From a virus: 64,000 nucleotides of DNA. A program made the position numbers and the translations under genes. The DNA lies in the IMG/VR virus record IMGVR_UViG_3300032296_003714, positions 43,330-107,329 of that record, one strand, 5' to 3'. Positions 1 to 64,000 of the stretch are shown here, in pieces (the stretch's first letter is position 1; each line of letters begins with the position of its first letter). Under the pieces are notes generated by a model that ran no database searches, had not been told where the DNA came from, and was given only the letters and a program-made list of their open reading frames with translations.

Positions 1-129
1 GCTTATCCGACTAAAGATTTTCCCAACAATACAATTGCCGTCTTACCTGAAATGTTCAATTCTGAAATAAATCAATGTAAAGGAGTGTGTTCTGATTTCA
101 TAAAAGAATATAAAGAAAAGTATGATTAA
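1..129 (+). CDS. C-terminal fragment of a probable PI-PLC/GDPD-like phosphodiesterase-fold protein (5' truncated)
   Basis: Frame 1 reads AYPTKDFPNNTIAVLPEMFNSEINQCKGVCSDFIKEYKEKYD*. The 'IAVLPE...GVCSDFI' end resembles small GDPD-like proteins found beside HAD/nucleotidyltransferase genes. Overlaps the next ATG. Confidence 0.5.
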   Translation, partial: AYPTKDFPNNTIAVLPEMFNSEINQCKGVCSDFIKEYKEKYD

Positions 130-1498
130 GTTAATTATTTTTGATTTGGATGGAGTTTTAGTAGAGGCAAAAAAAATTCACTATGATTGTTTGAATCAAG
201 CTCTCGAAGAAGAAGGAGAACAGTATGTTATAGGATGGGACGAGCATTTAAGTATTTATGATGGATTAAAGACAAACCAAAAACTAGAATTACTTTCTAA
301 CAACAAAGGTCTTCCCGTTAATTCGTATAAAAGAATATGGGAAAAAAAACAAATTCTTACATTAGAATCACTGAATAAATTAAATCCAACAGAGCACATA
401 AGAAACTGTATAAGTAGTTTATCTAAAGAAGGATATAAGATTGTTTGTTGTTCAAATAGTATTAGGAAAACTGTATTAACGGTTTTAAGTAAACTAGATA
501 TAATTCAATATTTTGATTTGATTTTATCAAATGAAGATGTGAAAAACAGCAAACCTCATCCTGAAATATATTGGAATGCAATTTCTCACATGTCTTGTTT
601 TCCAGATGAAACACTAATTATTGAAGATTCACCTTATGGTTTGTTAGCCGCAAGTAGGAGTAATTCTATGGTATATCGTGTTAATTCTCCTAGTGACATA
701 ACATATGATAATATAAAGAATCAAATAAATTTTATTACTAAAAACAGTAAGATGGTTAAACATAAGTGGTCTGACAAAACATTAAATGTACTTGTCCCGA
801 TGGCGGGTGCTGGAAGCAGATTTGAAAAAATGGGATATACTTTTCCAAAACCTTTGATTGATGTTATGGGAAAACCCATGATTCAAGTTGTGGTTGAAAA
901 CCTTAATATAGATGCCAATTTCATTTATATTGTACAAAAATCTCATAGAGAAAAATATAATTTAGATACTCTATTAAATCTTATAACACCAAATTGTAAA
1001 ATTGTGGAAGTAGATGGATTAACTGAAGGTTCAGCTTGCACAACACTATTAGCCAAAGACTTAATTAATAATGATAGTCCATTGATATCAATGAATTCTG
1101 ACCAATTTATTGAATGGGATTCAAGTGAATTTATGTATAAAATGAACGAGTCCAACTGCGATGCAGGTATTTTAACATTCAAAGCAACCCACCCTAAATG
1201 GTCATTTGTTAAAATAAATGATTTGGGTTATGTAACCGAAGTTGCAGAAAAAAAACCAATTTCTGATATTGCAACTGTTGGGATTTATTTTTGGAGAAGG
1301 GGGTCTGATTATGTAAAATATGCGGAACAAATGATTTTAAAAAATATTAGAGTTAACAATGAATTCTACATTTGTCCGGTTTTTAATGAGGCAATTTTAG
1401 ATAATAAAAAAATAAAAATATTCGATGTTGATAAAATGTGGGGTATCGGTACCCCTGAAGATTTGAATTATTTTTTAGAAAATTACATAACTATATAA
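122..1498 (+). CDS. HAD-family phosphatase fused to a sugar-phosphate nucleotidyltransferase (NTP_transferase, GT-A fold)
   Basis: N-terminal FDLDGVL, KPHPEIY and IEDS HAD motifs; C-terminal VPMAGAGSRF...PKPLI, EVAEKKPIS and GIGTPEDL nucleotidyltransferase motifs. Confidence 0.85.
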   Translation: MIKLIIFDLDGVLVEAKKIHYDCLNQALEEEGEQYVIGWDEHLSIYDGLKTNQKLELLSNNKGLPVNSYKRIWEKKQILTLESLNKLNPTEHIRNCISSLSKEGYKIVCCSNSIRKTVLTVLSKLDIIQYFDLILSNEDVKNSKPHPEIYWNAISHMSCFPDETLIIEDSPYGLLAASRSNSMVYRVNSPSDITYDNIKNQINFITKNSKMVKHKWSDKTLNVLVPMAGAGSRFEKMGYTFPKPLIDVMGKPMIQVVVENLNIDANFIYIVQKSHREKYNLDTLLNLITPNCKIVEVDGLTEGSACTTLLAKDLINNDSPLISMNSDQFIEWDSSEFMYKMNESNCDAGILTFKATHPKWSFVKINDLGYVTEVAEKKPISDIATVGIYFWRRGSDYVKYAEQMILKNIRVNNEFYICPVFNEAILDNKKIKIFDVDKMWGIGTPEDLNYFLENYITI

Positions 1499-1499
1499 A

Positions 1500-2348
1500 A
1501 TGAATAATAACTTTTGTTTTCTGGTTTATACTAACGAAACGTATCTCCCAATTGCTAATCTATCCATGTCAGAATTTGATAGATTTAATCCCAATTTCCC
1601 TATAAAAAGATATTTGGTTTCAAATAAAATAGGCGATTTTGAATTTAAAGCACAAAATACAACTTTAATAGATTGTGATATTCCGTTTGATGGTTCAGGA
1701 AATCACTTTTCTAAAACAATGATGAAAGCCATCTCTAATATTAGTGAGGAGTATATTATATTTTTCTGTGATGACTATTTGCCAATAGGCGGAACTAAAT
1801 GGAATTTATTGTCAGAATTAATTGATATGATAAAAAATGAAGATATAGACTTCATATCTTTTTCATACATGCCCCAAGCAAAGCAATGGAAAAAATTTCA
1901 TGCAACGCTTCCTTCAGCACCAGATAAGAATTTATATTATATTCCGGATAACTACATGTATCTGTACAGCGTCCAGCCATGTATTTGGAAAAAATCTTCA
2001 TTGTTAGATATCTTATCTCATAATCCAGAAATGTCCTTACATCATTTTGATACAACAAATTTAAAAAATAGGGAAGGATTTGTTAGAACTATGGATGTTC
2101 ATACTTCGACATGGAATCCATACCCACAAGGCTCACAAACCTATGGATTTAAATGTTTAAGTACGGATTATGGTGGATTTGATGAACAAGAAAATTATGA
2201 TTGTTTTATATTTCCTTACGTTGAGATAGTAAGACATGGGTTTTTTAATATGTGGAGAGAAACAAATACCAAAATATTTTTAGAAAAATATATTGTTGAT
2301 AATAACATTGATGCTGATGAGCGTTTAAAAAGATTTATATACAAATAA
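1500..2348 (+). CDS. putative GT-A fold glycosyltransferase
   Basis: YIIFFCDDY (DXD-like) and QPCIWKK motifs; lies in the glycan cluster. Confidence 0.6.
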   Translation: MNNNFCFLVYTNETYLPIANLSMSEFDRFNPNFPIKRYLVSNKIGDFEFKAQNTTLIDCDIPFDGSGNHFSKTMMKAISNISEEYIIFFCDDYLPIGGTKWNLLSELIDMIKNEDIDFISFSYMPQAKQWKKFHATLPSAPDKNLYYIPDNYMYLYSVQPCIWKKSSLLDILSHNPEMSLHHFDTTNLKNREGFVRTMDVHTSTWNPYPQGSQTYGFKCLSTDYGGFDEQENYDCFIFPYVEIVRHGFFNMWRETNTKIFLEKYIVDNNIDADERLKRFIYK

Positions 2349-2364
2349 AAATCCACACCATTTT

Positions 2365-3222
2365 ATGAATATTGAAGTAATGTTTGAAAAACCACATACT
2401 TTGTGGAATGTTGTGTGGGTTTTTGAAAAATTTTTTCACTGGTTTAAAGAAAATTACCCTGAACATAATATTACTTTTAAAAATAGTGACCCAGATAAGA
2501 GAGGAAATCCATGTAGTCCGTATTCACCTCATGTGATGGTTATAAGAAATTTAGATAATTTAAAATATATCATAGTTTCATATTGGGATAGGGCATACGA
2601 ACTTACATGGCCAGGTTGCGGATGGGATATTGAAAATAGAGTTGAAATAATAACATCTTCAGGTGTCCATTCCCCAATGGACTTTACACCCTTTTCTTAT
2701 CTTTGTTATTCAAAGGATTTCGAACAAATTGCGAGTGTTGAAAGAATTCCTTTTGATAAAAAAGAAAAAAATTATTTATTTTTTAGAGGGTATCTGTATC
2801 ATCATAGAAAAATAATGCAAAACCATTTTCCTGAATATTTTACCGAAGAAAGAAAAGTCTCTTTCGATTTATTCAAAGAATTTAATGAGAATAAGATTAA
2901 TCTTAGTATTGATGGTGCAGCTGAAATTTGTCATAGGGATATTGAGATTCTTTCATCTGGTTCTGTTTTATTAAGACCTGAGTTAAATCAAATTTTTCAT
3001 GACCCATTAATTCCTGATTATCATTATATAAGTGTTCCAAAAAGTAATGACCCGGTAACACAATTTAAATTATTATTAGAAAAGTACGAAGAAGTTAAAA
3101 ATAACGATGAATTATTATCCACAATATCAAACAATGGATATGAATGGTATGAAAGAAATGGAACTGTAAAATCAAATGTTGATATTTTAAAAAAAATTAT
3201 AAATTTAGGTAAATTAGAATAA
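2365..3222 (+). CDS. putative glycosyltransferase (GT90/CAP10-like C-terminus)
   Basis: LFFRG, LSIDG..EICHRDIEIL, LIPDYHYI and ISNNGYEWY pattern. Confidence 0.6.
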   Translation: MNIEVMFEKPHTLWNVVWVFEKFFHWFKENYPEHNITFKNSDPDKRGNPCSPYSPHVMVIRNLDNLKYIIVSYWDRAYELTWPGCGWDIENRVEIITSSGVHSPMDFTPFSYLCYSKDFEQIASVERIPFDKKEKNYLFFRGYLYHHRKIMQNHFPEYFTEERKVSFDLFKEFNENKINLSIDGAAEICHRDIEILSSGSVLLRPELNQIFHDPLIPDYHYISVPKSNDPVTQFKLLLEKYEEVKNNDELLSTISNNGYEWYERNGTVKSNVDILKKIINLGKLE

Positions 3223-3225
3223 ATT

Positions 3226-4617
3226 ATGAATGAAGTTGTTAAATATTGGGATGGGAATCTTATATTACGCCACATCGGTAAAGAGTTAAATTGGTTATTT
3301 AGTTATCTCGATGATAAAAAAATTGAATCTGTTTCTTTCATTGATATTGGAGGTAATGTTGGAAAATTTTATGATGAGGTTTCAAAAAAATATAATATAA
3401 AGAAGTGTGTTATTGTTGAACCTTCTAAAGTTTTATATGACTATATGTCTAATAAATTTGAAAACAACGATTCTGTAGAAATACACAATTTTGCAATTTC
3501 AGATAAAAATGGAAGTTTTCAATTTTACGATAGTGCAAGTATGTTTGTTGACATATTTGAAAAAGAAGAAATAAACGATTCAATAAACTTAGGATTGTCT
3601 AAGTTGTCTCATGATGTACCTGGTGATACTATGTGTTATAGTATGGATTTCTTTATGAGAGAAATTTGTAACATACAACCTAATGAAATAGATTTTATAA
3701 AAATTGACACAGAAAATTCTGATTTACAAATTATTAAAAGCATGACGAATTTTTTTGTGGAGAATAAAATTCGACCTCTAATTCTTTTTGAGAATAACTA
3801 TCATAACTCTATTAGTGAAACTGAAGCTTTGGCTATTATAAATAATTTTTGTAATTTATGTGGGTATGAAAAGATTGATTTATCAATACCAGGTGACAAT
3901 ATCCTAATTCCGCTAAAAAAAGAAAAAACTAATAATTTAACTGAAGTTTATAGAATATTACAAAGTTTTAAAATCGATAAAAAATTTTGGAGATATCAAA
4001 ACTTAACGGGTGAGGATTATGATATTAGAAGGTCTAAACCGGCACCATACATTAAAACCGCAATTGAAATTGCTAAAGCGTTAGACTTAAAAAATGTTGT
4101 TGAAATTGGTTCTTCAAGATATTCAGTAACTGACCCATGTTTGAAATATTTTGATTTGTCTAATAATGCCTTTTTGTCTCCACCTTGTTGTTGTGACGGA
4201 CATGGAGGCTTTTTTTGGTCAAGAGCGGGGTTTGAAGTTTATACTGTAGATATTGACGAAAATTGTAAAAATGGGGTCTTGTGGTCTTATGGTAATCTTA
4301 ATATTCCGGTTCCTGAAAATCTACATGTTGAAATACCTAGAGATGGGATTGAGTTCTTACAATCTTTTGATAAAACTATAGACGTTTTATTCTTAGATGG
4401 TTGGGATATCGGTACTCCTGAATATGCTGAAAAACATTTAGAGGCGTATTTGGCTGCTGAAAATAAATTATCTTCAACCCATTTAGTCTTAATCGATGAT
4501 ACTGATTACATTACCCAAGATGGAGGTAAAGATAAACTATTATCTCCTTATCTAATTGATAAGGGATATATTCCATTATTTAATGGAAGGCAAACATTAT
4601 ACATGAAATATGAGTAA
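3226..4617 (+). CDS. FkbM-family methyltransferase fused to a second class I SAM methyltransferase domain
   Basis: FIDIGGNVG and IDFIKIDTE (FkbM); second domain VVEIGS...IDVLFLDG...VLIDD. Confidence 0.75.
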   Translation: MNEVVKYWDGNLILRHIGKELNWLFSYLDDKKIESVSFIDIGGNVGKFYDEVSKKYNIKKCVIVEPSKVLYDYMSNKFENNDSVEIHNFAISDKNGSFQFYDSASMFVDIFEKEEINDSINLGLSKLSHDVPGDTMCYSMDFFMREICNIQPNEIDFIKIDTENSDLQIIKSMTNFFVENKIRPLILFENNYHNSISETEALAIINNFCNLCGYEKIDLSIPGDNILIPLKKEKTNNLTEVYRILQSFKIDKKFWRYQNLTGEDYDIRRSKPAPYIKTAIEIAKALDLKNVVEIGSSRYSVTDPCLKYFDLSNNAFLSPPCCCDGHGGFFWSRAGFEVYTVDIDENCKNGVLWSYGNLNIPVPENLHVEIPRDGIEFLQSFDKTIDVLFLDGWDIGTPEYAEKHLEAYLAAENKLSSTHLVLIDDTDYITQDGGKDKLLSPYLIDKGYIPLFNGRQTLYMKYE

Positions 4618-5362
4618 AGTAGTTATAAGTCTTACGACAATACCAAACAGATTAAATCCTGATAGACCAGGTTATGGATTAAAGCCTGCACTAGATAGAT
4701 TAACAACATTATCTTATGGTGATTATGAAGTTCATTTGAATATACCATTTGTGAATAATAAATCTGGTGAATATTATACAATACCTAATTGGTTACAGGA
4801 ATATAATTCGGACAAATTAAAAATTTTTAGAACTGAAGATTATGGTTCAATAACAAAACTGATTCCTACTGTTGATAGGTTATCTGACCCTAATGATATA
4901 ATAATAACAGTTGATGATGACTTGAATTATATGGATGGTTTCATTGAATATCATTTAGAAAAAAGGAAACAATACCCTGACGCTGCAATTGGTTTTGCGG
5001 GTATAGGCTCAATTGGGGGGACCTGCCATTTTTGTACCACAGTAAAAGATGATGTTAGAGTTAAAATTTTAGAAGGATATAAAACTGTATCATATAAAAA
5101 AGGTTTTTTTGGTTCGGATTTTAAAGATTTTGCAATAGGAAATTGGAATGATGATATGATTATATCTGCATACTTAGGTAAAAATTACATCCAAAAAATG
5201 GTTGTTGCTTACGATAAAGACACTGATTATTCTCCAAGAGTTGAGTCATTTCCTGTCATTGGACATCTGCCAAATGAAAGAGGTGGCTGTTGGTGGTTTA
5301 GAAATGAGTCTGTACCTGACAATCATCAGATATACTATAAATTAGGATTTTTAGAAAGATAA
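4610..5362 (+). CDS. putative GT2-like glycosyltransferase
   Basis: VVISLTTIPNR, DYGSITKL, IITVDDD and DDMIISAYL motifs. Confidence 0.7.
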   Translation: MSKVVISLTTIPNRLNPDRPGYGLKPALDRLTTLSYGDYEVHLNIPFVNNKSGEYYTIPNWLQEYNSDKLKIFRTEDYGSITKLIPTVDRLSDPNDIIITVDDDLNYMDGFIEYHLEKRKQYPDAAIGFAGIGSIGGTCHFCTTVKDDVRVKILEGYKTVSYKKGFFGSDFKDFAIGNWNDDMIISAYLGKNYIQKMVVAYDKDTDYSPRVESFPVIGHLPNERGGCWWFRNESVPDNHQIYYKLGFLER

Positions 5363-5363
5363 T

Positions 5364-7034
5364 ATGGAAAAAGTTACTTTAGTCACAGGTTTATGGAATA
5401 TTGGTAGGGATAACCTATCAGAGGGATGGTCTAGGTCATTCCAACATTATTTAGATAGATTTGATAGATTATTGGATGTTGACGCCAATATGATAATATT
5501 TGGAGACGAGGAGTTAGAATCATTTGTCTTCAAAAAAAGAACTAATGAGAATACACAATTCATACTTAGACCTACAAGCTGGTTTGTTCACAATGAATTC
5601 TATGATAAGATTCAAGAAATTAGGACTAAAGAATCTTGGTATAATCAAGTAGGTTGGCTCAAGGATTCAACACAGGCTAAGTTAGGAATGTATAACCCCT
5701 TGGTTATGTCTAAAATGTTTTTATTACATGATGCAAAAATTTTAGATAGGTTTAATTCTGATTATATGTTTTGGATTGATGCTGGTCTTGCAAACACAGT
5801 TCATCCAGGATATTTTACACACGATAAAGTTTTAGATAAATTACCAAAATATATTTCTAAATTTTCATTTGTTTGTTTTCCATATGAGACTTCTGTTGAA
5901 ATACATGGTTTTGAATATTCAAAATTAAAATCTATAGCAAATTCCGATGTTAAAAAAGTTGCGAGAGGCGGATTCTTCGGAGGTCCAAAAAGTACGATAT
6001 CTGAGATAAATTCAATTTATTATTCATTGATGAAATCAACATTGTATGATGGATACATGGGTACTGAAGAGTCACTATTCAGTATTATGTGTTATAAACA
6101 TGCTGATGTTGTGAATTATTTTGAAATAGATGGTAATGGATTAATGGGTAAGTTTTTTGAGGATTTGAAAAACGATAAGTTGGTCGTAAAATCAGAGTCT
6201 TCTATTAATAATTCACACGTATTAGATTTATCAAAAACATCCTTGTACGTTATAGGTTTTAATAGTCCAAAACAATTTAAGACACTTATTGAGTCTATGT
6301 TATCTTATGATAAAAACTTTATAGAAAAACCAAAAAAATATTTATTAGATAATTCTACTGATTTGTCAACTACTGAGGAATACTCGGTAATTTGTAAAGA
6401 GTTTGGTTTTGAACATATTAAGAAAGATAATTTAGGTATTTGTGGTGGTAGACAATTTATTGCAGAACATTTTGAAGAAAGTGATTCTGACTTTATGTTT
6501 TTCTTTGAAGATGATATGTTTTTCTATCCTAAGGATGGTGTATGTAGAAATGGATTCAATAGATATGTTCCTGACCTGTATCAAAAATCATTAGAGATTG
6601 TGAGAAAAGAAGGTTTTGATTTTTTAAAATTAAATTATAGTGAATTTTTTGGCGATAATGGCACACAGTGGACATGGTATAATGTACCACAACATTTGAG
6701 AGAAGAGTTTTGGCCCGAAAAACCCAAACTACCTGAAAGCGGATTAGACCCAAATGCACCTAAAGTTAAGTACGGAAAAATAATTTCACACAAAGGAGTT
6801 CCATATTCTAATGGTGAAATATATTATTGTAACTGGCCACAAATTGTTTCTAAATTAGGTAATAAAAAAATGTTTTTAGATACAACATGGGCACATCCGT
6901 TTGAACAAACTTGGATGAGTCATATGTATCAACTGACAAAAAAAGGTGAATTAAATCCAGGAATTTTATTACTTACACCAACAGAACACAATAGATTTGA
7001 ACATTACGGTCCAGGGTTGCGTAAAGAATCATAA
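5364..7034 (+). CDS. HtrL/YibB-like glycosyltransferase fused to a GT-A-like domain
   Basis: TLVTGLWNIGR, YNPLVMSKMFLL, FWIDAGL and GGFFGG (HtrL family); C-terminal FMFFFEDD DXD-like domain. Confidence 0.7.
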   Translation: MEKVTLVTGLWNIGRDNLSEGWSRSFQHYLDRFDRLLDVDANMIIFGDEELESFVFKKRTNENTQFILRPTSWFVHNEFYDKIQEIRTKESWYNQVGWLKDSTQAKLGMYNPLVMSKMFLLHDAKILDRFNSDYMFWIDAGLANTVHPGYFTHDKVLDKLPKYISKFSFVCFPYETSVEIHGFEYSKLKSIANSDVKKVARGGFFGGPKSTISEINSIYYSLMKSTLYDGYMGTEESLFSIMCYKHADVVNYFEIDGNGLMGKFFEDLKNDKLVVKSESSINNSHVLDLSKTSLYVIGFNSPKQFKTLIESMLSYDKNFIEKPKKYLLDNSTDLSTTEEYSVICKEFGFEHIKKDNLGICGGRQFIAEHFEESDSDFMFFFEDDMFFYPKDGVCRNGFNRYVPDLYQKSLEIVRKEGFDFLKLNYSEFFGDNGTQWTWYNVPQHLREEFWPEKPKLPESGLDPNAPKVKYGKIISHKGVPYSNGEIYYCNWPQIVSKLGNKKMFLDTTWAHPFEQTWMSHMYQLTKKGELNPGILLLTPTEHNRFEHYGPGLRKES

Positions 7035-7050
7035 CAATATATTTATTGTT

Positions 7051-7428
7051 ATGGAATTTTTTATAAAAAAGAATGCATCCCTACCGGTTCTAAAAATGCA
7101 AGTAGTTAAAGACGGAAGGTCAGGGTATCAACAATTAATGGAAGATTTAGAAGTTTCTTCAATATACTTCTCTATGATTGATACTGCAAATGGTATACCT
7201 AAAATAATCGATGCCCCATGTGGTATTGTTCCCATAGATTTACCAGCGGGTTCTCCACCCGAATATTATATTTATTTCCAATTTAACGCGAGAGATACAA
7301 ACACGACTGGAAGATATAAAGGTGAGTTTTTAATTAAAAACGATGAAGGCAATCTAATTCTACCTTTAAGGGAGGAAGTGTATATAAATGTTCAAGATAG
7401 TTTTTCCGCAATAGACCCTTGTTGTTAA
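7051..7428 (+). CDS. hypothetical virion-associated beta-sandwich protein (BppU N-terminal-like)
   Basis: Better start is ATG 7051 (MEFFIKKNASLP...DTNTTGRYKGEFLI), 4 nt after TATTTAT; the track start at 6997 lies inside the previous gene. Confidence 0.5.
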   Translation: MEFFIKKNASLPVLKMQVVKDGRSGYQQLMEDLEVSSIYFSMIDTANGIPKIIDAPCGIVPIDLPAGSPPEYYIYFQFNARDTNTTGRYKGEFLIKNDEGNLILPLREEVYINVQDSFSAIDPCC

Positions 7429-7452
7429 TTTAATTTCATTTATATTTAAAAA

Positions 7453-8115
7453 ATGATAGAAAATTTTTTAGGTGTAAACATATCTTATCCATATAATATT
7501 TTTACAGAATCAGAACTTTTTTTCTTATATGGTGTAATTTCATCGATTAATCCACAAAATATAGTCGAATTGGGAGGAGGGTCTCAAGGAATTTGTTCTA
7601 GCGTTTTCACAAAAGCACAGAAAAATAATCCTAAAGCTAAGCTTTTTTCCGTAGATATTTTAGAAATGAAAAAAAAATCCAATAATCATTTTTTACTTCA
7701 AAAAGATATAAATGATGTAACACCTGATGATATACATAATGAAAAAATAGATGTTGTTTTTTTTGATTCTCATGGAGTAATTCCGCAATTAAACTTTTAT
7801 AATAAAATGGTTAAATATAATTTAATTGATGACGACACACTTCTTATTTTACACGACACAAATTTATTTTATGAACCAATAACAAGTATGTGTATCAATT
7901 CGAATGGTCACTTTGGTATGTTCACTGAAGAAGGTTATGCTCACCAATGGGTTGAAAGAAATCTTGTTAATTATTTTAAATTAAAAGGTTATGATGTTTT
8001 TAGTTTATCTACAAAACCAGAAAATCATAATGAAAACCATCCATTACTTTTTGGTATTTCCGTTTGTAAAAAATTCAAAGTTTTAAATCCAATTTCTTTG
8101 GTTTATCCCGAATAA
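7453..8115 (+). CDS. class I SAM-dependent methyltransferase (Methyltransf_24-like)
   Basis: IVELGGG, LFSVDI, IDVVFFDS and LILHDT motifs. Confidence 0.75.
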   Translation: MIENFLGVNISYPYNIFTESELFFLYGVISSINPQNIVELGGGSQGICSSVFTKAQKNNPKAKLFSVDILEMKKKSNNHFLLQKDINDVTPDDIHNEKIDVVFFDSHGVIPQLNFYNKMVKYNLIDDDTLLILHDTNLFYEPITSMCINSNGHFGMFTEEGYAHQWVERNLVNYFKLKGYDVFSLSTKPENHNENHPLLFGISVCKKFKVLNPISLVYPE

Positions 8116-8129
8116 TTTTTATATTTATC

Positions 8130-8174
8130 AGAGAAGGTAAATTTCACATTTTGTGAAAGCTAATAGACCACTCT
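8130..8174 (+). promoter_or_regulatory. structured 5' leader of the DNA polymerase gene (nested stem-loop)
   Basis: Outer AGAG-aa-GGT / ACC-a-CTCT pairing encloses inner TTTCACA-ttt-TGTGAAA; ends 11 nt before ATG 8186. Confidence 0.5.
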
Positions 8175-8185
8175 AAAAATATATT

Positions 8186-10963
8186 ATGATATCTAACGAA
8201 GAAATTGAATCGTTTCTGCATGGAAACGACCCCGAAGAATTTATTGTTGCAATTGAATTCGACTACGCATCTAACTCCATCTACAAAATCAAAGAGATTC
8301 CTGGTAAAGGGAAAGAAATAAGGAAGGACACATTCATACCATTCGCATGGGTTGGAGATTTAAAAGGTCTCAAGTTTTATAATGATTCCAAAGGAGCTCA
8401 AAAAGAAGCCATGACCAAATACGGTATCATGATTGAAAAACTTGAAACTGCGGGAAATGAAAGGCTTGAGAAAGGAATGACTTTCATGGTTAAATCTCTA
8501 AAAGGTTATAGAGAGCTTATTCAGTTTTTTAGAGATGGTGGTTGTGACCCTTGGGGTGACAAGACGAAAGATAAAATCACAATTCTACCTCCTGTAGAAC
8601 AATATCTTATTTCAAAAGAGAAAAGACTATTCAAGGGATTTGAAGACTACAATCAAGTTACCAGACTTGTATATGACTTGGAGACAACTTCATTGGAACC
8701 AAAAGATGGTCGTATTTTTATGATTGGAATTAAGACTAACAAGGGTTATCACAGAGTTATTGAGTGTATGGATGAATCCCAAGAAAGAGGTGCAATTATT
8801 GAGTTTTTCAATATAATAGATGAAATAAAACCAAGTATTATTGGTGGTTATAACTCCGCAAACTTCGACTGGCATTGGATATTCGAAAGATGTTCAATTC
8901 TAAAGATTGACCCAAGAAAGGTTTGTAAATCATTACACCCCCAACATTCATTCACAAGAAAAGATAGTATGTTGAAGTTGGCGAATGAGGTAGAATCTTA
9001 TGTTCAAACTTCAATATGGGGTTATAATGTTATTGATATTATTCATGCAGTAAGAAGAGCACAAGCAATTAATTCTAGCATCAAGTCTGCGGGTTTGAAG
9101 TATATTACCAAATATATCAACGCTGAAGCTGCTGACCGTGTATACATTGACCATTTGGATATTGGAAAGATGTATGTAAACAAAGAAGAGTTTTGGTTGA
9201 ACATACAAAACGGTAAATACAGGAAGATTGGTGTTGACCCCAAGATTGATGCAATTTGTGAGAAAAGAACTGATGTTTATATTAAGACCACAGGAGACAA
9301 TCTTGTCGAGAGATATCTTGACGATGACTTGGAAGAAACTTTGAAAGTTGACCAAGAGTTTAACCAAGGTTCATTTCTTCTAGCTGCGATGATTCCAACA
9401 ACATATGAGAGGGTATCGACTATGGGTACCGCAACTTTGTGGAAGATGTTGATGTTGGCGTGGTCTTATAAACACAAACTTGCAATTCCCGCCAAACAGG
9501 ACAAGACAGACTTCGTAGGAGGTCTTTCCCGACTACTTAAGGTTGGTTATAGTAAGAATGTACTGAAGCTCGACTTCTCGTCTCTATACCCCTCAATTCA
9601 GCTCGTACATGATGTTTTTCCTGATTGTGATGTGACGGGTGCAATGAAAGGTATGTTAAAGTGGTTTCGTGATACTCGTATCAAATACAAACAACTTGCT
9701 GAACAATACTATGAGACTGATAAAAAGAAGTCAGAATCATATGGTAATAAACAATTACCGATTAAAATATTCATCAACTCCATGTTCGGTGCTTTGTCCG
9801 CTCCACAAGTATTTGCATGGGGAGATATGTACATGGGTGAACAGATTACTTGCACAGGTAGACAGTATCTTCGTCAGATGATTAGGTTCTTCATGTCAAA
9901 AGGATATACCCCACTTGTGATGGATACAGACGGTGTGAACTTCTCAAGTCCTGATGATGTTAACGAAAGAAAATACATTGGTCGTGGTTTGAATTGGAAA
10001 GTTAAATTGGGTAAGGAATACACAGGACCTGAGGCTGATGTTGCTGAGTATAATGATATATTCATGAGGGGTGAGATGGCTCTTGATACTGACGGTGTTT
10101 GGCCTTCTTGTATTAACCTTGCTCGTAAGAACTATGCGGTTATGGACGCCAAAGGAAAGATTAAACTTACAGGTAATAGTATTAAGTCAAAGAAGCTTCC
10201 GATATACATTGAAGATTTCTTGGACAAAGGAATTAAGATGTTACTTGAGGGTGATGGTAAAGCCTTTGTCGAGTACTACTACGAATACCTACAAAAGATA
10301 TATGACAAGAAGATACCTCTCGCAAAGATTGCACAAAGAGCGAAGGTTAAGTTGACATTAGATGATTATAAAAAGAGGTTGAATCAAAAAACAAAAGCGG
10401 GTAATAGTATGTCAAGAATGGCTCACATGGAACTTGCCTTGAAGGAAAACCTTAATGTTAATTTGGGTGATGTTATCATGTATGTTAATAACGGAACTAA
10501 AGCATCACAAGGAGACGTTCAGAAGATGACGGCAAAACAGATTAAAGATACTAATGCTGTTTTACTTCATGAAAACCCTAGAGCGAAACCGATTACTGAA
10601 GGTGTTATGGTTAATTGTTATATGTTAAATTCTAACATTCTTGAAACAAATCCTGATTTGACGGGTGATTACAATGTACCAAGAGCAATCACAACATTCA
10701 ACAAGCGTATTGAACCACTTCTTGTTGTATTCAAACAAGAAATAAGAGATGGTTTACTTGTTGATAATCCTGATGATAGGGGAATATTCACAACATCACA
10801 ATGTGAACTTATTAATGGACAACCATTTGAAGAAGGGGACCAAGATAGTTTGGATGAAGTTATGTCACTTTCTGAGGGTGAGGTGAAGTATTGGGAAAAA
10901 AGAGGTTTGAATTCTGATTATATGTATGAATTGGCCGAAGAGGGTTGGGAACAAAAATTATGA
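8186..10963 (+). CDS. polB: family B DNA polymerase with 3'-5' exonuclease
   Basis: ExoI YDLET, ExoII GYNSANFD, motif A DFSSLYPS, motif B KIFINSMFG, motif C DTDG, KNYA. Confidence 0.95.
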   Translation: MISNEEIESFLHGNDPEEFIVAIEFDYASNSIYKIKEIPGKGKEIRKDTFIPFAWVGDLKGLKFYNDSKGAQKEAMTKYGIMIEKLETAGNERLEKGMTFMVKSLKGYRELIQFFRDGGCDPWGDKTKDKITILPPVEQYLISKEKRLFKGFEDYNQVTRLVYDLETTSLEPKDGRIFMIGIKTNKGYHRVIECMDESQERGAIIEFFNIIDEIKPSIIGGYNSANFDWHWIFERCSILKIDPRKVCKSLHPQHSFTRKDSMLKLANEVESYVQTSIWGYNVIDIIHAVRRAQAINSSIKSAGLKYITKYINAEAADRVYIDHLDIGKMYVNKEEFWLNIQNGKYRKIGVDPKIDAICEKRTDVYIKTTGDNLVERYLDDDLEETLKVDQEFNQGSFLLAAMIPTTYERVSTMGTATLWKMLMLAWSYKHKLAIPAKQDKTDFVGGLSRLLKVGYSKNVLKLDFSSLYPSIQLVHDVFPDCDVTGAMKGMLKWFRDTRIKYKQLAEQYYETDKKKSESYGNKQLPIKIFINSMFGALSAPQVFAWGDMYMGEQITCTGRQYLRQMIRFFMSKGYTPLVMDTDGVNFSSPDDVNERKYIGRGLNWKVKLGKEYTGPEADVAEYNDIFMRGEMALDTDGVWPSCINLARKNYAVMDAKGKIKLTGNSIKSKKLPIYIEDFLDKGIKMLLEGDGKAFVEYYYEYLQKIYDKKIPLAKIAQRAKVKLTLDDYKKRLNQKTKAGNSMSRMAHMELALKENLNVNLGDVIMYVNNGTKASQGDVQKMTAKQIKDTNAVLLHENPRAKPITEGVMVNCYMLNSNILETNPDLTGDYNVPRAITTFNKRIEPLLVVFKQEIRDGLLVDNPDDRGIFTTSQCELINGQPFEEGDQDSLDEVMSLSEGEVKYWEKRGLNSDYMYELAEEGWEQKL

Positions 10964-11293
10964 TTGTTTCAACCCGTCAGATGATAAAATGTACCAATTA
11001 CCACCACAAAATCTAAATTCAACACACGCACCACGGTCCATTTCAATCTCATCGAATTCCTCATCAATTCTTCCCACATCTGGTTTTATTACCATATGAG
11101 TTAATGCCTTAACTACTGTGTGGTCTGTTGTTCTTGAATCTAAAGTAATTGTACTTGATGGTACACCTTTTACAATTACACAATCTTCTCCTTGAGTGGA
11201 GTATTCTGATTCTGAAACTATTGATACTTCAGAAGTGTTAAGTATTCTACCGTGAATTATTCTTTGTGATGGGATAGTTTTGATTATTGCCAT
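10958..11293 (-). CDS. hypothetical protein (beta-rich, possibly virion)
   Basis: ORF directly downstream of the neck gene; likely start MAIIK at 11293. Confidence 0.6.
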   Translation of the reverse strand: MAIIKTIPSQRIIHGRILNTSEVSIVSESEYSTQGEDCVIVKGVPSSTITLDSRTTDHTVVKALTHMVIKPDVGRIDEEFDEIEMDRGACVEFRFCGGNWYILSSDGLKQS

Positions 11294-11299
11294 AAACAA

Positions 11300-12421
11300 T
11301 TATATTACATAAATTTGTCTTGGGAAAGCGTGAAACTTCAGTTGTTTATTTAAGTTTTCAGCAATTAATGCTTCTTTTTCCATTTGTTTTTCAGGTCTCA
11401 ATCTTTCCAATCTTAATTTAAGTTCTTCCTCAAGTTTTGATTTTTCGTCTTTAGATTCTGTCAACAAACTTGTGTAATCCATTTGTATTTCAGAGTCTGG
11501 TGTTTTGAGATTACCTGAATATTTTCCTCTTACTCTGGCTAATGTTTCTTTAACATAAGCAGTAAACCATCTTCTAACCCATTGTTTTGCTGGGTCATTT
11601 AAATCAGCCCACTCAAGAGTCCCAATAGGAACATCTGTAGGTAGTTTAATTATATCAGGGTTTTGTTTTAAACAGTCGTTTCTATCTTTTCCTGTTGTAT
11701 CGTAATACCAATACCAAACTTGCTTTCCTGCATACATGCTATAATTTGACCAATTAAACCTACCTCCCGGAGTGTTCATCAAATGAACTAATTTCTTTCC
11801 GTCAGGTAAACCTGTTATTCTATAAGTTAAACTACCACCTAAAATTCTATTCAAAATGTTTGCCTCTTGGGCTCTTAACAAATAATCAAAACCTGACATC
11901 ATAAAGTAAGAACCTTGATATCCAAATTGAGCATACCCTGCTTGGTTAGCACCAAGACCAATACCATCGAAACCAAATCCACCACCAACACCACCGAGTC
12001 CAAACATTGTCCAAGGTTGGTTACTGAACCATAATAGTTCGTTCACCTCTCTACCGGCGGGTATTTCATATAATTGTGTGTTTGCACTAAGGGTGAAATA
12101 ATCTTTCTTTAATACCCAAGGACCTACTGTTTGTAGACCTACAATCTTAGAATATGAATATTGAAACTGTTGTTCAAAGTTCATTGTTCTTGTAATCAAC
12201 GCGTTTGCCACGGATTGATTGTTCATATCAAGATTAACAAGATTTACCCACTGTGATTCGATAAGCCAATCCAAAATGTATTGTTGATAATCTCCAATAG
12301 ATAATTCCATTAGAGAATCCATCATTTCGTCTTGTATTTCAACACTCCTAATAGGAGCACCTAACAAGTGTTTAATTCTTGTATAAATCTGACTTCTTTC
12401 TGGTTCTGCTATAACTGACAT
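11300..12421 (-). CDS. neck / head-tail connector protein (T4 gp13-like)
   Basis: IKHLLGAPIRSVEI N-terminus and WVRRWFTAYVKETLARVRGKYSG C-terminus, as in gp13-like neck proteins. Confidence 0.8.
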   Translation of the reverse strand: MSVIAEPERSQIYTRIKHLLGAPIRSVEIQDEMMDSLMELSIGDYQQYILDWLIESQWVNLVNLDMNNQSVANALITRTMNFEQQFQYSYSKIVGLQTVGPWVLKKDYFTLSANTQLYEIPAGREVNELLWFSNQPWTMFGLGGVGGGFGFDGIGLGANQAGYAQFGYQGSYFMMSGFDYLLRAQEANILNRILGGSLTYRITGLPDGKKLVHLMNTPGGRFNWSNYSMYAGKQVWYWYYDTTGKDRNDCLKQNPDIIKLPTDVPIGTLEWADLNDPAKQWVRRWFTAYVKETLARVRGKYSGNLKTPDSEIQMDYTSLLTESKDEKSKLEEELKLRLERLRPEKQMEKEALIAENLNKQLKFHAFPRQIYVI

Positions 12422-12438
12422 ACCTATAAATATGTTAG

Positions 12439-14187
12439 TTATCTCATTTCATTAATTTTATTCATTATCTCTTCAACGAAGTCTGCATCATTTAAATTGT
12501 CACCCATTACAGTGGCAATAACTTGTTTTTTTGCAATTAAAATATCATAAATTAAACCTTCAATTGTGTTTTCAAATAGTGGGTAATAAACCAAAACATT
12601 ATTTTTTTGACCGATACGATACGCCCTATCCTCAGCTTGTGAGTGGTCTGAAGGTAAAAAAGACAAATCGTTCATTATAACAGCTTCGGCTGCGGTCAAA
12701 GTAATACCAACACCCGCAGCTTTTATATTACCAACAAAAACTTTTACCTTATCGTTTTCTTGAAATTGGTCTACACTATTTTGTCTTTCTATTTTAGACA
12801 TTGACCCATCCACTTTTACAGCTTGTTTACCAAAATGGTTAACAATCTGATTAAGTGAGTCTGTAAAATTACAGAATATGATAACTTTTTTATCTTGTTC
12901 AATAATATTTTCCGATAACTCTATAGTCTGTTGTATTTTTTCATTTGCAATTACTTGTCTAACTTTAGTCAGTTTTGTAAATTGAACAGTTAAAGATTTT
13001 GATTCTTCAGGGTTGCTTCTATACCATTCAAAATATTCCCCCATTAATTCTTCGTAAGCTTTAGATTTTAATCTCAAGTAAACAGGAGTAATGATTTTAT
13101 CAGGTAAATCCAAAACATCTTCTTTCAATCTTCTTAGTATTGTACCTGATGTTCTGTCTCTTAATTCCTCTAAGTTTGATGAACCCATCACATTCCAAAC
13201 TTTTCTTGGTCCTACTTTAAATTGATATCCTGAACAATATCGTATTACGTAAGCCATCCAATTTTTTGCAACAGGAGAATCAACTAAACTAAGAAGGTTA
13301 TAGTAATCAATAGGTCGTGATGTCATCGGTGTTCCTGTCAACAACCACAATCTTTCAATATCTTTAACAATATCATTAATTAATTTTGTTCTTTGGGCTT
13401 GAGCATTTTTTATGTAATGAGCTTCGTCAACAATAACCAAATCAAAATCCGCTTTCAAAATTTGAGAATCGGTTTTCTTTTTTGTATCGTGAAAGTTTTT
13501 GATGATATCATAATTGATAATTACAAAATCATGTTCAGTACTAAAATTTTTACTCTCCGCAATATAGACAGGTCTGTCAGTGTAGTTTTCTATCTCCCTT
13601 TTCCAGTTTATTTTCAGAGTTGCAGGACAAATGATTAGTATTTTTTTTGCCTTCGTTTCCAAAGCAGCAATAATGGTACTTGTAGTTTTACCAAGGCCCA
13701 TATCGTCAGCGAGAATAAATTTTTTATTCTCAACCAACTTTTGAATAGACTCTTTTTGATGTTCCATTGGAGGTCTGTTCTTATACTTTGAATAATCAAT
13801 AACAACATTTTTAACGGTGTTATCTTTAATCAAAGATGCTTTCGGAACCCAAAAATCACTTAGTTCTCCATCTTGAAAAAATTTTCCCCAAACATGATAA
13901 GCTTTATCACTCTCGGCCAATAATTTTTCTATCCATATTTTTTCGGGAACTACTGTTAGAAGTTTATCATTAGCAAATTTCTGTGCAAAGTAAGCGTCAA
14001 GAACAACCCATTTTTTTGCAACTTTGGGGTTCTTATTATGGTTATTTAAAATGTATTCGGATTGACTTCTAGTCGGATAAAACTTTCGGTTTATCTGTGA
14101 TTTTCTTTTTAGTTCTATAATATAATTGTTAGAACCTTCGTAAGATTCAAGTATGTCTAATGCCTTTGACTCTAACGTTTGTTCCAT
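12439..14187 (-). CDS. SNF2-family (HARP/SMARCAL1-like) helicase/ATPase
   Basis: ILADDMGLGKT, VDEAH, LLTGTP, GVGITLT and QAEDRAYRIGQ motifs. Confidence 0.93.
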   Translation of the reverse strand: MEQTLESKALDILESYEGSNNYIIELKRKSQINRKFYPTRSQSEYILNNHNKNPKVAKKWVVLDAYFAQKFANDKLLTVVPEKIWIEKLLAESDKAYHVWGKFFQDGELSDFWVPKASLIKDNTVKNVVIDYSKYKNRPPMEHQKESIQKLVENKKFILADDMGLGKTTSTIIAALETKAKKILIICPATLKINWKREIENYTDRPVYIAESKNFSTEHDFVIINYDIIKNFHDTKKKTDSQILKADFDLVIVDEAHYIKNAQAQRTKLINDIVKDIERLWLLTGTPMTSRPIDYYNLLSLVDSPVAKNWMAYVIRYCSGYQFKVGPRKVWNVMGSSNLEELRDRTSGTILRRLKEDVLDLPDKIITPVYLRLKSKAYEELMGEYFEWYRSNPEESKSLTVQFTKLTKVRQVIANEKIQQTIELSENIIEQDKKVIIFCNFTDSLNQIVNHFGKQAVKVDGSMSKIERQNSVDQFQENDKVKVFVGNIKAAGVGITLTAAEAVIMNDLSFLPSDHSQAEDRAYRIGQKNNVLVYYPLFENTIEGLIYDILIAKKQVIATVMGDNLNDADFVEEIMNKINEMR

Positions 14188-14189
14188 AA

Positions 14190-14588
14190 TTACTTAACCT
14201 CAGTATGAGTTCTCCCATCGAGCCAATATCCATCACCACCATAATATGTTAATATTTCTTCATATGGGTTTATGTTTTTGAGGGCAAAAAATTCAAAAGT
14301 TTCATTTGTTAAATTTGACCTCCATCCGGCATTTGGTGTATTAGAATGATTATACAAGGAACCCCAACCCCAAGCAATAACTTGTTTATCCCAAAAATCA
14401 GTACCTTGTGGCCAGTTAAATCTATAATCGATGAGAATATCACTAACTTGACCCTTAGGTATTTTTAGGTCATGAATTGGACACTCCTCGATAATCTCAC
14501 CCTCAATTATAAAAGTATTTGCAAAAACACCTAGTCCATGTATTTTACTTTTAGATATAAAAATTTTTGTGGGGGGAAATATTCTCAT
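14190..14588 (-). CDS. SET-domain protein-lysine methyltransferase
   Basis: SKIHGLGVFA, YNHSNTPN and ALKNI..EEILTYYG are the SET signature motifs. Confidence 0.88.
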   Translation of the reverse strand: MRIFPPTKIFISKSKIHGLGVFANTFIIEGEIIEECPIHDLKIPKGQVSDILIDYRFNWPQGTDFWDKQVIAWGWGSLYNHSNTPNAGWRSNLTNETFEFFALKNINPYEEILTYYGGDGYWLDGRTHTEVK

Positions 14589-14637
14589 AGTTTTTGTGTT
14601 AAATATATAAAGAAATTAAGTATTTATCAAATATACT

Positions 14638-15153
14638 ATGCAAGAAAAATTAGTTCCAATAACAAGGTTAGGTAGATTCTTCGGAGGAGAAGACTATGCT
14701 TTGGACATTGATATGGGTCAGGAATGGCTTGAGGGTGATATGAACTTCACGGTTGTATTATACCGTGTTGATAGATATAAAACCAAAACAGATGATGTTT
14801 ATGGTGAGGCTGTTTCCGATGGGATACAGTTCCTTCCTCCAGTAGAACTTAAAGGGTATGTTCAAATTTTAGCTCCAACAAATCAAAGAGTTGGTCAAAG
14901 TAAAGTTGAATTGGATGAACCGGGTAACATGAGGTTTTCCATATATCAAAAGTATTTGGATGACTTACAGGTCGATATTGCTTTTGGTGATTATGTAGGA
15001 TATTACGAAACTGAAACTAGAGTTAGATATTACAGTGTTGCGGATGATGGAAGGGTTGTTTCAGATAATAAACATACTTACGGTGGATATAGACCATTCT
15101 ATAGAACAATAGTCGCCACACCAGTAAGTCAAAATGAATTCAGAGGTTTATGA
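14638..15153 (+). CDS. head completion / neck protein (gp14-like)
   Basis: TDDVYGEA...FLPPVEL...GDYVGY pattern; position before the tail terminator. Confidence 0.6.
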   Translation: MQEKLVPITRLGRFFGGEDYALDIDMGQEWLEGDMNFTVVLYRVDRYKTKTDDVYGEAVSDGIQFLPPVELKGYVQILAPTNQRVGQSKVELDEPGNMRFSIYQKYLDDLQVDIAFGDYVGYYETETRVRYYSVADDGRVVSDNKHTYGGYRPFYRTIVATPVSQNEFRGL

Positions 15154-15569
15154 TTATTCTAATATCAGAATCACAAAAAGATGTTTTGAGGAAAAACATA
15201 ATTGGACAAAAAGTTATGGTATATTACAATCTACATAAACATACTTTTTCTGTGCAAAAAAATGGAATAGTTGTTTTACATGCCGATTTTTTGAAATTAT
15301 CTGATGTTGAATTCAGAGTTAGAAAGGGTGGGTTAGAAAAAGTAAGAAAAGAAAAAGTTAAGAATGTTCATGCGTTTGTTATTGGAACATTAGAAGATTT
15401 TTGTGAGTTCCCATGTCCTGATATTCCACAAGACATGGAAGGAGAGATTATATCATATAATCCATATAAACATGATAGCTTTGTTGTTAAGTCAACACAA
15501 GAACCAATATTTCATGGTGATGAGGTAAATATGGTTAATAGTCATAATAAAATTTATTTATTAAAATAA
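15150..15569 (+). CDS. conserved phage hypothetical protein
   Basis: VYYNLHKHTFSV...KNVHAFVIG...YNPYK family seen in many phages; N-terminal IILISESQ tag. Confidence 0.6.
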   Translation: MIILISESQKDVLRKNIIGQKVMVYYNLHKHTFSVQKNGIVVLHADFLKLSDVEFRVRKGGLEKVRKEKVKNVHAFVIGTLEDFCEFPCPDIPQDMEGEIISYNPYKHDSFVVKSTQEPIFHGDEVNMVNSHNKIYLLK

Positions 15570-15570
15570 C

Positions 15571-16614
15571 ATGGCGTTTCCTGTACAAATAAAAAAATCA
15601 CTCCCTTTAGTTCCCAACAAAACTTTATACGCAAGAAGGGAACAACTTAAGGATTACATTAACAAAGACGGTACGTACTTACCTCAATCTGTTTTGCATG
15701 CAGATTTAGATAGAGGCATGTTAGATTTTGTTAAGAATGATTTGAAGTTGGTTACCTCAGGAAAGATTGTTCCAATGATTGATACAATCATAACAACTCA
15801 AAACTGGTCACAATTTGCAGAAACGTGGAGTTTTGTTGACCAAGATTTCAATGTCAGTGTTCCATTCATTACAGTTGTTAGACAACCTGAAGTTAAATAT
15901 GGTACAAACCCATCACTACAATGGACTATCCCAAATAGAAAAGAATTTTACTATGCCTCCGTACCAACATGGAACGGTAATCAAGAAGGCATGGACATTT
16001 ATAAAATACCACAACCAGTTCCTGTTGATATCACATATAATGTGAGAATTGTTTGTAACAGAATGAGGGAATTAAATGGGTTTAATAAAACTGTTCTTCA
16101 GAAATTTTCTTCAAGGCAAGCATATACTTTTATCAAAGGTCAATATGTTCCAATTATAATGAATTCAGTAAGTGATGAAAGTATATCAGATTTGGATAAG
16201 AGAAAATATTATGTTCAAAATTATGATTTCACTATGCTTGGTTATCTTATTGATGAAGATGAGTTCGAAGTTAAACCGGCAATATCCAGAATTTTACAAG
16301 TTATGGAAATAGAGGGGTACACCCCTGTCGGAAAAAAGAATGAACTATATCCAAAAAACCCTGATTTGTTTACCCAAGAATTTTTGTTTGTTACCGGTAA
16401 TACTATGTTAAGTGATATAATGGACTATATGGTAAACATGACTGTAGACTCAACTACAAACGTATCAAGTTATGATGTTTATATTAACAACCAATATTAT
16501 GGTACCGATGTTAATGAAATATTAATTAACACGAACGATGTACTTAGGGTTGAGGTTGTAAAAACAGACAACTCTTTGGAGTCAAAAATTTTATTTACAA
16601 ACAAGTTACTTTAA
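15571..16614 (+). CDS. tail terminator / tail completion protein (gp15-like)
   Basis: IPQPVPVDITYNVRI and FTMLGYLID motifs; position before the sheath. Confidence 0.6.
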   Translation: MAFPVQIKKSLPLVPNKTLYARREQLKDYINKDGTYLPQSVLHADLDRGMLDFVKNDLKLVTSGKIVPMIDTIITTQNWSQFAETWSFVDQDFNVSVPFITVVRQPEVKYGTNPSLQWTIPNRKEFYYASVPTWNGNQEGMDIYKIPQPVPVDITYNVRIVCNRMRELNGFNKTVLQKFSSRQAYTFIKGQYVPIIMNSVSDESISDLDKRKYYVQNYDFTMLGYLIDEDEFEVKPAISRILQVMEIEGYTPVGKKNELYPKNPDLFTQEFLFVTGNTMLSDIMDYMVNMTVDSTTNVSSYDVYINNQYYGTDVNEILINTNDVLRVEVVKTDNSLESKILFTNKLL

Positions 16615-16778
16615 TTTTCTCCGTAGATATCTTTCTTCTCTTTACACTTTTCAAGAATTAATTGTTCAAGAAATTTATAAATTTTTATACCTTTCTTGTC
16701 ACAATATTTTTTCAGTACTTTGTGTACATCCTCAGATATTTTAATGTTTTTTATTTTGTTGTCGTATAGTTTACCCAT
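16611..16778 (-). CDS. small ribbon-helix-helix DNA-binding protein (55 aa, not in ORF track)
   Basis: MGKLYDNKIKNIKISEDVHKVLKKYCDKKGIKIYKFLEQLILEKCKEKKDIYGEN*; beta-strand KNIKIS followed by two helices. Confidence 0.75.
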   Translation of the reverse strand: MGKLYDNKIKNIKISEDVHKVLKKYCDKKGIKIYKFLEQLILEKCKEKKDIYGEN

Positions 16779-16858
16779 AAAAGATAAAAAAGGCAGAATA
16801 TATTCATACTAAATACAAATAGATTATAAAAAGTAAAGTTTTTTCATTCGTTATCTAA

Positions 16859-16865
16859 TATTTAT
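16859..16865 (+). promoter_or_regulatory. TATTTAT putative late promoter (representative copy, sheath gene)
   Basis: Same motif on the sense strand upstream of 17 genes (listed in findings). Confidence 0.7.
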
Positions 16866-16900
16866 GAATAAAAATAAATCTTTTTTAGAAACCAATAATA

Positions 16901-19900
16901 ATGGCAACAGTACAAACTAATCAGAAAGTGTTTGTTTCTCCAGGTGTCTATACCTCAGAAACAGATTTGTCTTTTGTGGCTCAGAGTGTGGGTGTAACTA
17001 CACTTGGTTTGGTTGGTGAGACTCTTAAGGGTCCAGCATTCGAACCTATTTTCATAACAAATTACGACGAGTTCCAAGCGTTCTTCGGAGGCTCAGAACC
17101 AACAAAATTTGTGAATACACAAATACCAAAATATGAAGCTTCATATATAGCTAAATCATATTTACAACAATCTAACCAACTTTTCGTAACAAGAGTTTTA
17201 GGTTTATCAGGATACGACGCGGGTCCTTCTTGGACTTTAAAAGTCACGGCTAATGTTGACCCTGGAACAATCGGGCTTGACCCAGCTGTAGGAACTCCGT
17301 GGACAATCAACTTTTCTGGTGTTGCTTCTGCAGATACGGTAACTCTAATAGGTTCTCTCCCTGATGAAATTAATAACTTGTTGAATACTCAGTATAGATT
17401 AAGTGATGGAAGTACTTCATCATTCAATCAAGACTTTAGTAATACACTCGATGCTTTTGCAACAACACCTAGTACAACAGGAACAACCGCAATAGTGTAC
17501 GGTTCTATACCAAGTGCAGATTATGTAAGTCTAACATCTTTTCGTTCAACATTAACAAATGTATTTGGTGTTGATTCACTAAACTTAGATAATAATGATT
17601 TGTCTAGTAGTGACAATTACTCTTGGTTATATTCTAATTTCTCTAACTATAGTGGAAATGATTATTCAGGTTTCTCATTTGACTATATAGTGACAAGTTT
17701 TACAACAGGTGCTTCATCAACATATTCAGGTACCCTATCAGGTAATGTATATACATATTCAGGAAGTGCTTACTCACAATATAATAATTTAGTTATCGCT
17801 ACATTACGTTCTAGAGGTATTTCACTATATGATAGTAATAATCATGGACCACAGTATGAAGTTTCAGGAACAACAGATTTGGAAATGGTTTGTACTGGTT
17901 CTTATTCGGGAGTATCAAGCAATCCATATTCAACATTCTTACTTTCAGGTGTGACAAAAGATGGTGACGATTTCTCATTTGAAACATCATTGTCAAGTGT
18001 TAGTAGTAAGTTCTTACCAAAAGTTTTAGGATATGATAACTTCGGTAAATCAAGAAATGAAGTTCCAGTTTTCGTTGAGGAGATTTATCCTGTAGCTTTA
18101 GATTACCTTTACGACAAAGGTTATATCCGTGGTTTAAGTTGTGATTTAATTGCATTACCTGCAGCTAGTACATATAACGCAGATTCAATAGCTTGGAATC
18201 TTGAAAAATATACGACCCCTACTTCACCTTTTATTGTTTCAGAATTGAGAGGTAATAAAGTTTACAAATTATTCAGATTTATTTCTATATCTGATGGTAC
18301 TTCTGCAAACACTGAAATAAAGGTATCAATAGCAAATATTTCTTTTGCTAACTTATCTTTTGATGTATTAGTAAGAAGTTTCTTTGACACAGACCAAAAC
18401 CCTGTGGTTATCGAGAAATATACAAATTGTACTATGGACCCAGCATCTAATAGTTTCGTAGGTAAGAAAATAGGTTCTTTTGATGGAGAATACCCATTGG
18501 TTTCAAAATATATCATGGTTGAAATGTCCAAAGAAGCTCCTATAGATGCTTTACCTTGTGGATTCTATGGATATGACCAAAGAATTTATGATACAACATC
18601 TAACTTATCACCTGTACCAGTGTATAAAACAAAATACGATTATCCTGGTGAACCAGTGTTTAACCCTCCTTTCGGTATTACCGCTTACGGAGCTAGTGTT
18701 AACGATTCTCCTGGTGATAATGTAAGAAGAACTTATTTAGGATTTTCAACTGTAGTAGGTGTTGATGAATCTTTCTTACAATATAAAGGTAAACAAAACC
18801 CTTCAGCTGCAACATGGGGAGTAGCATATGATTCTGTACCTTGGAATTATCTTACTCAAGGTTTCCATATGGACTCAGGAGCAACTGTTGTATCAATAGG
18901 TTCAGAATACGTGACTAGCGGAACTGCAGCATTCCAATGCGGAAGTGCGGAGTTCAGAGCAGAACCTGATACTCAAGAAAATCCATACTATTATATCTAC
19001 TCAAGAAAATACACAGTATGTTTTGCGGGTGGATTTGACGGATGGGATATCTATAGAGAATATAGGACAAACCAAGATAGATTTAGACTTGGAGCGGCAG
19101 GTTACTTAGCAGGTGCTGCACCATCAACAAGATACCCAACAGCAACTGGTCAAGGTATGTTTAAGAGAATTGTGGTAGCCAAAAATACTCAAGACTTTGC
19201 AAACACTGACTACTACGCTTACCTATTAGGTATTCTATCTTTCTCAAACCCTGAATCTACAAACATCAATGTTTTTGCAACATCAAGTATTGATTATGTA
19301 AACAATGGTAAACTTGTGGAACAGGCGGTTAACATGGTACAGTTCTCAAGAGCGGACTCTGTGTACATCGCAACAACTCCTGACTACCCAATGTATCAGC
19401 CAGATTCAACTGACCCTGAATTGATTATTCAACCTCAAGAGGCGGTAGATAACTTAGATAACACAGGTCTTGATTCAAACTATACAGCTACTTACTATCC
19501 ATGGATTTTGGTTAGGGATACTGTTAACAATACACAATTATATCTTCCACCAACAGGTGAGGTTTGTAGAAACTTGGCTCTTACAGATAACATCGCATTC
19601 CCTTGGTTCGCATCGGCGGGTTACACAAGAGGTCTTGTAAACTCTGTTAAGGCAAGAGTTAAACTAACTCAAGAAGGTAGAGATATTCTTTATCAAGGTA
19701 GAATCAACCCAATCGCAACTTTCTCTGATGTAGGAACTGTAATTTGGGGTAACAAAACTCTACAAGTTGCTGACTCAGCACTTAACAGATTGAATGTTAG
19801 AAGATTACTACTTCAGGCTCGTAAGTTGATTTCAGCGGTAGCAGTTAGATTGTTGTTCGAACAAAACGACCAAATCGTTAGACAACAGTTCTTGGATAGT

Positions 19901-20095
19901 GTTAACCCAATCCTTGATTCAATCAGAAGAGACAGAGGTCTTTATGACTTCAGAGTAACGGTTTCTTCTTCACCTGAAGATTTGGATAGAAACACACTAA
20001 CAGGTAGAATTTATCTAAAACCAACGAAAGCACTTGAATTCATTGAGATTGAGTTCTTGATTACACCAACAGGTGCTTCGTTTGAAAATATCTAA
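16901..20095 (+). CDS. contractile tail sheath protein
   Basis: VSPGVYTSETD, GETLKGPAFEP, PWFASAGYTRG, WGNKTL, RLNVRRLL and KPTKALEFIEIEF motifs. Confidence 0.96.
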   Translation: MATVQTNQKVFVSPGVYTSETDLSFVAQSVGVTTLGLVGETLKGPAFEPIFITNYDEFQAFFGGSEPTKFVNTQIPKYEASYIAKSYLQQSNQLFVTRVLGLSGYDAGPSWTLKVTANVDPGTIGLDPAVGTPWTINFSGVASADTVTLIGSLPDEINNLLNTQYRLSDGSTSSFNQDFSNTLDAFATTPSTTGTTAIVYGSIPSADYVSLTSFRSTLTNVFGVDSLNLDNNDLSSSDNYSWLYSNFSNYSGNDYSGFSFDYIVTSFTTGASSTYSGTLSGNVYTYSGSAYSQYNNLVIATLRSRGISLYDSNNHGPQYEVSGTTDLEMVCTGSYSGVSSNPYSTFLLSGVTKDGDDFSFETSLSSVSSKFLPKVLGYDNFGKSRNEVPVFVEEIYPVALDYLYDKGYIRGLSCDLIALPAASTYNADSIAWNLEKYTTPTSPFIVSELRGNKVYKLFRFISISDGTSANTEIKVSIANISFANLSFDVLVRSFFDTDQNPVVIEKYTNCTMDPASNSFVGKKIGSFDGEYPLVSKYIMVEMSKEAPIDALPCGFYGYDQRIYDTTSNLSPVPVYKTKYDYPGEPVFNPPFGITAYGASVNDSPGDNVRRTYLGFSTVVGVDESFLQYKGKQNPSAATWGVAYDSVPWNYLTQGFHMDSGATVVSIGSEYVTSGTAAFQCGSAEFRAEPDTQENPYYYIYSRKYTVCFAGGFDGWDIYREYRTNQDRFRLGAAGYLAGAAPSTRYPTATGQGMFKRIVVAKNTQDFANTDYYAYLLGILSFSNPESTNINVFATSSIDYVNNGKLVEQAVNMVQFSRADSVYIATTPDYPMYQPDSTDPELIIQPQEAVDNLDNTGLDSNYTATYYPWILVRDTVNNTQLYLPPTGEVCRNLALTDNIAFPWFASAGYTRGLVNSVKARVKLTQEGRDILYQGRINPIATFSDVGTVIWGNKTLQVADSALNRLNVRRLLLQARKLISAVAVRLLFEQNDQIVRQQFLDSVNPILDSIRRDRGLYDFRVTVSSSPEDLDRNTLTGRIYLKPTKALEFIEIEFLITPTGASFENI

Positions 20096-20114
20096 TAACA
20101 ATTTAGATTATAGT

Positions 20115-20145
20115 AAAACCCCTCCATAGTGAGGGGTTTTTATTT
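20115..20145 (+). terminator. intrinsic terminator after the sheath gene
   Basis: AAAACCCCTC-catagt-GAGGGGTTTT followed by a T-rich tract. Confidence 0.85.
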
Positions 20146-20164
20146 TATTTAATATTTATAAATC

Positions 20165-20542
20165 ATGAGATATATTATTTCTGAATCAAGATTGGAGGGA
20201 GCTCTGGAAAAAGTTTTTAATCAATATATAAATCTTGATGAGTTAAAATACTATCATCCTGTTGAGGAAACAGAAGATGGTGAAGAATACGATGATACAA
20301 ATAGAACTGCATTTTATTTAGGGGAAGACCCTTTGGATGGTGAACAGATTTTATGGTATTATGAGTGTGATTATTTTGATGAAAATGCGGTAGATATAAG
20401 GAGAAACTGTCCATTGTTAAGAATAGAATCAAACATAAAAGATACATTTGACGGTATTTTTGGAGATTTTTGGGTTGAACCATTTAAGAAATGGATTAAC
20501 TATTATTTGGATTTGAATGTCAAAAAAATTGATTATTTATAA
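20165..20542 (+). CDS. acidic hypothetical protein
   Basis: 125-aa ORF with its own TATTTAT motif; N-terminal YIISES tag. Confidence 0.65.
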   Translation: MRYIISESRLEGALEKVFNQYINLDELKYYHPVEETEDGEEYDDTNRTAFYLGEDPLDGEQILWYYECDYFDENAVDIRRNCPLLRIESNIKDTFDGIFGDFWVEPFKKWINYYLDLNVKKIDYL

Positions 20543-20561
20543 GTTTTAATATTTATATCAT

Positions 20562-21386
20562 ATGGTTTACATTATTAAAGAAGGTTTTAAGGATGAGGCA
20601 ACACCAATAATGAAATATTATGCCTTTGATTGGGATGATAATATTGTTCACATGCCGACAAAGATTATGTTGAAAACTGAAAATGGTGATGAGATTGGTA
20701 TGAGTACGGACGATTTTGCAAAGTACAGACATGATATTGGAAAAAAACCTGTTCAATACAACGGTGAAAAAATTGTTGGTTTTTCGGATAATGCGTTCAG
20801 AAATTTCAAAACTGCGGGAGACAAACAATTTATTATTGATTCAATGAAAGCTAAATTAGGTCCTGCGTTTGATGATTTTAGAGAAGCGATAAACAACGGG
20901 TCAATTTTTGCGATAATCACGGCTAGAGGTCACAACCCTAACACACTAAAACAAGCGATTTATAATTATATCGTTAGTGGTTTCGGCGGGATAGACAAAG
21001 ATGAATTATTAAAAAACTTAAGAAAGTATAGAACTTTTGTGGATGAAGAGGATATGTCAGACAATGAATTGATTAAAAGTTATTTGGAGTTGAACAAATA
21101 TCACCCTGTAACTTTTGGTCAAGGTGGGGCTGAAAATCCTGAAGAATTAAAAGTTATGGCAATGGATGATTTTGTATCTTATATTAAAGGAATGTCCGCA
21201 GTTCTCAATAAGAAGGCGTATATAAAAAAAGATATAGGAAATAAATTTATACCATCTAAACCAACTATAGGGTTTTCAGATGATGACCCTAGAAATGTAG
21301 AAGTAATGAAAAAGCATTTTGAAGATAAACCGGATAAAATGGTAAAGACTTATTCTACTGCAACTGGAACTAAAAAAGAAGTATAA
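20562..21386 (+). CDS. HAD-superfamily phosphatase
   Basis: FDWDDNI (DxD motif I), IITARGH (motif II) and IGFSDDD (motif IV). Confidence 0.75.
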   Translation: MVYIIKEGFKDEATPIMKYYAFDWDDNIVHMPTKIMLKTENGDEIGMSTDDFAKYRHDIGKKPVQYNGEKIVGFSDNAFRNFKTAGDKQFIIDSMKAKLGPAFDDFREAINNGSIFAIITARGHNPNTLKQAIYNYIVSGFGGIDKDELLKNLRKYRTFVDEEDMSDNELIKSYLELNKYHPVTFGQGGAENPEELKVMAMDDFVSYIKGMSAVLNKKAYIKKDIGNKFIPSKPTIGFSDDDPRNVEVMKKHFEDKPDKMVKTYSTATGTKKEV

Positions 21387-21481
21387 TTAATAATAATTTT
21401 TTGAAAAACGAAAGTAAATAGAAAAATTTTTAAACTGATTATATTTATAACATATAAACAAAGAAATTAAAAAATTATTAT

Positions 21482-21970
21482 ATGGCTGATTTATTAATGA
21501 AAATGCCTCTACCTTATGAACCGAAAAGACAAAATCGTTTCATTTTAAGGTTCCCTAGTACACTAGGTATAAATGAGTGGTTTGTAGAGACATCTAAGAG
21601 ACCTAGTATTAAAATCAAAGAAACTGAAATTCCTTTTTTAAATACATCAACATTCGTTGCGGGCAGATTCAACTGGGATGCAATTCCTGTTACATTCAGA
21701 GACCCAATCGGACCTTCTGCAGCTCAAGCTCTTATGGAGTGGGTTCGTTTACATGCTGAGTCTGTTACAGGTCGTATGGGTTATGCTGCGGGTTACAAAA
21801 AAGACATCGACATTGAAATGTTGGACCCGACAGGTGTGGTAGTTGAAAAGTGGATTCTATACGGAACTTTCTTAACGGGAGTAGACTTTGGTGTATTAAA
21901 CTACGCTCAAGACGGACTTTCAACTATAAGTGCAACACTTAGAATGGATAGATGTGTGTTAGTTTACTAA
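21482..21970 (+). CDS. tail tube protein (T4 gp19-like)
   Basis: EPKRQNRF, AGRFNW, YKKDIDIEMLDPTG.VVEKW and TLRMD motifs; follows the sheath. Confidence 0.92.
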   Translation: MADLLMKMPLPYEPKRQNRFILRFPSTLGINEWFVETSKRPSIKIKETEIPFLNTSTFVAGRFNWDAIPVTFRDPIGPSAAQALMEWVRLHAESVTGRMGYAAGYKKDIDIEMLDPTGVVVEKWILYGTFLTGVDFGVLNYAQDGLSTISATLRMDRCVLVY

Positions 21971-22002
21971 TACTATTTATAAAAAATCAATACTAATTAT
22001 AT

Positions 22003-22042
22003 TTAACCCTAAAGGTAATAAACTTTTAGGGTTAATTTTTTT
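22003..22042 (+). terminator. stem-loop plus U-tract between the tube and chaperone genes
   Basis: TTAACCCTAAAG...TTTTAGGGTTAA followed by TTTTTTT. Confidence 0.65.
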
Positions 22043-22044
22043 AT

Positions 22045-22788
22045 ATGGATGAACAATCAAGAATATATGGTCAACAAAATTTGACACTACCACACGATGT
22101 GGTTCCTTTACCATCAGAAGGTGTTTTTTATAAAAACAAGAAAAAATCATTAAAGGTCGGATATTTGACTGCCTCTGACGAAAATATACTTTTGGCTGGT
22201 GGCATGGATATTACAACAAATTTATTAAGAAACAAAATTTACGAACCTGATATTAGGGTTGATGATTTATTGGAAGGTGATGTTGAAGCAATATTAATCT
22301 TCTTGAGAAATACCGCTTTCGGTCCGGAAATGGAGTTAACATTAACAGACCCAAAAACATCCAAAAAGTTTAATGCATCTGTAATGTTAGATTCACTATC
22401 TGTAATTAAAGGGCAAGAGCCATCACCTGATGGAACTTTCACAACCACACTTCCAAAAAGTGAAAGTGTTATTAAATTGAAACCCTTAACGTATGGTGAG
22501 ATTATTGAAATTAACAGAATGGCTGAATCATACCCACAAGGTAGAGTATATCCAAAAGTCACGAATAAATTACAAAAACAAATCGTTGAAATAAATGGTG
22601 TTTCTGATAAAATAGAAATTGCTAAATTTGTGGAACAGATGCCAATTATGGACTCAAAGTTCATTCAAAAATTTATTAATGAAAACGAACCTAAATTGGA
22701 TATGGCTAAATATGTTACAACCCCATCAGGAGAAAAACTACAAGTTAATGTAGGTTTTGGGGTAGACTTTTTTCGCCCTTTCTTCTGA
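22045..22788 (+). CDS. tail assembly chaperone / T4 gp26-like baseplate hub protein
   Basis: VPLPSEGVFY, YLTASDENIL and LLEGDVEAILIFLRNTAFG motifs; position between tube and tape measure. Confidence 0.8.
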   Translation: MDEQSRIYGQQNLTLPHDVVPLPSEGVFYKNKKKSLKVGYLTASDENILLAGGMDITTNLLRNKIYEPDIRVDDLLEGDVEAILIFLRNTAFGPEMELTLTDPKTSKKFNASVMLDSLSVIKGQEPSPDGTFTTTLPKSESVIKLKPLTYGEIIEINRMAESYPQGRVYPKVTNKLQKQIVEINGVSDKIEIAKFVEQMPIMDSKFIQKFINENEPKLDMAKYVTTPSGEKLQVNVGFGVDFFRPFF

Positions 22789-22927
22789 GTATAGAAAGGG
22801 GCAAATAGATGAGTTCTATTATCTATCAACTTTATTCCATGTTAGTTGGTCTGATTTTGAAAAAATGCCTCTTTTTGTGAGAAAATATTTGTTAGATAAA
22901 TGGTACGAAGTCAATAAGAAGGACTGA
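22766..22927 (+). CDS. +1-frame extension of the chaperone (gp51/GT-like), probably reached by ribosomal frameshift
   Basis: Open from TAG 22763-65 to TGA 22925-27: (F)ALSSEYRKGQIDEFYYLSTLFHVSWSDFEKMPLFVRKYLLDKWYEVNKKD*. No ATG until 22865. Overlaps TTT TTT CGC at the chaperone 3' end. Confidence 0.7.
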   Translation, partial: TFFALSSEYRKGQIDEFYYLSTLFHVSWSDFEKMPLFVRKYLLDKWYEVNKKD

Positions 22928-22943
22928 ATTTTCAGTCCTTCTT
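22916..22943 (+). terminator. perfect 12-bp hairpin at the end of the frameshift extension
   Basis: AAGAAGGACTGA-attt-TCAGTCCTTCTT. Confidence 0.7.
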
Positions 22944-22968
22944 CTATTTATAATATAAATAATTTTTA

Positions 22969-24930
22969 ATGCCAGGAATCTTTGATGATATAGTAAAACT
23001 TTTTGCACCCCTCGGAGAAGTATTACCAACAGGAGCAAGAGTTGGGGAAATATTCAAAACTGTAATTGGCGGTACAGACGAGATAAATTCTAGGTTTACC
23101 CAAGGTAGACAAAGAGTAACTGAATTTAGTGCGGCAATTGGTGATAGTATTCCGATGGTAGAGCGATTGGGTGGTACTGCAAAAGATGCTGTTGGTGTCA
23201 TTGATGATGTTGCAGCTGCGACAAAAAGAAATGTGGTTGCAAGTGCTGAGGAAGTGTCAAAATTATATTCTGTACAACAATTAACAGGAACAGACGCTAA
23301 AAGACTTGTTGAAACATTCCAAAATGTAGGTATTCAGTTTTCACAAATAAGTGACCATGTAGGTGAATCGATAAAATATATACAAAGTGTTGGTGGTAAT
23401 GCTAGAGATATAATGAGGGAAGTTAATGGGTATGTTGAAAAAATTAACCAATATAATTTTCAGGATGGTGTATTAGGTCTTACTAGAATGGCAACACAAG
23501 CACAGCTATTGAAGTTTGATATGGGTAGTACTTTGGGTTTTGCTGAAAAAGTTATGGACCCCGAAGGCGCAATTAAAATGGCATCTGCCTTTCAAAGACT
23601 TGGAGTTGCTGCTGGAGATTTAACTGACCCATTCCAATTGATGTATAAGTCATTAAATGACCCCGAAGGATTACAAAATAGTATTGTCAACATGACAAAA
23701 CAATTTACCTATTTTGATGAGAAGGCAAATGCTTTCAAAATAAATCCGCAGGGTATGTTAATGTTAAGACAAATAGGTACTGAAGCGGGAATAAGTAGTA
23801 CTGAACTATCTAAGATGGCATTAAATGCTGCAGATTTAGATAAAAAAATCTCACAAATATCACCATCTTTCGATTTCGAAAACGAAGAAGACAAACAATA
23901 TATTGCTAATATTGCTAAGATGGGTAAAGGTGGTGAATATGAAATAACTGTTAAAGATGAAAAAACGGGAAAAGATAAGACTATCCTTTTACAAGAAGCA
24001 ACAAATGAACAATTACAAGAATTAATAGATAGGCAAAAGGAAGGTAGAGAAGACCAAACAGTAGAAGATATACAAAAATTACAAATAGATGCTTTGAGTG
24101 CTGTTGTTAATGAATTGAAAGCGACAAGGGATGAATATATTGCAGGTGCTGCATCATCTAGAGAACTTACAAAAGCTCTAAACGGAATGGAACTCAGACT
24201 TTCGGCTTTGAATGCAATACAAGAATTTAAAGAAAAAAAAGGGATTGATAAAACAACAACAACAACTATTAGAGATGAGGTAGATAAAAATGTACCTCTT
24301 GTCATGAAGATGATTACGGACTTTTTTACTCAGGATAAAGAAAAGATGAAAGAAGATTTAAAAGTTCTTATTGAGCAGATAAAAGTTTTTAGTAAAGAAT
24401 CTTTGAAAGAAGTTGCGGAAGGAATTAAAAAGGCTTTGGAAATTTTAAAGGATAAGGCTCAGGGTAAGGCTTCAGGTGGATATGTCTATGGTAAAGGGAC
24501 ACAAACCTCAGATTCAATACCTACTTTATTAAGTAATGGTGAGTTTGTTGTTAACGCAGCGTCAACAGCTGCTTTTGGACCACTATTAGAAACTATCAAC
24601 GAAAACCCTAACTATGATTTGAAACCGTTTGCAAATCAAGGATTGGAGCTCAAAAACACCAACGATATTGCAGCTTCAACCATAACCAACAGAAGTATAA
24701 CGGAACAAATATCCAATTTGAACACATCTACATCTAATACTGAAACAAAAACGAGTAAAATTGAATTTGGAGAAATTTCACCGCTTAAAGTGATTTTTGA
24801 AAAAGGACCAGGATTTTCAGACAGTGATATGGCAATGCTCGAATATAATCTTGGTAAGAGTAATATTACAGAACAACTAACTAAGAGCATATCGGAAAAA
24901 CTAAAGGTTTTACAAGTTAAAGAGGCATAA
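22969..24930 (+). CDS. tape measure protein
   Basis: Helical Ala/Gln-rich protein after the chaperone; ASGGYV.GKGT.TSDSIPTLLSNGEFVVNA motif typical of TMP C-termini. Confidence 0.85.
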   Translation: MPGIFDDIVKLFAPLGEVLPTGARVGEIFKTVIGGTDEINSRFTQGRQRVTEFSAAIGDSIPMVERLGGTAKDAVGVIDDVAAATKRNVVASAEEVSKLYSVQQLTGTDAKRLVETFQNVGIQFSQISDHVGESIKYIQSVGGNARDIMREVNGYVEKINQYNFQDGVLGLTRMATQAQLLKFDMGSTLGFAEKVMDPEGAIKMASAFQRLGVAAGDLTDPFQLMYKSLNDPEGLQNSIVNMTKQFTYFDEKANAFKINPQGMLMLRQIGTEAGISSTELSKMALNAADLDKKISQISPSFDFENEEDKQYIANIAKMGKGGEYEITVKDEKTGKDKTILLQEATNEQLQELIDRQKEGREDQTVEDIQKLQIDALSAVVNELKATRDEYIAGAASSRELTKALNGMELRLSALNAIQEFKEKKGIDKTTTTTIRDEVDKNVPLVMKMITDFFTQDKEKMKEDLKVLIEQIKVFSKESLKEVAEGIKKALEILKDKAQGKASGGYVYGKGTQTSDSIPTLLSNGEFVVNAASTAAFGPLLETINENPNYDLKPFANQGLELKNTNDIAASTITNRSITEQISNLNTSTSNTETKTSKIEFGEISPLKVIFEKGPGFSDSDMAMLEYNLGKSNITEQLTKSISEKLKVLQVKEA

Positions 24931-24969
24931 TAAAAAATGTTAGTTAGCTATTTATTATAAAATAATTAA

Positions 24970-27900
24970 ATGGCAAGTCCATTACTAGTCACATCAGAGG
25001 TTTTTAGAAAGAAAATTCTTGTTAAAAATTTGACCCCTTATAACAAGTCGCCTAGGAAAATTGTGCCTCCTGTAGACTACCCTACAAATATATCTGATTT
25101 AGCGGTTAAAGATTCCCCTGACGATTTAATTGACACACCAATCTTTGCGAAAGAACTTTATACTAAAAACCAATATGGTGCTGAGGGAGGTTATAAACAA
25201 GTGCCTGACCCAGGAGCTTTGCTTAATACTAAATCTAATGAAGGCGAGTATGGACCAGGCCAACAAGATGCTAAAATTTTAGACCAAGGATTTTCTGAAT
25301 CAAAAAAATGGAAACCATTAAACGCTTATGCTAACGGACCAACAGTTGTCGACTCAGCAGAAGCATTTTCAACTTTAGACATTGTTTATCCAAACGGAGG
25401 CAGAACCCCAAACGGTCAACCATACCCAACAACATTTAACCCTTCATCATATAGTCCTGTATCAATATTACTAACATCTGACCCACAGGGTAGTAATGGT
25501 TTGTTGAGTGCTGACTCGTATATTGCTAGATTAGGTGCCACAGTATTAAGAAAAGAATTTGAAACTAGAATTGGTAATGAGATTAGACAAAACACAATTG
25601 CACGAGCAAACATATTCAATGTTAGAAGTGGTACCGACCTATTGAACATTGTTACAGGTAGAGTTCCTTTGATACAGCCTGATTATAGAATTACAGTACC
25701 TGCAAATCCTATATTAGCGGCAACTGATTTTGCTTTAAGGTTGGCTGGTAGTATATTACCCGTATCACCTATTGTTGGTTCATATTGGGATACTAGCATT
25801 AATTCAGGGCAACCAACAACAATACAACAATTAACAAATGCTTTCAAAAGGAGCGGAACAGGTAAGTTCTTCTCAAGGGTACTTGGTTTTAACAAAACAG
25901 GCTCACAACTTTTTTTGAATAACACAGGTGGAGGACAAAAATCAAGATTATTTGATAACCTTGACTATAACAAATACAAACCAAACTATACAAGAACTAT
26001 ATTAGATAGACTCGGTGGCGCAATAGTAGGAACAACATCAACTGTTAGTAACTATTATATTGGTTCAATAACATCAGACCCATCAAGAATACTTTCTCCT
26101 GGTGGTGATGTCCCTGTGGATAGTTTCGCTAGAGAAGTTAGTACACCTGTATATGGACCAACCGAGTTGGCTCAACTATACGAAGGACCTTCAAGAAGTA
26201 GTAGATTAGGTGCTAACGGACCATCATATGGTAATGGTGGTGGTGTTGAAGGTGGATTTACTTGGGTCTCACCAAAATATAAAGGAAATGCGGGTAAGAA
26301 AGTCGGTATTGGTGGAGAAATTATACAACAAGACGAAGACTTTAAACCCTCTTCATATAACTCAACTGAATCTACAAATTCAGAATTTAGAGACGGTTCA
26401 ATACTTGATGACACACAAAGATTGATTGATAGTCAACCATCTGGAGGTAGAAGACTACAACATGTGGGAAATGCTATAGACCAAGTAAGTAAAGTTTTCC
26501 ATGATGGATATAAAGAAATAACTAAAGGTTCACAGGTTATAAAATACACAGGTGCAATAGGACAAGAGGTTGGTTATGAATACTGTAGAGTTTTTACTAA
26601 AGACGTACCATACCTCCAATACAATGATTTACAAAAAGTTGATGGTATCACGACCTCAGGTAGAAAAATATCATATTCAGTGTTGGATAATACATACAAT
26701 CTAAACATATTTCCAAATAAAAAAGATAGTGCTGGTAATTCGACTAATTTAGTCGGTGACAATGAGAACACTTATTATGCTAAGAAATATATGTTTTCTT
26801 TGGAAAATTTGGCGTGGAGAACATCAAGTACACCTGGATATACTGTATCAGATTTGCCTGTTTGTGAGAGAGGACCTAATGGTGGTAGGGTAATGTGGTT
26901 TCCACCTTACGACCTAAAGTTTTCAGAAACTAATACCGCTTCATGGAAAGATTCCTCTTTCATAGGAAGACCCGAACCAGTCTATACTTATTCAAACACA
27001 AGAAGAACAGGTTCACTGTCTTGGAAAATTGTTGTAGACCATCCATCAGTTCTAAATCTGATTGTAAATAAAGTTCTAAATAATGAAACAAACAATTCAA
27101 GAATTGATAATATGATTAATTCTTTCTTTGCGGGTTGTTTAAAATATGACTTATATGAGTTGGCGGAAAAATATCCGTTGGCGAATCCCAATGAGTTATA
27201 TAATATCCAAAGAGAACTTGATGCTGGTAAATTAAGTAAAGAACAAGTACAAACAGTAAAGAATACTTTGACAACTGGTAATGAATCACCAACAGGTCAA
27301 GAAATGAGTGTTAAAAGTAATGTTGATTTAAATACAAATAATATTCAAACAGCGTTAACAGGTATAGGTTTTTATTTTGAAAATGAAGAACCTGATAATA
27401 GTTCATCATCGTTTTCATCTTTATACGATACATATATTTTAAGAAAACCTGTAATTATTGACCAGTCCCCAACAGTTACAGACCCATATAATAGTGGACC
27501 ACAACAGGTATCGACATTTTTCAATAATGTTGTTCAGTGGAATTACGAACAGTTCAATAAAAATTTGACTGACATATACAATGGATTTAATAGTGGTAAT
27601 ATAGAAAAGGTCATATTTAATTTAGCAGGAACCACAAGTAGTTCAACTAATAGACAATATAACAATAGAGTTAACTCAAACAGGATAGAATCTATTAAAA
27701 CGTATATTAAAAATTATAAACCTGGAGGAGCCCAAAAAACTTTGGGTCAAATTTCCGAAAGCAGAATAACTTATGTTACGGCAGCTTCAGAATCTTCAGT
27801 AAGAACAAAATCAAGTTCGGGATACGGAGAGTCTTATAATTGTGGTGAAAAAGATACAAAAAAAACAGACTCAACTAATGTGAATACGGTAAACGCGATG

Positions 27901-29940
27901 GCGTGTAGAAGGATTGTGATATCATCAATAAATGTTCAACAAAAAACACCTGTTGCTCAAAATCCGGCAAATTCTAACCAACCAATAGTTACCTCTCAAA
28001 ATGGAACCACTAATGTTGTACAGAATACAAATTCCAATAGAAGTCTACCAACAAAGAACCTTTCAAAAAAAGTCTTAAGGTTGTTGTTGTCTGAGTGTGA
28101 TTACTTTGAAAGTATTAAGGAGTATACACCAATGGTTTATGATAACCTTAAAGAAAAATTAAAATTTTTCAATCCCGCATTCCACTCAACAACCCCAGAA
28201 GGGCTAAACTCAAGATTAACTTTTTTAAATCAATGTTTAAGGCCTGGTGAAACTATACCAGTTGTTAAAAGTGTTAATGGGAAGGAAACATTACAATATA
28301 ACAATTCGGTAAATACCGCATTTGGTGCACCTCCTGTTTTAGTTTTGAGAGTTGGTGATTTTTATAATACAAAAATAATACCCGACAATTTGGCAATAAC
28401 ATATGAAGGATTGGATTTGAACCCTGAAGGTATTGGTGTACAACCCATGATTGCCAATATCACATTGAGCTTCAAGTTTGTCGGAGGTAGCGGAATAAAA
28501 GACGCTGTGGACAGATTACAAAACGCTCTTTCATTCAACTACTATGCAAATACTGAAGTTTATGATGATAGGGCAGATGTTACTGATAAGAGTTTAGAAG
28601 ATTTAGATACTCTGTTTGCTTCAATATATAATCCAACACAACCACCACCAACAACAAATGAGGTTCAAAATAATGACGGTCAGAAGAACGGAGGAACCAT
28701 CGGAGAAGTTTTATCAACTACAACAACAGAATCAGGAACTACAGGACAAATATCATACACCAAGTTTTTCTCTACTTTGTCTGATAAAACACAAGAATAT
28801 TTCAGAAATGTTTTAAATAAAAATAAAGAAGTTTTATCACAATATAATGAAGGGGTTAGACAAATGTTCACCTTCACAAGAAATTATACAAAGGGTCAGA
28901 TACTAGGTTTAGGTAATGCGGAATATGGGTATATTTTTGGAAAACCCGCAAATTACCAATCTAACATGGATAGTGTTTTTTCTGGTTTGTTATCAGATAT
29001 ACAACAAGATGACGATGAATTTATAGATTTTATGTCTAAAAAAGGATTTTCAAATAAAGCTATGAGGGCGTTAAAGACTAATTATAAAAATTATGTAAGT
29101 CAAAAACAATCAACTTATTTGAATGCTCTAAGTAAAACAATACAAGATTTTACACTATTACAACAAAACTATGTTATGGAAATTGCTAAATTAAATGCAA
29201 TAACATTTGGTAGAGTCGTGGGTCTTAATACTAAAGTTTCAGGAACTGACGGTTATCAAGAGAAAAATAATAATACTGTTACTTATTTTACAACTGGGGA
29301 CTCATTTTCAAATCTTACTAAAGACGGGGTTACACTTAGAACTTCATTAGGTCAATTTGCAATTGAGTGTGAAAAAACAATTTCTTTTGGAAAAGAAAAC
29401 TATAGAAATCAATTAGTCAGACCGAACAATGAAAAATTCGTTAAAGACAACATTTTCAAACAAGTAAGTGGTAATGGGAAGTTCGCTAGTGCAAATTTCC
29501 AAAGAGAGTATGTAATATTGAGTAATGAAGTTGTTGATATAAACAAATATAGTGCATTCAAAAGTTTTTTAATTAATGATATATTGAATACAAAATCACT
29601 TATGGAAAATGGAAATACTAATATAAGCGAAATGTTTGATGAATATTGGACTGGTCAAGTAAGACCAATTTTTGAAAAAGAAAACAAAGCGGCTTTAGAA
29701 TTTCTTGATTATTTAGAAACCAATACACTTAAAGATTATATTAACTATACTGCTTTAAAGGGACAGAGTGACAAAACTCTTTTCTATAGTAATCAACAAG
29801 ACGCTAATGAAGACTCTCTGAAAAATAAAAGAAAAGATGTTATTAATTCATTAGGAAAGTCAAGTAATAGTAATACAATTAAAAGTACTTTTAACGACGT
29901 GGAAGGTTCGATAAACATAACTAAAGTGAAACTAAACTAA
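24970..29940 (+). CDS. large baseplate / tail-tube-initiator-like protein with an internal OmpA-like domain
   Basis: WFPPYDLKFSE...FIGRPEPVYTY and GAPPVLVLRVGDFY tube-initiator-like motifs; follows the TMP. Confidence 0.6.
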   Translation: MASPLLVTSEVFRKKILVKNLTPYNKSPRKIVPPVDYPTNISDLAVKDSPDDLIDTPIFAKELYTKNQYGAEGGYKQVPDPGALLNTKSNEGEYGPGQQDAKILDQGFSESKKWKPLNAYANGPTVVDSAEAFSTLDIVYPNGGRTPNGQPYPTTFNPSSYSPVSILLTSDPQGSNGLLSADSYIARLGATVLRKEFETRIGNEIRQNTIARANIFNVRSGTDLLNIVTGRVPLIQPDYRITVPANPILAATDFALRLAGSILPVSPIVGSYWDTSINSGQPTTIQQLTNAFKRSGTGKFFSRVLGFNKTGSQLFLNNTGGGQKSRLFDNLDYNKYKPNYTRTILDRLGGAIVGTTSTVSNYYIGSITSDPSRILSPGGDVPVDSFAREVSTPVYGPTELAQLYEGPSRSSRLGANGPSYGNGGGVEGGFTWVSPKYKGNAGKKVGIGGEIIQQDEDFKPSSYNSTESTNSEFRDGSILDDTQRLIDSQPSGGRRLQHVGNAIDQVSKVFHDGYKEITKGSQVIKYTGAIGQEVGYEYCRVFTKDVPYLQYNDLQKVDGITTSGRKISYSVLDNTYNLNIFPNKKDSAGNSTNLVGDNENTYYAKKYMFSLENLAWRTSSTPGYTVSDLPVCERGPNGGRVMWFPPYDLKFSETNTASWKDSSFIGRPEPVYTYSNTRRTGSLSWKIVVDHPSVLNLIVNKVLNNETNNSRIDNMINSFFAGCLKYDLYELAEKYPLANPNELYNIQRELDAGKLSKEQVQTVKNTLTTGNESPTGQEMSVKSNVDLNTNNIQTALTGIGFYFENEEPDNSSSSFSSLYDTYILRKPVIIDQSPTVTDPYNSGPQQVSTFFNNVVQWNYEQFNKNLTDIYNGFNSGNIEKVIFNLAGTTSSSTNRQYNNRVNSNRIESIKTYIKNYKPGGAQKTLGQISESRITYVTAASESSVRTKSSSGYGESYNCGEKDTKKTDSTNVNTVNAMACRRIVISSINVQQKTPVAQNPANSNQPIVTSQNGTTNVVQNTNSNRSLPTKNLSKKVLRLLLSECDYFESIKEYTPMVYDNLKEKLKFFNPAFHSTTPEGLNSRLTFLNQCLRPGETIPVVKSVNGKETLQYNNSVNTAFGAPPVLVLRVGDFYNTKIIPDNLAITYEGLDLNPEGIGVQPMIANITLSFKFVGGSGIKDAVDRLQNALSFNYYANTEVYDDRADVTDKSLEDLDTLFASIYNPTQPPPTTNEVQNNDGQKNGGTIGEVLSTTTTESGTTGQISYTKFFSTLSDKTQEYFRNVLNKNKEVLSQYNEGVRQMFTFTRNYTKGQILGLGNAEYGYIFGKPANYQSNMDSVFSGLLSDIQQDDDEFIDFMSKKGFSNKAMRALKTNYKNYVSQKQSTYLNALSKTIQDFTLLQQNYVMEIAKLNAITFGRVVGLNTKVSGTDGYQEKNNNTVTYFTTGDSFSNLTKDGVTLRTSLGQFAIECEKTISFGKENYRNQLVRPNNEKFVKDNIFKQVSGNGKFASANFQREYVILSNEVVDINKYSAFKSFLINDILNTKSLMENGNTNISEMFDEYWTGQVRPIFEKENKAALEFLDYLETNTLKDYINYTALKGQSDKTLFYSNQQDANEDSLKNKRKDVINSLGKSSNSNTIKSTFNDVEGSINITKVKLN

Positions 29941-30263
29941 TGGGATTTCCTTATTATAATAGATATTCGACCTTCTTAATAAATGGAGAACAGACAGTGG
30001 TTCCCTATGTTCCAGTACCCAATAAAACGAGCGATAAGACTTATATATATAAAGTAGGTAAAAGTAGGTTGGATAAAGTCTCACAAGAATTTTATGGTAC
30101 ACCGTATTTCGGATGGTTGATATTACAGGCAAACCCACAATATGGTGGTTTAGAAAATTATATTTATGACGGTGCTATATTGACAATCCCATTTCCTCTC
30201 ATACCATCTTTACAAGATTATAAAGGAGCATTAGAAAACTATTTCTATTATTATGGCAGATAA
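29940..30263 (+). CDS. LysM-like baseplate wedge protein (P2 gpX / T4 gp53-like)
   Basis: RLDKVSQEFYG.PYFGWLILQANP...GAILTIP. Confidence 0.8.
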   Translation: MGFPYYNRYSTFLINGEQTVVPYVPVPNKTSDKTYIYKVGKSRLDKVSQEFYGTPYFGWLILQANPQYGGLENYIYDGAILTIPFPLIPSLQDYKGALENYFYYYGR

Positions 30264-33200
30264 TTTTTTATCGGACAACAGTGGTAACATATTGGTCGAG
30301 TTTGATTATAACAATATTATTATTGTTGACCCAAACAAAACAATAGACAGCCAAGGTAAAACTCAGGAAAGACTGGTTGACCATGAAAATTTGGTTATGT
30401 TTGTCAACTTAGAGGCTGAGGTGTTACCTAGAACAAAATTGGCGGTTGGGGGTAGTCCTCAAAATGTTGCTACAACAGTATCGATTGCAAAAATTAATTT
30501 TTTAGCACCAAATAAGGATAATTATTTTTCTACACAATATTATGATGAGTTAACAGGTTTGAATACAAATAATGGTACGGGACAAAATCAAACAACTGAA
30601 ACACTAGAAAATAATCCAAACAACAAACGACCTTACATTAAGACATCCGTTGTAACTAATGGTGTTGATGGTACGATAGACAATGGGTTATTGGGTATTA
30701 CAAGTATAAATGTAAGATTAGGAACATCTTTTATACCGACAGTAGATGTAGAATTGGAGGATGTACAAGGAAGGGCGTTGTTCCAACTTGGAGATAATTC
30801 ACCATATGCTGCATTTTTCAATTTACCATATCCACCATTTTATTTAACAATAAAAGGGTATTATGGGCAAGCGGTAAGATACCAACTTAATCTTGAAAAA
30901 TTTAATGCAAGGTTCAACTCTTTTAGTGGGAACTACCAAGTGTCATTAAAGTTTCAAGGATATAAGTTCAATATTTTGAATGAAATTGAGATGGGGAGCT
31001 TGTTTGCAACCCCACACATGTATTCAACAAGATATGATATCTCAAGTGGTTCTAATCCAAGAGTTAATACTTCGATAAATTCACAATCAACAGGAACAAC
31101 ACCTATTTTAAATTCAAATGATACTCAAGTTAATGTTGAGTCAATTGTAACTGAAAGGGGATATGAAAAAATACTTGAGGTATACAGTGAATATAAGGCT
31201 AAAGGTATATTGGCTGCTGATTTTCCTGAGTTAACATTGGCTCAGTTTATGTATAAGATAGATTTGTTTGAAACAAATGTATTGGAAACATATCCAAAGG
31301 CAAATGTCCAACCATTGACTGATTGTAGAAAATACAAGGCATTATTGAAAGAATATTATGGGAAGGTTTACCAAGATTCAAATTCTTGGTTTAATAAATG
31401 GATGAATCCAAAACCACTAATAGGAAATCAGGACCAAATGTATTATGTGTTCAAAGACTTTACAGCGGCAGAAAAAACTACGGCACAGGCAGAACTAAAA
31501 AATATTCTTAACACATACAGAATAAAACTTGACGAGTCAGGTGTATTAGGAAGTGGAGGAAGGTCACCCGTTGAAAACAGTATACAAATTACAGATATCA
31601 TCTTAAATAATTTCAACTTTCAGGCAAATATAAACGAACAAAAAACTATACAATCAATTACAGGGATTGTTAGACCTAGTCCCGATTCTGAAGCATTTAT
31701 TAAGGCAAGAGAAATCATATCACAATTATATAAAGTTACATTTGTTACTGACCAGACAAATTCTGTAAGTGTACAATCAGTGAGCAAATTAGATTTTTTA
31801 TTAGAACCCATTTTTCAGTTTAGTGAGTTTACAAATAAAATACAAACGATGGAGGCCGAGGCTAATAGAAAATTAGGTGAGTATGAGACTTTAATTACTG
31901 AAGATTTAGCAAAAAAACTCGAAGACGACAGGTTAGGTATTGGATTTCTACCAACGGTAAGAAATGTTAGTGCAATAATAATGGCTTCAGCTGAAGGTTT
32001 CATTAGACTAATGGACGAGGTACATACGAAGGCTTGGAATAAAAGAAATGATGATGTAAGAAGGAGGGTTATTCTACAAAATACTTCTTCGGCGCCTGCT
32101 TCAGATGCAAAAAACCTTGCACAAAAAATTCCGTCAGAGCAAACCACACAATCACAAATACCGGTGTACCCGTGGCCACAATTCTTTGTTGAAACACCTG
32201 ATGATAAAAAAGGTAGATTCCAACTCAGATATTTGGCGGACCCGTCTGTTGTTTCACTAACTGCAGGAAATAGATATGATGTGTGGCCTGAGGTTGAGTT
32301 TGTTGAAGAATATTTAAAAGGACTGACTCAAAAATTTGACCCTCCAATATCGCAACCACCATCAAATAGCTCAAGTATAACTAACTTAATTAATATTAAC
32401 GCTATTGAATTTCCGCAAAACAATTTAGCATATAGAAATAAAGAAGAAATTAAATTCTTCTATGAAATATATGAAAGACAATTTGTTACTGCTCATTATT
32501 CGGGACTTAGTAGAATTAAAGATGATAATCCATATTTAACTGCGTTATTAGATTCGATAAAAGATTATGAGAGTCAAAATATTGTAAGTAGCTTAAGTAT
32601 CAATAACCCAACACTAACCAGCAACTTAAAAAATTATGTATTCAATTCTACAAATTATGTAGAAAGACTTAGAGAATTTTCTAACAACGGAACAGGAAGA
32701 AGTTACCAAGACTTTATTAGAGATTTCTTTGTCACACCTTATCTTAGAACATTGACGGATAAATCATTTTCAATTCTAAATTTAGAAAATGAAGGGGCGA
32801 TACCGCAAAATAATTTAGCTAAAGTTGCAACTCAAATCCAAGAAGTTTTGGATAAAGCTCCTAATACAACGACGGTAATGGATACATATCCATTTACAGA
32901 TAATTCTTGGGTTTCTAAAAACATGGTACAAATTGATAAAAACCAAGGAGGACTGGTTTTTAATACAAACAAAACATTAAAGGTTTACAAACCAAGAAAT
33001 GTAATATCTAATTTTACGGGTATGACGGATTATAAATCCGCAAGACCAGTTACAAATTTCAATTATACTTTACCAATATCAACATTAGTTGACCCAACCG
33101 CTTTTGATTATAAAAGAAGTGCCTCACAACTTATACCAACAGAGGGTTATATGAGAACAATAGTCCCTGCGGTTAACAACCTGAATGTACCTCAGATACC

Positions 33201-36200
33201 CGAACTAACAACAACATCTATTTTTAATACACCGTTTTTTATAAATGCAATTAGTGAAGGTGTTGATAACAATAAAAAAGATAGTAAGTATCCTTATAAA
33301 TCTGCGGCATATCTTTTCTTGAACTCATTACCTTTAATTTCGCTAAGAGAATTGTTGAAAACTAAAGGTGATAATGGTTCTTATCTTGAAAACGATTATA
33401 TGTTTGCATCACTTAAAAAATTTGGTGCAATTCACAAACTTCCTTACGCATGGATACTAAAGATGGGCTCAATTTGGCACAGATATAAAACATATAAACA
33501 AGAAAATGTAGATATATTGGGCGGTGTTTGGGGTGATTTTAATTATATCAATAGTTATGACCCGATAACAAACAACCCATCTAAAATATATTCATATATT
33601 GATTCTTCAGGAAAAATACAAGAAATACAATTAGCAAATACTGTTAACAATGTCAGTACAACAAACGTTGGATTTTATCCAAAACTAATTAACGATTTTA
33701 ATTATTTCTATAATGGGTTTAATTTATTTAGTGGATACACAAATGAGGAGTTACAATCGGCCGTAGAAAAGAAAGGATTAAAAATTTTCAATATAACTAA
33801 TTCTAATATTAGTAATGTTAAAGGAGGTAATAACACTTTCAATCTTACCACATGGTCAGTTATGGTACCTGTTACGGATATCACTGTAAATATTGAAGAT
33901 TGTAAACCAACTACAACAACTACAACATCTAATTTATTAATAATCCCATCTTTCGGTTCAACAATTAATGAAACTAAAACCGCTTTGGTTTATAACTCAG
34001 AAATGGCAGAAGGAAAGGCGTTTAACGGAAACCCTTCAGTGTTTAATGGTTCTTGTAGACTTTTTTGGAAATCACCAAACTACGGATATTTTGATTCAAC
34101 ATTGGCAAGAAAACCTGAACCTGATGAATACATGAATCAAATCAGACAAGATATTAACGAATTGTCTCCATTTAGATTCTTAGGCGACGGTCAATATAGC
34201 AAAATAGATGATATATTTTCTGTTTTCAATAAAAGAATATTAGACTTGTTTGAGGAAGAGTTTTTGTATTTTTGTAAACCCTTAACTGATATAGAATTAG
34301 GACCAAAGACAGTTGTTTCATATAACGGCGTAAGGTCAAATAAAGACGATGTTTTCAGGAATTTCCAATATTTTATGAGAAACATGATGAAAGTACCGGC
34401 ACAGGGTACTCAGTCACTTCAAGATGTTTTCTTAAATAATATAAACAATCAAGCGGATGTGATACAAAATCAAATTGCATCCTTTTTAGAATATGATGTT
34501 TTATTTAGATTTGGAAATCCGTCAAATTATAATGAAAGAATATTTAATTCATTTGCGTCGTACACCACTCCTTTTCCTGTGGTAGTTGACCCAATACAAT
34601 TTGAACCATATGAAATTGATAGTTTACCATCTTCTTCTGGTGGGATAACACTTACACAATCAAAACAAAAATATTCTAAGGCTTGGAGAGAATTAGAGTT
34701 GCAAGTTGGTTTTTCTACAATAGAACAATTAAGATATAAAGATAGTGGTTCTTATATTACTGACTTTTTCATTGACAATAATATCAAATTTACCGTTGAT
34801 AACATTACCATATTAGCACCAATAATAAAAATATATGCCACACAAAAATTAATAAATCCAACAATAACTAGGTCACAGTTCACTACTCTTTTGGGACAAA
34901 ACGAGGCAGTTGCAAAGGCGTTACAAGATAAGATTTTGAATGGTGTTATGGATAAAGTTAGAACAAACCTACCAAATCAAAGCCAAGTTATACAAACTAC
35001 AAATCAAAGTGCTTTTGATGGAGAACAAGGTAAGGTAGAAACTTATGAAAAATTCAAAGCGTTAAATGATAAATGGATTGCTGGTGGTGATTTTACAAAT
35101 AAAACTTATTTTGAAGACATATTGTTTCTAGACAGAGCTTCAAGAAATATTGGAAATACATTACTCATTGATGTTTTTGAATTAAAGAAAATGTTGAATA
35201 AAAAAGCTGCCGAAAGTAGTTTAACCATGAGTGTATATACATTCTTGTCGGGGCTTTTAATAAATAGTAATTTTGTCGTTATGAACCTTCCAGCTTATGT
35301 GAATTTTTATAATGTGCAAGATGTAGACGGTGTTCAATTGAGAAAACCCGAAGGAACATTAGAATTTGCAAATAATTTATGGGGTACTTTCTTAAGTGTG
35401 GATTATAAGACATCGGGACCTAAAATGGTTTGTTTTTTCACAGGTAAACCCTCTCAATACTTAGATTTACCCGATAACAAATATTATGGATTCAGGAATG
35501 ATGGTTTTGATATGAGGAGAACTTCTGAAGTCCCTCTATTAGAAAATTTGGAAAATAAACAAGATTGGGCAATATCAAACAGATGTGTTGGTTTTGCTGT
35601 GGATATTGGCATAAGAAATCAAAATATATTTTATTCATTTACAGTAGGTCAAGAAAATGGTAAAGCAACTGCAGAATCTTTGAATGCACAATATAATATG
35701 TCTACACAAGCGGCAGGTGTAAATGTTGCAACACAGAATGTAGGATTATATAATATGTATAAACAAAGGAGTTATCCATGTACTGTTACTGCTTTAGGAA
35801 ATGCAATGATACAACCAACAATGTATTTCAACCTTAGACATGTGCCTATGTTTAATGGTCCATATCTGATACAAGATGTAGTACATTCGATATCACCAGG
35901 AAATTTCCAAACTCAATTTACAGGAACAAGACAAGGTATATTTGACCTACCACAAATCGACAAATATCTACAGAGTATTAATAGAAATCTACTTACCAAG
36001 TTGGAGGCTATTGTTAAGAATAGAAAAGAGCAGGTAGATAATATAGCAATAACTGACGCACAAAAAGCTGCTAATACACAAAGTAATGCTAACAATTCGG
36101 CTTCCACGGAAAATTCATGTGCCGCAATTACATCGTATCTCAATGAAGGATTTGAGAGTGTTAAAGTAACTGCAACAACTGAAAACCCACAAACCATGTA

Positions 36201-37026
36201 TAATGAGATTGTTAAGGTTCTTAAGCAAAATAGTCCTGTAGCTACGATTGACAATCAAATGCTTAAAGTGATGTACTCAATATGTTACGTAACAAATTAT
36301 AAAGATAATGTATTCAATGGTTACTCTAATAACTATTCAACACCAATTAATCTTAAAAATAATTTTTCACCAACATATAAAACACCTAGTGGAGGAATTC
36401 AGTATTTCAACAAAACATATAGTTGTGTTAAAGTTAGTGACAAGGAACAATTGCCTGTTGCAAACTTTGATACCTTGAATGATTTCGTATCTTTCTTATA
36501 TGCTAGATTAAAACCTAACCAAAAGTTAATAACTAAAGAAGGTTTATGGAAATATTATAATTGTGATTATCCAAGGGTTGGTTACGTTTCTAAATCAGCC
36601 TTTGAAAGTACAAAATTAACTAGTACGAATTATCAAAACACATTAGTAAGATTAACTGAAGGGGTTGAGAGTCTTAGAAAATTTGGTGTTGATGTTACAG
36701 ACATAAAAGAATTAATAAGTGGAACAACTGTAACTGCGGAACTGGCTAAAAATGCAAAATGTCCACCACCTACAATTATTGACTTTTATCCTAAATCAGC
36801 GTTCACGGGGGATACTGCACCACTAATTACAATAACAGGAACTTCACTTTACGGTAGCACTCAGGTATTCTTAAGTGGAATTACAGGTACAGTTAACTCA
36901 AAAACAAATACAGATACCGTTGTTCAGTTTGTACCGAGACAAAAAGTAACAGGTAAAATTAAAGTTAAAACTCAATACGGTGAAGTAGAAAGTAAAGAAG
37001 ATTTTGTATTTAGGTCTACTCAGTAA
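30253..37026 (+). CDS. very large baseplate hub protein (gp27/P2 gpD-like) with C-terminal IPT/TIG domain
   Basis: LGITSINV...VELEDVQG near the N-terminus; CTVTALGNAMIQPTMYF...GPYLIQDVVHSI...FQTQFTGTR hub signature; PTIIDFYP..ITITGTSL..TGKIKVKT at the end. Confidence 0.65.
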   Translation: MADNFLSDNSGNILVEFDYNNIIIVDPNKTIDSQGKTQERLVDHENLVMFVNLEAEVLPRTKLAVGGSPQNVATTVSIAKINFLAPNKDNYFSTQYYDELTGLNTNNGTGQNQTTETLENNPNNKRPYIKTSVVTNGVDGTIDNGLLGITSINVRLGTSFIPTVDVELEDVQGRALFQLGDNSPYAAFFNLPYPPFYLTIKGYYGQAVRYQLNLEKFNARFNSFSGNYQVSLKFQGYKFNILNEIEMGSLFATPHMYSTRYDISSGSNPRVNTSINSQSTGTTPILNSNDTQVNVESIVTERGYEKILEVYSEYKAKGILAADFPELTLAQFMYKIDLFETNVLETYPKANVQPLTDCRKYKALLKEYYGKVYQDSNSWFNKWMNPKPLIGNQDQMYYVFKDFTAAEKTTAQAELKNILNTYRIKLDESGVLGSGGRSPVENSIQITDIILNNFNFQANINEQKTIQSITGIVRPSPDSEAFIKAREIISQLYKVTFVTDQTNSVSVQSVSKLDFLLEPIFQFSEFTNKIQTMEAEANRKLGEYETLITEDLAKKLEDDRLGIGFLPTVRNVSAIIMASAEGFIRLMDEVHTKAWNKRNDDVRRRVILQNTSSAPASDAKNLAQKIPSEQTTQSQIPVYPWPQFFVETPDDKKGRFQLRYLADPSVVSLTAGNRYDVWPEVEFVEEYLKGLTQKFDPPISQPPSNSSSITNLININAIEFPQNNLAYRNKEEIKFFYEIYERQFVTAHYSGLSRIKDDNPYLTALLDSIKDYESQNIVSSLSINNPTLTSNLKNYVFNSTNYVERLREFSNNGTGRSYQDFIRDFFVTPYLRTLTDKSFSILNLENEGAIPQNNLAKVATQIQEVLDKAPNTTTVMDTYPFTDNSWVSKNMVQIDKNQGGLVFNTNKTLKVYKPRNVISNFTGMTDYKSARPVTNFNYTLPISTLVDPTAFDYKRSASQLIPTEGYMRTIVPAVNNLNVPQIPELTTTSIFNTPFFINAISEGVDNNKKDSKYPYKSAAYLFLNSLPLISLRELLKTKGDNGSYLENDYMFASLKKFGAIHKLPYAWILKMGSIWHRYKTYKQENVDILGGVWGDFNYINSYDPITNNPSKIYSYIDSSGKIQEIQLANTVNNVSTTNVGFYPKLINDFNYFYNGFNLFSGYTNEELQSAVEKKGLKIFNITNSNISNVKGGNNTFNLTTWSVMVPVTDITVNIEDCKPTTTTTTSNLLIIPSFGSTINETKTALVYNSEMAEGKAFNGNPSVFNGSCRLFWKSPNYGYFDSTLARKPEPDEYMNQIRQDINELSPFRFLGDGQYSKIDDIFSVFNKRILDLFEEEFLYFCKPLTDIELGPKTVVSYNGVRSNKDDVFRNFQYFMRNMMKVPAQGTQSLQDVFLNNINNQADVIQNQIASFLEYDVLFRFGNPSNYNERIFNSFASYTTPFPVVVDPIQFEPYEIDSLPSSSGGITLTQSKQKYSKAWRELELQVGFSTIEQLRYKDSGSYITDFFIDNNIKFTVDNITILAPIIKIYATQKLINPTITRSQFTTLLGQNEAVAKALQDKILNGVMDKVRTNLPNQSQVIQTTNQSAFDGEQGKVETYEKFKALNDKWIAGGDFTNKTYFEDILFLDRASRNIGNTLLIDVFELKKMLNKKAAESSLTMSVYTFLSGLLINSNFVVMNLPAYVNFYNVQDVDGVQLRKPEGTLEFANNLWGTFLSVDYKTSGPKMVCFFTGKPSQYLDLPDNKYYGFRNDGFDMRRTSEVPLLENLENKQDWAISNRCVGFAVDIGIRNQNIFYSFTVGQENGKATAESLNAQYNMSTQAAGVNVATQNVGLYNMYKQRSYPCTVTALGNAMIQPTMYFNLRHVPMFNGPYLIQDVVHSISPGNFQTQFTGTRQGIFDLPQIDKYLQSINRNLLTKLEAIVKNRKEQVDNIAITDAQKAANTQSNANNSASTENSCAAITSYLNEGFESVKVTATTENPQTMYNEIVKVLKQNSPVATIDNQMLKVMYSICYVTNYKDNVFNGYSNNYSTPINLKNNFSPTYKTPSGGIQYFNKTYSCVKVSDKEQLPVANFDTLNDFVSFLYARLKPNQKLITKEGLWKYYNCDYPRVGYVSKSAFESTKLTSTNYQNTLVRLTEGVESLRKFGVDVTDIKELISGTTVTAELAKNAKCPPPTIIDFYPKSAFTGDTAPLITITGTSLYGSTQVFLSGITGTVNSKTNTDTVVQFVPRQKVTGKIKVKTQYGEVESKEDFVFRSTQ

Positions 37027-37067
37027 TAATATCTACAGTAACGATATATTTATATAAAAACTATTTT

Positions 37068-37292
37068 ATGGATTTAACAAATACTTTGAACGCTTACTTA
37101 GGAAAAAAAGTAAGATATAGCGAACAAGATAACGGTGATGGAACAAGAGAAGTGTGTGATTTAGATACTGGTGATTGTTATGTTGTAAGGGAAAAAGATG
37201 GTCTTATTGAAAGAGCCGGACACCAAGTCTATACAAACAGAAAAGTTAAAGTAGAAACTTCAAGAGGAATAAAACAACTATTAAACGGATAA
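37068..37292 (+). CDS. hypothetical protein
   Basis: 74-aa ORF preceded by TATTTAT. Confidence 0.6.
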   Translation: MDLTNTLNAYLGKKVRYSEQDNGDGTREVCDLDTGDCYVVREKDGLIERAGHQVYTNRKVKVETSRGIKQLLNG

Positions 37293-37294
37293 AA

Positions 37295-37942
37295 ATGGCA
37301 ATAGATAAAAAAATTATAAGTGAGATACAAAGGTATCATTTTATTAACAATTATTTGAATGAGCAAGACGCTCCTCCACCTCCACCGGTTCCTGGTGAAG
37401 AAGCTGCCGTTCCTCCACCACCAGCTCCTGGTACAGAACCAGCACCTGTTGGAGACACCCCACCTCAAATCATAGATGTGGAGGCTGATAGTGAAGTAGA
37501 AAAAATAGATGATTCAGGGGAGTCCGAAGAAGCTGGTTCAGATAGTGGAACAGAAGAATTGGAAATTACAGACTTAGTAAAATCACAAGAAAACATTGAA
37601 ACTAAGCAAGAAGAGTATTTCAATAACTTGTTTTCACAAGTTTCAAGTTTAGAATCTAAATTAGGTGAAATGGATGCAATTTTAAATAAATTGAATTCAT
37701 TGGAAGCTAAGATAGAAAAATACAGAGAAAAAACACCACAAGAAAAATTAGAACTAAGAACATATGATTCATATCCTTTTAATCAGAAGCTAACAGATTT
37801 CTTTGATGATAAAAAAGAGGAGATGGAAAAAACAGGAAAACATGACTATGTTTTAACAAGTGATGATGTAACTGACATCAATGACAGGGATATAAAAGAT
37901 AGTTTTCATTTAAATCCTAATGATGAAGAAGAAAATTATTAA
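37295..37942 (+). CDS. acidic, proline-rich coiled-coil protein (scaffold or internal head-like)
   Basis: IISE...YLNEQ N-terminus, poly-Pro/Glu linker, heptad region. Confidence 0.55.
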   Translation: MAIDKKIISEIQRYHFINNYLNEQDAPPPPPVPGEEAAVPPPPAPGTEPAPVGDTPPQIIDVEADSEVEKIDDSGESEEAGSDSGTEELEITDLVKSQENIETKQEEYFNNLFSQVSSLESKLGEMDAILNKLNSLEAKIEKYREKTPQEKLELRTYDSYPFNQKLTDFFDDKKEEMEKTGKHDYVLTSDDVTDINDRDIKDSFHLNPNDEEENY

Positions 37943-37944
37943 AA

Positions 37945-37970
37945 TAAAGGTCTCTCAGGAGACCTTTATA
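37945..37970 (+). terminator. hairpin terminator
   Basis: TAAAGGTCTC-tcag-GAGACCTTTA. Confidence 0.7.
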
Positions 37971-37971
37971 A

Positions 37972-38004
37972 TTTGACTGAAGTCGAACTTTCAACTATAT
38001 TTAA
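37972..38004 (+). promoter_or_regulatory. host-RNAP-type promoter of the replication operon
   Basis: TTGACT-N17-TATATT; also reads as Bacteroidota-like TTTG-N20-TATATTTA. Confidence 0.65.
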
Positions 38005-38022
38005 ACTATAAATTTTATAAAC

Positions 38023-38874
38023 ATGAACACATTAGACGCCGTATTGGCACAGTACGAAAAAAATCAAACATCGGGCGGGGCCCAAAACAGAATGTCGCAA
38101 GACGAAAGAATGAAAAAGTATTTCGCCCTTATCTTGGGTGATAAAGAAAAAACGGGACAAAGAAGAGTTAGGATTCTCCCAACTCAAGACGGCTCCTCAC
38201 CATTCAAAGAAGCTTGGTATCATGAAATCCAAGTAGGTGGTCAATGGCAAAAATTCTATGACCCAGGAAAGAATGACAACGAACGTTCACCTTTGAACGA
38301 AGTTTATGAAGAACTTATGTCCACAGGAAAAGAGTCAGACAAAGAACTTGCAAAACAGTACAAATCTCGTAAGTTTTATATCGTTAAGGTTATTGACCGT
38401 GATAACGAACAAGACGGACCAAAGTTTTGGAGATTCAAACACAACTATAAGAACGACGGTATCTTGGATAAGGTAATTCCAATTTGGAGAAACAAGGGTG
38501 ATATCACCGACCCTGAAAAAGGTAGAGACCTCATCATCGAGCTCAGCAAATCCAAAACGCCAAAGGGTAAAGAATATACAACAGTATCAACCATCATGTA
38601 TGATGACCCATCTCCTGTACATGAAGAAAAAGACCAGGCTAAAGCTTGGATTAACGACGAACTAACTTGGCTCGACGTTTATTCCAAAAAACCTGTCGAG
38701 TATCTCGAAGCAATTGCAAGAGGTGAGACCCCGAAATGGGATTCTGATAAAGGTGGATATGTTTATGGTGATAGCACCGTTTCTGAAACATCTATGGGTG
38801 GCAGCAAATCAACTAAGTCATCTTATGTTGACCCACAAGCTGAAGACGAACCAGACGGAGACTTACCATTCTAA
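38023..38874 (+). CDS. single-stranded DNA-binding protein (T4 gp32-like)
   Basis: RVRILP, FYIVKVIDR and DITDPEKGRDLII motifs; acidic tail ending DGDLPF. Confidence 0.85.
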   Translation: MNTLDAVLAQYEKNQTSGGAQNRMSQDERMKKYFALILGDKEKTGQRRVRILPTQDGSSPFKEAWYHEIQVGGQWQKFYDPGKNDNERSPLNEVYEELMSTGKESDKELAKQYKSRKFYIVKVIDRDNEQDGPKFWRFKHNYKNDGILDKVIPIWRNKGDITDPEKGRDLIIELSKSKTPKGKEYTTVSTIMYDDPSPVHEEKDQAKAWINDELTWLDVYSKKPVEYLEAIARGETPKWDSDKGGYVYGDSTVSETSMGGSKSTKSSYVDPQAEDEPDGDLPF

Positions 38875-38880
38875 CTTAAT

Positions 38881-38910
38881 GGGTGGGGGACTAACCCCAC
38901 CCTTAATTTT
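38881..38910 (+). terminator. hairpin terminator/attenuator after SSB
   Basis: GGGTGGGG-gactaa-CCCCACCC then TTAATTTT. Confidence 0.75.
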
Positions 38911-38915
38911 ATTAT

Positions 38916-39206
38916 ATGACATTTAAAGAAGAAATTGAATTACAATCAAGAGATAATAAAGTATTATCTTACGAAATATTGACTAACCTAAAAGACAAGT
39001 TCTATTGGTCCGGTAGACCTAAAGAAGTTGGTGATACCGTTTTATTCGGGATGGTTGAGTTGGAAGAACAAGGGGAAAAGTCTTTAAGATTAATAACTTT
39101 TCATGAAGAGGAGGTAGGTGTTTTGTACGAAGAAAATACCAAGTTCTATTCTAAAGAAAAACAAGATAAATTTCCACGACTTAAAAAAATAGAAAATGGC
39201 AATTAA
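38916..39206 (+). CDS. hypothetical protein
   Basis: 96-aa ORF overlapping the recA start. Confidence 0.55.
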   Translation: MTFKEEIELQSRDNKVLSYEILTNLKDKFYWSGRPKEVGDTVLFGMVELEEQGEKSLRLITFHEEEVGVLYEENTKFYSKEKQDKFPRLKKIENGN

Positions 39207-40200
39207 GAAAAACGAATTCAGTGACATTAAAAAGAAGTTCTCGACTTCCGCAAAATATAAACCGCAAAGGTTCTTTGATTTGGGTGAAGACTTCTTGGAT
39301 GCTGTTGGACTACCCGGCCCTGCGATTGGACACTTGAATATGTTCTTGGGTCACTCAGATACAGGTAAAACAACTGCGGCAATCAAAACCGCGGTAGATG
39401 CACAGAAGAAAGGTATTCTTCCTGTGTTCATTATCACTGAACAAAAATGGTCTTTTGAACATGCAAGACTCATGGGTTTTGAATGTGAAGAAACTGTTGA
39501 CCAAGATACTGGAGAATTGGATTGGGACGGATTCTTTATCTTCAATAATAATTTCAACTATATTGAACAAATCACTGATTATATCAACTCACTTATTGAT
39601 GCGCAAGAGAAGGGCGAACTTGAATATAGTTTGTGTTTCATTTGGGATTCTGTTGGTTCTGTACCTTGTAAAATGACTTATGAGGGTAAGGGTGGTAAAC
39701 AACACAATGCTTCCACACTCGCTGATAAGATTGGTATGGGAATCAACCAAAGAATTTCAGGTTCAAGAAAGGCGGATTCAAAGTTTGAGAACACTTTGAT
39801 TATCATCAATCAACCTTGGGTTGAACTTCCTGATAATCCATTCGGACAACCTAAGATTAAAGCTAAAGGTGGTGAATCAATTTGGTTGAATTCATCTTTG
39901 GTATTTTTGTTTGGTAATCAAAAAGGTGCTGGTACAAATAAAATAACTGCAACAAAAGACAAAAGAAGTGTTAAGTTTGCAACGAGAACGAAAGTATCAG
40001 TGTTGAAAAATCACATCAACGGTCTTGGATATGAGGATGGGAAGATTATTGTCACACCACATGGATTTTTGGCAGGAAAAGAAGCAGCAGAAGAAAAAGC
40101 ATCTATCGAAGCGTATAAGAAAGAATATGCTGACTATTGGAAAGAGATTATCGGAACCGATGGTGATTTTACATTGAAAGAAGAAAAAGAAGATTCGTAA
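39196..40200 (+). CDS. recA: RecA/UvsX-like recombinase
   Basis: Walker A GHSDTGKTT, Walker B-like FIWDSVG, IIINQ and KAKGG motifs. Confidence 0.88.
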   Translation: MAIKKNEFSDIKKKFSTSAKYKPQRFFDLGEDFLDAVGLPGPAIGHLNMFLGHSDTGKTTAAIKTAVDAQKKGILPVFIITEQKWSFEHARLMGFECEETVDQDTGELDWDGFFIFNNNFNYIEQITDYINSLIDAQEKGELEYSLCFIWDSVGSVPCKMTYEGKGGKQHNASTLADKIGMGINQRISGSRKADSKFENTLIIINQPWVELPDNPFGQPKIKAKGGESIWLNSSLVFLFGNQKGAGTNKITATKDKRSVKFATRTKVSVLKNHINGLGYEDGKIIVTPHGFLAGKEAAEEKASIEAYKKEYADYWKEIIGTDGDFTLKEEKEDS

Positions 40201-40217
40201 CCCTATAAAAATTAAAT

Positions 40218-41219
40218 GTGGGAAAGACTTTGTTGGTAGATGGTGATAACTTATTTAAAATAGGTTTTCACGGAGCTAAGGACCTCTTTAACGACGGTTC
40301 ACATGTTGGTGGGGTGTATCACTTCATTAACACCTTGAGACGATTCTTGGAGGAGCACAATCACGATAAGGTGGTTGTATTTTGGGATGGAGATTCTAAT
40401 TCATCCGCAAGAAAAAAATTATACCCTCAATATAAAGAGAACAGAAGGTTAGGTATGAATGAGTTTAAGTACGAATCATACTTAACCCAAAAGTCTCGTG
40501 TTAAACAATACATTGAAGAAGTATTTGTTAGACAAGTTGAAATGCACGATAACGAGGCGGACGACCTCATTGCATATTACTGTAAAATTGCTATAGACGA
40601 GAACATAATAATCTTCTCAGCAGATAAAGACCTCACACAACTAATCAATGAAAGGGTAACAATCTATTCACCCGTATCAAAAAGTTATTTCAAGAAAGGA
40701 GATAAGATAACAATCAATAAGGTTGAAATACCGCATGAGAATGTTTTGCTCTGTAAAGTTTTTACAGGAGACAAATCAGATAACATTGATGGTATTGAAG
40801 GTTTGGGAGAAAAGACTTTGGTTAAATACTTTCCTGAATTGCAGGAAAAATCATGCACTATCGAAGAAATATTGGATAATGCACGAAATATCCCGCAAAC
40901 AAAACCTATTAAAAGTTTATCTAATATTTTGACAGGTAAGACAAAAAGTGGTATACTTGGTGAAGAGTTCTATAATATGAACAAGAAAATTGTGGATTTA
41001 TCGAACCCACTAATTACCGATGAGGGTAAAGAGTTGGTGGAACAAATTCATAAAGACACAATAGACCCAACAGATAGGGGGTATAAAAATCTGATGAGAA
41101 TGATGGTACAAGACGGGATGTTCAAGTTTCTTCCAAAGAACGACGAAGCTTGGGTAGATTTCCTGAGACCATTCATGAAACTAATAAGAAAAGAAAAAAG
41201 AAACACAAATAAAAATTAA
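40218..41219 (+). CDS. 5'-3' exonuclease / flap endonuclease (T4 RNase H, Pol I N-terminal-like)
   Basis: LLVDG, YKENR, EADDLIA, SADKDL and GDKSDNIDGIEGLGEKT motifs; GTG start. Confidence 0.92.
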   Translation: MGKTLLVDGDNLFKIGFHGAKDLFNDGSHVGGVYHFINTLRRFLEEHNHDKVVVFWDGDSNSSARKKLYPQYKENRRLGMNEFKYESYLTQKSRVKQYIEEVFVRQVEMHDNEADDLIAYYCKIAIDENIIIFSADKDLTQLINERVTIYSPVSKSYFKKGDKITINKVEIPHENVLLCKVFTGDKSDNIDGIEGLGEKTLVKYFPELQEKSCTIEEILDNARNIPQTKPIKSLSNILTGKTKSGILGEEFYNMNKKIVDLSNPLITDEGKELVEQIHKDTIDPTDRGYKNLMRMMVQDGMFKFLPKNDEAWVDFLRPFMKLIRKEKRNTNKN

Positions 41220-41222
41220 ATT

Positions 41223-41675
41223 ATGAAAGAGCAAGACATTACGAAGCTAGAGTTCCTTTTGACACTTAACGACAACATCGTGGTTCAAAGATTCTTCAAT
41301 GTAAAAGGGTTCAACCCAAAGGCAAAAAACTCTGTTGACTTGTATGAGTTTATGAGAGATGTTGCTGACACATTGAAGTATGACATGAAAATGAAAACTG
41401 TTATCTACATGTTGGATAATAAGGAGTCAATTATGCACGATGCGAGTGTGATGGAAACATCCTTCACTGAAGGACCAGAAAATTTTAACATGTATATCAA
41501 ACTCGGAGAACAGACAATTTGTCATAGAATTTTCGATGGAAAAATGTTCCCGCCAAAAGTTCGTTATACCGTGGACGTAAGACCATATCTTAAAGATTTG
41601 TTAAAGGGATTGACTGACATTTTTTCAGCACAGAAATTAAATTTCAAATTTTTAGGATACGACTTCAGTAAGTAA
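41223..41675 (+). CDS. hypothetical protein in the replication operon
   Basis: 150-aa ORF with typical codon use between the exonuclease and helicase. Confidence 0.65.
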   Translation: MKEQDITKLEFLLTLNDNIVVQRFFNVKGFNPKAKNSVDLYEFMRDVADTLKYDMKMKTVIYMLDNKESIMHDASVMETSFTEGPENFNMYIKLGEQTICHRIFDGKMFPPKVRYTVDVRPYLKDLLKGLTDIFSAQKLNFKFLGYDFSK

Positions 41676-41704
41676 GTATTTAATTAATAGAGAGGTCTAA
41701 AATT

Positions 41705-43090
41705 ATGATGAAAAATTTTGAGTATTTAGGTAACACCTTTCAGCTACAGCTGATAAATCAAATAGTTCTCGACAAGACCTTTTCTGCAGCAATCTTAGAT
41801 GTTTTAGAGAGTTCATATTTTGATAATAAGTACTTCAAGACTATCATACAGATGATTAAGGAGTATCACAAAAAATATGAATCATCACCATCTTTCGATA
41901 CTCTCGAACAAATCGTAAAGGCTGAAATTTCACAAGAGCTTTTGGCTAAAATTGTTTTGGATACACTAAAACAAATCAAGGACGCTCCTCTTGAGGGTTC
42001 AGTTTTTGTACAGGAAAGAGGTCTGAAGTTTTGTAAACAACAAGAACTTCAGAAGGCAATGGAGAAGGCACAGAAAATTATCAACGAAGGAGACTTTGAA
42101 TCGTATGATAAAGTTGAAGGGTTGATTAGAGATGCCTTACAGGTTGGGCAAATTGAGACAGGAACTGAAGATGTGTTTCAGAATCTTGACACAGTTTTGG
42201 ACGAAGACTACAGACACCCAATACCGATGGGTATTCACGGAATCGATAACCTACTTAAGGGTGGGTTGGCTAAGGGTGAGATTGGTGTAATATTGGCACC
42301 AACAGGTGTGGGTAAAACTACTATCTTAACTAAGATTGCAAATACTGCTTTTAACATGGGGTATAATGTTCTTCAAATATTCTTTGAAGACAATCCAAAA
42401 ATCGTACAAAGAAAACACTTTACGATATGGACTGGAATTGAACCTGATAATTTGGCTAACCATAAAGAAGAGGTTATTACTAAAATAACCGAGATTCAAG
42501 AGACAATGAGTAATAAGTTAATTCTAAAAAAATTGGCTTCTGATACAATGACTATGAATCAGATTAAAAATCAGGTTAGAAAGATGATAGCTGATGGTAT
42601 TAAAATAGATATGATTCTATTAGATTACATTGATTGTGTTCTACCTGAACAATCATCTAAAGATGAGTGGAAAGCTGAGGGTTCAGTAATGAGAGGGTTT
42701 GAAGCAATGTGTCACGAATTGAGTATTGCGGGTTGGACAGCGACCCAAGGGAACAGAAGTTCTATTTCATCTGAAGTTGTAACCACAGACCAAATGGGTG
42801 GTTCTATCAAGAAGGCACAAGTGGGACATGTGATTATCACAGTAGCTAAAACTCTTCAACAAAAAGAGATGAACTTGGCAACAATTGCAATTACCAAATC
42901 AAGGTTGGGAAAAGATGGGGTTGTATTTGAGAATTGTAAGTTCAACAATGAACTTCTTGAAATAGATACAGAAAGTTCTGTAACATTCTTAGGTTTTGAA
43001 GAACAGAAAGAAGAAAAGAATAGAGATAGAGTAAGGGAACTCTTGGAGAAGAGAAAACAAAAAGAAGAGGCAAAAAAACAAACAAACTAA
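41705..43090 (+). CDS. dnaB: replicative DNA helicase (DnaB / T4 gp41-like)
   Basis: APTGVGKTT, LLDYID, WTATQGNR and KSRLG motifs. Confidence 0.92.
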   Translation: MMKNFEYLGNTFQLQLINQIVLDKTFSAAILDVLESSYFDNKYFKTIIQMIKEYHKKYESSPSFDTLEQIVKAEISQELLAKIVLDTLKQIKDAPLEGSVFVQERGLKFCKQQELQKAMEKAQKIINEGDFESYDKVEGLIRDALQVGQIETGTEDVFQNLDTVLDEDYRHPIPMGIHGIDNLLKGGLAKGEIGVILAPTGVGKTTILTKIANTAFNMGYNVLQIFFEDNPKIVQRKHFTIWTGIEPDNLANHKEEVITKITEIQETMSNKLILKKLASDTMTMNQIKNQVRKMIADGIKIDMILLDYIDCVLPEQSSKDEWKAEGSVMRGFEAMCHELSIAGWTATQGNRSSISSEVVTTDQMGGSIKKAQVGHVIITVAKTLQQKEMNLATIAITKSRLGKDGVVFENCKFNNELLEIDTESSVTFLGFEEQKEEKNRDRVRELLEKRKQKEEAKKQTN

Positions 43091-43138
43091 ATATCTACTT
43101 TTTGTGAAAAAAACTTATTATTTTTAATGAAAATTATG

Positions 43139-43157
43139 GGTCGCATATCATGCGACC
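43139..43157. promoter_or_regulatory. inverted repeat just upstream of the nrdJ promoter motif
   Basis: GGTCGCAT-atc-ATGCGACC followed 1 nt later by TATATTTATA. Confidence 0.55.
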
Positions 43158-43218
43158 TTATATTTATAACTAAAATCAACGATTTTTTATAAAAAAAACA
43201 AATTACAAAAATTAAAGT

Positions 43219-45075
43219 ATGGACATTTCGAACAGAATCCTCAGTGATATTACAGTATACATGAAGTATGCGAAGTTTATCCCTGAGTTGAACAGAAGAG
43301 AGACGTGGCAAGAACTAGTCACAAGAAACATGGAGATGCATATTAAGCAGTATCCAAATTTAGAAAAGGAAATCAGAGAGAACTACATGTATGTATTCAA
43401 AAAGCAAGTTCTCCCATCAATGAGGTCAATGCAGTTTGCAGGAAAACCTATTGAAATTTCTCCGAACAGAATCTATAACTGTGCTTTTGCACCAATTGAT
43501 GATTGGAGAGTATTTTCTGAAATCATGTTTTTGTTATTAGGTGGAACAGGTGTTGGCTATTCTGTACAAAAACATCACGTTGAAACATTACCTGAAATCA
43601 TGAAACCAAATAAAGAAAGAAGTAGAAGATGGTTGGTTGCTGACTCAATTGAAGGATGGGCAGACGCTGTAAAAATTTTGGTAAAATCATATTTTTATGG
43701 TGGTTCGCATATCGAGTTCGATTTCAGTGACATCAGGCCAAAAGGTGCAAGATTGGTAACTTCAGGAGGAAAGGCACCTGGACCTCAACCATTGAAAGAA
43801 TGTCTTATCAAACTTGAAGGTATTCTTGATTCCAAAGAAAATGGAGAAAAGTTAAGACCAATTGAAGTTCATGATATGGTTTGTCATATTGCGGATGCGG
43901 TATTGGCTGGCGGTATCAGAAGAGCCGCACTTATCTCATTGTTCTCAGCAACTGATGATGAAATGATTGGATGTAAGTCAGGTGCTTGGTGGGAAACAAA
44001 TCCACAAAGAGGTAGAGCAAATAACTCAGCTGTGTTGCTCCGACACAAAATCACAAAAGATTACTTCATGGACCTTTGGAAGAGAATTGAAGCAAGCGGA
44101 GCTGGTGAACCCGGTATTTACTTGACTAATGATAAAGATTGGGGAACAAACCCTTGTTGTGAAATTGCCTTGAGACCATTCCAATTCTGTAACTTAACAG
44201 AGGTGAATGTGTCAAATGTGGTATCACAAGAAGATTTTGAAGACAGAGTTAGAGCCGCGGCTTTCTGTGGTACACTTCAGGCTGGTTATACAAACTTCCA
44301 TTACCTAAGACCTATTTGGCAAAGAACAACTGAGAAAGACGCTTTGATTGGTGTATCCATGACAGGTATTGGTTCAGGTGCGGTATTGAAATTGGATATG
44401 AAATCCGCCGCAAAAATTGTTAAAGAAGAGAACAAAAGAGTTGCTGAATTACTTGGCATAAATCCTGCGGCGAGAAGTACAACTGTTAAACCAGCAGGTA
44501 CAACTTCATTGACTCTCGGTACATCATCAGGAATCCATGCTTGGCACAATGATTATTATGTCAGAAGAGTTAGAGTTGGAAAGAATGAAGCAATTTACAC
44601 TTACTTAAAAGAAAATCATCCTGAGTTGGTTGAAGATGAATACTTCAGACCACACGATACTGCGGTAATTGGTATTCCACAAAAAGCACCAGAAGGTTCT
44701 ATTTTGAGAAATGAATCACCAATTCAACTACTCGAAAGAGTTAAGAAAGTTCATGTCGATTGGATTAAACCAGGTCACAGAAGTGGTAGTAACTCTCACA
44801 ACGTATCTGCAACAGTTTCTATTCGTGAACACGAATGGCCTGCGGTAGGTGAGTGGATGTGGGAAAATAGAGACCACTATAACGGACTTTCAGTTCTACC
44901 ATATGACGGAGGTACTTACATTCAAGCACCGTTCGAAGATTGTACAAAAGAAAGATATGAAGAATTGATGCAGACATTGCATGAAGTTGACCTATCTAAA
45001 ATTGTAGAGTTGGAAGACGAAACAGATTTGAGTGGTGAGTTGGCTTGTGCTGGTGGAGCTTGTGTATTAGTATAA
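43219..45075 (+). CDS. nrdJ: class II (adenosylcobalamin-dependent) ribonucleotide reductase, monomeric RTPR type
   Basis: YNCAF, GGIRRAALI, TNPCCEI, TTVKPAGT and C-terminal CAGGAC; no nrdB neighbour. Confidence 0.92.
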   Translation: MDISNRILSDITVYMKYAKFIPELNRRETWQELVTRNMEMHIKQYPNLEKEIRENYMYVFKKQVLPSMRSMQFAGKPIEISPNRIYNCAFAPIDDWRVFSEIMFLLLGGTGVGYSVQKHHVETLPEIMKPNKERSRRWLVADSIEGWADAVKILVKSYFYGGSHIEFDFSDIRPKGARLVTSGGKAPGPQPLKECLIKLEGILDSKENGEKLRPIEVHDMVCHIADAVLAGGIRRAALISLFSATDDEMIGCKSGAWWETNPQRGRANNSAVLLRHKITKDYFMDLWKRIEASGAGEPGIYLTNDKDWGTNPCCEIALRPFQFCNLTEVNVSNVVSQEDFEDRVRAAAFCGTLQAGYTNFHYLRPIWQRTTEKDALIGVSMTGIGSGAVLKLDMKSAAKIVKEENKRVAELLGINPAARSTTVKPAGTTSLTLGTSSGIHAWHNDYYVRRVRVGKNEAIYTYLKENHPELVEDEYFRPHDTAVIGIPQKAPEGSILRNESPIQLLERVKKVHVDWIKPGHRSGSNSHNVSATVSIREHEWPAVGEWMWENRDHYNGLSVLPYDGGTYIQAPFEDCTKERYEELMQTLHEVDLSKIVELEDETDLSGELACAGGACVLV

Positions 45076-45080
45076 AACCT

Positions 45081-45278
45081 ATGGAAAATACAAACAATAA
45101 GAGGGAGAATCAAAATGAGATTCTCCCTTCTGATTATTATATAGATAATGGTAGAGTCGTCTTCACAGAAAGTTATCATGTGAGGAGAGGACATTGCTGT
45201 GGTTCTTATAATGGATGTAGACATTGTCCTTATGAACCGAAAGGAATAAAAGGTAATACTACTTTAGTTGAAAAATAG
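45081..45278 (+). CDS. small Cys-rich protein (DUF5522-like)
   Basis: YYIDNGRVVFTESYHVRRGHCCGSYNGCRHCPY; likely start ATG 45081. Confidence 0.7.
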   Translation: MENTNNKRENQNEILPSDYYIDNGRVVFTESYHVRRGHCCGSYNGCRHCPYEPKGIKGNTTLVEK

Positions 45279-45298
45279 TCTGTGTATATTTATTTAAT

Positions 45299-45769
45299 AT
45301 GGCAGATGGTACTACATATGGTTTATTTTTTCCATTTCAAGACTCAAGAAGAGGAGATTACCTAGCGCTTACAGAATTTGAACAAGAAGAAGTAAGGTCA
45401 GATTTAATTCATTTGTTATTAACAAGAAAAGGAACAAGGTATTTTTTACCTGACTTTGGAACAAAACTTTACGATTACATATTTGAACCGTTTGACGGAT
45501 TGACATTCAATGCAATCGAATCTGATATCAGAGATTCTATTTCAAGGTATATGCCTAATTTAATAGTAAACAATATATCTATTGAACCAATAACACCTGA
45601 AGAAGAATTTGATGGTACTGTTACAGGTACAATTGGAAGTGTCAGAGTTTACGACATCTATAGAGTACCAGGAAAAAACACATACGAATATACTGCAAAA
45701 GTAAGAATTGATTATTCAATCAATGATTTGACTTTTTCGCAAAGTGATTTCGTTATTATAAATATTTAA
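45299..45769 (+). CDS. baseplate wedge protein (T4 gp25-like)
   Basis: LIHLLLTRKGTRYFLPDFGTKL..YIFEP. Confidence 0.9.
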   Translation: MADGTTYGLFFPFQDSRRGDYLALTEFEQEEVRSDLIHLLLTRKGTRYFLPDFGTKLYDYIFEPFDGLTFNAIESDIRDSISRYMPNLIVNNISIEPITPEEEFDGTVTGTIGSVRVYDIYRVPGKNTYEYTAKVRIDYSINDLTFSQSDFVIINI

Positions 45770-45775
45770 TACAAT

Positions 45776-47614
45776 ATGGCTAACAATAAAATATCATATA
45801 CAGTTAGGGATTACCAAGGAATTAGAGCGGAACTACTTAACTATGTCAAAACTTATTATCCCGAATTAATTCAAGACTTCAACGACGCTTCTGTTTTTTC
45901 TGTGTTTTTGGATTTAAATGCTGCTGTTGCCGATAACCTACATTACCATATTGATAGAAGTATTCAAGAAACAGTATTACAATATGCACAACAAAGGTCA
46001 TCAATATATAATATAGCTAGAACTTATGGATTAAAAATCCCTGGTCAAAGACCTTCAGTATCTTTGGTAGATTTTTCTATAACAGTTCCTGCATTTGGTG
46101 ACAAAGAAGATGAAAGATATTTGGGCACATTAATTAGAGGTTCACAAGTAAGCGGTGCGGGTATTGTTTTTGAAAACATATATGATATTGATTTTACTTC
46201 ACCATACAATGCTCAAGGGTTTCCAAATAGACTTAAGATACCAAATTTTAATACAAATGGGGTCTTACTAAATTATACAATAACTAAAAGAGAACTTGTT
46301 GTTAATGGTATAACAAAAGTATTCAAAAGAGTTATTTCACCAAATGATGTTAGACCATTTTTTGAATTGTTCTTACCTGAAAAAAATGTTTTAGGCATAA
46401 CAAGTGTATTGTTAAAGAATGGTACAGATTATACAAATATACCACCGGCATCTGAATTTGTTGGTTTAGCTAACAGGTGGTATGAAGTTGACGCGCTTGC
46501 CGAAGATAGGGTTTTTATTGAAGACCCAACAAAAGTTGCAGACCAACCAGGAATTAAGGTTGGTAGATATATTCAAACTAGTGACAGATTCATTTCTGAA
46601 TATACTCCTGAAGGTTTTAAAAAAATGACTTTTGGTGGAGGAACAACATCTGCTCAAGACCAGCTTAATTTATTTACTAACTTAGGAGGTCCTTTGAATA
46701 TACAAAATTATTTAAATAATTTTTCATTAGGTTCTGCTTTAGTTCCAAACTCTACATTGTTTGTTCAGTATAGAGTTGGAGGTGGATTAGCAACTAATTT
46801 AGGTACTAATGTAATTAATCAAGTCGGTACTGTTTCATTTTTTGTTAATGGTCCTTCAGAAGTTACAAATCAATCAGTTATAAATTCATTAAGATGTAAT
46901 AACGTAACTGCAGCAATAGGTGGTGCAAACCAACCAAATATAGAGGAGGTTAGAAACTTTGTTTCTTTTAATTTCTCAGCACAAAAAAGAGCTGTTACTG
47001 TTAATGATTATGAGGCGATTATTAGAAATATGCCTTCACAATTTGGAGCACCTGCTAAAGTTGCAATCACAGAAAACGATAATAAGGTTAAAGTACAAAT
47101 ATTATCATATGATACCCAAGGTAAATTAACAAGTGTTGTTTCCAATACTTTAAAACAAAACCTTGCAACATATCTTTCAAACTATAGAATGTTAAATGAT
47201 TATATCTCAATATTAACTGCTGAGGTTATTGATTTAAGTGTTGAAGTTTCTATTGTACTTACTTCAGCACAAAATTCAGGTCAGATTATTACAGATGTTG
47301 TAAGTAGAATCTCAAATTATTTTAATCCGCAATTTAGAGAACTAGGACAAAATGTTAATATCTCCGAGTTGAGAAGTATTATACAAAATCAGACAGGTGT
47401 TTTGAATGTCACATCTATAGATATTTTCAATTTGGTCGGAGGGCAATACTCATCAGCACAAACATCTATGTTATATGCCGACGAAGAAACAAGAAAAATA
47501 CAACCTGTAGATGATACTTTATTTGCAGAACCAAATCAAATTTACCAAGTAAGATTTCCAACAAAAGACATTAAAGTTAGTGTAAAGAACTATCAAACAA
47601 CTACATTATCTTAA
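45776..47614 (+). CDS. baseplate wedge protein (T4 gp6 / baseplate J-like)
   Basis: RDYQGIRAEL, AQQRSSIYNIA, YRVGGG and AQKRAVTVNDY motifs. Confidence 0.9.
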   Translation: MANNKISYTVRDYQGIRAELLNYVKTYYPELIQDFNDASVFSVFLDLNAAVADNLHYHIDRSIQETVLQYAQQRSSIYNIARTYGLKIPGQRPSVSLVDFSITVPAFGDKEDERYLGTLIRGSQVSGAGIVFENIYDIDFTSPYNAQGFPNRLKIPNFNTNGVLLNYTITKRELVVNGITKVFKRVISPNDVRPFFELFLPEKNVLGITSVLLKNGTDYTNIPPASEFVGLANRWYEVDALAEDRVFIEDPTKVADQPGIKVGRYIQTSDRFISEYTPEGFKKMTFGGGTTSAQDQLNLFTNLGGPLNIQNYLNNFSLGSALVPNSTLFVQYRVGGGLATNLGTNVINQVGTVSFFVNGPSEVTNQSVINSLRCNNVTAAIGGANQPNIEEVRNFVSFNFSAQKRAVTVNDYEAIIRNMPSQFGAPAKVAITENDNKVKVQILSYDTQGKLTSVVSNTLKQNLATYLSNYRMLNDYISILTAEVIDLSVEVSIVLTSAQNSGQIITDVVSRISNYFNPQFRELGQNVNISELRSIIQNQTGVLNVTSIDIFNLVGGQYSSAQTSMLYADEETRKIQPVDDTLFAEPNQIYQVRFPTKDIKVSVKNYQTTTLS

Positions 47615-47645
47615 TTCGTTTATTTATTTCATTAAAGTCTTAACT

Positions 47646-47673
47646 TTTAGGGTGGGTAAAAATTTACCCTAAA
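47646..47673. promoter_or_regulatory. inverted repeat upstream of TATTTAT
   Basis: TTTAGGGT...ACCCTAAA with an alternative inner GGGTAAA-aa-TTTACCC. Confidence 0.45.
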
Positions 47674-47695
47674 CTATTTATAGATTAAAGATTAC

Positions 47696-50600
47696 ATGGG
47701 TCAAAGCCTGAGAATTAGAAGTAAGCTTGGAATTAATCAAACATTAAACGTACCTCTTGACCAAGAATATGAATTTTTGGAGATTTTATCTTTAAAAATT
47801 CTACAGGCAGACATATATACTCGTTCATGTGCAGAATATGGCGTTATTGTTGGTAGGGTAACTGCAAACAATGGATTTGGAGTACCTAACGCAAAAGTTT
47901 CAGTTTTTATACCAATTCAGAATGAAGATTTAGATAATCCATTAATTACAAGTGTATATCCGTATACGGTACCTACAGATAAGAATGAGGACGGATATAG
48001 ATATAACTTGTTACCATATGAGAAATCATATTCTAAACATGCGGCGACAGGAACTTTCCCAACAAGATTAGATGCGTTAACAGATTCAACGGTAATAGAA
48101 CTTGTTGACAAGTATTATAAATTTACTGTCAAAACAAATGATAGTGGTGACTATATGATAATGGGAGTACCTACAGGGTTTCAAACTCTTGTTATGGATG
48201 TAGACCTTTCAGATATAGGTGAGTTCTCACTTACACCACAAGATTTGATAAGGATGGGTTTAGCTACAGAATCACAAGTTGCGGGTAATAAATTCAAAAG
48301 CTCACAAGATTTAGAATCACTTCCTCAAATTATCAGTATAACAAAAACTGTTGAAGTATCTCCATTGTGGGGAGAGCCAGATATATGTCAAATTGCTATC
48401 AACAGAGTTGATTTTGATTTAAGAGACGATGCGAATGTTGATATACAACCAACAGCTGTTTTCATTGGGTCAATGTTTTCAACTGCAGAAAATTTAAGAC
48501 TTAGAAAAAATTGCAAACCAAGAGATAATATGGGAAACCTTTGTAACTTAGTTGCAGGACCTGGACAAATTCTAGCGATAAGACAGACAATTAATCAAGA
48601 TAGTGAGGGTAATCCAATATTAGAGCAATATGAATTAGAACAATCGGGTAATGTAATTGATGAAGATGGTACATGGTTAGTAGAATTACCTATGAATTTG
48701 GATTACATTATAACAAATGAGTTCGGTGAAAGAGTTATATCACCTGACTCTAGCGTTGGTATACCATCAAAAGGAAATTATAGATTTAAGATAAAGTGGC
48801 AACAACCTAAAGATTTAACACAACAAACAAGGAGAGCATATTTTCTTGTTCCGAATGTTAGGGAATTCGGATGGACTTCAAACTCAGACCCTAATTATCT
48901 ACCAACAACTTCATTACAGGGAAAACAGTTGGCTAGTTCATATTATTTTGGATTAGATTGGAGTGGTTATACTGATGGACTAACAACCATATCAGATAAA
49001 AATGCTAAGATAGATGAGATAGTTAAATGTGAAGACACATTTTATTCTTTTGGTTTTAATAAAGTGTATACGGTTTCGGGATTAATTGATGAATATAAAA
49101 ATGGTTTAACTAGAGGGAGATTTATAGGGATAAAAGAAATTGATGATAATGATTGCTCGTCCACAGTAAATAAATTTCCTGTAAACGACGGAGTGAGAAA
49201 TTTCGATTCAATATTTTTTGTTGTGTCTATTTTATTACAAATAATTCAATTAATCGGAGTTCCAATATTAATTGTTCTTCACTTTGTTGCTTGGATATGG
49301 AATAACATATTGGTACCATACAAACTATTATTTACGCTTCTAATGTCATTTCAAGTTGGATGGTATTTATTTGGTTTTTTTTCTAAGTTTATCAGGGCAA
49401 AGGCAATGGCTATTGCGTCAATACTTAATCCTGCTCTTACCGCCGAAGCTGCTGGTTTAGAAACTGCCGCTTGGCAAGACTTGGCAAATTCTGGAAAATG
49501 GGCATTAACTCTTGGACTATTTGAATCTGCAATGAGGGCTACGAAAAAGAGAAACTTTCCACCAATTAAATTAACTAGTATAACCTATCCTAATTGTCAA
49601 ACTTGTCAATGTTCTGGATTTGATTCAAACTCTGAGTTTGGATTAAACGCTGGAGGAGGTACTTTAACAAATTTTGATAATAATGCTGATTATTTGGATA
49701 ATATATCAACAAAAACCGTAATTAGTACATATAATTCTGATGATATCGAAATAGCGACAATTGCGTTTTCTCAAGCAGTTGGGACAAGAACTGACGGTAT
49801 TACTGACAGAACAGTGTATAAAACAATGGAATCACAAGAATTTGTTTATGGAAGTAATACAAATAAGTTTTTTAATTACTCTTTAGATTTACCTTTTGCA
49901 GAAAGAATTAATGTATTTAACCTAAGAAAAAAATATTTTGACGGAGTTAATAAAATAAGTGTAACATTTAATTCGCCTGATAATTCTGTAAATCACTTTG
50001 ATAATACAATAACAATAATATCTAAAACTCCTTTTGAAACAGGAACATTATTTACTTTTGTTGACCCGGCAACAACACAAGATGTTAATTATAGAAATTT
50101 GGGTATAAGTGGAATAACTTTAAACGCCGGACCATCCACATACAATGTTGAATATGCAATTTCTCAAACAACAAATGGCACGGTTTCTTATATCCTTAAT
50201 ACCGGTTCAACGGTTTCTAATTATAAATTTCCATCTGATGTGGAATATTATCAGGTTTTAACTGCAATGACAATATCTGATGCATCCAAAATATGGGAAA
50301 ATACCAATGAATCTTTATTACCTGGATTACTTAATTCCTCAACGGTTGTTAGATATAACGAAAGAACTGATTTTTTATCAGGTTGGGGGTCTGTCAAACA
50401 ATATCCTTCATATAAAATAAGAGAATTATTTGCAGATTTTGATAATCAATATATTTTGATATTACAAAGAGGGGTTGACCCATACTCACCAACTTATACA
50501 AACAAATATGGTATTGGAAAACTTTTAGGATTTCCTACCGAAGATTCTGTTATTATAACAGGAAATACAAGATTGAATATCCCAATTCAAAAATTGACAA

Positions 50601-52537
50601 ATACAAGTGCTTCAGTCCAACTATTTAATAATCAAAATAATATTTTTTACCCTTCTCACTTTTTTAGGGCTGGAGATGATTTTTCTGCTTTTACAACTAA
50701 CAGAGTAGGTTATTATGGTGGATTAGATGCGACAAACACAGTTATTACATATTCTTTTTCTTTAAACACACCAACAATAAATTCAGTAAGAACCACAGTT
50801 TCCTCTTCTAGTAATGGGGCTTTTGATGTTTTTAGTAATCAAGCAAGATATGATTTATCTGAAGATTTATCTGGAGGTGGTTATTATTATGTAAATGCTG
50901 GTAATAAGCCAAGCAACACAACAATATTCTACTACACATCTACATTACTACCAAGTTTAACGGCTAACCCAATGAATATTTCTTCAAAAGTTAATAATGT
51001 TCTAAGAACAGATAGATTACCATCATCAGATTATTTGGATGGTAGCTCATGGAATTATAATCCAAGTTTATTACAACAAAATATAGGTTTCACATTTTAT
51101 GAAATTAATACCGAAAGTGATACCATTACAGTTCAGGGGTACGGTAGCGGTGCTGATATTGTTCCACCTGATATTAGTGGATTAACCGCTAGTCAAAATG
51201 TATTTAATACTTTCGAATGTGAAAATATGGTTAGCCTAAGTTGTTATAGCGGTAATAGTACAAGTTTTGGTGTAAAGAAAGGTTGTTCTGATGAAGATTC
51301 AGTAGAAAACGGATGTTATGTTTTAATGAAAAAACCTCTTACCGATTTGTTTAATGGTAAAGATTTGAAGACTTGGAGTGAATGGGGTTATAGATTCAGG
51401 TTTTTTTATGGGTTATGTAGAGGAGTACTCTCACAAACTTTTGTGAATAACTGGGTTAACGGAACATTATATGCTTATCCAATACAGGTAGATACATACT
51501 ATAATAAACAAAACAAACCAACAACACCTATCTTCTGTAAAGACACCATATATTTTGACAGTAAGACAAATAATTTTTATTACAGAAGTAGTCCATATAA
51601 TAATACATCAGACAAGTTTATAGGAAAAAGTGTCTCAACACAAGCGAGACCTATAAATCAACGATTGTTACAATACCCAACCACAATAATGAATTTAGGA
51701 TGGAAAGATTCTTTTTATTCTGAAATAAGTTTTGACCCAAGCACAAGGGGTTATGTGGTTAATCAACTGAACCCAACAAGTTATTCAGATACATCTGATT
51801 TGGTGAATTTGTTTGTTATCTCAAGAATAACTGATGAAAACTTTATACAGAGATTAACATCAGGATTTAATCCTGATAATTCATTGAATCAATTATTTTC
51901 AAGACCCGAAAGAAGAATTGATGGTGATTTAGCTCAATTAATGTCAATAAATTCAGAAGAAGGTGTTATAAAATTCTCACCCGAATATTATTCTTTGACT
52001 GGGTCTCAGTATGAGCCAGTTATTATTGATAACCCTATTTCAGGGAATCCAACAATCGGAGTTTTCTTTTCTTCAACTACAGAAAATTTACAATTCAAAG
52101 ATTTCTTGTCACCAGGTAGAATTGATTTCAGAGCAACACCAACAGAGAATTTTAAACCATTTAGCTATGGTATCAAATCACAAGAAGTACCTTACTATAA
52201 ATGGGGATTAGAAAGTTCTCAAACAATATTTGGTACCGAACGTAATAACTGGGTAACAAGCCAGGCTCAAATTGGACAATCAAGATATCAGTCTTTGGAC
52301 CGAACAACCGCAACATATTATCAAGGAGATGGAATTGTTAACGACCAAAATAAAAGAGGTTATATTTTTAAAGTAAGTAATGATTCAACTTTGGTTGCTG
52401 GAACACAATATGATAAAGTTAGAGCAAATGAAAATAGTGTATTCTTAGTTGGCGCACCATTTCATTTTTATTTCGGACTAACACAAGGCGCAACCGCACT
52501 AAATAAATTTAAAACAAAGTATGCTTTAGATGAGTAA
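47696..52537 (+). CDS. large virion/baseplate-associated protein with an internal hydrophobic (TM-like) segment
   Basis: N-terminal GRVTANNGFGVPNAKVSVF (carboxypeptidase-regulatory-like fold); hydrophobic run near 49200-49530; follows gp6. Confidence 0.55.
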   Translation: MGQSLRIRSKLGINQTLNVPLDQEYEFLEILSLKILQADIYTRSCAEYGVIVGRVTANNGFGVPNAKVSVFIPIQNEDLDNPLITSVYPYTVPTDKNEDGYRYNLLPYEKSYSKHAATGTFPTRLDALTDSTVIELVDKYYKFTVKTNDSGDYMIMGVPTGFQTLVMDVDLSDIGEFSLTPQDLIRMGLATESQVAGNKFKSSQDLESLPQIISITKTVEVSPLWGEPDICQIAINRVDFDLRDDANVDIQPTAVFIGSMFSTAENLRLRKNCKPRDNMGNLCNLVAGPGQILAIRQTINQDSEGNPILEQYELEQSGNVIDEDGTWLVELPMNLDYIITNEFGERVISPDSSVGIPSKGNYRFKIKWQQPKDLTQQTRRAYFLVPNVREFGWTSNSDPNYLPTTSLQGKQLASSYYFGLDWSGYTDGLTTISDKNAKIDEIVKCEDTFYSFGFNKVYTVSGLIDEYKNGLTRGRFIGIKEIDDNDCSSTVNKFPVNDGVRNFDSIFFVVSILLQIIQLIGVPILIVLHFVAWIWNNILVPYKLLFTLLMSFQVGWYLFGFFSKFIRAKAMAIASILNPALTAEAAGLETAAWQDLANSGKWALTLGLFESAMRATKKRNFPPIKLTSITYPNCQTCQCSGFDSNSEFGLNAGGGTLTNFDNNADYLDNISTKTVISTYNSDDIEIATIAFSQAVGTRTDGITDRTVYKTMESQEFVYGSNTNKFFNYSLDLPFAERINVFNLRKKYFDGVNKISVTFNSPDNSVNHFDNTITIISKTPFETGTLFTFVDPATTQDVNYRNLGISGITLNAGPSTYNVEYAISQTTNGTVSYILNTGSTVSNYKFPSDVEYYQVLTAMTISDASKIWENTNESLLPGLLNSSTVVRYNERTDFLSGWGSVKQYPSYKIRELFADFDNQYILILQRGVDPYSPTYTNKYGIGKLLGFPTEDSVIITGNTRLNIPIQKLTNTSASVQLFNNQNNIFYPSHFFRAGDDFSAFTTNRVGYYGGLDATNTVITYSFSLNTPTINSVRTTVSSSSNGAFDVFSNQARYDLSEDLSGGGYYYVNAGNKPSNTTIFYYTSTLLPSLTANPMNISSKVNNVLRTDRLPSSDYLDGSSWNYNPSLLQQNIGFTFYEINTESDTITVQGYGSGADIVPPDISGLTASQNVFNTFECENMVSLSCYSGNSTSFGVKKGCSDEDSVENGCYVLMKKPLTDLFNGKDLKTWSEWGYRFRFFYGLCRGVLSQTFVNNWVNGTLYAYPIQVDTYYNKQNKPTTPIFCKDTIYFDSKTNNFYYRSSPYNNTSDKFIGKSVSTQARPINQRLLQYPTTIMNLGWKDSFYSEISFDPSTRGYVVNQLNPTSYSDTSDLVNLFVISRITDENFIQRLTSGFNPDNSLNQLFSRPERRIDGDLAQLMSINSEEGVIKFSPEYYSLTGSQYEPVIIDNPISGNPTIGVFFSSTTENLQFKDFLSPGRIDFRATPTENFKPFSYGIKSQEVPYYKWGLESSQTIFGTERNNWVTSQAQIGQSRYQSLDRTTATYYQGDGIVNDQNKRGYIFKVSNDSTLVAGTQYDKVRANENSVFLVGAPFHFYFGLTQGATALNKFKTKYALDE

Positions 52538-54248
52538 CTTATATTCAATCATACCAAGCGTACAACAATATAAGTCGGCACCTGCTGATGACCAGCAGTT
52601 GTCTGTTGTTTTGGAAGAACAAAGTCAAAATCTTGTTGAGTATGATAGAAGTACGACCGTTAGCCTTGCCCAAGTTTATGATGACGAAAGACAAGAATCT
52701 ACAGTATTCAGACCAACATTTAAAGTAAGTTATTTGTACTCAAATGTTTTTACGGGAACAACAAATTATTTACCATTCCAATATAATTTATTTTATGTCG
52801 ACCCTGAGGGTTCGTTATTTAATAATACATGGAAAGGTTATCCGCAATATTATGAATTTGATTTTTTTAGAAACGATGTTGATGATGGGCATATTAATTA
52901 TTACGCGAAAAGTGCTTACACATATAATTGGACATACAACATAACATATGCATATGATAATGATTACAAAAAACAAATGTTTGCAGTGTTAAACAACAAT
53001 TCATTTAACTGGATTGCTGAAGATGGTATACCTTTTATAATTAAAAAAAGTACTGAAAACGGCAGCGGTATCATATCATTTGAATGTATTTGTCCACATG
53101 GTTTAACTGTCGGAGAATCTGTTGAATTATTAATCAATGGAGTTGTTTACAATTATAGACAACAAAGCTTATTTGAAGTGTATTCGTTAGGCAACGGATT
53201 ATTTGATAGTGATTTATATATCTTTAATATATATGATATAGGATTTACCGGAACAACTCTAAATGATAATGTAAAAGGTACCTTCAAAAGAGTTACCAAT
53301 TCCGATAATCCATTAGAAACAAAGTCAAAGTATTATGTTAGAAGGCACAAAGTACTTCAAGATGTTAATAATATAATAGTAACAAAGGCGGGTTTTGAAA
53401 AATTGCCATTTGGGGAAGAAAGAAAATTAGAATTAAGTTCTATAACACCAAATCAAGTAACTAGGATTTCTCAAAAAACAAGTTCTAATGTTTATACATT
53501 TACTCCTAAGAGAGATATTGATTTAGGTAAACTTATCGATAATCAAAAAAGACCTGTAACTGAATTATTTTTAACTATTATAAATCGAGGATATTCAGGG
53601 TATTTCAATAAACCAACTAATGGAGTTGGATTAAAACAAGGATGGTTATTCAATATAACTAATTTTAATAATTCTTGGTGGAGTGATAATAACACTGTTT
53701 CCAACTCAAACATAGGTGTGAGCTCTTATACACAAACTAATGGTGCAACAAAGACATTTTATTACAACCAATCTTTAAAAATTGGAGATATAATAGATGG
53801 TGATTTTTGTGAATGGAATGATTATGCACAAGTTGAAAGAGTTGTTTCACCATATTATCATAAGATAAGATACAATCAGGATGTGTTTCAAACGGTGTCT
53901 TCACCAAGTTCAAATACTGCCGGTTATTACTATAACCCCCACACATCAATTACAGTACAAGTTTTTTCTGATTATATTGAAACTGCAGATACGGACCAAG
54001 TAGATAACATACCAACATATGCTTATTACTCAAACACTGACCAACAATTTAGGTGGAGAGATTTATATACATATGGGTTCTTTGACCAAGAAGGTAGAGG
54101 AGTGGATTATCCATTCTTCAACAAAACACACTATCCATATAAAAATACGATATTTAGATTAACTCCTGATGATAAAGGATTTAACATAAACGATACAATT
54201 AAAGGAACCGATGTTCCAGTGAAACCACTTGTAGATGGATGTGAATAA
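52530..54248 (+). CDS. putative virion structural protein
   Basis: 572 aa, overlapping and coupled within the baseplate operon. Confidence 0.55.
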   Translation: MSNLYSIIPSVQQYKSAPADDQQLSVVLEEQSQNLVEYDRSTTVSLAQVYDDERQESTVFRPTFKVSYLYSNVFTGTTNYLPFQYNLFYVDPEGSLFNNTWKGYPQYYEFDFFRNDVDDGHINYYAKSAYTYNWTYNITYAYDNDYKKQMFAVLNNNSFNWIAEDGIPFIIKKSTENGSGIISFECICPHGLTVGESVELLINGVVYNYRQQSLFEVYSLGNGLFDSDLYIFNIYDIGFTGTTLNDNVKGTFKRVTNSDNPLETKSKYYVRRHKVLQDVNNIIVTKAGFEKLPFGEERKLELSSITPNQVTRISQKTSSNVYTFTPKRDIDLGKLIDNQKRPVTELFLTIINRGYSGYFNKPTNGVGLKQGWLFNITNFNNSWWSDNNTVSNSNIGVSSYTQTNGATKTFYYNQSLKIGDIIDGDFCEWNDYAQVERVVSPYYHKIRYNQDVFQTVSSPSSNTAGYYYNPHTSITVQVFSDYIETADTDQVDNIPTYAYYSNTDQQFRWRDLYTYGFFDQEGRGVDYPFFNKTHYPYKNTIFRLTPDDKGFNINDTIKGTDVPVKPLVDGCE

Positions 54249-55032
54249 ATTTGTATTAAGACAAGGGTTCTTTACTGATAAAGAACTGACAATTCCTATT
54301 GAGGCTAAATGGGACTATGAGGGTATTGATGACGCTATTGACCAATACGAAGAAAATGCTATTGCTGAAGTTTTAGGTAAGGGTTATGACTTTGAGGTAG
54401 ATAGATTCCCACATGCTCAACACAGTGGTAGTAGTAGAACAGATATAAATTATGAGTTTTATTTTTTCTCAGGAGGAAGTCTATCAGCATCCTCTGAATG
54501 GAGAAATTCTTATATAAGTGAATCATTCACGGTCCAAGATGTTTTTTATTATTCAAACAGTTTTACCAAATCCTTTTTCAAACTTGATTTCTACGACACT
54601 GTGGATGAGAAAAATCAGAAGAATTATTTTACGGTAATAATACCAACACAACAGGGTGAGTTTATGGATATTAACATGGCGAGAACCCCTGTTAAAATAA
54701 GGAAACCAAAATTCAAGTTAGATTATATTGGAGATAAAGAAGGTTTCTTTATTTATTGGTTAAAGAGTTTGGAGTTTATTCCCTTGAATACTTTTTATAT
54801 GACTGCCAAGTTTTATAATGCAAAAACAGGGGCTTTTACAAAGATGTTAAATAAACCACAATCAACAATAAACAACAACAATAAATTCATATTCGATAAT
54901 ATAAATTATTTTTATTATAGAGTGGTGTTAGATTATGTGAATGTTCAATATACAGTCTATGACTTACAGGGTAATAGAGTGGGTACAACAAGTACCATAA
55001 AATGGTATGAATATGTTAATCCACCGCAATAA
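54235..55032 (+). CDS. putative virion structural protein
   Basis: 265 aa, aromatic-rich, overlapping within the operon. Confidence 0.55.
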   Translation: MDVNKFVLRQGFFTDKELTIPIEAKWDYEGIDDAIDQYEENAIAEVLGKGYDFEVDRFPHAQHSGSSRTDINYEFYFFSGGSLSASSEWRNSYISESFTVQDVFYYSNSFTKSFFKLDFYDTVDEKNQKNYFTVIIPTQQGEFMDINMARTPVKIRKPKFKLDYIGDKEGFFIYWLKSLEFIPLNTFYMTAKFYNAKTGAFTKMLNKPQSTINNNNKFIFDNINYFYYRVVLDYVNVQYTVYDLQGNRVGTTSTIKWYEYVNPPQ

Positions 55033-56111
55033 TGAGCGACATATATAAAATAAGAATATCGCCAGAAACCATAGTGGGTGATTTGTCCTATGTTACTTAT
55101 AGTGGACAAACCTTTGGGGTTTATTCTGCAATGACACAAGTTGTTAGTGCTGGACCTAATGGTAGTTCTACACTTACAGGATTAACAATCCCTATACTAT
55201 TAAATCAGACATCATATGACGCGGGTTATTATAGTCCATTTGATGGTGCAATATACCAAAAGGATGTCGTAACTAATTTTTTAGTTTCGGCTAATACAGT
55301 AAATCCGTACACATTTAACTTATATAATACATCAGAACAGTATCAGAAATTTATTGAGTTATCATCATACAGTGTTGATTGGGGTGATGGAACAAAACAG
55401 TTAGTTACTGCTTTCACACCTAACTATATATCACACACTTACCCAACCGCAAATCAAGAATATACCATAACATTATCACAGATTAATCCTTGGGGTAAAG
55501 TGATAGTACAAAAACCAATACGAACTCCATTTAAAACACCTGTAATATATAATCCAAAGGGTAGAGTATTTTTCCAATCTAATGTTGGTAGTTGGTCGGC
55601 AACTCCTGTTAGTTATGATTATATATTCTCAGGAGACCAGTATAATCAAGTTTCGTCACAAATATCATCAAACTTTGTGACAGTACCTTATATGGTTTCA
55701 GGTGAAACTAAATCAAGAATAACTGAGCTGTTTCAGTACGGACCTGTCCCATATAAGATAGGGGTTCCTGTTATTAAAAACCAACAAATTTTTGGAGTGG
55801 TAAATTCTATGACTCCAATATTCACAGCATATACAATACAAAACATAGACTATTACGATTATAAGGGAGGTCTGACAATATTTTTTATTGAATCTTCAGG
55901 GTTCACACAAGAAAATCTTACAGCGGTTCCGATTACAAAAGATGAACTTCTTTTAAAAATAACTGACCAAGGACAGATACAAACGGATGTTTTTGTGGAA
56001 AGAGGAAAGAATAGTGCGTTTGAAAGAATACAAAGATTGGGTGAGGTAGATAACCTTGGAGATTTAATTAATTACGGATACGGATTTTTTAATGTTGAAA
56101 AAAAGACATAA
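55032..56111 (+). CDS. putative virion structural protein with a PKD-like motif
   Basis: VDWGDGT...SHTYP PKD-like motif; TAATG coupling. Confidence 0.55.
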   Translation: MSDIYKIRISPETIVGDLSYVTYSGQTFGVYSAMTQVVSAGPNGSSTLTGLTIPILLNQTSYDAGYYSPFDGAIYQKDVVTNFLVSANTVNPYTFNLYNTSEQYQKFIELSSYSVDWGDGTKQLVTAFTPNYISHTYPTANQEYTITLSQINPWGKVIVQKPIRTPFKTPVIYNPKGRVFFQSNVGSWSATPVSYDYIFSGDQYNQVSSQISSNFVTVPYMVSGETKSRITELFQYGPVPYKIGVPVIKNQQIFGVVNSMTPIFTAYTIQNIDYYDYKGGLTIFFIESSGFTQENLTAVPITKDELLLKITDQGQIQTDVFVERGKNSAFERIQRLGEVDNLGDLINYGYGFFNVEKKT

Positions 56112-56136
56112 ACTATTTATAGAAATAATATAAATT

Positions 56137-57045
56137 ATGGCAATTGGAACATACGGTACGGTAAGACCAAGTGATGTATCTCCCGAAGATGTGGAGATAA
56201 TCCTAAACTATACCCCATCGAGAGATGTGACTACAGAATTTGTACTTAAAAAGTTAAGTGCGACAACATTATTGAGACCATACTTTAACAATGATTCGAC
56301 AGGTGGAAACTCCGGTGTTGAGGTTTTGGGTGGCCTTTATAATTTAACATTACCTGCGGAAGAGTTTAATGCTTTGGGGTTTTATACATTATACCTAAGA
56401 CCGGCACAGATAAGAACAAGTATCACAGATTGTGGTGTTTTAAGTGCATTGCCTAATGTGAAAGGTATTGTTATTGATTTAGCGAATGTACCAACTAACG
56501 CAATAAATAAATTTGTACCACAAGGTTTAGTTGGATATAGAATAGAATATCTAAATCCTGATGGTTCTAAGATACCAAACTTTTTTAGAATTGTGACATC
56601 TTGTTTCTATTGTGAACCTGTGTTAACAAATCAAACAAATACAAATCAAAAGTCTATCAGATATAGATATGTTGACGGACAATCAAACTTATTGTTTTTG
56701 ACTGTATCACCTTCATCATCACCAACGAACAAACCAAACGCAACTCCTTTCATTGGACAACCTGACCAAGATATTATTATAACAAACACATTCTTCAATC
56801 CAGTTACTATCGATATTGAAATGGTTGAATACGACATATCATCACTTGCAATTGCATTGTATGGTAATCAAACTAAGTCTATTGATGATGGTATCTATAC
56901 AATTTACGATTCTAATAATAACATCTACAGACAATACAACTTATACGAAATAAGAAATCAGTTTAATGAACTTCTGTATGAAGTTAGACAGAACAGAGGA
57001 AATGACATTGATTTCAGTAAAAACTTTAACACTATAATAACCTAA
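56137..57045 (+). CDS. putative virion structural protein
   Basis: 302 aa, preceded by TATTTAT. Confidence 0.55.
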   Translation: MAIGTYGTVRPSDVSPEDVEIILNYTPSRDVTTEFVLKKLSATTLLRPYFNNDSTGGNSGVEVLGGLYNLTLPAEEFNALGFYTLYLRPAQIRTSITDCGVLSALPNVKGIVIDLANVPTNAINKFVPQGLVGYRIEYLNPDGSKIPNFFRIVTSCFYCEPVLTNQTNTNQKSIRYRYVDGQSNLLFLTVSPSSSPTNKPNATPFIGQPDQDIIITNTFFNPVTIDIEMVEYDISSLAIALYGNQTKSIDDGIYTIYDSNNNIYRQYNLYEIRNQFNELLYEVRQNRGNDIDFSKNFNTIIT

Positions 57046-60020
57046 TGGCGAAGACCAGAAGTAAATATTTTTATCCCCCAAGACCAGGTAATGGTGCGGG
57101 AACATTCTCCGATGAAATTGTTGGATTACAAACAGTAACGGGGGGTGGACTTACGCAAGGTAATTTTGAATTCACGACAAATGTTGTTGAAAAGGTTAAT
57201 CGTACATTTAATGTGGGTGCTTTTTCGAGCCCAATTAGTTTGGAGGACCTTAATGTTGATAGTTTATTACAAGGAAACGCAATACTTGAAACACAATTTA
57301 GAGTATACCCAAATTATGATGTTTCACAAGTTTTGAACTTTTCGATGTATGGTTCTTTAGTGAAGAGATTTAGTGTTTCGGTTACAAAAATCATCAATTA
57401 TTTTCCAGCTGCGTTAGATGTTCTAAGTACTCAGTTAAATTTAACCACAGGGGCTACGGCAGTAAATATTGCGTTTGATTCAGTTGCAAATGAAACTTAT
57501 TTTGAGGTTAATGTTGATAGATTACACAATCCTTTCGACATTGATTATACGGTTAGTGCAACAACTAATTTAAATGTAAGAGAATTAGAGGTTTCCAAAT
57601 ATAGGAATTTATATAATACATATTTGGATTATGCTGTTACGGTAAATGGTATCGATTATAAAGTAGAATCTTTTTCACCTTCACAATCGTTTAATACAGG
57701 TACTATTGCTTTCTATGTCTCAGGTTCACCTTTTGGTGTTACCGCAACAACTTGGTATGATGATTTCATTATTAAACCAAATGACTACATAACTGACAAA
57801 GTTTTTGAAGAAGATTTTGATGAAGTTGAAAAATTCTTAATTAATAGATTAGTAAACCCAATATATACAGCAATATTCCAAGTCCCACAACAAAATGATG
57901 ACGGGCAATTCTATATTGATAACAGACAAATTACATGGCCAAAAGATGGTATGTGGAATTTGGATATAAGGTCAATTGAGTTTGATTCTTATTTAACGCA
58001 ACTGCAATCTATTGCTGAAAATTTAGATGAGTTCAAAACAAACTTGGTATCAAGATTTTTGGTTTCAGGTTCGTTGAAAGATTTTGATACATTAGGTCAG
58101 AAAGTAGAAAAGATATTTCAAATATATGGTAGAAGCTTCGACCAAATAAAACAATTTATTGATGCTCTTGCATATATTAATTCAGTACACTACAATCCAG
58201 GAAATGATATACCCTCACAGTTATTATTTAACTTAAGTCAAACTTTAGGTTGGAGTACTAACTTCTCACCAATAACACAAGAAAATTTTTTAGAGAGTGT
58301 TTTCGGTAATCAAGCGGTTAACGAGTACCCTGGGTATTCTAGGTCGTTAACACCAACCGAACTCAACTATGCATACTATAGAAATCTCATTATAAACTCC
58401 GCATATCTTTTCAAATCAAAAGGAACTAGAAGGTCTATTGAATTTTTATTAAGATTGATAGGTGCTCCCGAATCATTAATTGAATTCAATGAGCATATCT
58501 ATTTGGCTGACCAAAAGATTAACATGGAGAGTTTCGATACTCAATATGCTCAAATATCTGGTGGTACATATAACCAAGAGTTACCGGCTTTATTGGCGGG
58601 GGACACATACAAAATTAAAGGACAGACATTTACAGCATTCACAACAACAGATATTTTCCAACCTGTAGTTGTTACAAGGGGAGAATATCCTGTGGATGAT
58701 GAGGGATATCCTAAAGCTCCTGATGAAACAGAAGAAATGTTTTTTCAAAAGGGTGCTGGTTGGTATGAATGTACCCCACAACATAGAAGTCCCGATGAAG
58801 TACAAATTACAGGTTTAGTATATACAGGTCAAAATTATAATATCCAAACTCAACTTGAACCATTCACTTACGGAGAAAAGTATTTGGATGTTTACAGACA
58901 ATTCCCGTACATGAGGGAAGGTTTCAAAATAAGAAGAATTGTTGATAATAATAAGTCGTGGTTGGAGACAGATGATAAAATCAGAATCTCGAACCAAGCT
59001 GATTATAATGCATACTATTTTGTTGAAAATGAAAAATTGGTTATCAATGTAAAAAACATTGACCTTAATTTAAATCCTGGACAAGGGTTGGCGTATGATG
59101 TTTGGGATGAGTCTGTTAAGTATGATTATCCAATACCTGAGTCAGGTCTGACTATTAATTTTCCAGTTCCTGGTGGTGTAGATTCTACATTCGTTAATCC
59201 ACAACCAAAAAAGAAAACATTTTTTGAGTTCCTCCAAACATTTTGGTTGAACATGGTTAATACAAGAAATAGACAATTCATTACAGACGGTAAGACAGGT
59301 GGTTATCCGAACCTACAATCTATTTTTTGGAAATATATTGAATCGGAACAAACTGTCGGTATTCCAAATAACAAGTATACGTATCAGAAACTTATAGATT
59401 ATGTTGAGGGTATGGGTCCTTATTGGATGAAGTTGATTGACCAAATGATACCTGCAACAACAATATGGACAACAGGAATCAAATATGAAAATTCAATTTT
59501 ACATAAACAAAAATTTGTATATAGGAGACAAAGAGGGTGTCAATTTGTACCTGTCGTTGTTCCTCCATGTTCAATAATAACAAACATATTTGATTATACA
59601 TGTAGTACCGAATATGTAGACTTTTTCATTTATCCGTGGCTTAATGGTGATGTTGATGTATCTAATTTTAGTACTATTTTAAACAATAGACTCAATTATT
59701 ATTTACAACAACAGGGGCTTACAATCTCTGACTGTCTACTAAATTCTTTGAAAACCACATGGTATGTTGATTTGAGATTAGATGGTAACATCTTAATACA
59801 AGTTCCATTCTATACTGGTTATGGACAAACTGATGTACCAACAAATACTCAGTGGAAAAACGCATTGATTAATAGTTTACCACAGCTTACACAATATAGT
59901 TTGGGTTATTTTTTAAATGGTACAATGTTAACAATATCTAATTTAACTATGACACCTATGAATTTGGGAGAACTACTTTCTCTGAATGTTGGTATAAACA
60001 TTGAAATAAATTGCGTTTAA
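57045..60020 (+). CDS. baseplate wedge protein (T4 gp7 / P2 gpI-like domain)
   Basis: IPSQLLFNLSQTLGW...YLFKSKGTRRSIEFLLRLIG. Confidence 0.65.
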   Translation: MAKTRSKYFYPPRPGNGAGTFSDEIVGLQTVTGGGLTQGNFEFTTNVVEKVNRTFNVGAFSSPISLEDLNVDSLLQGNAILETQFRVYPNYDVSQVLNFSMYGSLVKRFSVSVTKIINYFPAALDVLSTQLNLTTGATAVNIAFDSVANETYFEVNVDRLHNPFDIDYTVSATTNLNVRELEVSKYRNLYNTYLDYAVTVNGIDYKVESFSPSQSFNTGTIAFYVSGSPFGVTATTWYDDFIIKPNDYITDKVFEEDFDEVEKFLINRLVNPIYTAIFQVPQQNDDGQFYIDNRQITWPKDGMWNLDIRSIEFDSYLTQLQSIAENLDEFKTNLVSRFLVSGSLKDFDTLGQKVEKIFQIYGRSFDQIKQFIDALAYINSVHYNPGNDIPSQLLFNLSQTLGWSTNFSPITQENFLESVFGNQAVNEYPGYSRSLTPTELNYAYYRNLIINSAYLFKSKGTRRSIEFLLRLIGAPESLIEFNEHIYLADQKINMESFDTQYAQISGGTYNQELPALLAGDTYKIKGQTFTAFTTTDIFQPVVVTRGEYPVDDEGYPKAPDETEEMFFQKGAGWYECTPQHRSPDEVQITGLVYTGQNYNIQTQLEPFTYGEKYLDVYRQFPYMREGFKIRRIVDNNKSWLETDDKIRISNQADYNAYYFVENEKLVINVKNIDLNLNPGQGLAYDVWDESVKYDYPIPESGLTINFPVPGGVDSTFVNPQPKKKTFFEFLQTFWLNMVNTRNRQFITDGKTGGYPNLQSIFWKYIESEQTVGIPNNKYTYQKLIDYVEGMGPYWMKLIDQMIPATTIWTTGIKYENSILHKQKFVYRRQRGCQFVPVVVPPCSIITNIFDYTCSTEYVDFFIYPWLNGDVDVSNFSTILNNRLNYYLQQQGLTISDCLLNSLKTTWYVDLRLDGNILIQVPFYTGYGQTDVPTNTQWKNALINSLPQLTQYSLGYFLNGTMLTISNLTMTPMNLGELLSLNVGINIEINCV

Positions 60021-62152
60021 TGGCACAGTTTGATTATACCATATTAGTAACTGGAGATTGTCAGAGTAATTCTACAGGCTCCATAAGTATATTACCGTTT
60101 GGTGGAACACCACCATACACAGTTCAATGGGTGGACCCCAACTTAGGTGTTGATATAATAACAACACAACCTACGATTAGAACAGGTCTTTCAAATGGTG
60201 TATATGCTGTAAGATTAAATGATTCTACTCTCCCTACAAATCTTGAGTTTTATGTTAACATACCTGTTTCAAACGGGGTTTGCGTTTTTATTGACGATTC
60301 AGCGGGTACTACTTGCGGTTTAAATAACGGCTCAATAACAGGAAGTTCATCTACAGATTATTCATCGGCATCTTTTTATTTGTATAGTGGTAATGGGCAG
60401 TTTATAACATCCGCAGTTACAAATACAAATAATGTTGTTTTTGGTAGTTTAACTGCAGGAACATACAATGTTGGTGTTTTAGATTTAGGTGGATGTTCAG
60501 GATTGAGTGAAACTATAGTTATCGAGGATTCTTCAGAATTTGATTTTGGTTTTTATGTTGTTCCTAATTCTAGTTGCGGTGGGAATGCTATTGGTAAAAT
60601 ATATGTGACAGGAGAAACAGGACCATCACCGTATACGTATCTATGGAATAATTTAGAGACAACAAGTAGTATAACGGGATTAACTGAAGGAAGTTATTCA
60701 GTTACAGTGACAAATGCCGATGGATGCTCAATTACAAAGAATACTACAGTATCTACAGTAGACCCCGTAGGGTTTGGTAATTTTGTTGTTACCCAACCAA
60801 CATGTTTTTCAAATGATGGGGTTTTAGTCATGACAATTACAGGAGGAACGGCACCTTTCTATTATTCTGCATCAACAGGTGATTTTGAAATATCTTACGC
60901 TAGAACATATACAGTAACAGGACTGACTGCGGGGCAAATAAGTGTTAAGGTGACTGATTCTGGATTCTGTACATTCACAGAAACTACTCAGTTATTAACA
61001 CCGAATGGGATTAGTTCAATATCAATAACTGGAACAAATTCTACCTGTTCTCAGACAAATGGTGCGATATTAGTTTCATTACAAGGAGGAACTACCCCCT
61101 ATACTTATACATTGGTATATCCTACAGGTAATACTAATGTAATTGCAACATCAAATACAACACAAGAATTCATAAATCTAACTGCTGGTACATATACTGT
61201 TTTTGTTGAAGACAGTTCTGGATGTTCATATAATGATGACATTACAATAATAACTGAAAATAAGTTTACAATATCAACACAAATAACAGGGTCTACATGT
61301 GGATTAAATAATGCAACTGTCCAAGTTATTAAAACAACTGGTGGAACATCTCCATATGATTATAAGTTGGATACTACAAGTCAAATTATAGATACCACTC
61401 AGTCTGCAGTGACATTTACAAATGTCAGTCAGGGATTTCATACTGTCTCTGTTGTCGATGCTGATGGGTGTACACAGAATTTAAATTTTTATGTAAATTA
61501 TTCTGAACCAATCTCATATAGTTTATATTCAACTTCTTGCGGTTCAGGTAATGAAGGTAGTATTACTGCATTTATATCATCAGGAACTCCTCCATTCACA
61601 TTCAATTGGTCAAGTAATGTACCTGGTAATCCACAATCAATAACTGCTACAGGGTTAACTGCGGGTACCTATAGCTTAACGGTTGTTGATAGTACAGGTT
61701 GTTCATTGAAAAGAACAACAGAGATTATCTGTAGTCAAAGTTTTATTTCGTATCAGTTATATGTAATGGGAGATGAAGAATTTCAATTAAAATCTGGTAC
61801 TAAGTGTGGTCTCTTACAAATGCTCAATGAGGGTTTTGTGGATTTAACATCTAGTAATACTGGATGTACATTGGATTCTGCGGTATTTGTTGCTAAAGTA
61901 AGTGTAGACCCAACAGGTACGACTTATACAAGTACTTTCTTCACTGCGACAACATTGAACCAAGCACCTTCAGATAATTTGTGGTACAATACAATAAAAA
62001 CACTTTTATTATCAGTACCTGGAATACAAAAAGTTACTATAGATGCTTTAAATAATCAAATAACTATACAAACAACTGTGGACGGACCACTAAACAATCA
62101 AATCATAACCGTTGATGTCTTAATAGAGTATGACATTACATGTAAACAATGA
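60020..62152 (+). CDS. SprB-repeat-containing fibre/adhesin-like protein
   Basis: About 7 repeats of C..NG.I....GGT.PY.Y.W....TGLTAG.Y.V.V.D..GC; likely start ATG 60020 (TAATG). Confidence 0.75.
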   Translation: MAQFDYTILVTGDCQSNSTGSISILPFGGTPPYTVQWVDPNLGVDIITTQPTIRTGLSNGVYAVRLNDSTLPTNLEFYVNIPVSNGVCVFIDDSAGTTCGLNNGSITGSSSTDYSSASFYLYSGNGQFITSAVTNTNNVVFGSLTAGTYNVGVLDLGGCSGLSETIVIEDSSEFDFGFYVVPNSSCGGNAIGKIYVTGETGPSPYTYLWNNLETTSSITGLTEGSYSVTVTNADGCSITKNTTVSTVDPVGFGNFVVTQPTCFSNDGVLVMTITGGTAPFYYSASTGDFEISYARTYTVTGLTAGQISVKVTDSGFCTFTETTQLLTPNGISSISITGTNSTCSQTNGAILVSLQGGTTPYTYTLVYPTGNTNVIATSNTTQEFINLTAGTYTVFVEDSSGCSYNDDITIITENKFTISTQITGSTCGLNNATVQVIKTTGGTSPYDYKLDTTSQIIDTTQSAVTFTNVSQGFHTVSVVDADGCTQNLNFYVNYSEPISYSLYSTSCGSGNEGSITAFISSGTPPFTFNWSSNVPGNPQSITATGLTAGTYSLTVVDSTGCSLKRTTEIICSQSFISYQLYVMGDEEFQLKSGTKCGLLQMLNEGFVDLTSSNTGCTLDSAVFVAKVSVDPTGTTYTSTFFTATTLNQAPSDNLWYNTIKTLLLSVPGIQKVTIDALNNQITIQTTVDGPLNNQIITVDVLIEYDITCKQ

Positions 62153-62376
62153 CAAAGGTAGAAATATCTCAAATAACAGGAACAACTCCTATTGAAGTAT
62201 ATGTGTCAGATTATTATGACAACTATAGAACTTATTTGGGTATTATAAATTCATCATTACCACCGTCAGTATTCTTTGATTTACCGTCAACATTCAATGA
62301 TGTACCGATGGTTAAATTAATTCTTATCGATAGCAATGGATGTGAATATAACCATAATATTGAATGCACAATATGA
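62149..62376 (+). CDS. small beta-rich protein, paralog 1
   Basis: ITGTTPIEVYVSDYYDNYRTYLG...IDSNGCE. Confidence 0.65.
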   Translation: MTKVEISQITGTTPIEVYVSDYYDNYRTYLGIINSSLPPSVFFDLPSTFNDVPMVKLILIDSNGCEYNHNIECTI

Positions 62377-62684
62377 CACAGATTGTAATTACAAACGCCA
62401 CGGGACTAACACCAATAGATGTATTTGTTGCCGATTATAATGGAAATTATAGAACATATCTCGGTTCAATTACAGGAACAACAATAGTACCTGTACCACC
62501 ACAAGAAAGTTTTTTACCAGGACCATTTTTTGATACTATTTCAACAATCATGTTAATCCTTAGGGATAACAATGGGTGTGAGAAATTTAAGTTGATAAAT
62601 TGTGAGGCATGTGAAATACAAATAATTATAACAGAAAATAATATACCAATAGCATCTGAATGTGGAATTATTTTTATTGCTTAA
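62373..62684 (+). CDS. small beta-rich protein, paralog 2
   Basis: ATGLTPIDVFVADYNGNYRTYLG...RDNNGCE; likely start ATG 62373. Confidence 0.65.
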   Translation: MTQIVITNATGLTPIDVFVADYNGNYRTYLGSITGTTIVPVPPQESFLPGPFFDTISTIMLILRDNNGCEKFKLINCEACEIQIIITENNIPIASECGIIFIA

Positions 62685-62720
62685 TTTATAAAGTTTGCCG
62701 AAAGTATATTTATAAGAACG

Positions 62721-64000
62721 ATGGCTACTTACGTTAAAATTTCCGAATTACCTTTAGTACCTTCAGGGTCACCTGATAGTTTACTCGTAATAGTAAATCC
62801 AGGAGGAGACTGCTCTGGAACAACAAATTCTATTTATTTTTCTTCAATAACCGCACAATTAAGTGGCACCACAGGTAGTAGTGGTAGTTCAGGTTCATCA
62901 GGAACCAGTGGGACTTCAGGAACAAGTGGTAGCTCTGGTTCTAGTGGTTCTTCAGGAACAAGTGGTAGCTCTGGTTCTAGTGGTACATCAGGTACTTCAG
63001 GAACAGGTGCAAGTATATCAATATATGACGAGGGTTCGTTAATAACAACAGGAGTAACATCTATTGATTTCGTAGGTTCTGGAGTTACGGTAACATCAAC
63101 AGGCTCGAGTATAACAGTTAACGTTACGGCGACAGGAAGCGGGTCTGGTTCTTCAGGAACAAGTGGTACAAATGGTTCATCTGGAAGTTCTGGTTCTAGT
63201 GGAACTTCAGGAACAGATGGTTCTTCAGGAACTAACGGTAGCTCTGGAACTTCAGGAACAGATGGTTCTTCAGGAACTAGCGGTAGCTCTGGTACATCAG
63301 GAACAGATGGTTCTTCAGGAACTAGCGGTAGCTCTGGTACATCAGGAACAGATGGTTCTTCAGGAACTAGTGGTACAGATGGTAGTTCTGGTTCTAGTGG
63401 AACTTCAGGTACAGATGGTTCGTCTGGAACTAGTGGTACAGATGGTTCGTCTGGAAGTTCTGGTTCTTCAGGAACTAGTGGTACAGATGGTAGTTCTGGT
63501 TCTAGTGGAACTTCAGGTACAGATGGTTCGTCTGGAAGTTCTGGTTCTTCAGGAACTAGTGGTGTTGATGGTGTTTCAGGAACAAGCGGCACATCAGGTA
63601 CTTCAGGAACTGGACAAAGTGTATCGATTTATGATGAAGGAGTTTTAGTTACATCAGGAGTCACCGCAATTGATTTTGTTGGTTCAGGGGTTACAATAAC
63701 TTCCACAGGGTCTAGTATAACTGTGAATGTTACAGCAACAGGAAGTGGTTCTGGTTCTTCAGGTACAAGTGGTTCTAGTGGAACTTCAGGAACTGATGGT
63801 TCTTCAGGAACTAGTGGTGTTGATGGTGTTTCAGGAACAAGTGGTACATCAGGAAGTTCTGGTTCTTCAGGAACTAGCGGTACGGATGGTAGTTCTGGTA
63901 CATCAGGTACGGATGGTAGTTCTGGTACATCAGGTTCTTCAGGAACTAGCGGTACGGATGGTAGTTCTGGTACATCAGGTTCTTCAGGAACTAGCGGTAC
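62721..64000 (+). CDS. Ser/Thr-rich collagen-like (G-X-Y) fibre protein, 3' truncated (not in ORF track)
   Basis: MATYVKISELP... open to the window end; long GSS/GTS/GTD triplet runs interrupted by two copies of a ~45-aa beta domain (SIYDEG..TxIDFVGSGVT). Confidence 0.88.
   Translation, partial: MATYVKISELPLVPSGSPDSLLVIVNPGGDCSGTTNSIYFSSITAQLSGTTGSSGSSGSSGTSGTSGTSGSSGSSGSSGTSGSSGSSGTSGTSGTGASISIYDEGSLITTGVTSIDFVGSGVTVTSTGSSITVNVTATGSGSGSSGTSGTNGSSGSSGSSGTSGTDGSSGTNGSSGTSGTDGSSGTSGSSGTSGTDGSSGTSGSSGTSGTDGSSGTSGTDGSSGSSGTSGTDGSSGTSGTDGSSGSSGSSGTSGTDGSSGSSGTSGTDGSSGSSGSSGTSGVDGVSGTSGTSGTSGTGQSVSIYDEGVLVTSGVTAIDFVGSGVTITSTGSSITVNVTATGSGSGSSGTSGSSGTSGTDGSSGTSGVDGVSGTSGTSGSSGSSGTSGTDGSSGTSGTDGSSGTSGSSGTSGTDGSSGTSGSSGTSG
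62868..64000 (+). repeat. 9-nt-period coding repeats (GSS/GTS/GTD codon triplets)
   Basis: Recurring ggttcttca / ggaactagt / ggtacagat units, with near-identical 45-nt blocks around 63250-63350. Confidence 0.85.

Follow-up and report, generated by a model that had tools for sequence, protein, structure and literature searches.

A probable programmed +1 ribosomal frameshift in the gp26-like tail assembly chaperone gene of a jumbo myophage and its relatives

The tail module and its overlapping reading frames

The window, a stretch of 64,000 nucleotides, is part of a 107-kb IMG/VR viral contig with an estimated completeness of 35%. Close relatives lie on contigs of 317-321 kb, and the window phage is therefore taken to be a jumbo phage. 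Its tail module comprises the following features:

16901-20095, + strand: tail sheath gene, 1064 aa (phrog_23 tail sheath, E 3.2e-56), which opens the tail module
20165-20542 and 20562-21386, + strand: two ORFs of 125 and 274 aa between the sheath and tube genes
21482-21970, + strand: tail tube gene, 162 aa (phrog_4542 tail tube, E 4.5e-24; weak match to Pfam Phage_T4_gp19)
22003-22035, + strand: terminator-like hairpin with a 14-bp stem and a T run (T7), between the tube and chaperone genes
22045-22788, + strand: putative gp26-like tail assembly chaperone gene, short (zero-frame) form, 247 aa (PF12322, phrog_150)
22768-22776, + strand: putative shift site TTT TTT CGC, with the P-site UUU at 22771-22773, predicted re-pairing on UUC at 22772-22774, CGC at 22774-22776 as the zero-frame A-site codon and predicted resumption at GCC, 22775-22777
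22775-22927, + strand: +1-frame extension, 50 codons (ALSSEYRKGQ...NKKD) and a TGA stop, by translation of a frame that is open from 22766
22776-22800, + strand: local 8-bp hairpin (CCCTTTCT / AGAAAGGG) directly after the putative shift site
22916-22943, + strand: terminator-like hairpin with a 12-bp stem (-19 kcal/mol, z -5.1), which contains the extension stop codon and lies just before the tape measure gene
22969-24930, + strand: tape measure protein gene, 653 aa (phrog_25241 and four other tape measure PHROGs, best E 8e-18)
24970-29940, + strand: ORF of 1656 aa directly 3' of the tape measure gene, with no PHROG match

The sheath protein is unusually long, and its match to known sheath proteins is confined to the last 220 residues. 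Neither a Pfam nor a PHROG match was found for the 125-aa and 274-aa ORFs, which, like the 1656-aa ORF, probably encode components of the tail or baseplate. The two terminator-like hairpins that bracket the chaperone gene suggest a stepwise attenuation of expression from tube to chaperone to tape measure.

The product of the 247-aa gene scores 31.9 bits against PF12322 T4_baseplate (curated cut-off 24.5) and matches phrog_150, 'baseplate hub', with an E value of 2e-14. The gene is flanked by the tube gene on its 5' side and, immediately 3', by the tape measure gene, a placement shared by all relatives examined; the PHROG matches of its downstream neighbour agree with the initial annotation of the locus, which had put a tape measure gene there. 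Sheath, tube, gp26-like gene, extension and tape measure follow one another in this order not only in the window but also in the cultured relatives Microcystis phage Mel-JY01, Flavobacterium phage immuto, Bacillus phage SP-15 and Listeria phage LIS04. A terminator is annotated after the tube gene of SP-15.

The chaperone ORF ends in GAC TTT TTT CGC CCT TTC TTC TGA, with its stop codon at 22786-22788. The +1 frame is closed by a TAG at 22763-22765 and is open from 22766 to a TGA at 22925-22927 (53 codons), 41 nt short of the tape measure ATG at 22969; its first ATG, GTG or TTG is an ATG at 22866, codon 34. The initial annotation had described the 3' codons, the TAG, the start-less +1 ORF and the gap in the same terms. 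Because the +1 frame has no start before codon 34 and is closed upstream by the TAG, any shift into it would have to take place within 22766-22788, the interval that had been proposed. The -1 frame closes six codons past the zero-frame stop. No in-frame TTT of the chaperone gene other than the one at 22771 has C as its next base, and a +1 shift on this TTT would produce a predicted long form of 243 + 50 = 293 aa (P0001) with the junction ...VDFF/ALSSEYR. The codon that follows is rare, as had been remarked from inspection: the 614 arginine codons of the window's 31 long ORFs include 2 CGC and 24 CGT, the most frequent being AGA with 477. By chance, 2.3% of 53-codon +1 windows inside the genes of this window are open, and an in-frame TTT_Y falls within a stretch of seven codons at a rate of 8.4%; the anatomy of this single sequence is thus only moderately unlikely and makes a weak argument by itself. 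The same arrangement in 205 of 209 related loci, however, settles the observation.

Conservation of the overlap and of the extension

Distant homologues of the chaperone (23-32% identity) were detected by tblastn of annotated phage records in five records, namely Mel-JY01, an uncultured 484-kb phage, immuto, LIS04 and SP-15. In all five the gene stands between the tube and tape measure genes, and an ORF in the +1 frame overlaps its 3' end and stops a short distance upstream of the tape measure gene; the peptides of these ORFs, at which the records annotate either nothing or a 'hypothetical protein', align with that of the window from the junction onward. Four scans of IMG/VR contributed about 200 further loci, for a total of 209 with a complete junction, which form 13 clusters at 50% identity and 42 at 70%. 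A homologous domain of about 50 aa lies in the +1 frame at 205 of the 209 loci, in another frame at three, and is missing from one (XacN1). A varying offset of the downstream frame, which the initial annotation had named as a finding that would speak against a shift, is therefore not what the homologues display.

Within the short overlap, an in-frame TTT whose next base is T or C is present at each of the 205 loci that have a +1 extension. In a tally of 181 of these loci, the site is TTT_TGG in 93, TTT_CGC in 52 and TTT_CGT in 29, and the codon after TTT is TAC, CTA, CTT, CAC, TTC or TTT in the other seven; 24 loci beyond these 181 have TTT_TGG or TTT_TAC. The 80 close relatives of the window sequence (71-90% identity) all have TTT CGY, and none has TTC or AGA at these codons, the substitutions that had been proposed as evidence against recoding. 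The Phe codon that precedes TTT CGY is TTC in eight of the 80, and hence the T6 run is not required.

The nucleotide sequence of the extension evolves as that of a protein, as two measures from the window clade (44 unique sequences) indicate: pN/pS is 0.23 in the +1 frame, compared with 0.92 and 1.48 in the other frames, and entropy is 0.97 at the third codon position, compared with 0.30-0.50 at positions 1 and 2. Beyond the zero-frame stop, the 44 sequences have no stop codon in the +1 frame and one to seven in the other frames. An alignment of 39 diverse extensions contains an invariant P and an invariant R (an 'MP...R' motif) and a near-invariant Leu at position 2, and conservation across clades begins with the residues at the junction (L2, Y and onward). 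A profile of the extension matched 1520 representative proteins among 1.84 billion, most of them called as ORFs of 50-130 aa with assorted upstream starts. The extension has no match among the Pfam and PHROG family models; its likeness to GT-type domains, which had been noted initially, is one of position and analogy.

Within the top 150 profile matches, three proteins of 308-313 aa (P0078, P0098 and P0110) combine PF12322 and the extension in a single reading frame, with the junction at the homologous point; the FF motif is missing in two of the three. The junction of P0110 (...NVFGISS...) could be a one-base miscount of a T run. Viral and metagenome contigs scanned with P0098 and P0078 yielded relatives in the +1 frame only. 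Natural fusions of this kind are the strongest indirect argument that the lineages with the overlap would also make the fused protein. The AlphaFold model of P0098 (62-row alignment; pLDDT 86.6, pTM 0.76) is confident over both parts and folds the extension, residues 235-294, into three helices; for the long form of the window, modelled from a single sequence, the pLDDT was 32, too low for the model to be used.

Four loci depart from the common arrangement. The gp26-like gene of XacN1 (279 aa) has no detectable extension domain and is not beside a recognisable tape measure gene. On two viral contigs (L100:1923-2240 and L106:1923-2210) the domain is encoded apart from the chaperone, by a gene of about 100 aa that has an ATG of its own and about 20 additional residues at the N-terminus, and the chaperone end has lost the TTT_Y site. 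In an uncultured 595-kb phage (L089:4190-4275, LR756511) the extension domain is in the -1 frame; this locus has a classical U_UUU_UUC heptamer 26 codons before the stop and a TAATG stop-start overlap, and the domain could be expressed there by a -1 frameshift or by coupled re-initiation. To judge from the three lineages with the domain in another frame, the domain can apparently function on its own, or can at least be produced as a protein apart from the chaperone, and the link between the two parts, which would usually be provided by +1 recoding, appears to have been replaced in evolution at least twice.

Predicted mechanism and competing explanations

The conserved overlap is very probably the site of a programmed +1 ribosomal frameshift that produces a 293-aa, G/GT-like long form of the chaperone, as had been proposed at the outset for UUU_CGC and as the comparison of loci bears out. 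The ORF at 22045-22788 would encode a tail assembly chaperone of a jumbo myophage, homologous to T4 gp26 and located in the position of lambda gene G. Most ribosomes would read to the TGA at 22786 and yield the 247-aa short form; a minority would shift by +1 at GAC_UUU_UUU_CGC, where tRNA-Phe (anticodon GAA) on the P-site UUU, with the rare CGC in the A site, would re-pair on the UUC one base forward. Decoding would restart at GCC and add the 50-aa domain, predicted to consist of three helices, to give the 293-aa form (...GVDFF-ALSSEYRKGQ...). By analogy with gpG and gpGT of lambda, the gp26-like part common to both forms would coat the tape measure protein, the tail tube protein would be recruited by the extension, and neither form would be expected in the virion. 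The likely driver of the shift is slow decoding in the A site, of the rare CGC or CGU in the window clade and of UGG elsewhere.

No stimulatory element common to all clades was found, and the efficiency of the shift may therefore be low. The hairpin at 22776-22800 is predicted, with some CGY/GGR co-variation, in most, not all, sequences of the window clade (mean z -1.35; z about 0 in other clades) and is broken in several close relatives. It begins 3 nt after the P-site codon and would start inside the ribosome footprint when UUU is in the P site. It is probably not a stimulator, since it is missing from other clades and from some close relatives and lies too near the site. An upstream GGGG was rejected as a stimulator resembling a Shine-Dalgarno (SD) sequence, for 8 nt separate it from the P-site codon and its conservation does not extend across clades; no SD-like sequence was found at a useful distance, and a search of 22500-23100 against Rfam returned sub-threshold chance matches only. 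Tuning of the shift by a phage-encoded tRNA is unsupported, as there is no tRNA gene on the 107-kb contig (35% of the genome).

A different reading of the overlap is that the +1 ORF is a small gene of its own, whose translation would begin at a non-canonical start, at an upstream start or through re-initiation past the chaperone stop, so that no fusion is made. GenBank records and metagenome gene callers do annotate small ORFs here, the L100 and L106 domain genes have their own ATG, and the L089 locus has its TAATG overlap. Upstream start codons in the +1 frame, of the kind that gene callers use, include an ATG at 94 of the 181 loci and are limited to GTG or TTG at 45; they are absent, however, from the remaining 42, and where present they vary in position, the ATGs often being by-products of conserved zero-frame codons. 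A conserved start of the downstream ORF, which the initial annotation had listed among the possible counterarguments, is thus not found. In the window, any upstream start would be cut off by the stops at 22763-22765 and farther upstream, and initiation at the first start codon would cost 33 of the 53 codons, conserved positions included. A separate gene would also leave the conserved overlap with its invariant TTT_Y unexplained, and in-frame fusions exist. Independent translation of the extension is, on these sequence patterns, unlikely.

The same long form could be made by a -2 ribosomal shift on the U run, or by slippage of RNA polymerase on the T run with one U dropped or two added. Mu-type chaperones reportedly use a -2 shift (Xu, Hendrix and Duda 2004). 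The window has a run of six T, and 76 of 181 loci have a run of seven (TTT TTT TGG), on which -2 re-pairing would be perfect and polymerase slippage is conceivable. At least 26 loci, however, are without a usable run, having TTC TTT CGY (8 loci), TTC TTT TGG (14), TGG TTT TGG (2), AAC TTT CTA (1) or AGC TTT CTT (1); at these, -2 re-pairing fails and the T run is only three or four bases, whereas a +1 shift on TTT_Y would still work. A +1 slip from UUU to UUY fits all of the loci, and it is more parsimonious to assign one mechanism to all of them; a -2 shift or polymerase slippage is accordingly very improbable. Although the break falls within a T6 run, a typical place for indel errors, the probability that it is a homopolymer miscount of the assembly or a recent frameshift mutation in a decaying chaperone gene is negligible, given the same layout in 81 independently assembled contigs of the same clade and in more than 120 of other clades, some without the homopolymer, and purifying selection on both frames.

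Relation to known frameshifts and to T4 gp26

Tail chaperones as a rule undergo frameshifting of the G/GT type (Levin, Hendrix and Casjens 1993; Xu, Hendrix and Duda 2004, 2013, 2014; summarised in PMC5009743). As in the gpG/gpGT pair of lambda, the gene of the window lies between the tube (in lambda, major tail) and tape measure genes, it has a short overlap with a start-less second ORF that is conserved as a protein, and its putative slippery site, also conserved, is four to six codons before the zero-frame stop; an abundant short form and a rarer C-terminally extended form would result. The window differs from lambda in that the predicted shift is +1 on UUU_Y instead of -1 on a canonical X_XXY_YYZ heptamer, in that the chaperone belongs to the T4 gp26 family (PF12322) and not to the lambda G family, and in that the extension, about 50 aa in three predicted helices, has no detectable similarity to described families, so that the binding roles given above are carried over from lambda by analogy.

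The nearest precedent for the shift site is bacterial. UUU_Ynn has a particular tendency towards +1 shifting in bacteria, as in argI (Fu and Parker 1994) and Yersinia YopN-TyeA (PMC5009743). The PA-X site of influenza A, UCC_UUU_CGU, to which the initial annotation had compared the locus, works without evident stimulators (Jagger 2012; Firth 2012; PMC5009743) and is a fair analogy for the site. In these systems, as predicted for the window family, tRNA-Phe on UUU re-pairs on UUY one base forward with no strong stimulatory RNA in evidence, and the next codon is decoded slowly, this being CGU in PA-X and, as codon rarity would predict, CGC, CGU or UGG in the window family; UUU_CGC is present in the window, and UUU_CGY or UUU_UGG in nearly all relatives. 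The shift in argI is a translational error, whereas the site of the window family is kept across a large family of phage proteins and would serve tail assembly; YopN-TyeA and PA-X are single genes, and the window site does not have UCC as the preceding codon.

Other forward shifts are less similar. Listeria phages PSA, A118 and A500 have +1 shifts in tsh and cps at CCC_UGA and CCC_UCC, and a +1 chaperone shift was predicted earlier in the archaeal myovirus HSTV-2 (PMC5009743). These too give a C-terminally extended, tail-related protein, but they involve Pro CCC with a stop codon or a pseudoknot instead of Phe UUU with a sense codon, and their proteins belong to unrelated families. A shift of the prfB type was rejected for the window, as the A-site codon CGC is a sense codon and not a stop, and the GGGG is 8 nt upstream, compared with 3 nt for the SD-like sequence of prfB.

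T4 gp26 is listed as a chaperone of hub assembly (Leiman et al., PMC3004832). Its N-terminal domain is homologous to that of the window protein, it ends in ...KEFFELL at the point equivalent to the ...VDFF junction, and gene 26 also has two products, RefSeq annotating a product 26' from an internal start. Unlike the window gene, gene 26 of T4 (L006:10803-11429) has TTC TTT GAG with neither a TTT_Y site nor an extension, its downstream neighbour is gene 25, it is not close to the tube gene, and its second product arises from an in-frame internal start, which may be a different route to two forms of the chaperone. The initial annotation had described the locus as a gp26/gp51-like pair, of which the gp26-like half is supported by PF12322 but the gp51-like half is not: comparison of the extension with T4 gp51 gave an hhalign probability of 0.24%, and gene 51 of T4 is not downstream of gene 26 but is transcribed divergently from it.

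Frameshifting in tail chaperones and +1 shifting at UUU_Y are each known, and it is the UUU_Y variant in a chaperone, its spread and the tie to gp26 that appear to be undescribed; a search of the literature in which few subscription journals were covered returned no description of this frameshift, nor of gp26 homologues as G/GT-type chaperones. To our knowledge, well-supported programmed +1 frameshifts in bacteria and phages are few, namely prfB, the tail and capsid genes of Listeria phages and a handful of others. The present loci imply that UUU_Y with a slowly read next codon would suffice and has been kept in hundreds of phage lineages, a class that gene callers, and frameshift predictors tuned to -1 heptamers, miss. 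Genes annotated as 'baseplate hub subunit' and 'hypothetical protein' would, on the frameshift reading, be the two halves of a tail assembly chaperone, and the culturable phages that have the arrangement (immuto, SP-15, LIS04 and Mel-JY01) make the prediction directly testable. The finding also suggests a relationship for the long-puzzling gp26 of T4. It is conceivable, if somewhat doubtful, that the whole superfamily of myophage chaperones homologous to T4 gp26 has, as its ancestral and dominant G/GT-like route, a +1 cassette without stimulators (UUU_UGG or UUU_CGY, usually with CCU as the next codon). If that were true, T4 gp26 would be a reduced tail assembly chaperone, possibly with two chaperone-like modules, in which the extension was lost and an internal start replaced the frameshift, and the ratio of the two forms in frameshifting phages would be tied to the supply of host tRNA-Arg(CGY) or tRNA-Trp during infection.

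In structural comparisons, Foldseek returned no match in the PDB at E <= 0.001. A wide VIA-align search with the gp26-like domain placed three structures of chaperone type, the HK97 chaperone 2ob9 (Z 5.5 over 79 residues, rmsd 3.5 A), 3fgx (Z 5.8) and YqbN 3klu (Z 5.5), at ranks 2-4 of 48,161 chains, on two separate parts of the domain and with Z scores below the noise level of about 7-8; the extension gave generic three-helix or homeodomain-like matches with Z up to 6.2, which are uninformative. Against BFVD, the model of P0098, a distant relative of the window protein, matched gp26-type proteins with a best E value of 5.6e-12. Some gp26-type proteins in BFVD are far longer than 250 aa (A0A8S5RZL9, 430 aa; G4KKH9, 475 aa; A0A8S5TGZ1, 669 aa) and align with the fusion model over more than 300 columns; these may be further in-frame fusions or carriers of extra domains.
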